Source: Leucoraja erinacea
Lineage: Eukaryota
Assembly: GCF_028641065.1 (NCBI RefSeq)
Contig: NC_073378.1
Span: 83,948,001-84,012,000 of the forward strand
Length of the DNA stretch: 64,000 bases
Direction of reading: 5' to 3'
Part shown: in pieces, positions 1-64,000 of the stretch
Layout of the letters: each line of letters opens with the position of its first letter
Position numbering within the stretch: position 1 is the first letter of the stretch
The notes under the pieces: generated by a model
What the model was told of the DNA's origin: nothing
Database searches by the model: none
The model's input: only the letters and a program-made list of their open reading frames with translations
Made by a program: the position numbers and the translations under genes

Positions 1-2142
1 CAGAAAGGGGGAAATCAAATCCTGGAATGTCTGCAAATAAGAATCATCAAAATTGGTCAGATCGCTTTGCAACTAAACATTCACGACGCCCTATAGTCTG
101 GGAATCCAAACGTGATATTGGGCTGTTGCGTTTTTACGAATAATTAAACCATTTTTAGGCCATTCGCAGCAATCCAAAATTAAATGTTCAACTTAAAACT
201 ATAGAGTTGGGCAGCGTGCATTGGTCTTTGTCTTTAATGTAAGTGAACATTCAATTGAAGAGCTACAAAACTGTAGCGAATCCCTTTATATAAGATTATA
301 AATATATGAACCTTGGTGATGATAGCAAGCAACGCGCAAATAATAACATTTAAGGTGCAAACAGAATGATTTTCAAACAAAACATTATTTGTCCTGTTAA
401 ATTTGTCAAATAAGTTATATGAGGGGGGGGGAGTGTGCATTCATAATGTTGCTTATATAAACAATATTCGTATTTATTCCGATGCGCAGTAGTTAAAGAA
501 ACATCCCCAATTACTTGGCAACGTATTTGGTCTATAAAACTAGGCAAATAAAAGCGAATGCGTTGAATCGAAGGGCTGGGTTGTACAGCGTTTTAAACAG
601 GGCCTGGCTGTAACCAGAAGGGATGTTTTGACCAGTACAAACTTGACTTCCTCCGTGGGTCAATAAACCTTGCCGACGATATTTTAAGGTGGTACAGTGG
701 CTTCGGGAGAATATGAACCTGCAATGGTATAACAACGCACATTTTTCGGAACATGTTCATTTATATTTAACTGAAAAAAATAATCAAGATAAATATTTCT
801 GCTTTGCGTAACACTTCCATCTATAACATGCCGCGTGATATAATTTAACATCACAGATGAATTTTTAGACATATTATTTGAATAATGTATCAATATGTTG
901 CTTGAAATGCTCATTTTAAATCGCTTACACGAAATTCTGGGAAATTGTAGGTTAATACGTTTCCTTTGTACAATGTGCAAGTATTTCGCATTCTGTCGGT
1001 TAATTTGTTCGGCTTGTCTTTGCCATGGAACGATATCATATGTGATTGTTATATGCAATGCATTTAATTCTGAATTCATAAATTAGGACACGAATCAATC
1101 TAGACATGATCCTTATTCTGCATAATGGCACTGAAGCATCAATTTTAAATAGTTTAATTCCAATGGTTGTTCAACTAACTTGACCAACAATATAAAGTGC
1201 CATTGTGCATGTTTACTTGCTTTGCTTCGATTAAAGCTTCTGTTTGTCTCGTCTAGAGAGCCCAATATAATGGGGCAAGTCTGCTTTCTGTGTTTAGTCT
1301 AGTTTCTGCAGAGCATGAGACACCGACCAAGTAGCGTTTCCACTACGCTCCGCCGAGGTCGCTGTTTCCAAGAACAAAACAAAATTACGCGCCCAGGCGC
1401 CATGTAATGATCATAACCGAGGCCTTGTGCCTTTCAAGTAATTTCTTTGTCTTGCACATGGTAGAATACATAGGTTTAAATGCGTACCCTAAATCATTTT
1501 GCAAGGTTCCTTTTAATTCCGATTTTCACCTCGAATTGCAGATAAGCCATGTAAAAATGTACAAAAACAATTATGTGACTTTTTAAGCGATGTTAATATA
1601 ACTATGGAATATTTATCACTAACAAAATCGAAATCTGCAATGCATCAATTATGCCGCCGTACGTATGTAACTGCAGCAATCTACAGTATAATGCAGCAGA
1701 TTAACACCGATCCTTTCAACTAATGGCTCCACAGCGCATATATATTGAAGGGAAATCGAAATGGATCATATTTAATTTAAACATGAACTTGATCCTTATT
1801 AGAAAAAAAAATCTAACATAAAATCTAAGGTAAATGATAGTATTTAGGAAATGCCAGTTCGCCACATCGTTCGGAAAGCACAATCCACGGTTAGTTTGCA
1901 AATGTAGAAGATTCTCTTCTGTTCTTTGAAAAAAATACACAGTTCGATTAATTTCGGGAGGGAGGGGGGGCTTGCAGAAGAACTAACTACCACGTCTTTG
2001 TATTACACATTCTTAATCCGATTGTAGAACGTGCCACTTTGTGGCTAGCTGTGTCAAACCAAAAGCTTTTACTTTTTCGGAATTATTTGAGTATCTGTGG
2101 TTTCTTTCCAAACCAACACAAGAACTCACTGGCGATGATGAT

Positions 2143-2226
2143 AACTGCAGTAATTCAGACAGTCTCGTGTTGTAGAGTTAGACTTTAGCCCCAACAACAT
2201 GAAACTACCTAAATCACACATCAGTT
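2143..2226 (-). ncRNA. mir-196: pre-miR-196 hairpin (HoxA-linked, miR-196b position)
   Basis: Reverse complement of 2190-2211 is TAGGTAGTTTCATGTTGTTGGG (mature miR-196-5p). A complementary 3p arm CTACAACACGAGACTGTCTGAA follows, with AACTG/CAGTT closing the stem. It lies just downstream of HoxA10, as expected for miR-196 upstream of Hox9. Confidence 0.97.
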
Positions 2227-2667
2227 CTATCTCAGCTCTTTAGATTCCTATCACTGTACATTAGTAGTGGGACAATCTATATCCACATTCAACAAGCTTA
2301 CTCAAATAGAGGTCATAATCATTGCGCTTCTCGTCAAAACCTCGCATGTATTTACCAAAATCGAAAAGCACTCCTTCCACATGCAAAGCTGTTTGTCTCT
2401 GAAATCATTTTCCAAATTATTGAGGGGATTTCGGGTTTCATACCGAATTCCAATTCAAATGAATAAATTGAATTGCAAATTCAGCACAATAATACATGTT
2501 AGTCCCCACTAAATATGGCGGGGTTCTTTATTATCTCTGAACAGGATTTCACGCGATCTGAATACATGTCATTCATTCCAGTAATGATAAGCCATTGCAA
2601 CTTGTGTGCACAGCAATAATCACGAGTTCAAGGTTTGCCCGAAGAAAAGAGCTAGCCAGATGACAGT

Positions 2668-2669
<2 letters not shown>

Positions 2670-2736
<67 letters not shown>
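2670..2736. repeat. (TA)n microsatellite
   Basis: Near-perfect TA run. Confidence 0.95.
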
Positions 2737-2737
<1 letters not shown>

Positions 2738-3124
2738 TTCTTTTCCCCCACGTCCTCCACCCCCCAAAGGAAAATAAACAATGCAGTAGTTTTACGTTTT
2801 CTCTGCTAACGCCACCGATTGCATTAAACATATACTAAAAGCACAAGTTTGTTAGAAATGATCCCTTACCTATTGGTCTAAACAGAGGATAATGGATCTC
2901 GTTCTTCATATAGATCTCACCTTCAATGTGAATGCTTCCAGATGTTTTATCTGCTAAGATTTTTCGATTCTTCAAACTCTTCTGATTATTGCAGATTAAA
3001 AGATCTGGTGCGTATTTTGTTCAAAGAAAATCAATTTCCTACATCCGAGCGGTGCTCTGCTTCCTCTGTCTTCGTGGCTGTTCGCTGAACTGAAACCACT
3101 CGTCCAAGACAGCAACAACCCAGA

Positions 3125-3245
3125 TATACTAGCAAGTCATAAAACTCAACAAAAGCCGACAAACGTTACAGCACCATCGCTATATAGCCCAGACAAATTA
3201 CGACCGTCTAGGTAATATTTAAATAGATTGCAACGGTAATTGCCA
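3125..3245 (-). promoter_or_regulatory. Putative promoter of the miR-196/upstream-HoxA9 transcript
   Basis: TATA-like GCTATATAGC (~3179-3188), flanked by Cdx/AbdB-type sites GTCATAAAA (~3136) and AATTACGAC (~3196). A splice donor lies downstream at 2869. Confidence 0.5.
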
Positions 3246-3368
3246 GTCTTTAAACCCACCATTCCTGCAGTAAACTTCCTCAACAGATAAGGTAAGAAAA
3301 AAACGAACACAAAATGAAGTAAAAACAATGTGCATATACCTATCTCAATGGACTGCGACGAAATACGT

Positions 3369-3374
3369 TTTATT
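3369..3374 (-). terminator. Candidate HoxA10 polyadenylation signal
   Basis: AATAAA on the minus strand ~740 nt after the HoxA10 stop. Confidence 0.5.
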
Positions 3375-4111
3375 CACCTTCCAGGAAACACAAGTTTTTG
3401 TTAACGTACAGAAAGCAGCAGCAATAGGTCTAAGCATGAGCTGAGTTTTCCAGTACGAGTATTTCATCTTTTCGAAACCAGAATGAATCAATTCTAATTG
3501 ATTTTATTTTCTTTTGGAAGTGAATCGACGGCATTGAATAAAAGGTCCGACATTCTACTTAGTTATGTTTGCAACAAGGTTTCACATTTAAATGTGCTAT
3601 GGTGTTTCCATTCATGGCATGTGATATATTTATGTAACAACACACTTTACAGCATATTCACATTTAACTTTTTTTTATCAACATGTCGGTATATGGGTAG
3701 TAACATCATCCTGGAACTATTTAAACAGCATTAAATGTATTTAAATATTACAATGTTCGATTTACGTAGCTGATAATTGGTAACTAGCACAATTAAATGA
3801 TTGTTGACATGTTCAACCACCCCCCCCCCCCCCCCCCCCTCACAATCCTATCCCTCCGCAGTTGTTTGGAAAATTCTCATATAGGAGGACAACTTCTGTG
3901 CATGCCTTGCTTATCATTGGCAACACTTATTATTATAGATACAGAAACAGACTAGCGCCACAAATAAAAACAAAAACACATAAATCGCATTTATCTACAA
4001 TCAGCACAAGGCTGAGAAGTCAGAGGTAAGTGGAAAAGTTTTTAGTCTTTCAGTAACACTAGCACAACTTCCCGATGTCCGAGTAAATAGGCAAACCAGT
4101 GTCTGTATTTA

Positions 4112-4386
4112 TCATGAAAAGCTGAAGTTAGCTGTGAGCTCCCGAATCCTGTTCTCACGGTTCATTTTCTTGAGTTTCATTCTGCGATTTTGAAACCAGA
4201 TTTTGACCTGTCTGTCAGTCAGGTGGACACTGCGGCTAATCTCTAGGCGACGCTCTCGAGTCAGGTACATGTTGAAAAGAAACTCTTTCTCCAGCTCCAG
4301 GGTCTGATGTTTGGTGTAAGGGCATCGTTTTTTCCTGCCACTCTTTGCAGTCAGCCAGTTAGCCCCATTTTCAGCTTTCACTTCCC
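4112..4386 (-). CDS. hoxa10: HoxA10 exon 2 (homeodomain)
   Basis: [82 protein letters not shown]. Acceptor AG at 4388-4387, phase 1. Confidence 0.98.
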
Positions 4387-4485
4387 CTATTAAGTAAAAA
4401 AAATGATAGAAAACAAAGGAAAGAAAAAAAAACAGACATGCAAAGGCAGAGAGGGAGAGGCAGAGAGGGAGAGAGAGAGAGGGGC

Positions 4486-4686
4486 NNNNNNNNNNNNNNN
4501 NNNNNNNNNNNNNNNNNNNNNNNNNNNNNNNNNNNNNNNNNNNNNNNNNNNNNNNNNNNNNNNNNNNNNNNNNNNNNNNNNNNNNNNNNNNNNNNNNNNN
4601 NNNNNNNNNNNNNNNNNNNNNNNNNNNNNNNNNNNNNNNNNNNNNNNNNNNNNNNNNNNNNNNNNNNNNNNNNNNNNNNNNNNNNN
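4486..4686. other. Assembly gap next to a (GA)n tract in the HoxA10 intron
   Basis: Run of N. Confidence 0.99.
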
Positions 4687-6022
4687 AGAAAGAAAAGAAA
4701 ATTTCGTCAAATAATTTTCAATGATAACTTAATAGTGGTAAAATGGACGTTTTACCTGTGTTCATGTTACTGTGCCAAGAAATAGGTACAATATATAGGT
4801 ATAATATCAACTATTAAAAATGCTATATTCTCCATTTATTTTACATTTTAATTGTTAATACAATGGCAATATTGTTCCATTTTTGTCCATACATTGGGTA
4901 CATACTCGCATTGAATGGAAACAATAACATTTTGAACTATATCAAGGTTTAATCAGATTTCTGAAATGGGGGATGATATGGTATTGTAATGAACCATGAG
5001 GGCTATTAGGATGAAGATGGAATTGGTTTGAAATCTGTATGTTAATGGCATTGGATATATTTAAACAATTGTCAAGAATCTTATGTACTTGGAGTAACTG
5101 TCAGATTGATTTCACGTCATTCAAGGGTCTTATAATTCTTCGCTTTTAAGATGCTTGGTTAATACCAACGCAGTTGGTTATTCGCAAAATGAAAAATTCT
5201 CCTGCAATTATCGCAATATTCAATATTTTGCTTGCACCAGTAAGCATGTCTTTCCCCCTGCTATCATGTACAAAGATTATGTTTTCAGTCCTATTTCTCG
5301 CCATGTTCCACACCAAACAAATCCTATCTTCATCCATGACAATATCCAATGAGATTGAGCGGAGTTTTTCGTTTAAGAAAATAACTTTAAATGCAACAGA
5401 TCGAAATGTATTCGTCTTCAATGTTTTAAAGCTCTAGCCTCTTCAACTCCTCAATTTTCTCACTTGAACTAGCTCACTCAAATGTTTTCTTTGGAAGTTC
5501 GTTAGAGTTGCAATTAAACTAATCGGTGGACATTTTAACCATTTTATTATGGTGCTCCCATGTTGTTAACTAGATGGATTTCAAATACAGTAAAATAAAA
5601 ACTAGGCATCCCCTAAAACTGTCTTTTAACATCTAAGTTTAAACAAAAGCATATGCAATAAATCGACATTGACCTAAAAGCACCAAATGTCTTAAAGTAA
5701 AATATGGCAGTGATATATTATATTATTTTGAAAACTTTTCTTATTTTCATTTCATTTTTTTTCTGGAAAGACGCGCTAGATCATAAAACGTTCCTGGGTT
5801 CCTTTGAGTATTATTCATTGGCTGTCTTTTATTTACTTTGGACCCTGTGTGCAAATATGTGCTTCTATGCGGTACACTTACATAACTGCAATAAGGATTC
5901 GTGGTTTGTAACTTATCTGACAAGTTTAGAATGTGAGTACAATTGATTCCGGAGCGTGGGCTCATGCTATAAACTATAGTAGGCATTAATTTTTACAGCA
6001 TAGCTCACGCCCAAAAATAAAA

Positions 6023-6036
6023 AGTTCACAAGGTCA
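6023..6036 (+). promoter_or_regulatory. DR2 nuclear-receptor element (RARE-like) in the HoxA10 intron
   Basis: AGTTCA-CA-AGGTCA, two perfect RGKTCA half-sites with a 2-nt spacer. Confidence 0.55.
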
Positions 6037-6146
6037 AAATAAACCCCCCTTTGTTAGGCTTGTTGGCTGTACCTGCCACGTCTACTCTGATTGTTAGCTT
6101 CTGATTGTTCGCTCTGTAAATCGCCCACTGTCTATTTTGTACCTAC

Positions 6147-6906
6147 CTTTTGTTTCTTTCTCAGGAGAGTTTTTGCTGCTTTCTGAATGGACTGGTGAAG
6201 ATTCTTCGTTTGGTGAAGATGCCGGAGCCTCTGCCTCTTCTCTCTCCGAGCCGCAGGTTAAATGGCCGGGGGATGTCCCCTCGCTTCCTTTTCTCCCCAA
6301 TTCACTCGGGGTCGAAGCTGAAGAAGGGGGTGTTCCAAAACGGATCTGGGACTGAGGCACGAACGGAGAGGCCCCAACCTGCCCAGTGTTGGTATAAAGT
6401 GTCTGTTTGGTTGTCGGGTAGGCTTGGGACAGACGGAAATAGCCGGGCACAGGAACCCCGCCGCTAGTAGTAGTGTCAGTATTGGAGCACGATTCTGATG
6501 TTAGCCTTGGAAACGTGGAAAGATCTGTTGCTGCCGCGCTTTTTGGACATTTCTCAGAATCATATAAGCAATATGCATTTTCTTCTTTGATATTCTGGGG
6601 GAAGGAACATGCTGCTACTTGCTGGGTTGCAGGTTGCTCCATGCGACAGGACCTGGGAGGATCTGACCAGACCTCCATCCCGCTCATGTAGGGATGAGAA
6701 GTCAGGACCATACTCTGAGAGTTGTTCTCACTGCGTTTGCTCAGAGATGGGAAAAGTCCACAGTTTTGGATGCCGTATGATAGATCAGAGGCAGGCGGCA
6801 GGTATACGCTGTTGTTGGGGTAATAGGTTCCTTCCCCGCCACGGCCCACGCTGATCAGAGAATCTACTAAAAAGGAGTTTGCAGCCGGGCTGTCTGAGCA
6901 TGACAT
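6147..6906 (-). CDS. hoxa10: HoxA10 exon 1
   Basis: Starts MSCSDSPAANSFLVDSLIS and contains CSFPQNIKEE and VPVPGYFRLSQAY. Donor AAAG|GTAGGT at 6146. 760 nt + 275 nt = 345 codons including the stop. Confidence 0.97.
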
Positions 6907-6957
6907 TGTTGTGGGGTAATTTGGCGAAAGCAGAAGATATCCAGTTCAGGCTGACAT

Positions 6958-7095
6958 TTCTTGTGCAAACACGTTGAATATGATTAGAGATACCTCCGCA
7001 GCACGACAGGCGGGACGAACCAATCAAATGGCATAGCTGGCCATAAGCCCCTCCTTCATGGTGGGGCTACGTCACCAGAACGGCAATAAGGTCAC
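6958..7095 (-). promoter_or_regulatory. HoxA10 proximal promoter / 5' leader
   Basis: CCAAT box (~7021) and CRE-like TGACGTA (~7069-7075) just upstream of the CDS. Confidence 0.6.
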
Positions 7096-8171
7096 CATAT
7101 GTGTTCGGTAAACTGCAAAAACGTCTAAATGCATCTTTATTTATTCAGTTCTACTTTATTAGAATCACGTCCTTCAAATAAAATAAAAGAGGGGCAAAAT
7201 TGTAATTCAATACTACAAGTTTCAGCAAAATGTGAAGCTACCTAACTGTTTCAAAGTAGCAATTATTTACATATTTCCAATTATTCGCACACGCGGTTGA
7301 TAAAAAGAACAAAGTTGTAGTTCTATATTGTACAATTTTAATCACGCGTTAAGTTTCGCAGGCGGATACTTGCAAGAAAACAGAAGTAATCTTGACTTTC
7401 ACGGGTCTGATTGTAATTACCCAGCCGCCTGCTGCAACAGTTTCACAGTGATCACTGTGATTCAGACCCACAATGAGCGTTTCCTTATTGTTACTTCTGT
7501 TGCCATTCCTTGTATGCGCAGGGTTGAAGAATCACTCTTGAAATACAAGTCCGTGATTGTATATCTGGCCTTTTTTTGTAGTTTAGAGTTTAGTGGGGTA
7601 ATGGGACATACTGCATCTCTGTAAGTTAAGTGTAGAAGGTCGGGCACAACAAACTAATTCTACAACCACTTCCTTTTATCCATTCATCTATTTCCCGACC
7701 GAGGCTGACTGGGTTGTGGCAATTCTTGAAATTTCTTACCAAATAACAATTTCAAGAAATAGAAAACATTTGGTTCGAAATACTTGATCATGTGTTCTTC
7801 AATTGGCTGGGCCAAGAACACACATCGTTTACCACATCTATAAAATCGACCTCATCATATCGTCTTAAAAATAGAATACACTGCAGTTAAACAAAATTTA
7901 CAAGTATCTCAACTACAATCGGGTCAAGTTTTTTTTTAAGCGCGCTATAGATGCCTCCTCCAGAGTATGACACTCCATCCCATCCAAAGATAACTTAGAA
8001 ATGAAACCAGAGGGGTGAAAATGCTTTACCTTTTTCCATGGGGACTTCGATTGGTGAACTATTTATCTCCAGAATTTAAGGTGGAAGATAATTATACTCA
8101 ATCTACAGCTATTATCATAATATCAGTGCAAAAAGAAAGTAATGCAACAACGATAAGAGCCCCCTCCAAAT

Positions 8172-8184
8172 ACACGCACGCACG

Positions 8185-8229
<45 letters not shown>

Positions 8230-8240
8230 ACACATACATA
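8172..8240. repeat. (CA)n microsatellite
   Basis: CA run. Confidence 0.95.
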
Positions 8241-10914
8241 AATCCCTTGTGATCCAAGGCAAGGGAGGCTTTTAACAGTGTATTTGTGGCATATTTCTTC
8301 AATATGTCTCAATGGGAATCTGAATACAAAACTATTCTGTGTGTCGGTCATATTGTATGTATTTTGATCGGCCATCTCCGTAATAAAATGCAGCGCAGCA
8401 AGCAATGCCGCCGTAAATGTCGTCTTTAGATTTGGATGTAATATTAAATCTCTAACATTACTGTGTTTTTCTACGAGCCATCTTTTAGCCGCACTCAAAA
8501 TGTGAACCGTGCCGCCCCACCCCCACCCTCTTCCCCACCGCCACTCTGTACTATTATTCCAATTGCAGTTATTTTAACTTCTGACGCTGGATTAAAGCTC
8601 AGAAAATGTTGTTAATCTAAAGCAGATTATTTAAAATATCGTTTCAGTTAAAGTCAGCGGGATATGAAGGCCGGCTTTACACGCACCGTGTTTGCTAAAG
8701 GGCCGTCTCGGAGGATTCCTTATGCATGCTTGTTTTTAAGCACAAACGACTGTTTAGAATTATCACGGCCGTCCAAAAATCATATAAAAACCTGAATGTT
8801 CTTTATCGAAAATTTTGAAAATATTCCCGTTTGCAATCCCTCTGAGCCAATGACACGTATGATCATGGGAGCAGACAAAGATTTAATGGGTAAAAATAAC
8901 AATTACCATCTCTGCCAGAGTCTCATATATAAAGGTCCATGCTACTGTACAGCAATGCTAACAAGCGGCGCATTTATGTGTTGGAGGCATGATATTTATC
9001 TGGTTCTTTTTGCAAATGTTTCATTGCTTAATAAATTGATACCATATTTGGATAATTTTATTGGGGCATTTTTGGAAAGGTTTAAACGTCTATAACCCAA
9101 TTTCCCCAGTAAAACTGTAATGGGGATGGTGGATTGATTTCTCCTGTTTCTAAGATACTGCAGGCCTTTCTCAACTTTATGGATAGGAATGGAGCGAGGA
9201 GCTGGGAGTCTCATGTGAACATTTAAAAAGCCCACACCAGGAAGTAATTGAAGCAGCAAGGATTTGCGGGAAATAAGTTTATTTTCTAGCTTCTAGTGTG
9301 TACGTGACTGTTAATTGCGACATTGGTAACAGTTAAGAAATGCGTTTAATGCCGAGGAGGTTGGGCGAGATGAAATAGCTTTATCGCCTATTTCAGGAAT
9401 ATGGCGAGGGGAAAAATTAAATTAAAGAAATAGCTTTAGAAAGTGCATAGTTATACAATACTTTTAATGGCCATTAATGCGTTCCATTTGGCATAAGAAA
9501 GAATAATGAAGCCACATTTCTTTGCGCCAAGCTATGTCGACCGTGGGTACTGCAAGATTTCTACATTTCTCCATCAACGCGTAAGCAATAAACACACGTC
9601 TTACAACGCTGCAACAATCGAGGTAAATAATATAGTCCAGTCTGTTATAAAAGGACGAGCATAGATTGCAGTGGCGCATGTAGTGCTTCTTCAGTAAATA
9701 AGCGATTTCAATGTCTAAACTGAGCAGGCTGTGCCCACTCAGAGCTCGGGCTCGTTGTTAGCCTAGATCGTGAACTTAAGACTGAAGGCCAGACTGAGTG
9801 CCTTTCACCCTGTTTTCCGGATAAAGTTCCAAGAAGAATACTCGTATGCTCGCCACCTACACCACCGAGTGAGATTGCTTATAATTATGTAGTTCTTGTT
9901 TGCAGTCACAAAATCTATCCAACACTTCGTGAACTTCAAAAAAAAAACTCCTCGCCCTTCAAGTGTATAGGCCATTGTATGTACGCAGTGAAATCTTTTC
10001 GTAGAGGGGCCAGGGCAAATATTTGCCATCTACGGCGCTGATTTAACATACATAGCTTTTTCAACAAGAAGTAATAACAATTCTCTGTAATTCGCAAAAA
10101 TTGCTGGAGAAGTTGAAAAGAGATCATTATTTTATGTCTCCGAGATAAATCTGAAAAGAATGTCACCCTTTATCTGTGTATGTATTCAATAATGTTGTAA
10201 GCAACCACTTCGGAATCACATTACTTTCAAAATCATTTCTATTTCTTGAAATTTTTAGGTAAAAATATTTAAAAATAAAAGGCACCAACTGTAAAAATCG
10301 ATGGTAAATGGATAAAATTGAAAATTCGCTGCATTAAAGGGCTTGGTTTCTTTATATTGGACACTTAAAGAATAAAACACGTTGAAATAGAAACACTGTT
10401 CGGTAATTTTAGAAAGCCATGCAACACTAACTTTTTGCACAGTGTACAATCAAAATATAAACTAACGTCTATCAATCGCAGACAAGAAATCTAAAAATCA
10501 AGGATATCAAACCTCACCAAATGTTATCATCCTCTAAATCTACAAATTTAACTAATCTGGTTAATTGTTACCACGGAATTGCTATTGAAACACTGATATT
10601 TCTTGCTGGATAGTTTGTGATATAATGCTTTATTTCTTTTTAAAAAAAGATAGTGAGTCTAACACTTAAATTTAAAGACATCGTTTACACTCGCATTTGA
10701 ATGAAAGAGAAACGGAAATCCAGCCAGAAAGCAAAGGATGTCAACAGTGTACAATAAGTCCGAATGAAGTGCAGAGTAATAACAGAAATAGACGCATAAC
10801 TGTTTTATGGTTTGGAATGACAAAAATATTAATAACCATATTTTTCAATTGCCTGCTTAAAAAGACTTCCGTAAGCATGTCTCGAACAATTTAAAACTGA
10901 GACAAAAGACTTCC

Positions 10915-11012
10915 ATTGAAGCAGCGCCTTTCACAACCTTGGGACGTCCCAAAGTGCTTTACAGCCAATGGAGTACTTTTTGATGTGCAGTCCCTGTTGT
11001 AACGTGGGAGAC
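10915..11012 (-). mobile_element. DeuSINE (SacSINE1/AmnSINE1-like) 3' fragment
   Basis: GCGCCTTTCACAACCTTGGGACGTCCCAAAGTGCTTTACAGCCAATGGAGTACTTTTTGATGTGCAGTCCCTGTTGTAA matches, from memory, the reverse complement of the DeuSINE 3' region (TGTAAAGCGCTTTGGGA...GAAAGGCGCTAT). Confidence 0.7.
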
Positions 11013-11729
11013 CTAATTAGTTTGTTCTATTTTAATTTCATTTCAGTCAGCTATTTTACTGTTATATAGAATTATGCGCCAATATACCCTCTAAAAAATA
11101 AAACAAAGAAAGCGCAATTGGATTATACGATTTCAAATGAATAATCGACTTTGAACGTGAACAATGAGCAATATTCCGCAAGGTAAAGGGTTTTTACTAG
11201 TGAAATCAAGCGCTTGTATTTATAATGAAGATTACAGCGATGTACACTTCAATTTAGGCCTTATCAACAGTTTATATCGACAAGATTGAGCAATTACAAG
11301 AAAAAAGCAGTCTAACAATTCAAAAGAAGTCCAGATAAAAATAGGATGGGGATCTTAAATTTGTTTTGTGAATCGAATGGAGTAAATAGTCTATTGTGAA
11401 TTGAGAAATTGCTTTTAATATAAAGTGTCTTAGGTAATCCTAATGTTAATTTCGCTTTAAAGATTACATTAAAGAATGCTTACCTTATGCGGAAACTACG
11501 CGTGCAAAATAATTGCAAATAAACACAGAATTGCGCAAAGTCACATTATTCTCCGTGTCTTTAAAATTAACGAGATATTTATGTTGAATAGATTTTGTTG
11601 AAATAAGGAGCCAGATTTTATTCATATGAAATTGTGTTTTTGTTAACATATCGTTTTTCATAATCTGACGAACAGATTTTCATTTTACTAATCGTGATTC
11701 TAAGAAAACGACGGTAGAGTTTTTGTTTT

Positions 11730-11900
11730 CACGCTGACAAAATAGCTCACTAGCTTTATAACAAAAAAGCGGCAATTCAGTTGCACAGGCCACGGTGAAG
11801 GTGACGCAGCGGGGGTCGAGTCACAAACCAAAATGGTCCATGTTATGAACCACGTTGAAAATAAAGAGTTGGCGTAAAATGTACAATTACAACACATTCC
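11730..11900 (-). promoter_or_regulatory. Putative distal HoxA10 promoter
   Basis: TATAAA on the minus strand at 11760-11755, CRE half-site TGACG (~11803), TTTTACG AbdB/Cdx site (~11873-11879). Strong donor AAG|GTAAGC at 11483. Confidence 0.45.
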
Positions 11901-12957
11901 TCACATCAGTGCCATACTCTGACGAGAACGTTTCATTCAATAACTTGATACCTTTAAACAATGAAGGATTCGTGGTATTAATGTTCAATGTAACGCCGTT
12001 CCATTGCCTAGCATTCATTTCATATTAAAACAAACACACTGTTCTTCAACTATGAAGTGCACACGCTAGTTCTGTTTTATGTACAGCTTCCACGTTCCAG
12101 AATAAACCGGTAAATTTCATTACTGTACCCCCACCCATCTTGTCAAATAAAAAAATTAAAAAACTGGCTGCCCAAACTCTTTCGTATTTTACAATTTGCG
12201 ATCGCAGAAGTAAACTTTCTTTAAGTAATTTACTTAAAAATATGTTCGAATGTTTTGATGCAAAAGGCTATGCAAAGGGATATCTGTGCCCTGGTTTAAT
12301 TAAGCAGCGAACTGCACACAATGAACATTATCGGAAAGTGTTTTGTTAGACATAGAAAAAGAAGAGATTGGCCTTTTTAAAACAATGATAAGCCCAACCG
12401 AGTTGTCTAGACTGTTTTATTGTCCGAAAAGTTGGGAAGTTGGAGTTCGAGCTCATGTTTATTTTTAGTTCACCCTAGCTTTATCTATTCATTCCTTCAC
12501 TGGCTCACGTTATTGGCAATCTCACTCAGAAAATGCCTACCTTTCCCACTGTTTATTTTTCAAGATTTATCCGTTACATATTATCAAATCATTAGATATT
12601 TAATCAAAGGGTTAATATTTGATGATAATTGAAAGACATGTATTTCAGTAATTAGAAACTGGCTTGCACTAGTTTCTGAAGGACAAATCCTGCCAAGATA
12701 ATAAAGAGGTTGTTGAAATGGTCTCTTTTTAAAAGATATGCTCTTTAACAGATAGGCTGCCGTTGACATTTTGCGTATATCGTTACATCAAATATTAAGA
12801 TTTAAATTGCCATTAGAAACTAAGATTTTTTTTTAGTTTTTTTAAAAATTAGGATCTGGCTATTAAATTTATTTAGTACTGCAATGCCCGAATATATTTT
12901 ATACAGCAACCAAGAACAGAATGAATGACCATTGTACTGTGGTGCAAGTGCCAATCC

Positions 12958-12975
12958 TAGACCCAGAGGGCGCTA
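12958..12975 (+). promoter_or_regulatory. Candidate CTCF site between HoxA10 and HoxA11
   Basis: ACCCAGAGGGCGCTA resembles the CTCF core CCASYAGRKGGCRS. Confidence 0.55.
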
Positions 12976-13289
12976 TGGCCTAAGGTTGCTCGAGCTTTCA
13001 AATGGTATGCTTTAAATATTCAAGTTGTACTGATTCTTGATAGGGATGCATTTCATGACATTCTTGATAACACGCCATTAAATAATATGAAGATAATAAT
13101 TGGGAGTAGCCATTTTAGTCAAATAATCTGAAACAAAGGAATGAAGTGAAAGGAATACTATTGGTTGGCAGCATTATTCAAGTTATAGTAAGTAAGAAAC
13201 ATTTTCACAGAAAAATTCCATTGCTAACAATTAATGAATATTGACGTTTTAACGAAACCCTTTACTAACTTATCACAATCCCATAATGC

Positions 13290-13561
13290 NNNNNNNNNNN
13301 NNNNNNNNNNNNNNNNNNNNNNNNNNNNNNNNNNNNNNNNNNNNNNNNNNNNNNNNNNNNNNNNNNNNNNNNNNNNNNNNNNNNNNNNNNNNNNNNNNNN
13401 NNNNNNNNNNNNNNNNNNNNNNNNNNNNNNNNNNNNNNNNNNNNNNNNNNNNNNNNNNNNNNNNNNNNNNNNNNNNNNNNNNNNNNNNNNNNNNNNNNNN
13501 NNNNNNNNNNNNNNNNNNNNNNNNNNNNNNNNNNNNNNNNNNNNNNNNNNNNNNNNNNNNN
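13290..13561. other. Assembly gap
   Basis: Run of N. Confidence 0.99.
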
Positions 13562-15122
13562 ACTACAGTATATTCATCCACCACGATAATTTAACGCAAT
13601 AAAATTTGTCACAAATATCATGTTTATACATTGTTCAGTCAAACTAGTTTTATAGGACATCGTTACCGAACCGCACAAGACAATTTTAATCTCAGTATTC
13701 CCACAGGAAACGATCAGCAAGTATGAACTTCATGTGAAATTTACTTAAAAATGCACACAATCGCGTACTTATTCTTAGTTTAACAAGCTCCGACATAAAA
13801 ATAGGGTTTGGTAAATTTTACATAACTTGGCACAGTTGCTAATTAGCTTTCTAACCTTAAAAAAAACTGGTCAACGGACATCAACAAATAAGAGGTATAA
13901 TCTGGAACAATAGGTTTATTTAATTTCTGCGTTAACTGTCAAAATTAAGTAATGCGAAAAAGAATCAATCGAATATACTTTCGAAAAAATGCACCAACAT
14001 TTCCAAATCTTTCCTCATCATTTAAAAAGGAACAGTTAATTGAAATGACACTATCCCGCAAAAAAAAAAGAAAGGAAAGCGGGCAAATGATTAAATCTCG
14101 CCAGTTATACTTTTTGGTTGAACTGTTAATGTTCGATCAATATTTAAGAAACATAAAGCCACCACAATTTGATTGTTACATTCCAACGAACTGTTCGATT
14201 TTTTTTGAAACAGACATATATGCGCATTATTTCGTTAAATATGGGAAACGCATAAGAACAGAGAACAGGAAAACTGCAAAAGCGCTCTGAATCTTAAGTG
14301 CCAAACCAAAGATCCACGGTTCAGCACATTTAAACCCTGTTAATGTTCAGAATAATACATATAGTCATTGCGGGGATAGATTTCCAAAAGCTGCATTATG
14401 TGTCGGTTGTTGAGGAAACAAATCAAATTTGACAATTGCCGATCAAACGTCAAGATAAAATCACTTGGTGCCCCAATGATAGCATTATGTTGATAAAAGA
14501 AACCATGCAATATCAAGCAAAAACAGAAGGGAGAAATGAAAGAACGAATATGAGCAACCCAGTTCCAGGAATAAACCTTTTCTTCCTAACCAGCAAATCG
14601 AATAGTGCACATATTGTATCTAAATATAAAATGTGGTCCGTGGTTTAGTCAAGAAGCAAATATAATGTATTTTCTAACCAATTTCCAATGACAATTAAAG
14701 TATACTGTTTCTGAAATGAATATCCTGCACTTTCCCTTTTCCGGAGGGTTTTTTTTCTTAATGAAACAAAAGCGGTTTAACAATGAACTTTCACTCCATC
14801 CGAATTCAAATCTTACGTTAGTTGTAACGTACACTGTCGAACCGCTCTTTGATAATTGTGAAGCCACATTTCTCAATTCAAGAATCCATGTCGTATATAC
14901 ATGGATCCCGATCACCTACCTTTTGTTAGAAAGATTGGTTATTTTGGAGCTCTTTAAGATATTCAATGAATATTGAATTTAAATTGTCAAACATATAGGA
15001 ACTATTTTATTTTGCCTCAAAAAAATAACATACCTCTTTAACTCGTACTTTGGAAGAGCGACAAAGTATTTTTCATTATAATTATTTTTGCTGCCCAAAA
15101 GCGGCTTTGACATTGATCTAAA

Positions 15123-15140
15123 TGGCGCCACCATGTGGAC
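15123..15140 (-). promoter_or_regulatory. Candidate CTCF site between HoxA10 and HoxA11
   Basis: Minus strand GTCCACATGGTGGCGCCA. Confidence 0.55.
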
Positions 15141-17220
15141 TGAGGGTCCAACTGGAGGAATTCATTGCCATAGCTCTCTGGTGCAGCAGTGCAGAAACAT
15201 TGAACGAACGCAAAACGACATTAAGAGGGAGAAGAACTAAACTCAAAAATATGTATACGTTCATAACATTAGGACTATAAAATCTACTGCGGTAATATTC
15301 AAAAAACAGATAGCTACAATTATTTTTTTTTAATCACTTGTCCCGCTGTTAGTAACCACAGCAACAGAGACGATCCCATGTCATTTGCCTTGAATGCCAC
15401 AGCCCCTTAATATGCTACTTCACTGGTCTCAACTCCCTCTTCTGCAGATATAAAAGCTTCCACATATATTTAACCACCTCCAGTATCACTCATTATTAAA
15501 ACAACCTCACACGCAACATTAAACTTCCAAGATACTAGAATATGTCTCGCTAGTTTCTCTGCCAATTCAGTTGATCAACCTCTTATAATCTGTTTTGGTC
15601 TCCCGTCACCTCCGGCGGGAGTCTAACCAGAGAATGTAAGCTTCAGGGCTGATTATCCCTTCACCCCCAAGGTTAGAGGTGACGTCCACGGCGCAACAGA
15701 AGTTCAAAGCCAGGAAACAAACAGGAAAACAGAATGAAAATCGGCATTAAAGATATTATAATACAACTGCAATGCAATGCAATTGTTTCTAATGTACGCC
15801 CCTATGTATCCAAACAAACGTCGTCGATAATTTGCCAAACCGACAGTTTTGATTCACAAAATTTCCCAAAGAGAGTTATTTGTGCTGAATAAAGTTCTAA
15901 CAAATACAATTTTTGACATCTTGGCTAATTGTTCCCATTTGAGCATGCGATTATCAATGTGAAATGACTATAGCCCGTGCCAAGGGAAAGATAATTGTAA
16001 TTGCATTGTCCGAAATTTGATATGAATGCCTTGGCTTGGCTTCCAGAAAATAAACTAAAGAAAAACGTACCAATGTATGTAGACAGATATGAATGTTATC
16101 CAGCTTTAATGGTTGCTTATTACGTACATGAAACGAACAATATTACAATACTTTGCAGGTGTTTTAGTTTTCGGCTTGAATACCCAACGAAGTTCGCCCT
16201 CAAGAGAAAGCACCTTCATTACTTTTTCTACATGAAATCCAATTGTGCGCTCTCTCAACATGGACATGCACATTTACCCCCACTTTAGTCAAATTGATAA
16301 ATATAAATTATATACAAATGTTAAGCAAATGTCGATTTCACATTTAATAAAACAGCATCTGATTGTTCTTAAAATAATTGGTGCTACATTTCAAAATCTA
16401 AATGCTTAATGTAAAAAAAAACACCACTTCTGTGGTGCATGTTCCAGCCTTTTAATACATTTCAGTGTTTTGCAAAATAAACTAGAATCACAAAAAATAA
16501 AGATAACGGCGAGCAGCCAACCGCTGTCATCTGTCATTTTATGAGAATGAACAATAAAAGAAGCTATTTTGATGATGTTAATAACAAAGGCCACAACGAA
16601 ACATTGAATTTAAACTGATAAAATAAACAAAAGTGATTTTGAAGGCTGGTATATGTCGTTAGGTAAAGTGTGGGTGATTTTTGTACAATACGGCCTATAG
16701 GTATATCGGCCTATAAAAAGCTTAAATGGTGAATGTACAGGAAATGTTACCATTGTGCAATAAACACACTTATGTGTTTAATGAAAATATTTTTCTGTCT
16801 TTGGTTCACACGGATAAAGATGGCTTCAAAATGGTGAATAATGTAGACTTGTCACCCTTTGGGGGAATCCGTGAAAAGGATAGATGCATGAGCAGCAGCT
16901 TTCAAACCCAATTCCTATACACATTCATAATGTACCAAAAGAGCGACATATTTACAATACTTTGTGCTCAAGTATGCCATCACGGGTAGCATCTCTTCCT
17001 TTTGAAAATTGAAACGTAAAAACCGCATTTGTAAATTACGAAGCACAATGGGTCAAGTACAAATAAACACACACGGATTGCTTCAGCGAGCATAAAATAG
17101 CCGGTTTTCAAATATCTTATTATTCCAAGCTATGTATTAAATGGTAAGGTGTTTATATATCGAGGCCAACAGCTAAAATATACAGATTTGTACATGTTAA
17201 ACAGAATTTAACCACACTTG

Positions 17221-17226
17221 TTTATT
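17221..17226 (-). terminator. Candidate HoxA11 polyadenylation signal
   Basis: AATAAA on the minus strand ~870 nt after the stop. Confidence 0.45.
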
Positions 17227-18094
17227 TTAATGACTAATATAAATTCCACACTCATTAGAAACGGTGTTTCTTTTTGCTATGAATTTCAAATTGGATATTT
17301 GCATGCATGTTACCTTTTGGGGTAATAATGGAGGTGGGGGTGGGGAGTACTGATTGATATGTATGGAAATAAATGTGGATCTATTGTGGAGATGGAAGTT
17401 GTCATCTGCCTTTTCTAGAGACGAGTTTTAGTATGCTGAACAGCGATAAGCAGGCATTATTTGTGGAACTGCTGCGCTACGTTCCCTCCTTTCAGAAGGC
17501 TCAGTTGCAAAAGAACGAGACTGCTTGCAACTAGTTGTAACCGAAGATAACAAATATATATCCAATGAGTGCCACTGTAATGTTCCTAATCTAAAGCATG
17601 CGCTTCTTATCGCCTTATTTTTAAAAATACGTTTATATTGCAGCTGGTCCACAACAGTCCACTCCTTCTCCCAGACCTTCAGTACACGTGTCCGTTCATG
17701 TATAGAAGCTGCCTTCTTCCTTGAATTTAAAAAAAAATCGGTTTCGCTTAACTAAGTCCAAACGTTCACCTTGACATCTCAAAAGTTAATCTCAAGAGAT
17801 ACTCTATGTATTAAATATATAGGAGACGTGTGTGTATTAATAAGTGTGTGAGTGCGTGGGTCTGTGTGTGGCTGTGTGTGAAGTCAACGATGAACATTAA
17901 TTCCAGTTACTTTTTAAAGTTGAAACTAGACGTCCCCATTAGTTTTGAAAAGTTGTCTGGCCCGTCAGAGTTGTATTAAAGTGTCTGCTCACAAACTCGA
18001 ACTTGAGCTTTTTTTTACCTCTGCCTTCTGGCCTGGCCGATTTCATCGTAGAAGTTAGGAAGGTGGAATGCCTCTTTGTAAACTCAGTCTAATC

Positions 18095-18327
18095 TCAGAG
18101 CAATGGATTCGTAGTGTAATATTGAAGGCGGTCCCTGTTCAACTTCTTTTCCTTCATCCTCCTGTTCTGAAACCAAATTTTAACTTGGCGGTCGGTTAAA
18201 TTGAGCATGCGGGAAAGTTGTAGGCGCTTCTCCTTATTGATGTAGACACTGAAAAAAAATTCTCTCTCCAGCTCCCTGATCTGGTACTTGGTATAGGGGC
18301 ATCTTTTTTTACGTGTACGCTGGCCAC
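18095..18327 (-). CDS. hoxa11: HoxA11 exon 2 (homeodomain; not listed in the ORF track)
   Basis: Hand translation: [76 protein letters not shown]. Acceptor CAG at 18330-18328, phase 1. Confidence 0.98.
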
Positions 18328-19374
18328 CTGTAACAGGTAAACAGTACGTTAAAACATTGATAAGTCAGAGTAGCCAATGTTTTACTCAGGAGCAACATAT
18401 ACTTTGCTGTAATTCGGAGCACCTCTACATAATTCATACTTTTTACACAGCAATATCTACCACCAATGACGATATACAGAAGACTTCGCGAAAGCTTTAA
18501 AGCGCATTTTAACATGTTGAATGGGTCTTGAAACATAAGATGGCTGCCTCGGTTACCATAATGCTTGTGGAACTTCTGAAGTTAAAGCTGTGATACTCCC
18601 TTTCCAAATAGTATTTGAAATTACAAAAGGGCTTTCCGTACCCAGGAACTACCCGCATTTGGAAGATAAATGATTTTTACAGATGAAACGCCCGAGTATG
18701 AGAGCATTAAAGACAGAAAATAAATGAAGAGCACGACGTTTTATTTAATTTAGGTTGTTAAATCTAAAAGGATTTGAAGCATGACACAATCGCCCTGTCA
18801 TTATAAAGGTGCTGGGAACAGGAATTGGGTTTCTTAAGGGAGGGGGCTTTGTTGTGTAGATATTCCGTGTTGTAAAAGTCGACATAAGCATGATCCAGAA
18901 GTACTGCTGTAGCGTTAAAGCTGTGCTTATCGCACGTCCAGCTATAAAATGTGATTATTAAATAAAATATGGTCACTCAATCTGAAATAAGTTTTTATGA
19001 TGGAAAACCCTGTGCTTAAGGTATTGTACTATTTATGTTGCTGTTAAAAATGTCATTTTACCCTGTTATGTTTTAAAGCGGTTACTTATGGAATTGAATA
19101 CAACCTATAAATAGAGGTTTTGTGTCAACACGTGTTTTATAGAATTCGTGTGCTGTATTCATACACGCGTAGATCACAACGGCCAAAAGGCTATTTTTCA
19201 TGAATGCACACCTAATCATTTAAATGACCATATTTTAATCCAAATTTCACATTTAGAGGTGCTAGTTGAGCTATTTTAATGCAGGGATTGGCTGGTGTTA
19301 TTTCACGGCCAATTTCAGAGCGGAACACGTGATCCTGTCATTTATTTAAAAAAAAGTTTTGTTGGGAAATCTAC

Positions 19375-19440
19375 AGGCCATCCATAAACCCCCTTATATG
19401 CTTATAAAACAGCACATAAAATTTTTAACAGCAGCGCGCG
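19375..19440. promoter_or_regulatory. HoxA11 intron cluster of Cdx/AbdB-type sites
   Basis: CCATAAA, TTATAAAA and CATAAAA within 50 bp near the 5' end of the intron. Confidence 0.55.
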
Positions 19441-19485
19441 AGATCGCAAAACTTTCCTTCATAAGTAGGCACTGATTCTACCTAC

Positions 19486-20095
19486 TAGAGTTGCTGCTTT
19501 TTTCCTCATTGTTGCCGGAAGAAGATTCCGGGCTGCTGCTCCCGGGACTCGTCTCCTTCTCCACCGACACCCTGGAAGTCTCCGAACTTGAAATTGCCGC
19601 AGACGGCACTTTACCTGGGCTCTTCTCCCCGCAATACTCCGACTGCTGATTCTCACTAGAACCGTAGGCAGTCTCGAAGAACTGATCAAATCCTTGCGGC
19701 AGGACACCGTTCCTACCCACCGGGTTGTAGAAGCTGGAAGTCGCGTTGGAACTGGGGTGGTAAACGCTGGCGCTATTTTTCATTAACATCTCGCCCATGG
19801 TGCTGGCAGGCAGGCATTCTCTGTGCATCAGCTCCTCTGCGGAATAGCAGTGGGGGAGATTGCTTCTGTGATGCCACTTATTGGAAGGATCGATGGCATA
19901 GTCTCTGAAGGTAACTTCCCGCACAGGTTGAACCTGGGGGATATTAGACGAGTAAGAATATGTCATGGGACGAGAAGCCGGTGTCTGAGGTAAAAATGAA
20001 GGCAGGCTGGAGAAATCCGGACCGGAGACATAATAGGTACAGCTAGGCAAATAAAGGTTAGAGCCACAAGGAACCCGCTCATCAAAATCCATCAT
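19486..20095 (-). CDS. hoxa11: HoxA11 exon 1
   Basis: [39 protein letters not shown]...[12 protein letters not shown]...[19 protein letters not shown]. Donor A|GTAGGT at 19485. 610 + 233 nt = 281 codons including the stop. Confidence 0.97.
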
Positions 20096-20199
20096 CGCTT
20101 TCTTGGGGTCCCCTAGCGCAAGAATAGCTTGCATTCGCACAGCTAAACATGGTCCTTAGATGCTGCTGCCTCTTTGAAGCTGATCCGCGGAGTAAAAAT

Positions 20200-20290
20200 T
20201 TGGAAACGTAAGCTGACGTGGAAATGTATCTCCATACATCGCAGGAACCAGCCGGTCATGTGACCAGATGCCTGGAGAAATTGACATGCA
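20200..20290 (-). promoter_or_regulatory. HoxA11 proximal promoter
   Basis: CRE-like TGACGT at 20214-20219 and USF-type E-box GGTCATGTGACC at 20254-20265. Confidence 0.6.
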
Positions 20291-23127
20291 TCACTTTGGA
20301 TTCCCCCCTCGCACCAGGAGCGCAAAGCTCTTTACAACTGAGCTCTGCACATTTCTAAACGGGGAAAGGAAAGCTCGAATAATACTGTGAAGGTGTTCAA
20401 GTTTCACACCAGAGACGCATTTGGCACATTTACTCCATGCCGCTCCAACAAGCTGACTCGAATCAAGAGTAGACATGGAAAGAACTTATAACCATTTCCG
20501 CAGCAAAAATGTCAAACACTGATTTTTTTTTTTAAAGGGCGATTTTTGAATTATTACGCACATTGGACGAAAACCCCAGAAAATTACATAATGTTGGAAA
20601 ATACTCCCCTTATCTTTTTGTCTTGTCATTTTAATGAGAAATAACGTACAAAATATTTATTTCACCAGCAGAGAATGTGTGTATCTATACACAAATAATC
20701 ACAAACTATGTAAGAATCTTCCAGAGACGTGAAGTGGGAGCGGATTTTATTTTAATGAATAAATCATGATTTATCTACCTATATCTTCTCTGTTTTCAAC
20801 CCGAATACCCTCACTTCCACGTCCCCACTCAACAGAAATAAACGACGGAAGCATACAGTCATTTGTAGACCCCCCATAAAAGCCGTGGGGAAGATGAGTT
20901 AGACTGACTACAGGTCCGGAATTGAATATTGGCTTGTTTGTGTCTTAGTGAGTGTAGCCGAATAGCTTTTAGGTGATTTTCTTCATAAAAATTGAATCCG
21001 CACGGAACTGCCACATTGCGTTTCATAAATGTGTGTTGGTGCTTGTAATTTGAGGATAAATGGGCATGGTCACGTTCAACACCACACACAAAACCATCGC
21101 CCTCTCGATACAAATAGATGCCATTTAGCTGGATTTCAGGAAATATTTTCGAAAACAGTCTATTGGTCAATCAGCTTTATATTTCAGGCGGAGTTCTTAT
21201 GAACACGCTATTTTCGACAGAACACTGGTAATTATATATTTTAAAATGTTTAGGTGAAACAGGCGTGAACAAAGACGGAAAAAAATCCATTTGACATTGG
21301 CCGTGGGCACATTGTTCTGTATTTCTATGAAATCTCAACAAAGTCATATGAATATGAAGCGGACTTGCATTTACTGTGTTTAGGGTTAAATAACAATAGT
21401 TTAGTTTGGCTAGGGAAAGATTAATTAAAGAACAGCCAATAAAAGTGCATTTTATTTAGATATATTAGTGCCATCTAACAAACTATATGGTTTAAATGCA
21501 CACTAGGAGCTTGAAAGTGATGCAATGAATTCCGATGCTGTTGAACAGAATGGTGCCATAGATAAGAGTTGAAGTTAAACTTTGCTTTAAGAATTTGTCA
21601 CATATTAGCTTATTGCTGTTCCAAAAACAATTGCGCTGTGCCAAAACAAACAGGTTTCCTGGGGATAAGGGCCTTTGCCATAAACATTTGCCAGAAAGAC
21701 CTTACTCTGAATTGTTTCACGTACAAAAATACTCTTAACGAGCAACCGTGTTAGTTGCAAGTTAATAAGTTAATCTTTTTTTCTAATTGTTTCTTTGCTA
21801 TAAGCATACAGCAATGATATGAAAAGGTCTACAAAACACTCGAAATATAGATGTTATTTGTTTTTCTGGCCCGCGCAACCGAATAAATCACTCGTTGTAA
21901 AAATAAGGCCATCTTATAAAAGAATAACAGTAGATTCCGGAAACACTAAGGATATTAATAGGATTTTCGATGCCATAATTCGCAATAAGGATCAGCAACA
22001 CTCGGTGTAAATATTCTTTGTCGCATTCAACCGTTCGACAATCCGGTTATCTTTATATTACACTATAGGACATATCTATATTTTATTTTAACTTATATAT
22101 ACATACAAATATTGAAAAAATATATGCACCGAATACAACGAAACTGCGAAGCCATACAGTGAAATCGCAGTTCTAAATTAAGATCCAAATTAATTCCTGT
22201 TCAGTCGTTTTAAAAAAAAACGATTCACATTTGGGACGTTTAGTAACTGTGGTCAAAACTGCAGATGTAAAATCTGAAATATTACAGTTAAAAGAAAAAC
22301 ATAGTGAAGTCCAGGAGGATATTGACACGATTTGTCCCTGTACGGGTGGACAAATTCCGATACAGCGCTTTTCATAATATAATTAAATATAATACGCCTA
22401 GGAGAACCGAGAGCGGTGTAGCTTGACCTGTGGTTTTAATAGCAGTTTTGACAACCAGCTTCACTAGACGCCCGCATAGACATTGTAGCCGACCAGGGGT
22501 TAGCTAAAGACGCCACCTACATGGAATCCCTGACATTCCCAGCTAACGTGAGCAATCAGGCGTTCCCAAAAGCGACAAGGACGCGCTCTTTGTCTGATAA
22601 AAATCGGGCAGAAATTTGAAGGAGTAAGCTTTTTAGCCGGACATTGCACGTTTTAACCACCAGTGGCACAGAATCTACTTTCTTGTCTTTTTTCTTTCTT
22701 ACCGAAAGGTTGAATTATACGTGAATGAATTGCTGTACAATTTACCAAACAACGCAATCTGCTATAACAGTGTTAGAAGAACAAGATTAACAAAATTACA
22801 ACTATCTAATATACCTACAAATTAAAAAAGGAAGCTGGCGATGGCATTTCCGTTTAAATAAAAGCCGAAAATGATCTTAGATACAGTCACTATTTAATGG
22901 CTGCGCCATTTTCTAATCGTTTGTATTTCTCACCTATCATAGTATCTTTGCAGTAAGTATCGCCCTTTCTCATAGCTGATTTTCAATTATAGATTTAGGA
23001 TCAATTTGACTTTTTAATTTCGTTTTAGTTGTATTGCAGCCTTTAGGAACACATTTAAATAATGCCCAAGAGTTAATTCTAAAAAATAAAAGTACCTACC
23101 TTGTTTATCTTTAATTTAACGCAAACT

Positions 23128-23143
23128 CTCGCCATTTGGTGGA
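23128..23143 (-). promoter_or_regulatory. Candidate CTCF site between HoxA11 and HoxA13
   Basis: Minus strand TCCACCAAATGGCGAG, one mismatch to the core. Confidence 0.4.
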
Positions 23144-26100
23144 TATTTGATGTGAATGAAATCTAATGTAAATGCCGAAGTTTAAGGAGATCGGTGAATT
23201 ATTGCGGCGCAGGCTATTTTCCTGCAGGAGTCCAACTCCGTGGGAGAGCTGAGACCCGGATGAAGTTAATTTTTCTTCACACTGAGGTGTATTTTAAAGC
23301 TTTGTTGAAGATATTGTCAAAAACAAAATCTGGTTAAAACTGTTCATGTGAAGGTTTGAACACAAAAACAAGTCCCCTAATAAGACAAGGGCTAGGGAAA
23401 GTTTACATCTGAGTTTGGCGAGGAATTTACGCTTAAGAGCTCGCAGCCGACTTAACATTGAACTTCAACTTTGGAAAAGGCTGCGCACGCGAAATGTATA
23501 TACTTGACAAAAACAAGATTTGTATCATGCGAAGTTAAAGGTTTAATGAAAGGAAAATATCTTAAATCTATTGGTCGTCTTGAAAAAAAAAAGGATCAAG
23601 GCCTTCCGCCACTTGCGGTGTCGACTGTGTCATTAAAAGAGACGGCCTGGAAAAGTAAAGGAAAATACACTGTGGCGCGCTTAGATTCATTCATTTTGAT
23701 GTCTCACTATCCACGGGTTAAAAGCTGAAAATTGTACTTCCAGCTGGCATACTTATATTGTCACTGTAAACCAGTGTGGGATGAAAACGGCCAGCTATAT
23801 TGTTCTTTGCAGGTTTTATAAGGGATAGTATCCGCATTACTTCTTAATTTCTCCCACGAATTACATTAGACCCTAATTATCGTTGGCAAATGAAACAACA
23901 TAATTGCGTGTAACAACAAAGTATGTTGCTATATTACGCCCCAAGCCATTTCTCTAACATGGAATGGTTCAGCTCATTTCTGCAATATCTCCCCTTGCCC
24001 TCCTGAATGACAAATGAAAATAGCATCTTCGTGCTTAAAGGGAAATGGACAGTTTCTGCTGTAATATGAAGTTACAATCAGGATTTTTTTTTTAAAGAAC
24101 CACCGTCTTTAACGGTATTCGTCTATCTATTGCAATATCTGCCTTTATTAACTTGGTCAAATATGAACTGATTTTGGAATTAGTTCGATAAACTGTGAAA
24201 CTTAAAAACTCCCCCCAAGAAATTCTACATTCTAGGCCAAATCAAATAAAAACAAATTCCTTCTTGGTAGTGGGGTTGGGGAGGCATGCAATGTCTTTAT
24301 TTTCCTTTTATTTAACCACAGACACTACGAATCTCAAAATCTAAAGTGAGAATCACTGGTTTCAAATGAGTGCGTTACTTTTCAACGAAAATCATGTCGA
24401 TTTTTTGTGTGCAGGGTTGTTTTGTCCTCTTGTTCAGTGTCACTGACAGTGACAAGACAACGGGAACCGGCGGCCATTTTTATGCCTGATGTCTCCGAAA
24501 TTTTGTAAAGTTCAGTTAAATACTTGCAGAACCTCGTTCCTTAGTCGAACGAAGAGTTGGATTGCTAAAAAGTCAGTCTTTTAAGATGTGAAAATACGTC
24601 GAGAATTAATAGGGTTGAGATCCCAAGCGGATTGTTGTCCTTGAATTTAAAAACAATGCTAGATCTGTATCGATTAGGTTTATTTAGATTTTGTTGACCC
24701 GCAGTGGGGTTATTGAAATTAATATATCAAATATCATGCACATTGAATATTATGGCCCTAATTAAGCGAAAAATATATGTTCAATTTGCTCTTCTATTAT
24801 ACTTTTTTTTCCCTATGAAAACCAGTGAAACACCGCAATGAACGTTCGGCAAGTCAAGTTCGGCAATAAAAGCAAAACGCACTCCGCACCATTCGCCGAA
24901 AATGCACATTTAATATCTTTTAACCACTATATGCTATTTCAGTTTTTTTGAAGAAATCAATGTTTTGTGTAATGAAGGTTTTTTATTAATGTCTCTGTCA
25001 TATTTACTATTCGGAATATAATACTTCAATTTTGATAAATACTAGATTAGCTAGATTCCAAGTTGTAACCTACCCATAGTCTCAATAAAATTACAGAAAA
25101 TGAATGGTAAGTTTCATTGTGACAATTTTGTGCCTTTTTTAACACTAAATCCCACAACGTGGAGCTCAACTGCATCAAGTTGTCCAGTGATGCAGGGCAA
25201 AAAAACCCTCAGCGGTGGTTTTCAGCACACCTCGGGAAAATAAATGACTCGTTAATTAATATTGAGGCTTCTCTTTTGCACAATTAGACCTGACCATCGA
25301 AGAATTAGCATTCTATTTGCAAATAACCACTTCGTTTCGCTTCCGAGCATTTTTTAGTCTATTCTATGCGAATTTATTTAGAACTAATCCATTATCGGTT
25401 TCAAAGACATGCGTATTTGAAATGTACTGCTGCGTTCACGGGATAGATTTAATCCTGGCACACACAATTTGACAAGTTGAAGAACTACCCTTTAGACACA
25501 ATAGCGTTTCAGGTCTATGTTAAGAATTTCAAAGGCAAGAGTCCTCGACTATAAAGATAAAGATAATTCAGCAAACCCATCACTAGTTCTGTAGTGATTT
25601 TCGGTAATATATGTTTCACGAATTTACACAAAAATGTGATGTTCCATGCTAATCGGCCCACTATTTGATTTCAATATATAAGCCGTTATATATTCTTATG
25701 TATTCATGAATACTGAAATATCTACAGGGTATGGGAAATTTTATCCGAACTGTCGAATTTGAACTTGAAAGCTTACGTTGAACTTGGCTTGTTGTCACAG
25801 ACCGGAATTGCAGAACTTATTTCGGTAAATGCACTCCATTCGCCTGTAACTATTCCTTCTGTTTTAGGATGAATTCTTCCAGCTTTCTTATCCTCTGCCT
25901 TTCAATAAATAGCCGCCGCCTCAGATATGCTGGGCTCACAACATTTACCGCAGTCTCATGCTATAAGTATGCCCATTTGGCATACTTAGATAAACAGAGA
26001 CGAGGCGACAGTCTAATTGCATCGTGTCTTTGGTAAATTAGAATATAGAAAGTCGCGATGCAATTGTCTCCCAGATGAACAATTCGGGACGCACACTCGT

Positions 26101-27104
26101 CTCGCATATGTCCATTAAACCTGCAGTACGGCAAAATGTATTAATCCTTTCACCAAGTGGAGTAAATAAAATCAAAGTGAAATGCTGAAAATACGTGAAG
26201 TGTCAACAACAGGACAGGCCCGCGACTGCGTGCGTTAAGGATGGAGCCAGCAATGTTATATCATGAAAGTTAAAATTAACGAATTTCAACTGCATTCATT
26301 CTGATGTGGATGATGCTTTGTTGATGAGTTGTGTAAATTAATTTGAATGACTGTAGTTCTGAATGCATTTTATTTTCTACCCCTAATTGCAGAACGTAAT
26401 AAATGTTTGAAGCATAATGGGCAAAGTTCTAACCACTATATGCTATTTCAGTTTTTTGAAGAACACTTGCTCACAGAGCTGTGAACTCAGCGACCATTGG
26501 AACTTATATTTGATCTGTTTACACTCAGCTACCTGTCCCATTTGGAGAAGGGAAGTGAACATTTCACTGCTAATTCATGAACTATTTTAAAACAACGTAC
26601 ATTAGAATGAAGTATTTCCACTTTCCGAATTGAGATTCAAAAACATAACACTTCACATTAATAAATATGAGGACTAAGCTTCCAAGTTGAATACTAGGAG
26701 GAGCATTGCTATCTGTATTATATTTTGTCAAACATCAAAGAACACCACTACCCTACTAGACAGCTGATTTGCAAGACGATATATAAAAATGTATAATGTA
26801 AAAACATCCAATATTTCATAATCTTTACTGGAAATTAGATTTACTTTCAGAAACACTGTGCAAATATGTTTTAATAAATTATGTTTCCTTAGGTATCATA
26901 CAAATTATTCAGGGCATGCATTTGGCGTTGGAATGAATAATAATGTAATTGAATATTAACTTACCATTATTGTTCAGCAAAGAAAATCTCGTACATTGAA
27001 CAGTTAGGTTTAATTTCAAAGAAATTCTAAATTAGAATATAAAATACACTTTAAACATTGTGGCTGTGTGAATTTATATTGTTAATGCAATTACACTGAT
27101 ATAA

Positions 27105-27196
27105 TTGAAGAAGGGTCTCGACCCGAAACGTTAATATTTCCTTCTCTCCAGAGACGCTGCCTGTCGCGCTGAGTTCAGCATTTTGTGTCTATCTTC
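27105..27196 (+). mobile_element. Short dispersed repeat (Penelope-like terminal repeat with hammerhead-like core) inside the cluster
   Basis: TTGAAGAAGGGTCTCGACCCGAAACGTT...CAGCATTTTGTGTCTATCTTC. The same family occurs at 39401, 39578, 41150, 53111, 55325 and 60028. Confidence 0.75.
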
Positions 27197-30100
27197 CGTT
27201 TATATATATACTTTGTTTTAATTTAATATCGGACACTATTTCAGTGAAGTGAAATATGAACATGAAGTGAAATTATATTTTATATATAAATATTATATAA
27301 TATATACAATATATTCCTCTGAATATCTCATAATATATAAGACGCATGTTATCTTAATCGGTCCAAATGTTATTTGGAAATTGTACAAAATTGCACCAGT
27401 TGGTTGTACAAGAACGAATACATTCTACACACGAAATGCCATTTGACCTTATTTACCAAACATAATAATGTAACCGTTATTAATTCAAATGCCGCAACTT
27501 TGTGAGTGCATATGATTAAACAAATATTTTATGTTAATCTATAAAATGTTTGTTTCCTTGTTGATATGTATCTATTACAATGCAGAGAGTAATTGTTTTA
27601 AATTATTATGCTGTGGTACCCCACAAACCGCAAACTCAAATGTCTGGGTATGTATGTGATATAATGTTCTGTCTTATGAAGATGTTTCGTTGTTTGCACC
27701 ATACACTAGTTACGTAACTGACTTAACATTTGAATGCCATTACATATTATTTACAAAGAGTTCCATATTACGATCTATATTGTCAGCAATGTCAAACCAA
27801 ATATATGTTATCTTTGTACTTATGCATAGTCCATTATAAATGCCTAACCTAGGCAGTCGCAGGCGTGCCCTGTTGTTGACATTCAACGTGATTTCAGCGT
27901 TTCAGTTTAGTTTTATTTATTCTAAAACAACGAACAATTTGCTTATGTGCATTGAAGTACCGTTGATCCAATTATAATATAAAACGACCACACAAATGCT
28001 TTATTTCATTGCCCATTTGAATAATACATTCAGTTTCGAATTGGAGTGGCGCAATAGTATTTAATAGTGTTTTTAAAGTTAATTCAACAATTTTGAAGAC
28101 AATTTGGCGTGATTTGCAAAGAGCCACGTACGCAAGTTAGGTACAGCGTACATTTATTTAAAATCCAATTCAATTAATTCTGTTCATGTTTGAATTCGGT
28201 ATGGATTTGACATTACACATTCGATTGGAGTAATTCTCAATAAATATTTAAAATATATTTGGGGGGTTATTATTGCGAAAAGTAATAGTTTTGTATACAC
28301 ATTAATTTCACGATGGCAAGTTATGCTTAACAGTGAGCGCAAAGAAAAACGGGCTTTGCACGATTCATACAAATGTACGCAAGTGTAGCTACTGCCTGCA
28401 GTGCATATTGTTTTCCCTTAGAATTTTTAATACGACTTCAAATCGATTGAAGAGAAGGAATAATTCAATCAAACAATTTTACCAAGACAAATGAGCATGC
28501 CGACTGCAGGCAGAACATACAAAATCGGTGATGTGAATGGATACATACTTCTAAAAAGTGGAAATCAGCGAAATAAATCCAAATCTCTGCCTTAATACGG
28601 CTTTGGTTTTTGGAAATGGCTTACAGATTTAATCGTGTAACGAGGGGCTCTGTTACAATTGTAGATTATGCCGCGTATAAATGTCTTTAAACATGATTCT
28701 TGGCGTTCAGCTTCGTGCATTAAATTATCATAATATATTTTTACTGACAGTCTGCAGTAACGCATGCGAAATTATCCCTAAGAACTAACCCAAGGTTGCT
28801 GGCGTTATTCCTTAAGGCAATTTTAGGGGGGGAATGCATTATCTTTTCCCAATAAATTATTTTATTCGCTCGGGGCTGCGCTGAATCCACTAGAAGTACA
28901 TTAGGTTACGATAATTTACGCAAAATATGTGAGGTTCACGGCGAATCATATGCACCAACAGAAGAGCGGAAGAGCCGAAGCTAAATGAACATTATGGAAA
29001 GCCAATTCTATGTTGTAGCATTGTTTTATGTTTGGTTATGATGATGTTAACGTTGACTGTATGGCAAATTTTGCTTGACTATATATTGTGCTATAAATAA
29101 CAAGAAATGGCGAGTCCCAAATCTGATAGTCTGACGAGATAAATCTGATTGTTTGAAGGGTACGAAGCACCATTGTTCTTGCATTTGAGATACTTAAGAC
29201 TGAAGCAAAACGGATAATAAACCGAAGTAAAAATTTGCCCAGAATGTATATATTTGGAGAAACTGATAACTGTTGGTTATACCTGCTTTGTCTGCATCAA
29301 TGATTACTGTTAGCTAATAACACAGTGTTTGGTTCTCATTTCCTCGTAAACGAAAAAAATCGCCTTTTTTTACACAAGATGCAGTAGAAAAGTATAATCT
29401 AATAATTAGACCAGCCTTGATCAGACACAATGTGGGTGGTTCTCCTCGAGTATTTCCCAACCAGCGCACGGATGAATGTTGCAATAGGATGTCGTGATTG
29501 GTTCGCTGCGTCATGTGATGAATGTAGTATTTTATAATCCCACGACATTTTGACAAATCAGCTTGCATGTTGCAAGCAGCAGCCCCCGAGTTGTTGATTC
29601 GTGTGCATTAGGAAAAAGGCACTAGAAAAATAAAGTATGGTTTAAGGTTCACTATTAGAAGTGCAACATTATTTAGATGTAAATGCAACAAAATAGATCG
29701 GAGACTTCAATAAATTTGCTTACCTCTCAAATAATAATTTCAAGGTAGACCACTTCCAAGAGACCACTCTCTGTAATATCCAAGATAAATCAGAGTACTC
29801 TGCATGACTGTGGAATTTATCTGTAATTCTATATTTTGAAATGAAAAAATGAGGAAATTAATATTTTTAGTGCAGATCAAGTTTTAGCTTTACACGTCCA
29901 CAGCCCAGCGAAAGATGGATTATGCAATGCCACACACAATTTCCTGTGCTTCCTATTTATAACGTATGTAGACTATATGCTTTAAAATTCTAAAAAATGC
30001 AGCATAAAATTCCTTACTCAAATATTGTGTAGAACAGCTCGGTAATCATTTTAGTTTTGCAAGAATAGAGGCGAAATTTCGCAAATATATGACCAGATAC

Positions 30101-30644
30101 AGTGTACCGAATATAAGTGAATAACCATTATATCCAGAGCAGTTACATACAGCTGTAGACAAAAGTGAAATGATGGTTACATCATAACAAACACATAAGA
30201 GATCGGCTGATCATAGATAACATAAAGTTGACTAAATGCCTTTTATACGGTTCATGAATGCTACAATCTTACAGCTTATTTGATCAGCCTATCTACTCTT
30301 TTTTTTTGGTTGCACAGGTTGAAATTTAGATGCAGCTAAAAGTTAATTTACAAAATTGTAGCCATATATCAATATTCATTTGCATTGTAAATTTAAGCTT
30401 TGGTGATGTTAGTAAATTACTAAAGCTTGGCTGAGCAATACTTAATTCATGATTAGTCATTGAAATTCAAACATTTAAAATAATTTAGCCGAACCTTTCC
30501 ACAATTTCGACAATACATAATACTCGGTACAGTTACTGACCTATGTTTGGTAGTCCTTGTTCAACTTTACATGCTCATTATTGAAACACCCACGTTCGGT
30601 TGGTTGTGTGTTCAAAGCCCTTATAAATGATTCTCCGCAGATGT

Positions 30645-30661
30645 AACAGTAGATGGCGTAC
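30645..30661 (+). promoter_or_regulatory. Candidate CTCF site downstream of HoxA13
   Basis: ACAGTAGATGGCGT. Confidence 0.4.
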
Positions 30662-31160
30662 TTGTTCTACATATACACCTCATGACTATTCATGAGCTGT
30701 TAATCGTCAAGGTCAAAGACTATCTGTTTTCGTCAAGGTCAAGGTTTAAACCTCCCCACCCCCATCGCTCTGCAACCAGAGCCAAGTAATGGCAGAAAAT
30801 GTATTTGTATTCTGAATATTTCAACGCGTTTAGTTTACTACACTAAAACATTCAGTATTTTAATACATGCTTAGATATAACCTAAAATATTTCCATCAAC
30901 ATCCCGAATCTTTATCTGGCGGTGATGTTTTCCTTGAAGAAAGGCAGCACATACTTGCTAAGACTTCTTATTTTTTTTGTAAGTTCCTTGGTTGTTTCTT
31001 AGAATGAAAGCTCTGTTTTCACACATCTTGAATAACTTGCCACACAACAGGAAGAAATCTAATTAGCCCATTTAAAAAAAACTTTTTTTTTGTTTTGAAG
31101 TTCTTAGCCGGTCTCATGTTTCTTCATAAAAAATATGCGACGCTGTAGTTTATGAAGACT

Positions 31161-31166
31161 TTTATT
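31161..31166 (-). terminator. Candidate HoxA13 polyadenylation signal
   Basis: AATAAA on the minus strand ~1.1 kb after the stop. A second candidate lies at 31825-31830. Confidence 0.4.
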
Positions 31167-32247
31167 CGTGAAATAATTTGTTTTAATGCAAATAATTCAG
31201 AAGATGATTAAAAAAAAGACAATAGGCTATACAGATTAAAAGCTGCATAATAGCAATGCAAGACATTTCTTAAATCTTTGATTATCATTCTTGATTTAAC
31301 CTTGCAACTATAATTGGTTATATATACCAAGCAAGAGGGGGGCATGCAGGTATAACAATGCGGTATTTTAAAAAAATACAATTGCACGCAAATGCTGTCA
31401 TCTTTAGGAAGGAGGCTGTATGTCTTAAGACTGCATGGAGATTAATGTAATGTGTGATGTGTAATATAAGTAGCAAGCAAAAAAAAAGGCTTCATATTGA
31501 GTTCATTTTCACGGAATTGGGTCTTCCACGTTTGCAATTAGATATTTTTTCCACTCTGTAGAAACTGCATTTTAATTACGAAAGGCAAGGATGCTCCTAG
31601 GTATGTACATAAGACGAACGTAGTGCTGAAATTGTACGCATTCACGTTCCCATTTACACTGCTATTTAGAATATATTCTCCCTTCTACCTGTACATTAAT
31701 ATCTTTAGAGATAGCGTATCCCTTCCAAAGAAACCTTAGTGCGTAAACATTCTTATTATACATTTCACGATATATCCCATAGCTTACCTGAGGAAACAAA
31801 AATAGCATGCACTCTAGTAGCGTTTTTATTAACTAAACCCCTTTCAGCAAGTTTTCTTTAGGTGCTTTGATAGCATTCATGCGAAGGAACAGTATGAATC
31901 AAAGTTTTATGATTATTCTTTTTGAGTGTTTCTGTCTATATGCACTCGACAATGTTTTTGCCTCGAAAATAGCAACCCTCTAGATTTTTCAATAATGGGG
32001 TTGATTTATTTCTGGCGAATCTTAAACGATTAAACGACTTAAACAAGTCAGTTGCACCATATCTCTCTTGAAATATTATTTGTGAGTTGTTTGGGATTGT
32101 TTTAAAAAAAAAATAACGTGCAGGCAGAAATGTAAAAAAATCTAGCATCAAAAGAATGAGCTGAGATGGATTATTTTTTCTCCAGGCTGAGATTAAATAT
32201 GTTCTAAACATTTGCAAAGTAAGTCCGAGTGTTCTGGAATTGTCGCA

Positions 32248-32492
32248 CTAGCTGTTACTTTTCAGTTTGGTGAGGACTTTCTTTTCTTTGACTCGTCTGT
32301 TTTGAAACCAAATAGTGACTTGTCTTTCTGAGAGATTTGTTGATGCCGATATCCTCCTTCGCTTGTCCTTGGTGATGAATTTATTGGTAGCATATTCCCG
32401 TTCAAGTTCTTTTAACTGCACCTTGGTATAAGGCACCCTTTTCTTTCTTCCACGCCGAAAAGAGCTCGCATCCGAAGGATGAGAAACGACGT
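32248..32492 (-). CDS. hoxa13: HoxA13 exon 2 (homeodomain)
   Basis: [72 protein letters not shown]. Acceptor TAG at 32495-32493, phase 1. Confidence 0.98.
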
Positions 32493-32881
32493 CTATAAAG
32501 AAAATGAAACACACCTTTACTATCCCATGCCCGTCGACAGAAAAAAACACAGAGAATGTGGCTGGTGTCAAGTTCAACATCAGTGCGTGGAGAAACTACT
32601 GGGATTTATTTACTGAACTAAATGACATAACAGCAAATGTAATTTTAATGCGTAATAAGTTGAATGAATGATATTTTAAAATATATATATGTTTAGGCAG
32701 TACATTAAAACGTGAAAGGCATATTTATGTTGGGCACATCCGGAATATTATTTTTTAACTGTGGTTTAATGTATATATCTTTCAGTTACCCGTACGAATT
32801 TGCAAGTCAGACAGAATGCTTTCCCCCTTCATTGGACGGATTTCGGTTATGGGGACTACGTTACGTTTTATCAATATTTAC

Positions 32882-33530
32882 CTGGCAGACTCGACTTCCA
32901 GAGGTGGGTGGGTTGAGGTTGCTCTTTTGAACAGCAGACTTGACCGTTCCACCCGTTGGTAATAGCCCAGGGCTGGTAGCTCTCCATGGGTAATAATGTT
33001 TCGTGTCTCGGTTCTCCCGGGGCGCTGATCGTGGGGACAACAGGTACATCCAAATAGCTGGGCATGGGTTGGTATGGCCCCGCGTAGCCTTGATAGAAAG
33101 CAAACTCCTTAGCTCGGGTGGTGAATTCCTCGCCGGCGGACGTGTCCATATACTTGTCGGCAGGATAGCCAGACAAGGTGGAGGGCTGCGCACAGGACTT
33201 AATGCTGCTATGGTGGCTCATTCGGCATGGATAGTAACTGCTCCCAAAGTATCCATAAGGAAGAGAAGCACTGGAGGAAGTTTGAGCAGCTGGACAAGGA
33301 CTACATTGTTTGACAGGTTCGACAATGCCAGAGGCTGGTAGTTCACTCGACGAGTAGGCAGAACTGGGGGCTAAGGATGCTGGATGGGCCATCAAATTCC
33401 TGCATTGGTTTGCGGTGAAGTTCCCTCCTGAAAATCCATCCATGCTTTTATTAATTTCATCCAAATTATTGTCGTAGACGAACATCACCGTGTCGATCCA
33501 GCGGGGATGAAGTATCACTGACGCTGTCAT
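32882..33530 (-). CDS. hoxa13: HoxA13 exon 1
   Basis: [21 protein letters not shown]...[11 protein letters not shown]...YYPCRM...KEFAFYQGY...YLDVPVV...YQPW. Donor CCAG|GTAAAT at 32881. 649 + 245 nt = 298 codons including the stop. No poly-Ala tracts. Confidence 0.97.
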
Positions 33531-33609
33531 ATCACGTCCAACATTGAGACTAGTGGCCGTTTTAAAAGCCCCCAAGACTGAAAAGAGATACTGAATCTCT
33601 CAGACTTAC

Positions 33610-33682
33610 CAGCATTGACGCGCCAGTGTCGCTGAAAACCGCCCCCTCATTGGCTGCCACTTTCCCACGTGATATGCAAAGT
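33610..33682 (-). promoter_or_regulatory. HoxA13 proximal promoter
   Basis: E-box CACGTG 33666-33671, CCAAT 33653-33649, GC box 33639-33644, TGACG ~33616. Confidence 0.6.
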
Positions 33683-36267
33683 AGATGATAAACATCTGAA
33701 GAATTAAAAAGGTAGATGCTACACTCGTCTAATATAGTAACGTTGGGGCATTTAGGTGAAACACTAATTGGAATTAAATACGTATCTCAAAATATTGAAA
33801 TACCATCGGTGCACAAAATATACCAGATTATGGGATTGATAGAGGTGGGTTTACATGAAAATGCCTAACCATGCTGGAAAAAGCAACATTTTGCACACAC
33901 ACACAGATGCTCGATGTTAAATATGTTGTTGCTGCGTTTAGCAAAATAAACTAATCATATTTATTGGCTTTACGCCGTAAAATGTTTAAAATATCGGTTT
34001 TCTGTGTTGGCGCCCGATTATCAGGCGAAGTTTAGTTTCTCTTTGGTTAGATGATTTTACGGTTCATCCTTGTTATCAAACGTATCTCATATCGATTAAA
34101 TTCGGCCTTCTTTTTCAAACAGGCTCTCAGTTAACCAAAGCGGGGCGTTAGGATGGGTTAGCGCCACACCTTATAGTGTATAAATAACATTACGAAGTGT
34201 TTTTAACTAATAGGAAAATAACGTTTGGAGAAATAGGTAGCTGCAGCAATTTTATAGTGAAAAGGAAACATCTGTATGACCTTTATATTGCTTCATGACA
34301 TAACTCGTTAAACCAAATAGTAATAATGCCCAAGCAAAGTCCAAAATTATACTGGTGGATGTTTGCTAAAAAGTGATAATCATTTGAAAAAAAATCCATC
34401 TGATCACTCTCGCTATAATATTTGTGAATAAAATAAACACCGGAGCAGTGTATGTTGAAATCAATCATTTTCAATGTTTTAAATATTGCAGAATAAGTCA
34501 CTTTGTATTTCCATTCGCCCGAACAATTGAGATATTTACCCGGAGCAGTAATGGTGACATTTCTAACTAGCTTAAAAATACACTTAATATCAAAGGACAT
34601 TTATAACACAGATAGGAATATTGACGAAATATTTTCTTGCCATTTTAATATCTGAATTCTTTCTTCCCCCGCTATTGCAATCTGTTTGTGATAGCTTGCT
34701 TGCTACAAAATGTATATTCTCTGAACATTCTGATCAACAGCATTCGCATAATTGGATTTCACATTAAAAATATCAATGAATGTATTTTACGAGTAACTGG
34801 CACATTCAAGTACACGGTGAAGCGATAGAATTGCGAATTGTTTAATATCTGCCACATCTGTGAATTTACTAAAACTATAAATATTATTTATTTTATAACA
34901 TCTATCGCGTTATTAAAAGCATTATTTGATAAATATACGCCTAAATAGGCGATGCATTTAGAATTAACGGTGAAATTTGGCGGAAAGCATGGCCATAATC
35001 CGCCCTACTAAACGCAGATATCACATGATGAAGAAGAGCGGCTGGTAAAATGGAAACAACGGTAACCAATACTAGTCGACTGTAATAGGTCGTCGTAAAG
35101 AGCGATTTTAAATTCAATTTTAGCCATTTAATGGGACCTTACGGTAAATGGAATCAAACCCATATCGTGATGAGCGACCTCATCAACCCTGTTTCAGAGT
35201 CGTTGGTCTTAGGCTCTGGCTGAAGACCCAGTTCCTTAAGTGATGCAGCTGTCTCGAGCAATCTTTTTACTATTGAAATGCTTTTTATTCTTTATATTCA
35301 CTACCTTACCCTCCCCCGCGGTCACTATCTCTCTATCGTTCTCTTTCCTGCTTTACTTGCTTTTCTCTTTATTTTCTCGCTCTGTCTTTTTTATCGTACT
35401 CTTCATATACAGGGGCCAGGCAATCGCCAAAGGAGTAGTTAATGGCGTTCATTTAATCCTATTTTAGAAAGTGGAAGTAATGCGAAGCCTAAGTATTTGG
35501 GGACGTTTTCAGTTACAGACGATCGTTATTCGGCAGAGAGGCTGATATTCCAATTATAGGCAGTAAATACTCTCCGTCGGTTCCCGTTGTATCAAATCAC
35601 GTAATTAAAACATAGTCTTTCAACCGTCCAGGGGTATTATGAATTAGCTTTCTTTTCAGTATCCAAAGTGTTCAACAGTTTTCCAGTTTATAATTGCCGA
35701 AAATGGATTGAAATTAATTCAAAAGATACAGTGCTGCAGACAAGTTAAATTAGGACTTTCTCACAAGATCTTGGGCGATTATTCTTTCACATCCTTGACC
35801 AGAGTACTCGGTGGGGGATCGTTTAATTTATACCCCAGTGATTATTATGTGATAAGGCGATTGGTACTCGTGTGTATCTGTCATTGACTGACAAAGATTC
35901 GCTTCCTTCCATAATTATTACTCGATCGATCTCTTCAGTATCAGTATTGATTACATTTCCCCATACATTGTAAACAAAGGTTATTTTTAAACTTTGTTCT
36001 AATTTTGCAATATTTTAAAAAACATTGATTCCACGTTAATTCTTAATAACGCCGTATCTGTTCAGCTAATCTGATCGTTTATACCGAAGGTGGATTACAT
36101 TTAATTATGTAGTATTTGTTCCACTGTAATATCCATTTATCAGATAAATAGGCAAGTTTGTGAAAGACTGGATTGTTTTCGAATATGTTTCAAACTGAAT
36201 TAATTAAAAAAAAAGTTTTATACGGCGACAATTTTTCATTGAGCATTAATTAATCGTGTTGACTGCT

Positions 36268-36268
<1 letters not shown>

Positions 36269-36304
<36 letters not shown>
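36269..36304. repeat. poly(C) tract
   Basis: Homopolymer. Other C/G runs lie at ~3820-3839 and 49261-49314. Confidence 0.9.
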
Positions 36305-36307
<3 letters not shown>

Positions 36308-39300
36308 AAATGCACTTTTAATGCAACCAAATTCTGCGCTTTTCGGTGTATGTTTTACCTTCGGTGTCTTCCGCTTTCAAAGAGTAGTATTTTAAGGAAA
36401 GGGTGCGATATAAATACATTCTGCACTATATACAAACTGGCACATTGCAGATTATGCTACAAAATGGCAGCAATCAAATAGGCAGCTCTTTTACATACGG
36501 GTTAGACACGGCTAAAGGCCAAGGTCAAGTTGAAAGTTGCAGTCTAGCCAAAGTGAGTGCTGTCATTCACGCGTTGACGACCATGTCTGAATTCTTATAA
36601 AGGCACGCCGTGAGAATTGACTTCTTCATTACCGTTTTGTTTGTTTTCTTTTGTTTTCACTCACAACCCTCTAAATGAAAAAAAGTCCACTGACCATACC
36701 GTCATCATTTCCAGGCTGTTTCTGCATGGTTGGTAAAGGATGTGAAATGGATGCAGTCGCTTTGAGATACATTGCAAATTATACAACATTACATCCGGTT
36801 TAAATGCACTGTTTACGAAAGCTCTTGTTTTGAACTGAGTGCACCATAGGCACGTCTATGTTACTTGGAAAGGTAGGGGCAATCGGAACACGCTTAACTA
36901 TACTGATGAACACTGCGCCAAATATTGAGGGCCATGCTGCGGTGCCAGGAGTCATCTCCAGGCACGGTTTCAAGCTATTATTGGATCCGTACATCAGCAA
37001 TGAAAAGCTTACATTCTGACAAGGTGCAATATCGACATGTCTAAAAGGTAACCGTGTCTAAGAGATAACTCTTAAGAAGTAAATGCTTACGTCTCGTAAG
37101 AAAGGTATCTTTAGAACCATGCAAAATATCAATTTAGTCTTATAATCGTTGTCTACCGTTTTGCTTTCAAGTGTTTTATAGTATTTCACGCGTAAGCACA
37201 CGACCTCGATATTTGCAATGTGTTATCAACCTTTTTTTTTTGGTTTGGCTTTTCGGAACGATGTTGTGAATAATATCGCTTAATTGCTCAGAATGTGTGT
37301 CTGCAACCCAAACTATCGCAGAAGCAAAACTTGAAGTAACCAAGTTGTGAGAATGTAATACTAATTAACGGGTTAATAAATCGCTACCGCTAAAATACGT
37401 CAACAACTGTTTTCCAATAAGAATATTAGTTTGAAGTCTCAATTCATAGCATTAACGTCGGTTTCATTTCCAACATTTTTTGGGGGTGGTTGGGTTCATT
37501 GGTAAATTGATTTCCCATTTTCGAATAATAAAAATGTTTACGTGATCAGGAATTATTAAATCTCCAAATTGCATTGGTCAAATATCTCTGGGCACCTATC
37601 TGTCATAGTTCTTTGAATCAATACTACGTGGCTGTTAGAACTTAGTTTTCCAACATTATAAACCATCTATCCAAAGTCTGCAGAGTTAAAACTATTTGCA
37701 GCATGCCATAAAAATATGCTTAGACCACGCGTTCTCAAAATTACTGCTTTGTTCTTTAGGAAAATCTGTCTGGTTTCTGCCTATCAAGGGGAAATATCAC
37801 CCACTTCTTCTCGGGACTGAGTCTAAAGGGATAATCAACATGCATGGTTTTTTTTTCTCCCACCATTATTGTTAATTAATGCTACAAATTACATATGACA
37901 ATCTAATGGTTGTTTGATAAATAATTTACTGGGCAACAATTTGATATCAGATTTTATGTCACTAAGGTCATATGGTAAGTCATTCCATTTATAAAATACA
38001 ATCATAATGTATTCACTGCTCCTAGAAATATCTCATATCGTTTTATACTCCTGTTTATAAAGGTAAGGCGATGTGTTAACTCCACCAAAAAATACGTTGT
38101 GCTGCTCAATTATGCATGTACTACATTTAATAAAGTCATTTCTCCATTTTGGCCGCATTCATTGCAGTAACATATATGATGGTATTTCCTAAATCAATTA
38201 ACTTGCAATACTTTTATATGTCTGTGTGTGCATCTTACGAGTCATATTTGGGATATTTATACGACTGTTTATTCAGCACTGCACATTGATAACTCAAAAG
38301 ACCCTGCACATGATTCCTTTCTGAAATATTTTGAAATATCCTGGAGCCTAAGTGAGATCAAAGAAAATGATTAATTTGTTTTGCTGCCCATGAACACATT
38401 TTGCAAAATTGTAACATTTGTATCAATAATTGTAGGTGCAACACAGATTGAACATGGTTCCTCTTTCATCGCTTAATACTTATAGATATAAGAAACATGC
38501 ATTCATCGTTATATTGAAACATGTCGTCAAGATAGACTTTATAGATATATTGATATCACTGGAGAATCACGGTCACTTGTGAGACTCAGATTTGGCAGGG
38601 AATACGTATATGCCATAAATGTTTGCATTACTGCAATTGTCAATCTTATTGTACAGCAATACACAAATATTTTGCTTGGGAATTTGTATCGTATTGGTCA
38701 CTGTGAAGCATTGACAAGTTTGAAACTAACAATTCCCATTTAATCCACATTTATTAATGTCAGTCCAGTATTCAACACAACATGTCATTCACCTACATTG
38801 GCAAATAAACCTTAAGGATATAATTTATTGAATTAGAACGAATGTGATAATTACATTCGTATATGTACTTTACTTGGTTTTTCGCGCAGGTATGTGCGTG
38901 AGGAGGGGGCTGTTTACACATGGTATTACCTTATTTATGCATATTGTATGCAAATGTATTGTCAATGTTGCCATCTGAAATGGGTGAACATTTAGAAAAA
39001 AAGATAGTTGTTGCACACTGACAACTGCTTCATAACAACCATTACCCATTGCTATACGGTTATCATTGATATTATTACATGTAAATTAGCCCTTTAATTA
39101 AACAACTCAATTTGCAAAGAAAACACACCGGCTTTTCTGCAAATGTATTCTCACGAAGTACAACTGGAATCTTATTTATCAAACAACTTGCTATGCGTAA
39201 TAAGAAACCCAATTGTGCACATGTTTTGTTTTATTCGAAATTTGCCGCTAATTTAAATTTTAGCCATCTGTTCATACCTTTCCAGGGGTGGGGGGCGGGG

Positions 39301-39400
39301 GCTGCACCTTTTATACTTTAAACCTAACGACAATGTCATTTTTTTCGTCTCTTCGTAAACATTCGTCAAAGGTACATAAAAGGACATTTTCTGCGTAACA

Positions 39401-39477
39401 ATAGACACAAAAAGCTGGACTAACTCAGCAGGACAGGCAGCATCTCTGGAGAGGAGGAATAGGTGACCCTTCTTCAG
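39401..39477 (-). mobile_element. Copy of the Penelope-like short repeat with an internal deletion
   Basis: ATAGACACAAAAAGCTGGACTAACTCAGC...GGTGACCCTTCTTCAG is the reverse complement of the 27105 family, with stem II/GAAA deleted. Confidence 0.75.
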
Positions 39478-39577
39478 ATTTTGTTTTGGAACTGCAGTTC
39501 ATAACTGCATTATTAGTTATAGTTAGTTGGAAGCTAACGAGCCTTTTCTTCTCTCGCGCACATCTTCCCGAAATCAG

Positions 39578-39770
39578 AGGTACACAGAAATGCCGGAGAA
39601 AATCAGCGGGTGCAGCAGCATCTATGGAGCGAATGAAATAGGCGAAAGAAGGGTTTCGGCCCGAAACGTTGCCTATTTCCTGCGCTCCATAGATGCTGCT
39701 GCACCCGCTGAGTTTCTCCAGCATTTTTGTGTACCTTCGATTTTCCAGCATCTGCAGTTCCTTCTTAAAC
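39578..39770. mobile_element. Head-to-head pair of the Penelope-like repeat (66-bp inverted arms)
   Basis: 39578-39643 is the near-perfect reverse complement of 39671-39736. Confidence 0.85.
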
Positions 39771-41195
39771 ATCCCGAAATCGGAATTCGGTCTGCCATTA
39801 CAAATTGTTACTCCCATTTAAAAAAAGATTGGACCCCTTTAAGACATATTTTCGCTTTTGCTTCTTATTCTAATACCAACCCTCCCTGGTTTGTTCGTCT
39901 GCTATCCTGCTCAAACGTCACCATTACCACACCCTCGCCCATACCCCAGCAAACAGAGACAAATTCACCATAATCGCTACTAATTTTGCATGTTCGTTTT
40001 GTCGTTGTACTTCAGGGGTCAGAAAGCAGGTTTCCTCGACAGAACTGTTGGGCTTTGCCATCTGGAAATTGATATTATGGATTCCCTACTTTTAACTGAG
40101 TTCTTGGGTGGCCAGGCCAGGCCAGGGAGAATCATTGCTTCGAGCTGCGAATGAATAAGACTTAATTATTTGATTTAATTGGTCTACTGTCTTATAGACT
40201 TTTACTTAGCATGATTGTGTCTAATGTATAATAGGATCGTCACTGAATTGAATGGAAAAATGCATTTCACTGTACTTAGGTGTACATGACAATAAAGTAC
40301 AATTAAACCATTGTCATATTCACTATGACGTTTATAATTCCTACCTAAAAATTCATAACCAGCGATTACATGGTAGTGTTTAATGCATTATTTTGCGTCA
40401 ATGGGCCAAAATGTACAATATGTGCACTTTTGATAAACAAAGAAGGTTTATCAGAGTTGTAACTATCAGCTTTGAGGTACCGAATCTCAATTTTCTATAA
40501 ACATATAAACTAATTGCTAAAACTCCTTAGGTAGTTTTACATACATATATGTGGAGTTCTGTCTTCCTGTCTACACTCATAATAAACTCAAGGGAAACGA
40601 TTCAAATATTATGGAAATTTAAAAAAATCATCCATAGGTTAAGACCCATATTTTATAAATATGGAACATCAATAAATTTAAGTATATACGAATTACGATT
40701 AAAAAAGAAAAAAATGTTTTTTGTGATGTTGTGCAACTGGAATTCACACTATATTAAATCAACATTTTATGCATTGTATACATGTATTAAGTGCGAAGCT
40801 AGACTAAACGCCAAAGGTGCTTTGGTATAATTCATTGCAAATGTCTTGGACGATATTAGGACACGTCATTCATTTGGTACTGTTGCATTAGCATTGATTT
40901 TAGTACACAATGTACATTAATTGCAAATATTTAATATATTGATAACTATGTTTCTTAACTTTAGTTGCTGTCGCTTTTTTCCTATACACTATATTGGTAA
41001 GCTAGATATATGAACTAGTTTTGGACATTAATATATCTTGAAAATGTCATATCTAATATTTAACTCCCGGTTATTGGAACGCATATGTGTGACTGCAAAA
41101 TCCAGAATGGACACCTGCGATATATATATATATATAGATATATACATTTTCCAGAGATGCTGTCTGTCCAGCCTTTTGTGTCTATCTTCGGTTCA

Positions 41196-41393
41196 NNNNN
41201 NNNNNNNNNNNNNNNNNNNNNNNNNNNNNNNNNNNNNNNNNNNNNNNNNNNNNNNNNNNNNNNNNNNNNNNNNNNNNNNNNNNNNNNNNNNNNNNNNNNN
41301 NNNNNNNNNNNNNNNNNNNNNNNNNNNNNNNNNNNNNNNNNNNNNNNNNNNNNNNNNNNNNNNNNNNNNNNNNNNNNNNNNNNNNNNNNNNNN
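41196..41393. other. Assembly gap preceded by a partial repeat copy (41150-41195)
   Basis: Run of N. Confidence 0.99.
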
Positions 41394-41527
41394 TCATTAA
41401 TTCTTGGAGAATTGTCGCATTGTATACTATCCAGCAATTATTTACGATGCACCTCCATTAGGTAATAGCTAAATACGAATACTTATTCAAAACCAGTTCA
41501 TCGTTGCTCCTGTAATTTGTATTATGA

Positions 41528-41870
41528 CATAGAAACATAGAAAATATGTGCAGGAGTAGGCCATTCGGCCCTTCGAGCCTGCACCGCCATTCAATATGAT
41601 CATGGCTGATCATCCAACTCAGTATCCTGTACCTGCCTTCTGTCCATACCACCTGATCCCTTTGGCTACAAGGGCCACATCTAACTCCCTCTTAAATATA
41701 GCCAATGAACTGGCCTCAACTACCTTCTGTGGCAGAGAGTTCCAGAGACTCGCCACTCTCTGTGTGAAAAATGTTTTTCTCATCTCGGTCCTAAAGGATT
41801 TCCCCTTTATCCTTAAACTGTGACCCCTTGTCCTGGACTTCCCCAACACCGGGAACAATCTTCCTGCAAT
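41528..41870 (-). mobile_element. CR1-type LINE 3' end, 5'-truncated
   Basis: ORF2 C-terminus SRTRGHSLRIKG...FFTQRVASLWNSLPQKVVEASSLAIFKRELD, 3' UTR hairpin region, (TTTCTATG)n tail. Possible TSD TATGACA at 41523 and 41876. Confidence 0.9.
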
Positions 41871-44800
41871 CTTCCTATGACAAGACATAGTTACACACAT
41901 TATCTTCTCGGCGACGGGCTTGGTCTTTGAATTTATGTGGAAACATTTCGAAACAAACATCTGCACATCCTCGTTTACAGTTGCCTCCGATAAAGGTTGC
42001 ACAAAAGGATGGTCCGATTATTTCCTCTTTCTCCAACAAAGATGTTTCCTGGGTAGTAAAGCTGTACCTAGTCAGCTTACCTACAGGCTGTTGAAAAACT
42101 GTCATAACATAATGATAGCATGTTACTATTACATTGTACGGTCGCTTTTAGACCCAATCCCTTCTTTATGTCAGCTTATGTACCCCAAATGTAAAACACG
42201 ATCGACTTGGTACTAAACTCGGTCCTATAGTCGTAGATTGGCGCTCTTTCTGCTGCATGGAGGCAGCGTGAAAATACAATAATCAGAAGATCTAATTGAA
42301 GTCTTCCATGTCGAAAATTAATTGAGTATTTGCGCGAGGTACCTAGTATCAGGCAGTGTGATACAGGTAGTCCAATAGCATGTGAGGTCTTCTATTTCAT
42401 AATATTTCAAGGAAAGATGAGACTGCTATGATTCGCAAATGTATTGCACATTTTCCGACTATTTAATAGATGGTAAATTATTTTAATTAACACAAAATAC
42501 TGCATTTATTGATACAAACCGCAACACAGATGATTTTATTTGGCTTTTGTTTTTGGTTGATCGACAATTTACTGAATCTTTCTAAATTAATTTATCCTGA
42601 AAATGTTTGATTGAAAATGTTTTAAATCGATCGTAAACTGTCTCCAGTGACTAACTCGTTCACTGTGCATCCCCACCATACCGACAGAAGGCAGGTTATG
42701 AATTATTTCCCGTTGGATTAAAGAATCAGTGATGCCACCAGGATATCGTCAGTCTCTTCATCGGGATATATCTTAATCTGACGAGTCAGATAAGAAAACC
42801 GAGGAGTCTATATCTCCACAGAAACCCTGTCTGACCCTTGCATGTTCAGCCAAGTTCCAGGCCAGTCAAGGAGCTCTCGTGAATGACTGCATCTCAACTA
42901 TTCTGATACACAAGAGCAGGGTCTATACAAACTCTTGACTCGAAAATTCGATCACAACCGTAGGGAGTCACATCAAATCTTTGAGATGCCGGAGAGGGGA
43001 TCAATAAAAATAGTCACTGTCACTTTGGGAAGAAGTAAAAGCTAGATACGTACAACTCGTAGTTCTGAGCCAAATTATCCCTGTAACTGCATTGTAGCGA
43101 CACAACTTTGCCGCTAGATGTCTTCAAAGTTAAATGGGAGACTTTCAAGAATGCCGTTCTTTCCCGAATTAGGAGTATCGCCCACAAGTATCGTTGCTGT
43201 TAGCTGATTGTTGGTTTTGTGTTTACCTGGACCTAGTTGAACAGCACGTATGAATGCAGAATTCAATCTTTTTAACGCGCTGCACAAAGTTGTCAATGAT
43301 GAAACAGGGCGCATCATTCGCTTATACAATTGCATCATTATGTTACACTAACTGGTGAAATAGAAAGGTAAAGCTGCAAACAGGCCTCCAGTATTCGAGG
43401 CAAGAACAGCGAGGTAGTCACCAGATTTACATTGCCAGATGCAGAATATGGGCCAACGTCAGAAATGTTATTTCCATCGAACTCAAGATTTACATTTACT
43501 TTGCAGTAGATTTGCGCAGTTTACCTGCAGAGGGACATCTGTGCTGAAACGGAATATATGAAATATAGTTGGGCAAATGGCCCTGCTCCAGCTAATTTAG
43601 CAAAAGGACACGGGAATTTTGAGATTTATTGATCATTAATTACATCTGGCAGAGCACCTAGGCTTTCATCAAAGGCACCTAAATTACTTTTAAACAAATA
43701 TTCAGACCCTAAGCAATAAAATGCTTAGTGCCGAACAAAAGGAGTGTCCTTGGTGTCCTGAGCTAGTTAAAACTATCCAAAGTAGTCATCCGTTCTCGTA
43801 CTTTTTAGTTGGCATTGCCGATTTTTTTGCACGACGTTCTTTCACCAAAATCCCCACCCCAAATATCTCTAATAAAACAGAGCGAGCATTTCCTTCTACC
43901 GAAACTATATTTTGCCTTTCAATTTTACATCGTTTTCATCTGTCGACTGAAACAGTGCTCTTCGCTCTATAAATATTACTGCATCATTACTTAAATTAAG
44001 CTTTGGTGTTCGATTTCATTGATCACAGTGAAATAAATCATTCCAAATGTTCGAAGAGAATAGGAATGTGAAACGAATCCAGAAATTGCTGAACGTGTAA
44101 TTCACCTTAAATACGTTCTTTAAACAATAATTTATTTTTCCTAGGACTACGTTTCAAGTTTATGATATCCTGAAACAAATTAAAAACACCCGCATTGAAA
44201 CGAATTTAATGCCTCATAGCTGGATCTCTGAATTATTTAAGATCATATCGTTTTCAACGAATCATTGTCGGAAACAGGAACGAGCTAAGCGGGTGTGGTC
44301 TCTCAACATATAATCGCTCGGGATGAGGGTCGAGATGGTGATAGGGGGGAGAGAGATATCTGAGAACAAAGATCAGCTCATTGGTAAAATAAACCAAGCC
44401 TCAACTTGGTTTCGTCGGCTGGGGCAATGTATTATTTTTTTTTCTGAGCGCATCTGATCATTGTATGCATAAACTCCTGTTCCCGTTGATTTCGTTAGAT
44501 CCAAAGAATGGATTGCTTGAAATAAACCCGAAAACATCGATCGAAATATGGGTGCTGGCAAGTCAACTAGCAGCTGATTGGTTTAAACGCATTCGACCAC
44601 TTCCCGAAGGTGTTTTATTGCTTCAGTGTGTTGTGGGCAGATTGGAGTAAAGGGCACAGTGTAAAGCATATTGCTCCTTTCATTCTCTCCAATGCTTCTT
44701 ATCAGCTGCACTCCAACCTCTCAAAACCTAATAATGTTTGACTGGTCTCGTGTCACAAAACTAATAAGCTTATGCCCATTAATTGAAATATTTCAGTGCG

Positions 44801-47164
44801 CAATTATTATTGCCGAACACGTGTTTTAGTTGGCTCTACCTTGCCTTCGCTTTTCGAGAATTTGTTAATTATACCATTTCAGATAATGCAGGTAAATTCT
44901 TTGAACAAATAGTATTTGTAGTTCAAAGGCACGGTCACAGTCACACTGCTTTCCATTCCAGGAAGTCAAAAATATCCCCCCAGTGACAATTATAGACCAT
45001 AAAAATGCACTAAAACCATGAGTTATTACCAAGATTAATGTCAGTGTGTAGTGCAAATGAAATTGGACTGTTTTAACGTTGGTTTATGCATTGTGGGTGT
45101 GTTGTTTTTAAACTGTACATGTTAAATAATGCTAAAGCGGTGCGGTACCGATAAAAAAAAATCCCGTAGATTTTGCTCTATGTCTTTTGAAAATCGTGTT
45201 AACGTTACGCTTGGTAATGGTAATGCTAGAAATCTCAAGACTCTTCCGACATAACACAGGCGAACGCATCTTCATTTTTCAATTAACTACAGATTTAAGG
45301 CACTTGTGAAAATGCTGCCGCGACAAGCACAAGGCCCCCCAGCGAGAAGTCTAACATTTTCTATAAGGTAAGTCACCGTTTTTTTCTTAAACTCACAGCT
45401 CACAACGCAAGTACCTAAACCTGTAGATTTTACAAGGCAAGCAAACTTGCGTAAATACGCGTGCTTTAATTAGTTTAGACGAAGATGAAAAACCGTTTAA
45501 AAATGGCATAGTCTAGCCTATTTCACACTGCAGTCAAATCGTTTTCCATTTAGATCATTTACTGGAGAAGCAAATGTAATTATATAAAAATCTTTAATAT
45601 CCATTAAATTGCTTCCTGAAAGAGTCAACAATCAAATCACAGCCCACCTCTACCATTGCTTCTATGCTATTCCAGTGGTTCTTAAATACATTCCGGAATT
45701 CCTTTATTTCCGTTTAGAGTTCGGTTGCTTAACGTCACGATCATTTTATGTTCCCGAAAAAAAACGAACATCAGGGTTATATCAATACCAAGTATATCTT
45801 CATTGTTTTTGTATCCTACCGCAAAAATATAGAATGGAATGACAACAATCTAAAAATTAAGGAAAAGGTTCGTAAATATATATTGCTTTGTCAACCACAA
45901 TCACGTGCAAAAACTCGGGAAAATTTCAATAAATTATTCTTCGTGACAGAAAAAGGAAATGTTTCTGAGAAAAAAAAACCCAGTTCAATTTGTGCGAGGA
46001 AAAGGTGCAATACGAGGCACGTAGCCTCTGCCAACTGGGGTTCGGTAGCATTATGGGGTAGTAATGTGAACCAACAGGAGGGGGAGCAAGAGGACAGCGA
46101 GTGACAACCAGAGCACCCGTGGAGCTCTGCGAGGCGTGAAACACAGATGCAGCGAGAGCTTCTGGAGTTTTCTGAAACAGCAGGCAAACAACGTTTGCTG
46201 TATTGCTCGCCTCGTTCTAATCCTTCCACAGTATATTCAGATGTCTTATTTCACCTCGAAACATATATACGCATCGCCTTTTGTTGTACATATTTTATTC
46301 GCTGCTTCAGAAATAATTTAACAGGGTGGCTATTATAGAAATATTGTTTCTGGTCATATTTGACTTTTGTGATTTCGGTTTTTACTGCTTTGTGAAGTCT
46401 ACTATGCAATGTGACGTTTTGCACATATTTCTGAATGATTATACATAACATGACAGCTTTGCAAATACACGCAAAATATTTATTTTTTCTCCAACCATAA
46501 ACAAGTGATTTAGATAAAGCATACATGCATTTCTTTCAATTACAAAGATCTTCCCTGTTGGAGGGAATTTGAAAATGACAATCTCGGCGGTGCGTTGTGT
46601 CCATTTGACTGCTTCCCTGTCACCAGCTGTTACGACGGGGAACTAATTAAGCGTGTACAATTAGAATCGATCCAGAGGGAAGATGACTAATATCCAACCA
46701 ACCCAACAGACCATGAGTAGTCGGGAATACAACTAATATGCGCCAAGACTCATCCACAGTTATTGAATGAGGCCCAGCTAGGGTGCTTTTCCAATCTCAT
46801 GCCTGCTTGTTACAACTGCTTGCATTTCCCTATCACAATTAAATTAATTAAATGTCCTAAACTGCTTTATAGGAGCATTGTTGGACAAAACGACAGACAC
46901 AGAGACAATGACGGTGATGGGCTGCTTGGTCAAAATAGGAGATTATTAGTTTCTAAGAAAGGAGGTAGAAAGGCCAAGCAGCTGAGGGAGGAAGAGTCAA
47001 AACTTGAGCCCTTTGGGCTGAAGGTGCAATTTCCAAATGACTAATAAATGGACAGGACGCCAGAATTGATCAAAGGTGGAGCTTGGAATGTTGTAGAACC
47101 TGCTGAGGTTGCAGACGTAAATGAGAGAGTCTTACATTCTGAATGGGACCAGCCCAGGTGCCAA

Positions 47165-47385
47165 CGGTGAGCATGGATAAGATGGGCCGAATGGCATGTT
47201 TCTTTGCTGTATGGCAGCTGAACAATTCCATAGAGGAATTGAAACTGAAGGATTACGTGATCTATGCACTATAAACAGCTCGATTGTAATCATGTTTTTG
47301 TCTTTCTGCAGACTGGTTAGCACGAAACAAACGCTTTTCACTGTACCTGCACTGCACACGTGACAATAAACTGAACTGAATTGAT
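47165..47385 (+). mobile_element. Adjacent LINE 3' tails (CR1-like, then Rex1/L2-like)
   Basis: ATGGGCCGAATGGC...TGCTGTATG, then TTTCACTGTACC...GTGACAATAAA(CTGAA)n. A similar tail lies at ~40220-40310. Confidence 0.6.
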
Positions 47386-48104
47386 CTTCAAATGTGATGA
47401 GGGCAATGAGGGCAAAACCCTTGATCGTGCAAACTCATTCACCCTGTCCAGATTTGGTGTCCACAGTCCCTGCCTGCAATTATTTGACGCAAATGCAGAG
47501 GATCTACGTGGATTGCTGTCCACAGCCTGGAGTCCCACTGCTTAGCACACATGGTGACAGGGCCTTGGGTGGTGCTGTGAGGTCCCAACTCTAAAATTCC
47601 CTTGACGGCTGTAAATGGGTTCAGTAATTTCAACACCTTTAAAATGTCAGATATTCAGGCTAATTTAAAGAAATATTATTAAAATAAAAATAAAAATAAA
47701 TAATTTAAATGTACATATTTTAAAATAAAAAGTTAGTTAATTAAAATGCAAAATGTGCATAAATAATTAAAATCTTAAAAATAATGCACAATAATTTTGT
47801 TTTAAACTTACCCTCTCTCTTGCCTCCCAAATGTTTCCTCTGCAATTCCCACTGAAATAATTGAGTTAATTGATCTGAATAACCATTTCCCTGTGCAGTG
47901 CAAGGATATCCTCAGCAAAAATGGGATCTGTGGTTGAATTCTATGGAGATCACTTCTATGGAGTAAACGAACACATTTAGCCGTTCACTGCAGAGATATC
48001 AGACACCAGTACTGAGTTTCCTTTCAAAGTTTGACCATCGGCTGGCAAATGTATATGTAATCTGGCCCAATATAATTTGATCATTGTATTTAGCAAAATA
48101 AACC

Positions 48105-48256
48105 CTGTCTTAATGTCTCCTCCAAAGGATGCTAACAATGCTCTATGCTACACTGAAATGTCAGCCAAGATTATTTGTTAAAATCTGTAACGGATGTTGA
48201 GGCTGCAACCTACTGACTCAAAAGGGAAAATGCTAAAAAATCAGCCAATCTGACAT
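48105..48256 (-). mobile_element. Degraded DeuSINE (SacSINE1-like) 5' region
   Basis: TTAATGTCTCCTCCAAAGGA...CACTGAAATGTCAGCC...CAACCTACTGACTCA...TGCTA...AGCCAATCTGAC resembles the recalled reverse complement of the tRNA-derived head. Confidence 0.5.
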
Positions 48257-48866
48257 AGTAAATGAGCTGAAGGATTTAAGAGCAGATTCCATGCTCACTA
48301 TTCCTAGCAGGGAACAACATCCACAGGGACAGCAATGTGGGAAATAGTGTACATGGGGCCTGTGGTTTCTCATCCATTCATCTTAATAGATGGAAAATCA
48401 CCGACTGTGCACCTACAATTTCCTGCATTGTGCTTCCTGTGACTGCTGCTCCCTGCTGGGAGTGCAGGATCAGCCTTTAGGGTACAGGTACAGAAATCAT
48501 TAAAAACTAGCTTGCAGGTGCAAACAGAACCATTTAAAGTTGAAAGAATGCTGGACCAACGCAGAAAGCATCAAATCTAAATGTCTGAATGTAGCAGATT
48601 TGGACTTAAAATGTTTTGTTTTGCTTTATGCATTTTTAATTTGCCAGGAGGACTGTGTGTGTGTGCGTCTTGGTGCTACTGCTGCTGCTGTGCATAATTC
48701 ATTTTGCTTTAGCTATTATTGTTGTCATTGTTAGTTTTACTGCTGTCATTATCATCTTGCCCTTTCTGAGCCTGAATCTGAAGAATACGAACAATTGATT
48801 CAATTTCAGAATGGACGATGTACTATGCTTGAGCTGCAGAATATTCTGCTTGACATTTCCATTTAT

Positions 48867-49260
48867 GTCAAGTCAAGTCAAGTCAAGTCAAGTTTATTTG
48901 TCACATACACATACGAGATGTGCAGTGAAATGAAAGTGGCAATGCTCGTGGACTTTTGTGCAAAAGACAAACAACCAAACAACCAAACAAACTATAAACA
49001 CAATCATAACACACATATTCTTTTACATAATAAATAATGGAAGGAAAAACGTTCAGTAGAGTTAGTCCCTGGTGAGATAGGCGTTTACAGTCCGAATGGC
49101 CTCTGGGAAGAAACTCCTTCTCAACCTCTCCGTTCTCATCGCCTGGCAACGGAGGCGTTTGCCTGACCATAGCAGCTGGAACAGTCCGTTGCAGGGGTGG
49201 AAGGGGTCTCTCATGATATTGTTGGCTCTGGAATTGCACCTCCTGATATATAGTTCCTGT
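48867..49260 (-). mobile_element. Rex1/Babar-like LINE 3' end
   Basis: (GTCAA)n tail with AATAAA. The minus frame reads SGKRLRCQAMRTERLRRSFFPEAIR. Confidence 0.8.
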
Positions 49261-49317
<57 letters not shown>

Positions 49318-50029
49318 GGAAATGTTAAATATGCTGCTGGACCTGATTCTGAGGCATTGATTGAACTAAAATATGTTTAGTCATGTCAATTCTTTTGTGC
49401 AATAATAAGCCACATTTCAAAATTGTAAACAATTGCACTTGATTAATTTCAAAACATCTGAATTTTAATTGAATTTGAATATCTACTTTTAATTGATATG
49501 ACCTGGGATGTGGATGAGATAGTGTCATCTGCAATAGTACAATTGAGTAAAAGGTGTATATAAAATAATTCATTCATATTTTATAATTATCTGCTAATCA
49601 GCAGGATTCTTACTCTAAATTAATTAATTGCATTTATTAAGGGAAGATTCAGTCATGAAAATCAATAGTAAATAGAAATGAAAAAGAAGCATTGTATGTA
49701 ATGTTAATGAGAATTGCTATCAATGTGAATTGTATTCACATGATAATGGTATCCGGTATGAATGACAATTAAATACATGACAATGTACCATACAGCTAGC
49801 TTATGTCACAGTATATTTATCTGTGAGACCGTACCATTTTTACCCTATGGGTAACTATGTTTGCAATGTTACTATGGGGTTATGGCCAGCAGGAAAATGT
49901 TAAATATGCTGCTGGACCTGATTCTGAGGCATTGATTGAACTAAAATGAGTTCATAGTATTCTTCTGAGTTGGTATATATCAATGATTATGTTCTACACA
50001 AGGCAACCCATGCCCCTTTGCATTTCATC

Positions 50030-50478
50030 AGATTCTGATTCAGATTCAGATTCAAACTTTATTGTCATTGTGCAGTGTACAAGTACAGAGACAACGAAAT
50101 GCAGTTAGCATCTCACCCAGAAGAGCGAACATAGAATAATGGAACAGTAAATATATATATCTACATACAGTAGCAGTGGTGCAATTTTTCTGGGGGAAGG
50201 AGTGGCCGGGGTGGAGTGACTGGCAATCACCAAGGTGCAGAGTTAAGTTGTGTAACAGCCGCAGGGAAGAAGCTGTTTCTGAACCTGCTGGTCCGGCAAT
50301 GGAGAGACCTGTAGCGCCTCCCAGATGGGAGGAGGGTAGACAGTCTGTGGCTGGGGTGAGAGCAGTCCTTGACGATGCTTCGCGCCCTTCGCAGACATCG
50401 CTTGCTCTGGACACTCAATGGAAGGGAGTGAGGAACCGGTGATGCATTGGGCAGTTTTTCACCACCCTCTGCAGTGCT
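50030..50478 (-). mobile_element. Rex1/Babar-like LINE 3' end
   Basis: RARSIVKDCSHPSHRLSTLLPSGRRYRSLHCRTSRFRNSFFPAAV and an (AGATTC)n tail. Confidence 0.85.
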
Positions 50479-51062
50479 TAGGACTGTCATGCTAAATTCT
50501 GCAAAGTCACTAGGAATCTTTCTGAATCTGGGGTAAAAGTGAATGTGAATTCAGTTGCATAGGAATCGAGTAATAAGTAAATGCTATCTATGTTGGAGAC
50601 CAGTTTATTTCTTGTGTGGTGAAAATTATTCAGTTTAATTGGTTAAGCATGCTAAATTTATAAATTTTAAAGTAGAGAAAGGTATTTTTAGTTGCCAAGT
50701 ATCTTGCATTAATCCATGAAAATTATTTGACAGTGAACGTCTGTAGTATACTAATGTGAAAAAGATAGATGGCATTTACACTAAATATATTAACAATTCA
50801 TTATGTGAATGCTGTTGATACTGCATGCTCATGTATAAAATTATTTTTTTTTACAAAGGGAGCCTCAAAATGAATTCAGTAGAAGAACTGGTAAAACGGG
50901 TATCTGAATGAACAGAAGGAACTGTGCAATATTTTGTTGGCTTATTATGTTTATCTCTGGGTCACGTCAACTGGGGAATATATGTTTTCTCAGGAACAGG
51001 GCCGAATTGTGCTTCAGTTTATGCTACACTGAATAACCAGACACCATAACTTAAGATAGATA

Positions 51063-52958
51063 CAATGCACTCCATAATGTTTGGCACAGACCCATCATTT
51101 ATTTATTTGCCTCTGTATTCCACAATTTGAAATTTGTAATAGAAAAAAAATCACATGTGGTTAAAGTGCACATTGTCAGATTTTATTAAAGGGTGTTTTT
51201 ATACATTTTGGTTTCACCATGTAGAAATTACAGCTAAATTTATACATAGTCCCCACATTTCAGGGCACCATAATGTTTGGGACACATGGCTTCACAGGCG
51301 TTTTTAATTGCTCAGCCTCCTTAATGCAGGTAGAAGAGAGCTCTCAGCACCTAGTCCTTCCTCCAGTCTTTCCATCACCTTTGGAAACTTTTATTGTTGT
51401 TTATCAACATAAGGTCCAAAGTTGTGCCAATGAAAGTCAAAGAAGCCATTATAAAACTGAGAAACAGGAATAAAATTGTTAGAGACATCAGCCAAACCTT
51501 CGGCTTAACAAAATCAACTGTTTGGAACATCATTAAGAAGGAAGAGAGCACTGGTGAGCTTACTAATCGCAAAGGGACTGGCAGGTCAAGGGAGACCTCC
51601 ACAGCTGATGACAGAAGAATTCTCTCTATAATAAAGAAAAAACCCAAACACCTGTCCGACAGATCAGAAACACTCTTCAGGAGTCAGGTGTGGATTTGTC
51701 AATGACCACTGTCCGCAGAAGGCTTCATGAACAGAAATACAGAGGCTACACTGTAAGATGCAAACCACTGGTTAGCCGCAAAAATAGGATGGCCAAGTTA
51801 CAGTTTGCCAAGAAGTAGTTAAAAGAGCAACCACAATTATGGAAAAAGGTCTTGTGGACAGATAAGACGAAGATTAACATATCAGGGTGATGGCAAGAAC
51901 CAAGTATAGAGGAGAGAAGGAACTGCCCAAGATCCAAAGTATACCACCTCATCTGTGAAACACGGCAGTGGGGATATTATGGCCTGCGCATGTGTGGCTG
52001 CTGAAGGTACTGGCTCACTTATCTTCATTGATGATACAACTGCCGATGGTAGTAGCATAATGAATTCTACAGGAAGACAATAATCCTAAACATACTGCTA
52101 AAGCAACAAAGGATTTTTTCAAAGCTAAATAAATTGTCAATTCTCGAGTGGCCGGCAATCAGCCGATCTGAACCCAATTGAGCATGCCTTTTATATGCTC
52201 AAGAGAAAACTGAAAGGGACTAGCCCCCAAAACAAGCATAAGCTAAAGATGGCTGCAATACATGCCTGGCAGAGCATCACCAGAGAAGACACCCAGCAAC
52301 TGGTGAAGTCCATGAATCACAGACTTCAAGCAGTCATTGCATGCAAAGAATATGCAACAAAATACTGAACATGACTACTTTCATTTACATGACTACTTTC
52401 ATTTACATGACATTGCTGTGTCCCAAACATTATGGTGCCCTGAAGTGGGGGGATGATCTATGTATAAACACTGCTGTAATTTCTACATGGTGAAACCAAA
52501 ATGTATAAAAATGGCCTTAATTAAAATCTGATATTGTGCACTTTAACAAATGTGATTTTTTAAATTACAAATCTCAAATTGTGGAGTACAGAGGAAAATA
52601 AATAAATTATGTCTTTGTCCCAAACATTATGGATGGCACCAGTGGTGTAGCGTGGGGGGGTGGCAGTGGGACGGTTGCCCCGGGCACTAAATTTTTAGGG
52701 GCGCAAATAAAATTGTTGAATAAATTTTTTAAATAAAATTAAGAGGCCCGGGGAGCCGTTGGACTGAGGAGAGGTTACCTGGAGCTGTGAGTATAAAAAC
52801 AGCGCGGGCCAGGCCGCCGCTGCTGCCCCAGCTCCGAGTTCTGGTCGCCGCTGCCGCTGTCCCAGCCGCCGCTGCCTCTGCCCCTCCCGCCCCTGCCCCG
52901 CCCCCGCCCCCGCCCCCCCGCCCCCGCCCGCCCCCCCCCGCCCCCGCCCCCCCCCCCG

Positions 52959-52994
<36 letters not shown>

Positions 52995-53110
52995 CCCCCG
53001 CCCCCGCCCACGCCCCCCACCCCCCCCCCCCCCCCCCGCTAATGAGGAGGCGCAAAACTTTAAACTGCCCCGGGCGCTCAAAACCCACCCTACACCACTG
53101 GATGGCACTG
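51063..53110 (+). mobile_element. Defective Tc1-like DNA transposon (IR-DR type)
   Basis: TA at 51061-62 and 53111-12. ~220-bp TIRs with inner direct repeats (51263-51284 and 52419-52440). Broken transposase ~51409-52367 with an HTH (ISQTFGLTKSTVWNII), LWTDKTKIN, EDNNPKH and SADLNPIE. Confidence 0.92.
52640..53100. mobile_element. hAT-type non-autonomous element (MITE) with a GC-rich core
   Basis: TIR CAGTGGTGTAG...CTACACCACTG and a perfect 8-bp TSD GATGGCAC (52632-39 and 53101-08). Confidence 0.9.
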
Positions 53111-53298
53111 TACAAAATGCTGGAGTAACTTAGCGGGGTAGGCAGCATCTCTGGGAAGAAGGAATGGGTGATGTTTCGGGTCAAGACCTTTCTTCTGAAG
53201 AAGTATCTCTCCAGAGATACTGCCTGCCCTGCTGAGTTACTCCTGCATTTTGTGTCTAACTTCTGTGTATAACCAGCATCTGCAGATACTTCCGACAC
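53111..53298. mobile_element. Head-to-head pair of the Penelope-like repeat
   Basis: Minus copy ~53111-53196 abuts a plus copy ~53195-53298. Confidence 0.8.
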
Positions 53299-53777
53299 AA
53301 TAGCACTTCCATGTGGCTTGCCCAATCATCAGCTAAGAATGCTATCACACAGGTTTCAGTTAAACAAACCTATTCCTCCCACAGTCCTTATATTTAGAGT
53401 AGCTCTGTCATGTTTTGAATTTAGCTTTATAGACTTTCTCCATAATATATTGTTCAATATCAATTGAAAATGGAGTTTGTTTGGAGTAAAACATGATCAC
53501 AACCATGAATGGGTTGAATTAATCAGAAATTTGACTGGCATATCTGTGTGCATCTCATCCTTGTGCAGTTGATGCAATTTGCCAGCTGCACTCAGGAACC
53601 TATCCTTCTCTTGAATGGTGGAAGGCAAATAGGATGCACAAGTGATGGTCCTGGGAATGTCCAACACTGGTCATTACACTCATGCTTCACATTGCTGCTG
53701 CAGAGACAGAGATGTATCTTAGAAAGGCCTCAGGGAGATTGCCCCACCCAACACTGTGAACCCAACACATTGTCTAA

Positions 53778-54431
53778 AGGGCCTGTCCCAATTAGGCTAA
53801 TATTTGGTGACTACAGGCGACTAAGCTGTTTCACATGGTCGTGGGGTGACACCTGTATGGTCGTGAGTAGTCTCCTGAAGTCGCCTAAAGAGCCGTAACG
53901 TTTTTCTGGTCGCTGCTGAATTTTGCAATGTTCAAAATGTTTCGGTGACCATGGGCTGGACGTAGCTCTTCTTCTTCTGTCGTTTGTGCTGTTGCAGGTT
54001 GTCGCCAGGATGACGCAGGTTGTCGCCAGGTGACGTTGGTTGTCGCCGGGTACTGACCGGTGAATGCCATTGGCGACTACCTACGTCAACCTACGTCAAT
54101 CAGCGACAGGTACCGGCAACTGAATTGTCTTCAGATGTCTTCAGTTGTCGTCGACAGGGTGTTGCTTGTCGTAGCTTGTTGTGGGTGGATGTAGGTTGAC
54201 TTTGGTTGTCGTAGGTTGTCGCCTGTGTTGTGATAGGTTGTCGTATGTGTGGTTGTAGGTGGACGTCCAAAGTCACGACGATTGGGTTGTTGGTAGCTTG
54301 CCGAAGCTTGACGTCGACTAGGTGATAGGTTGTCGTAGGGGGGGATCCAGTCGCCGCTTTTTCGGTGACCTGCTATGATTGTGACAGTCACCAGCGGTCG
54401 CCGAAAAAATCGCTTATGTGGGACAGACCCT
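53778..54431. mobile_element. PIF/Harbinger-type MITE
   Basis: TIR AGGGCCTGTCCCA / TGGGACAGACCCT, TAA on both flanks (53775-77 and 54432-34), internal GGTTGTCG repeats. Confidence 0.8.
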
Positions 54432-55324
54432 TAACTCTTTTCAGTTTCTTTTTCCCTAAGTTAACCTGCCTTAATCTCCACACGTTTTCCACTTTCACAA
54501 CTCTGCAGACCCTCCCTATCTCTCCTCTTCTCCACTATCTTCCAAATACCCACCTCACTCTAAAATAGCCTGAACTCTGAATCCAGTCTTGCCACATAAT
54601 TACCCATCCCACATCCTAGCCCCTAAACATCAGCCACTAAACCTCCATCCAGGTATCCAGTTTTTGCCAGGCCCTATTCTCCTGATATCCAGCTCCCATT
54701 AGGGCCCCGATTACAAGAGCTCTGACTCTCCTAGTCCAGTCAGCAGGCCTGGCCACTCTATATTTTACATTGCCTTGGAGCTGGTGCATTTTGCAGCAGC
54801 ACACCTATAACCACATCGATCCCCGGCATGCAGTGCCCCTTCAGCATCCTTTTAATGACAATGATGAATTACTCGGCTTATTCCTCTGATCAAAGTTTTA
54901 AACAATAAACTCTGAAAGATTTCAAAGCTTTATGAGAGAGACACTACATGCCTCACCCAGCTCCATTTATCCATTTCTATCTTATTTACATTTTGAAGCT
55001 TTCTGCTGTTTATAAATGTATATCTGTGTGCTTAAGTCATTAAATCATAAGCAGCTAAGAATAGCACACCTTACAATTTCATAGCCTATACTGTCCGGGT
55101 GAGAGAACGCAGGGCATACTTTAGTGCTCAACATTGAAAAGAATCTTTCAGCTTAATCATCTTTGCTCCATTTATGGTGGTTTGTTAACACTTCAAAGTT
55201 TCTTATAATAGCAGGGGTGCTCTCTACCTCTTTAAACCTTGGTATTATTGAATGTTGTGAAATTATTCCCTCCAAAATTAGATGCAGAATCAACTTACTC
55301 CCACTGACCCTTATCCTTATATAT

Positions 55325-55410
55325 GTTTAAGAAAGAACTACAGTGACTGGAAAAATCGAAGGTCAGCAAAAATCCTGGAGAAACTCAGTGGGTGAGGCAG
55401 CAGCTATGGG
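55325..55410 (-). mobile_element. Partial Penelope-like repeat copy
   Basis: GTTTAAGAAAGAACT...GGAGAAACTCAGTGGG is the reverse complement of the 3' half of the 39671 and 60028 copies. Confidence 0.7.
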
Positions 55411-55556
55411 GAGCATTCATTTACATGGATCAAGAGCATAGTGAAATTGGTTTAACGGTTCCTTTTGCCCTGCATTTGCAAAATGATTGTTGTCATTCTT
55501 TCTATTTACCCTGTCGAGTTTTTTTAAATCTGGGTGAAGGCTACAAAAGCACAATA

Positions 55557-55730
55557 NNNNNNNNNNNNNNNNNNNNNNNNNNNNNNNNNNNNNNNNNNNN
55601 NNNNNNNNNNNNNNNNNNNNNNNNNNNNNNNNNNNNNNNNNNNNNNNNNNNNNNNNNNNNNNNNNNNNNNNNNNNNNNNNNNNNNNNNNNNNNNNNNNNN
55701 NNNNNNNNNNNNNNNNNNNNNNNNNNNNNN
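55557..55730. other. Assembly gap
   Basis: Run of N. Further gaps lie at 57207-57409 and 57895-58573. Confidence 0.99.
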
Positions 55731-57180
55731 TACATGTACAATGAAATTAAAAGCTGCTCGTACTCAGTGCATACATATAATTTAGTACAAAAAACAAGAA
55801 AAACAGAAAAACAAAAACAGAAGGGAGAATGGGGGGGGGGGGGGGGGGGATAGGTGCACAATTCTGCGGCGCTATATACATATATACAGATGGAAGTCCG
55901 GGTGTTGGGCTGTGAAGTCAGTGCATGTGTGAATTAATTAAGAGTAGTTATAATTTTCGGAAAACAACTATTTCTGAGTCTATTTGTCCTGGATTTGATG
56001 CACCTATAGCGCCTTCCAGAGGGCAGCAGGTCGAACAGTCCAAACGCAGGATGGGAGCTGTCTTTGATGATATTCTTTGCCCTGCTAAGGCAGCGGGAGG
56101 TGTAGATATCCATCAGGGAGGGGAGAGGGCAACCAATGATCTTCTGTGCTGTCCTAGTTACCCTCTGAAGCCTCTCCCTGTCTGCCATGGTGCAGCTGCC
56201 ATACCATGCTGTAATGCAGTATGTCAGCAGGCTCTCGATGGACGAGCGGTAGAAGGTCAGCAGCAGGTTAGAGTCCAGGTTGTGCTTCCTGAGGACCCTC
56301 AGGAAGTGCAGCCGCTGCTGAGCCTTCTTGATGACCGCTGTCGTGTTGTCCGTCCGGGAGATGTCAGCAGCGATATGGACGCCGAGAAACCGGAAGGTGT
56401 TGACCCTCTCCACACACTTGCCGTTGATGTGTAGGGGGACTAAGTCGGTGCTGTGCCTCCTGAAGTCGACAATGAGCTCTTTTGTTTTCCTGGTGTTCAG
56501 AGCCAGATTGTTTTCTGAGCACCAGGTTGTCAACTTCAGGACTTCCTCTCTGTAGGCTGCCTCGTCTCCCTTTGAAATAAGTCCGACTACAGTAGTGTCG
56601 TCAGCAAATTTGACGATGCGGTTGTTGTTGTGGGCCGGACTACAGTCGTAGGTGTAGAGACAGTATAAGAGGGGGCTTATACACAGCCCTGTGGGGAACC
56701 GGTACTCAACCTGCGAGTGGAGGAGAAGTGGGGGCCGAGTCTCACAGTCTGGGGCCGGTTGGTGAGGAAATCTTTTATCCAGGCACATGTGAGAGTGGGG
56801 AGGCCGAGAGTGACCAGTTTACCAATGAGAATGTCCGGAATGATTGTATTGAAAGCTGAGCTATAATCCACAAAGAGCATCCGGACGTAGCTCTGCCCCT
56901 GCTCCAGATGGCTCAGCACAGAGTGGAGAGCTACGGTAATGGCGTCACCCGTGGATCTGTTTTGGCGATAAGCGAATTGGTGGGGGTCGAAGTCTGGTGG
57001 TAGATAGTCCTTGATGTGCTGGAGGACCAATCTCTCGAAGCACTTTGTGATTACCGGAGTGAGGGCCATAGGGCGGTAGTCATTAAGGCTGGTGATGGGA
57101 GACTTCTTCGGCACTGGGACAATTGTGGCTGATTTTAGGCAGGACGGAATAACTGCCTGGTCCAGGTAGAGGTTGAAAGT
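55731..57180 (-). mobile_element. Rex1/Babar LINE reverse transcriptase, one frameshift
   Basis: [45 protein letters not shown] / [34 protein letters not shown]. Frameshift near 56680. Confidence 0.95.
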
Positions 57181-57409
57181 GTGGAGCAGACATTAAAAAA
57201 TGGCAANNNNNNNNNNNNNNNNNNNNNNNNNNNNNNNNNNNNNNNNNNNNNNNNNNNNNNNNNNNNNNNNNNNNNNNNNNNNNNNNNNNNNNNNNNNNNN
57301 NNNNNNNNNNNNNNNNNNNNNNNNNNNNNNNNNNNNNNNNNNNNNNNNNNNNNNNNNNNNNNNNNNNNNNNNNNNNNNNNNNNNNNNNNNNNNNNNNNNN
57401 NNNNNNNNN

Positions 57410-57894
57410 CCACTTCTGGTCTACGTGGTAAATATATTTGCGCAAAAACGCTGCCCTATATCGCTATGATTTCTTTTGCTATCTTACTCACTGTTCTCCT
57501 CTAATCCAAGACACCAAATTGTGTTCCAATCGGCGAAATAATGGAAAAGTTATGAAGGTGTAAAAAATCGTGAGGTCAGCAGATTGGTCTTCTCGCCTGT
57601 CAGTCACCATGAAGGTAACCGGGCCCCGGAATAAAGCCCCGGAGGCCGGTCGTAAGTCAGTCAGCCTGCCCGGAAGACCATGAGTGAGAGTTGAGTCCAG
57701 GGCTGTGAGTCTACGCCTTGCTGAGTGAATCGTGAGTCTACGCCTTGCTGAGTGAACTGTTAGTCCTCGTGTGCTGAGTGAACTGTGAGCCCACCAGCCG
57801 CGGCTGAGTCCAGAGGTCGAGCTCATTCTGGAAGTCCTGCTCAGTCCACAGTCGCACTCATTCCAGAAATCCTGCTCAGTCCAGAGGTCGCGCT
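57410..57894 (-). repeat. Unclassified repeat related to the 58971 family, with internal tandem units
   Basis: 57410-57500 resembles 59510-59575 in reverse. Tandem GTGAGTCTACGCCTTGCTGAGTGAA units follow. Confidence 0.45.
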
Positions 57895-58599
57895 NNNNNN
57901 NNNNNNNNNNNNNNNNNNNNNNNNNNNNNNNNNNNNNNNNNNNNNNNNNNNNNNNNNNNNNNNNNNNNNNNNNNNNNNNNNNNNNNNNNNNNNNNNNNNN
58001 NNNNNNNNNNNNNNNNNNNNNNNNNNNNNNNNNNNNNNNNNNNNNNNNNNNNNNNNNNNNNNNNNNNNNNNNNNNNNNNNNNNNNNNNNNNNNNNNNNNN
58101 NNNNNNNNNNNNNNNNNNNNNNNNNNNNNNNNNNNNNNNNNNNNNNNNNNNNNNNNNNNNNNNNNNNNNNNNNNNNNNNNNNNNNNNNNNNNNNNNNNNN
58201 NNNNNNNNNNNNNNNNNNNNNNNNNNNNNNNNNNNNNNNNNNNNNNNNNNNNNNNNNNNNNNNNNNNNNNNNNNNNNNNNNNNNNNNNNNNNNNNNNNNN
58301 NNNNNNNNNNNNNNNNNNNNNNNNNNNNNNNNNNNNNNNNNNNNNNNNNNNNNNNNNNNNNNNNNNNNNNNNNNNNNNNNNNNNNNNNNNNNNNNNNNNN
58401 NNNNNNNNNNNNNNNNNNNNNNNNNNNNNNNNNNNNNNNNNNNNNNNNNNNNNNNNNNNNNNNNNNNNNNNNNNNNNNNNNNNNNNNNNNNNNNNNNNNN
58501 NNNNNNNNNNNNNNNNNNNNNNNNNNNNNNNNNNNNNNNNNNNNNNNNNNNNNNNNNNNNNNNNNNNNNNNNNGGAGGGTTTGTGTGTGAGTGAGTAAA

Positions 58600-58930
58600 T
58601 TACTTGGATGGAGAGACTAAATGTACTGTTGCCAAATTTGCTGACATTCCCATATTCTGTTGTGCTGCAGCAAGTAAGAATTTCATTGTCCCGTCCGTTG
58701 ACATATGACAATAAAACACTCTTGACTCTTGACTTGACTAGAAAGGATACAAAGAGGATGCAAATAACCACAGCGGATATTTATAGGTTAAGTGGGTGGC
58801 AAGAATTTGGCAGATGGAAACATGTGTACAGATCCAGCCTCCATAGCTTAAGGAAGGATATGATTCACTCGGTTGATTCCTGGGATGGAGGAATAAATGG
58901 CTGAAGAAAAATTGAGCATGTTGAACCGAT
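58600..58930 (+). mobile_element. Degraded CR1 RT fragment interrupted by a Rex1-like tail
   Basis: AKFAD...DIYRLSGW...WQME, with an inserted ATGACAATAAAACA(CTCTTGA)n at ~58660-58740. Confidence 0.6.
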
Positions 58931-58970
58931 ACTTTAGGCTATGCAGGAATAAAATATATATTTATTGAAA

Positions 58971-59950
58971 TACTAGACTAAGTGGGACCCATTGGTCTGG
59001 TTCCCCAATGCAACACATTCCCCCAACATAATATTCCACCACTCACCTATAGCCCCCAACTGCACAGGTGTGGCTCATTTACGCCATCCCCAGCAATCTT
59101 TCCCCCTCCTTTTCACCCTCCCTCTTCTTTCTCCTCTCCTCCTCCCCTCCTCAACCCCTCCCTCACCTCTCCTTGCCCCTACCACCAGTCCCTCCCTCCA
59201 TAACTCCTCTCCCCTCCATACCCCCTCCTATCCCTCTATCCCCCACCTCCCCATTCCTCACCGTCCATTTCCCCCCCCCCATCCCTCCTCACCCCCCCGT
59301 TGCTGTCCTCTCCCTCTATTTCCCACACCCTACCTCTCCCCACCCCCTACTCCCTCCCTCCCCCCCTCTCCCCCTCCTTACCTCCTCCCTCTTCTTTCTC
59401 CTCTCCTCCCTCCCCCCCCCCCCCCCCCTCCCTCATCTCTCCTTTCCCCTACCCTCAGTTACTCCCCCCCACCGATCGGAACAAAAGTTAGTGCACTTGC
59501 AGCACAGGGGAATGGTGAGTAAGGTGGTGAAAATTGTAGTAGCACTATCACATACCAATGTTGCGAAAATTAAAAAACAATGCAAATCGGGAGATAACAA
59601 GATGAGAGTTTTAGTTACAGTATGTACTAGACTAAATGGGACCCATTTGGTCCCAGTCACACAGGAGGCCTGATCCCCCCAACGCAACCCGTTCCCTCAA
59701 AGCAATATTTCACCACTCACCCATAGCCCCTAACTGCGCAGGCGCGGCTCATTTCCCCTCATTCCTGAGCACTCCCTCCTCTTCCTCTTCATGTGTGGGA
59801 GGGGAGGAGGGGAGGCGGGTGCACGGTGGGAGGGGAGTGGAGGTGTGTGGCAGGGGATGGAGATGGGGCGGGAGAGTGGTGTGTGGGGGGAGGGGGTGGG
59901 AAGGGAGGTGAGTATGTGTTGCATCTCTTGGTGCGTTCTTCAGATGGGGC
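58971..59950 (+). mobile_element. Two tandem copies of a non-autonomous repeat (possibly Helitron/Helentron-like) with C/T-rich cores
   Basis: Both start TACTAGACTAARTGGGACCCATT (58971 and ~59625) and share CCACCACTCACC.ATAGCCCC.AACTGC.CAGG.G.GGCTCATTT. Confidence 0.55.
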
Positions 59951-60027
59951 TGTCGGGGGCTGGTGGGGGAGGCGGAGCATCCCGCACCTGGGGGAGGGGG
60001 ACGGCTTCAGGCAGAGCCTGTCGGGGG

Positions 60028-60153
60028 CTGAAGAAGGGTCTCGACCCGAATCGTCGCCTATTCCTCCTCTCCATAGATGCTGTCTCACCCGCTGAGTTTC
60101 TGCAGCATTTTTGTCTACCTTCGATTTTTCCAGCATCTGCAGTTCTATCTCAC
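60028..60153 (+). mobile_element. Penelope-like repeat copy with hammerhead-like core
   Basis: CTGAAGAAGGGTCTCGACCCGAATCGTC...CCAGCATCTGCAGTT. Confidence 0.8.
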
Positions 60154-60254
60154 AGGCAGTTATTATTTTCAAAGCTGACTTTTTTTAAACTTTAAATATC
60201 AATAACTTCAGGGAATAGAGGTAATTTTCCCCACACATCAAAACAGGTGATATC

Positions 60255-60340
60255 ATAGACAATGAAGAAGATTATCAATAATTCCAGCAGGATCTTGATC
60301 AGCTGTGTAAGTGAGCCAAATAATGGCAAATGGAATTTAA
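60255..60340 (+). mobile_element. CR1 RT fragment
   Basis: DNEEDYQ*FQQDLDQLCK*AK*WQMEFN. Confidence 0.65.
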
Positions 60341-62850
60341 TAGTAAGATTAAACGAGAACTTACCAGTTTGAAGTTTGATCTGTATTTTACGAGGAGTTA
60401 CGATGAGGGATTACGTGAAGAACCACTCCAGCACGCATGTGCGACATACTTCAAAGCTGCGGTGTGGAATCACAGAAACAACACAATAATTGAATAAACA
60501 TAGTAAAGACAAGGAGAACTAAGTTACCAGTTGATCTCTATAATTGAGGGTTTTGAGCGGAGGGCACGTAATCCCTCATCGTAACTCCTCATAAAATACA
60601 GATCAAACTTCAAACTGGTAAGTTCTCATTTAATCTTACTGTTTTACTTCGGAGTCATGTGAGTGACTACGTGAAGATTTTAAAGCTCTGTGATTTCAAA
60701 CCAGGTAACAGTTCATACTTCACTCACTGTCGAAGTCATTCAAGGGAGGAAGTATGTTATCGTAATCAACCATGAATCTGTTTGTAAAATAATAATGGTG
60801 TTATTAACAATAACAAGACCAAAATGCTCCCCCGGGCTTAAATTATATATTTTTTGCAGATTCTAATACTTTTTCTGCAAACGATACAGGTTCTGCCAGC
60901 GGCTTGTTATAAAAGTTTGGAACGTTTTTTCCCTAGACCACCCCACTGTAGCCAGGATGTGGTCCATAGGCATGTCCATCCTCTTAGTCACCGATGTGGA
61001 TGCTGCCCTGGTGGAGTAAGATTTATACACGTTAGTATTTACTCCAGCAACTCCCAGTACCTGCTTGAGCCACGAGATAGTTTGGCTCGTCACCCGACCA
61101 TGAGGTTTCTTGTGGCTGACCCATAAGGCTTTTTCTCTCCCTCGAGGATTTCTTATTGTGTCGATGTAGTTCAATAAGTGGGTCATGACACATAACCGTG
61201 GTTGAGGTGGGTATGCCCGGAATTCCATGACTAGACCTGATGTTCCTGGTCTGCTCTGTTTGACCAGCCCCCAAATGGTAAATGGAACACGGTCTGGTGT
61301 TATAACCATATTGTCCAATCGTAGTAGATGGAGGAACTGGACTCTTTGTGCTGAGACAAGGCCATCAGCATGACCGTCATCAGGGTGGGCTGTTCCAGGG
61401 TGAGGGACCTGGCTGGTGACCATCCCCTAAGGTACGTCAGAACCACACTGACATCCCAGATTTGGGTGTACCTAGGTCTGGGGATTAGAGTTGAATGTGC
61501 CTTTCCTGAATTTGATCACCAGTGGGTGGTACCCTATGGCCTGTTGTCCTGGTGCCTGAGTTAAGTAGGCTGACAGAGCACTTCTGGCTGTGTTGATGGC
61601 GCAGTAGCTGAGTCCTTCATTGTGGTGAAGACTTGCCAGGAACTCCAGTACAGGTTTTGTTGTAGTTGAATATGTAGTTCCTGTATTTGAACAGTATCTT
61701 CCCACTTCTTGATGTTTGCCAAGTATGTTCCCTTGTGGATATGTGATGGGATGCTATCATCATGTCGATAGTGCTGTCTGACAATCCAGGCCCAACAGTG
61801 GTCTTCCCAATTCTGCAACCCAGACCCAGTAAATGGTCTTTTCAAATCTGAAACCCAGTAGTTTAATTTATCGTGGCATGGATGGCTTATGTCTGGAACT
61901 GGGTGAGTTGATAAGTCTGGGCTATTGGGAAAATCATTAGGGTTTTGATGACCATGTCGAGGACCACTGGGAACCATCACTGTGGGTTTGCGTAGTACCC
62001 GACTGATGAGGCCGTAGTACCTGACTGATGAGGTAGAAAAAAGGGGAGAACATAGAGATTAGATTCCCCCTCAGTTCAGCGGGAATGTATCCGTTGCTGC
62101 TGCCTCAAAGTTTGGTTTCATGCGACATACATCGGTACGTGGTGATTCAATTGGAATACAGGGAAATCGATATCTGGTGTTCCATATTGCTTTGTAATTT
62201 CAGCAAATACTTTGGTTTAATATGTCTGTTTACAGTATTTAGTTCACCTGGTAGGTAAGTTTGCTGATGGTCGAATATGTTTGACGACATACGGTTACCA
62301 ATTGTTAAATAAATTGTCAAATGATATCGATTTTATTCTGCCCAAGTGGTTTGGTATATGCCACCACTGTGATGTTGTTAATTTATAAACAAACATGCAA
62401 AATGGTGCACTACTGAACAATATGCTTTTACCAATAGAACGTACTCAATATTTCCAACTAGGTTTTATGCCCAGTATCTATAGTGATGACGACTCCAGAT
62501 TAGTCCATTTGCCACCATGTTCTGGGTATGGGTATTTAGTTTAAACACTAGCACCTTAGCTTTAATGGAAAGGTTCAAGTTGAGTAGCTGGTAATGCTGC
62601 TACTGACTACCAATTACTCTAGCCACTAGTTGAATGGTTGGTTGATTGTTACCATTAATTGTTACAGGTTGTGTCATATGCTGACTCCCCTTATGGCAAT
62701 GTTATAGATGAGTGGGTAGAGTTACTTGAATACCAGATAGTCAATAGTTGTGGATGGTGTCAACGTAGATCTATCTGGATAGTATGACAGAGCCCAGGCT
62801 AAATAAGTTTTAGAAGCTAATGCTGTTGATTAGCTATTCCCATGGATAGT
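60339..62850 (-). mobile_element. DIRS-type tyrosine-recombinase retrotransposon, degraded 3' part
   Basis: YR motifs SAQRVQ, YSTRAASTS and ILATVGWSREKTF. N-terminal domain LSYCAINTARSALS. PDID-type remnant ~62165. 79-bp inverted repeat 60339-60417 / 60565-60643 (ITR/ICR). The upstream boundary is approximate. Confidence 0.88.
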
Positions 62851-64000
62851 CTATTGTTAATATCATAGGGACATCTATACCGAGCCTGCAGACTGGAACC
62901 AGGAATAGGCAACAACACCAGGACCTTGTCACCTGGAGAAAAATTCCTACTAGAAGCCTTCCTGTCGAACGAGTCCTTCATCCTAGACTGAGCAGAAGCA
63001 AGATTACCCATTGCCAGTTTGCATGCCCTCCTCAGTCTAGAGCGAAAAGTACAGACGTGGTCTAAAATACTACGTTTTGTATCCTCCTGCAACCATTTCT
63101 CCTTCAGGACCCTCAACGGACCACGTACAGTATGCGCGAACACCAGGTCAGCAGGACTGAACCTTAAAGACTCCTGCACGACCTCACGCACCGCAAACAT
63201 AACTAGATGAACCCCCTCATCCCAGTCTTTTTCAAACTCCAGGCAGTAAGTCCTCAACATAGATTTCAAAGTCTGGTGAAACCGCTCAAGAGCCCCCTGG
63301 CTCTCAGGATGATACGCACTGGAGTAACAATGCTTAATATCTAACAACTTCATTACCTGACCAAAAACCTTCGACATGAAGTTGGAACCTTGGTCACTCT
63401 GCACAACCTTGGGCAAACCGAACAACGAAAAAAAATTTAGTGAGAGACTTCACAATGGTAGGGGCAGTAATTCTACGCAAAGGGACCACCTCCGGAAAGC
63501 GGGAAGACGCACACATAATTGTCAATAAAAACTTGTTGCCCACCCTTGTCCGAGGTAGAGAACCCACACAATCAACTAGAATCCGCTCAAACGGCTCACC
63601 GACCACAGGGATTGGATATAAAGGCACAGGAACAATCGATTGGTTCGGCTTCACTGCCACCTGGCAAATGTGACTTCACCTGCACTGCTGTTTCACGTCC
63701 TTTTTCAACCCTGGCCAAAAACAATTCCGTAAGATATGGTCATACGTCTTACTGACCCCCAAATGTCCACCCAGAGGACCATCATGAGCCAAACAGAGTA
63801 TCTCGTCCCTATACCGACGAGGCATCACAATCTGATCAACCATGCTCCAATCATCATGCCCAGATATATCCAAGGGAGACCACTTTCGCATCAGTAAGCC
63901 CTCCCTCAGAAAATACCCCTTTGCTGTGGAATCCATATCCCCCTGAGGCACCACGCAGTCGAACAGATCAGATAAACCTGGATCACTCTTTTGCTCCTCA
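62850..64000 (-). mobile_element. Gypsy LTR retrotransposon integrase (frameshifted), running off the window
   Basis: HHCC region AHDGPLGGHLG...CFWPGL, core PFERILVDCVG, QSDQGSNF, YHPESQGALERFHQTLK, and a GPY/F-like end PGDKVLVLLP. Confidence 0.93.

Follow-up and report, generated by a model that had tools for sequence, protein, structure and literature searches.

In a composite promoter type described from ENCODE data, USF1/2 or MAX at an E-box and NF-Y at a CCAAT box prefer an E-box-CCAAT distance of 10-12 bp, according to the part of the source used here (PMC4889920). The element reported below resembles this type in placing a CACRTG-type box 10 nt from a CCAAT box, and because that spacing is the one NF-Y and USF/MAX prefer, such a module is best regarded as a general promoter device without Hox specificity. 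A second group of related systems consists of slots in Hox clusters whose gene has been lost. Hox14 pseudogenes are named for chimaera in the available text of one study (PMC3707753), and the caecilian pseudogene of Hoxd12 occupies such a slot and keeps its 5′ footprint fp19 (PMC3091776). In the excerpted text of PMC3091776, both this pseudogene and the coelacanth pseudogene of Hoxd13 retain alignable coding remains, unlike our candidate, which has no trace of exon 1 or of a homeobox. A third parallel is the non-coding transcription of the A13-A11 interval represented by mammalian HOXA11-AS, as far as the partial text goes (PMC3541083). A plus-strand start at our locus, itself putative, would run along the cluster in the direction that HOXA11-AS takes, but the candidate lies 9.4 kb from the start of HoxA11 and the A13-A11 gap has no Rfam match.

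With respect to HoxA12 itself, the accessible portion of a study of chondrichthyan HoxA clusters reports no trace of the gene and warns that conservation in these clusters is broad (PMC2746220), while another paper cites three elements common to all four Hox clusters without listing them in the portion used (PMC3595034). Judged by titles and the beginnings of abstracts, none of the papers listed for HoxA12 describes a remnant of it; the classic footprint papers on shark, bichir and chimaera may list the element, and both the module and its neighbouring element may already be catalogued there. To our knowledge, HoxA12 is absent from the described HoxA clusters of jawed vertebrates.

Results

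The posterior HoxA cluster and its paralogues

The window, a stretch of 64,000 nucleotides from Leucoraja erinacea (contig NC_073378.1, positions 83,948,001 to 84,012,000), carries the posterior HoxA genes HoxA13, HoxA11 and HoxA10 on its minus strand:

32248..33530, minus strand: HoxA13, two exons, start at 33530; the neighbour upstream of the module
33649..33671, minus strand: HoxA13 proximal promoter module, E-box-N12-CCAAT, used as a comparison site
18095..20263, minus strand: HoxA11 with its promoter E-box (20263-20255), start at about 20095; the neighbour downstream of the module
start at 6906, minus strand: HoxA10, the third HoxA gene in the window

The gap between HoxA13 and HoxA11 is 11.9 kb long. 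A homeodomain search of the same genome found three Hox clusters, on C2, C7 and C27, which their predicted proteins assign to A, D and B, respectively, and no HoxC cluster; loss of HoxC in elasmobranchs is also stated in the available part of PMC3707753. Exon 1 of the genome's own HoxD12 shares 89-93% identity with shark proteins and 79% with chimaera, which marks the genome as that of an elasmobranch.

Several further features of these regions were recorded. A mir-196 precursor lies between HoxA10 and HoxA9 (window 2147-2220, minus strand) and is the sole Rfam match in 1-41000. An interspersed repeat at 27068-27290 and 39397-39800, one copy of which falls within the A13-A11 gap, recurs many times in the HoxB and HoxD regions, and open reading frames upstream of the cluster (55937-57192, 60866-63449 and 51355-51702) look by eye like reverse transcriptase, integrase or recombinase, and Tc1-type transposase fragments. 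In HoxD, the HoxD13 homeobox is read in two frames that split at an A-run (G000:C7:21791948-21792122, L002), probably a homopolymer assembly error, and a HoxD14-like gene with a long first-exon ORF (G000:C7 about 21804690) and a homeobox fragment (21803207-21803365) lies upstream of HoxD13.

An E-box/CCAAT module without a gene

Between HoxA13 and HoxA11 the minus strand carries an E-box followed by a CCAAT box. An earlier note on this DNA had described both motifs and their spacing correctly, and it was also right that the HoxA13 promoter has the same E-box-to-CCAAT order (E-box-N12-CCAAT at 33671) and that HoxA11 has the same E-box (at 20263). The features of the site are as follows:

29510..29518, minus strand: USF-type E-box TCACATGAC, from the sequence
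29496..29501, minus strand: CCAAT box CCAATC, a predicted NF-Y site, 10 nt past the E-box hexamer, from the sequence
29530..29538, either strand: AT-rich, putative TATA-like stretch, from the sequence
29290..29650, no strand assigned: single-copy non-coding block with apparent local constraint that contains the module, from comparison with related species

Read on the plus strand, the module becomes a reversed CCAAT box, then the E-box, then the TATA-like stretch. The stretch has one match in its own genome, which does not prove rarity, and local GC and CpG rise at the module.

The two motifs might have come together by chance, without a function of their own, in intergenic DNA that evolves slowly, a reading that we consider improbable. 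In 1000 shuffles of the A13-A11 gap, at least one loose pair arose with probability 0.03 when the sense strand alone was counted and 0.06 when both strands were, which leaves room for chance, as does the broad conservation of non-coding DNA in chondrichthyan HoxA clusters, which weakens footprinting according to the accessible text of PMC2746220. Against this, a stricter pattern that includes the extended USF-type flanks, defined post hoc from the site itself, gave P = 0.002 in 1000 gap shuffles, and the spacing of the pair is the modal one in Hox clusters (see below); the rise in GC and CpG also speaks against chance. The pair in the gap exceeds chance expectation moderately.

Comparison with related species bears on the same question. 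The E-box has no change listed in any of four related species, but divergence is too low for this to be informative. In relative E, 7 of the 361 letters in 29290-29650 are changed and gaps are absent, compared with 111 of 2340 letters in the flanks (Fisher p 0.012), a result drawn from one contig of depth 3.4 that is about 96% identical, with the interval picked after relative G had been seen; in relative G, 4 of 190 letters differ compared with 32 of 600 outside (p 0.07). Given the depth of the E contig and the choice of interval after G, this constraint is modest support, although fewer substitutions and gaps than in the flanks argue against a chance arrangement. Contigs of relative G also omit 119 and 712 bases immediately upstream of the module (29604-29724 and 29833-30546) while keeping 29415-29604 and 30546-30639.

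The module is a recurrent feature of Hox promoters

We scanned 371 kb covering parts of the three clusters (111 kb of A, 110 kb of D and 150 kb of B) for E-box-N10-12-CCAAT and found 21 matches; 30 shuffles gave 2.6 on average and 6 at most, and a wrong-order control gave a single match. The modal spacing of 10 nt, which is that of the candidate, occurs in 14 of the 21 modules. Fourteen also lie at Hox proximal promoters, within about 80-185 bp of the start codon: A13, A9, A7, A4, A3, A2, A1, D9 (twice), D4, D2, B13, B7 and B4. The candidate differs from these in that no coding exon follows it; its minus-strand order is that of the A13, B13, A9, D9 and A3 promoters, and its plus-strand order that of promoters of paralogy groups (PG) 1, 2, 4 and 7. 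The proposal of the earlier note that this is an orphan Hox-type promoter module is supported by these counts. Across the whole genome, the exact motif pair shows no enrichment (18 matches versus 29 for the reversed control).

Seven of the 21 modules have no gene, and about 2-3 of these seven are expected by chance. Four of them, three between PG7 and PG6 and one in the HoxD7 slot, align to paralogous copies and are for that reason taken to be real, while an orphan in the A2 intron and another between B9 and B8 may be chance occurrences. The PG7-6 orphans, which are CCAAT/E-box elements, are mutually alignable in A, B and D (C2:83931087, C27:5318970 and C7:21749955), with scores of 11065 and 6867 that indicate strong conservation, and since both flanking genes are present in A and B, they are no relics. 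We take the PG7-6 element to be the 'four-cluster sequence'. The orphan in the HoxD7 slot (C7:21752671; about 21752570-21752700, L026) can be aligned with the promoters of A7 and B7 (p 0.002) over a region corresponding to the promoter and 5′ leader of the Hox7 type, with no coding trace (z 1.0) and no D7 or D6 homeobox there. Orphaned Hox promoters do therefore survive, recognisably in that case. The PG7-6 and HoxD7-slot orphans are like the candidate in being gene-less E-box/CCAAT modules in a Hox cluster; they align strongly to other clusters (p 0.002), whereas the candidate aligns to none, and from these alignments the HoxD7-slot orphan appears to be a clearer relic of a lost-gene promoter than the module between A13 and A11.

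A shared intergenic element places the module in the Hox12 slot

A second conserved feature lies between HoxA13 and the module:

30647..30749, minus strand: conserved element with a pair of TGACCTTGAC motifs and then a CTCF-like core; paralogues lie behind HoxD13 and HoxB13
30646..30659, plus strand: putative CTCF-like motif, from a consensus scan allowing 2 mismatches and from the three-way alignment

The element matches the HoxD13-D12 gap at 70% over 108 nt (blastn, E 7e-7), and in a tiled comparison with HoxD, where it was the best of 78 tiles, it scored 3150 against a shuffle maximum of 2073. The HoxD copy is at G000:C7:21789294-21789398, and a HoxB copy lies behind HoxB13 (G000:C27 about 5214920-5215060; p 0.002). 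All three copies carry the TGACCTTGAC motifs and the CTCF-like core in one orientation in the three-way alignment. We presume the TGACCTTGAC motifs to be nuclear-receptor-like. The HoxD copy sits 2.77-2.87 kb before the HoxD12 start and by position matches horn shark footprint fp17, given as 2.78-2.93 kb before Hoxd12 in the excerpted text of PMC3091776; an identification of this copy with RXI was ruled out, RXI being fp18 in that text. Positions of CTCF sites are conserved between paralogous mammalian clusters, according to the available parts of two reports (PMC8559674; PMC10335938).

By alignment, the element appears to be a positional anchor for the Hox13-Hox12 interval, with the module in the right slot: it lies on the cluster strand between Hox13 and Hox11, past the 13-12 intergenic element, as would suit the position that the earlier note had proposed for HoxA12. 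The distance from the element to the CCAAT box is 1.15 kb for the candidate and 2.69 kb for HoxD12, but another 9.4 kb separates the candidate from HoxA11.

Comparison with the HoxD12 promoter and others

This position invites a reading that we regard as possible but doubtful: HoxA12 would have been lost before the split of sharks and bony fishes, and its proximal promoter, the module, would have been retained as a working element for regulation after the coding part was gone. The order Hox13, shared CTCF-like element, sense CCAAT box is that of HoxD, and in the HoxD12 promoter the CCAAT box is preceded, at 12 nt and in the candidate's orientation, by a degenerate E-box. Precedent comes from the HoxD7-slot orphan, which aligns to A7 and B7 with no coding remnant, and from the caecilian Hoxd12 pseudogene, for which fp19 is still listed in the excerpted text of PMC3091776.

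Direct comparison is less favourable. The earlier note had set beforehand, as the finding that would count against it, the lack of a significant alignment to Hox12 5′ regions; in comparison with the genome's own HoxD12 only, the genome having no HoxC cluster, no alignment was found over 200, 250 or 400-450 nt (p 0.84, 0.79 and 0.95). True paralogous promoter pairs align in 14 of 18 cases, although the four that do not (B13-D13, A9-B9, D9-B9 and B8-D8) leave room for an unalignable relic. When sequences were anchored at the CCAAT box, the first 60 nt past it aligned weakly to HoxD12 (p 0.022), but this signal was exceeded by that of the unrelated A3 promoter (p 0.009) and was gone at 100 nt (p 0.12) and 180 nt (p 0.32), lengths at which the A13-B13 pair reaches z 9.5. 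On the upstream side of the E-box, a similarity to the promoter of HoxD11 (when anchored, p 0.004 over 15 nt and 0.03 over 25 nt, with six promoters compared; absent against A11) was set aside as post hoc.

The corresponding slot of HoxB contains a near-match, a perfect palindromic E-box followed by a CCAAT box with one mismatch, 5.2 kb behind the HoxB13 homeobox (C27:5218487, L006). It would fit a HoxA12 relic and gives p 0.001 when anchored, but this value is driven by the selected motifs, and beyond them the near-match resembles neither the candidate nor HoxD12. Among 50 promoter comparisons, the best were reverse-strand matches (B4 z 3.9, A13 z 3.5). Together with the plus-strand TATA-like stretch, these matches make an antisense start as plausible as a sense start.

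The proposed Hox12-like peptide

The earlier note had also read a Hox12-like N-terminus downstream of the module, echoing a HoxD12 start with LYRAG:

29314..29430, minus strand: proposed Hox12-like frame; a chance open frame by HMM scores and by a frameshift in relatives

The open frame that it placed about 70 nt downstream is there: it starts with TTG at 29430, 71 nt past the CCAAT box, reads LCLIKAG...GDFFRLRGNENQTLCY* and ends with a stop at 29314. It forms the tail of an 84-aa ATG ORF starting at 29568, in a gap that holds three ATG ORFs longer than 60 aa. The full claim, in which some 35 initial codons of HoxA12 survive along with its promoter, would be in keeping with L-R-G-N-x-x-Q, which is common to the frame and to HoxD12 and stands about 150 nt from the CCAAT box here and about 165 nt in HoxD12, and with a comparison against coelacanth HoxD12 at cheap gap costs, in which 9 of 1242 intergenic peptides match or beat the candidate (shuffle p 0.014). 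With BLOSUM62 and standard gaps, however, between 35 and 621 of the 1242 peptides equal or beat it across six targets. HMMs of Hox12 starts (n = 10, 20 and 146) score it at -1.0, -0.8 and -0.3 bits, against 56, 90 and 86 bits for the genome's own HoxD12, and give it a rank of about 130-160 in a set of 1176 pieces from the six-frame translation of the gap. Homology of the peptide to Hox12 was rejected on tblastn, pairwise BLOSUM62 and all three HMMs.

What the peptide echoes is, moreover, a derived form. The genome's own HoxD12 starts MCEHNLLNSG, LYRAG is found in 4 of 123 HoxD12 starts (those inspected being mammalian), and ten proteins that we presume to be HoxC12 start M-G/S-EH-N/S-L-L/V-NPG. 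In relatives B, C and D, three of four compared, a 1-nt deletion at 29353 parts LIKAG from RLRGNENQ, and the Cys codon is Ser in three of four (C, D and E); with a 4-nt insertion at 29352 in relative G, the frame is broken in four of five relatives and intact in one. The open frame and the cysteine are therefore no evidence, though a fossil needs no frame. No homeobox remnant was found between A13 and A11 by tblastn (best E 0.42) or nhmmer (best E 5.1), and the homeodomain HMM reached 4.9 bits at best among 781 pieces, against 80 for A13. Even the HoxD7-slot orphan, a true one, kept no coding trace. On these comparisons the survival of a coding part seems very improbable and already largely refuted; the protein-fossil claim should be dropped, and the peptide resemblance appears to be chance.

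Discussion

The motifs, their spacing, the enrichment of the module at Hox promoters, its position, an apparent local constraint and the lack of support for the peptide are direct observations. Interpreting them, we lean towards the module being a gene-less copy of E-box-N10-CCAAT that is independent of HoxA12, likely regulatory and without a protein remnant. The existence of PG7-6 orphan modules outside lost-gene slots counts for this reading; against it count a position and orientation that fit a Hox12 promoter, the lack of genome-wide enrichment of the exact pair and the 2-3 of seven orphans expected by chance. The claim that the promoter and 5′ end of HoxA12 survive keeps one part, an orphan element in the right slot, and loses its coding part.

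For an independent element, the sequence would suggest a mode of action. The module would have arisen or been reshaped apart from HoxA12, in the manner of the PG7-6 orphan of A, B and D. NF-Y would occupy the CCAAT box and a bHLH dimer of the USF/MAX type the E-box; binding cooperatively, they would open the chromatin and create a promoter-like site near the CTCF-like boundary element. Within the A13-A11 gap, this site may then start a transcript that is either non-coding or alternative, or boost neighbouring Hox promoters as a short-range enhancer.

If the module is such an independent orphan, it would add one more regulatory element to a region known for antisense transcription and CTCF boundaries, a result useful as annotation and unsurprising. 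If it is instead a relic of HoxA12, it would preserve in the DNA a trace of a gene missing from the described HoxA clusters of jawed vertebrates and, together with the HoxD7-slot orphan and the possible copy in the HoxB12 slot, would indicate that in Hox clusters promoters outlast the coding sequence of genes that are lost, supporting the view that what preserves such promoters is regulation at the level of the cluster and not the gene to which each belongs.
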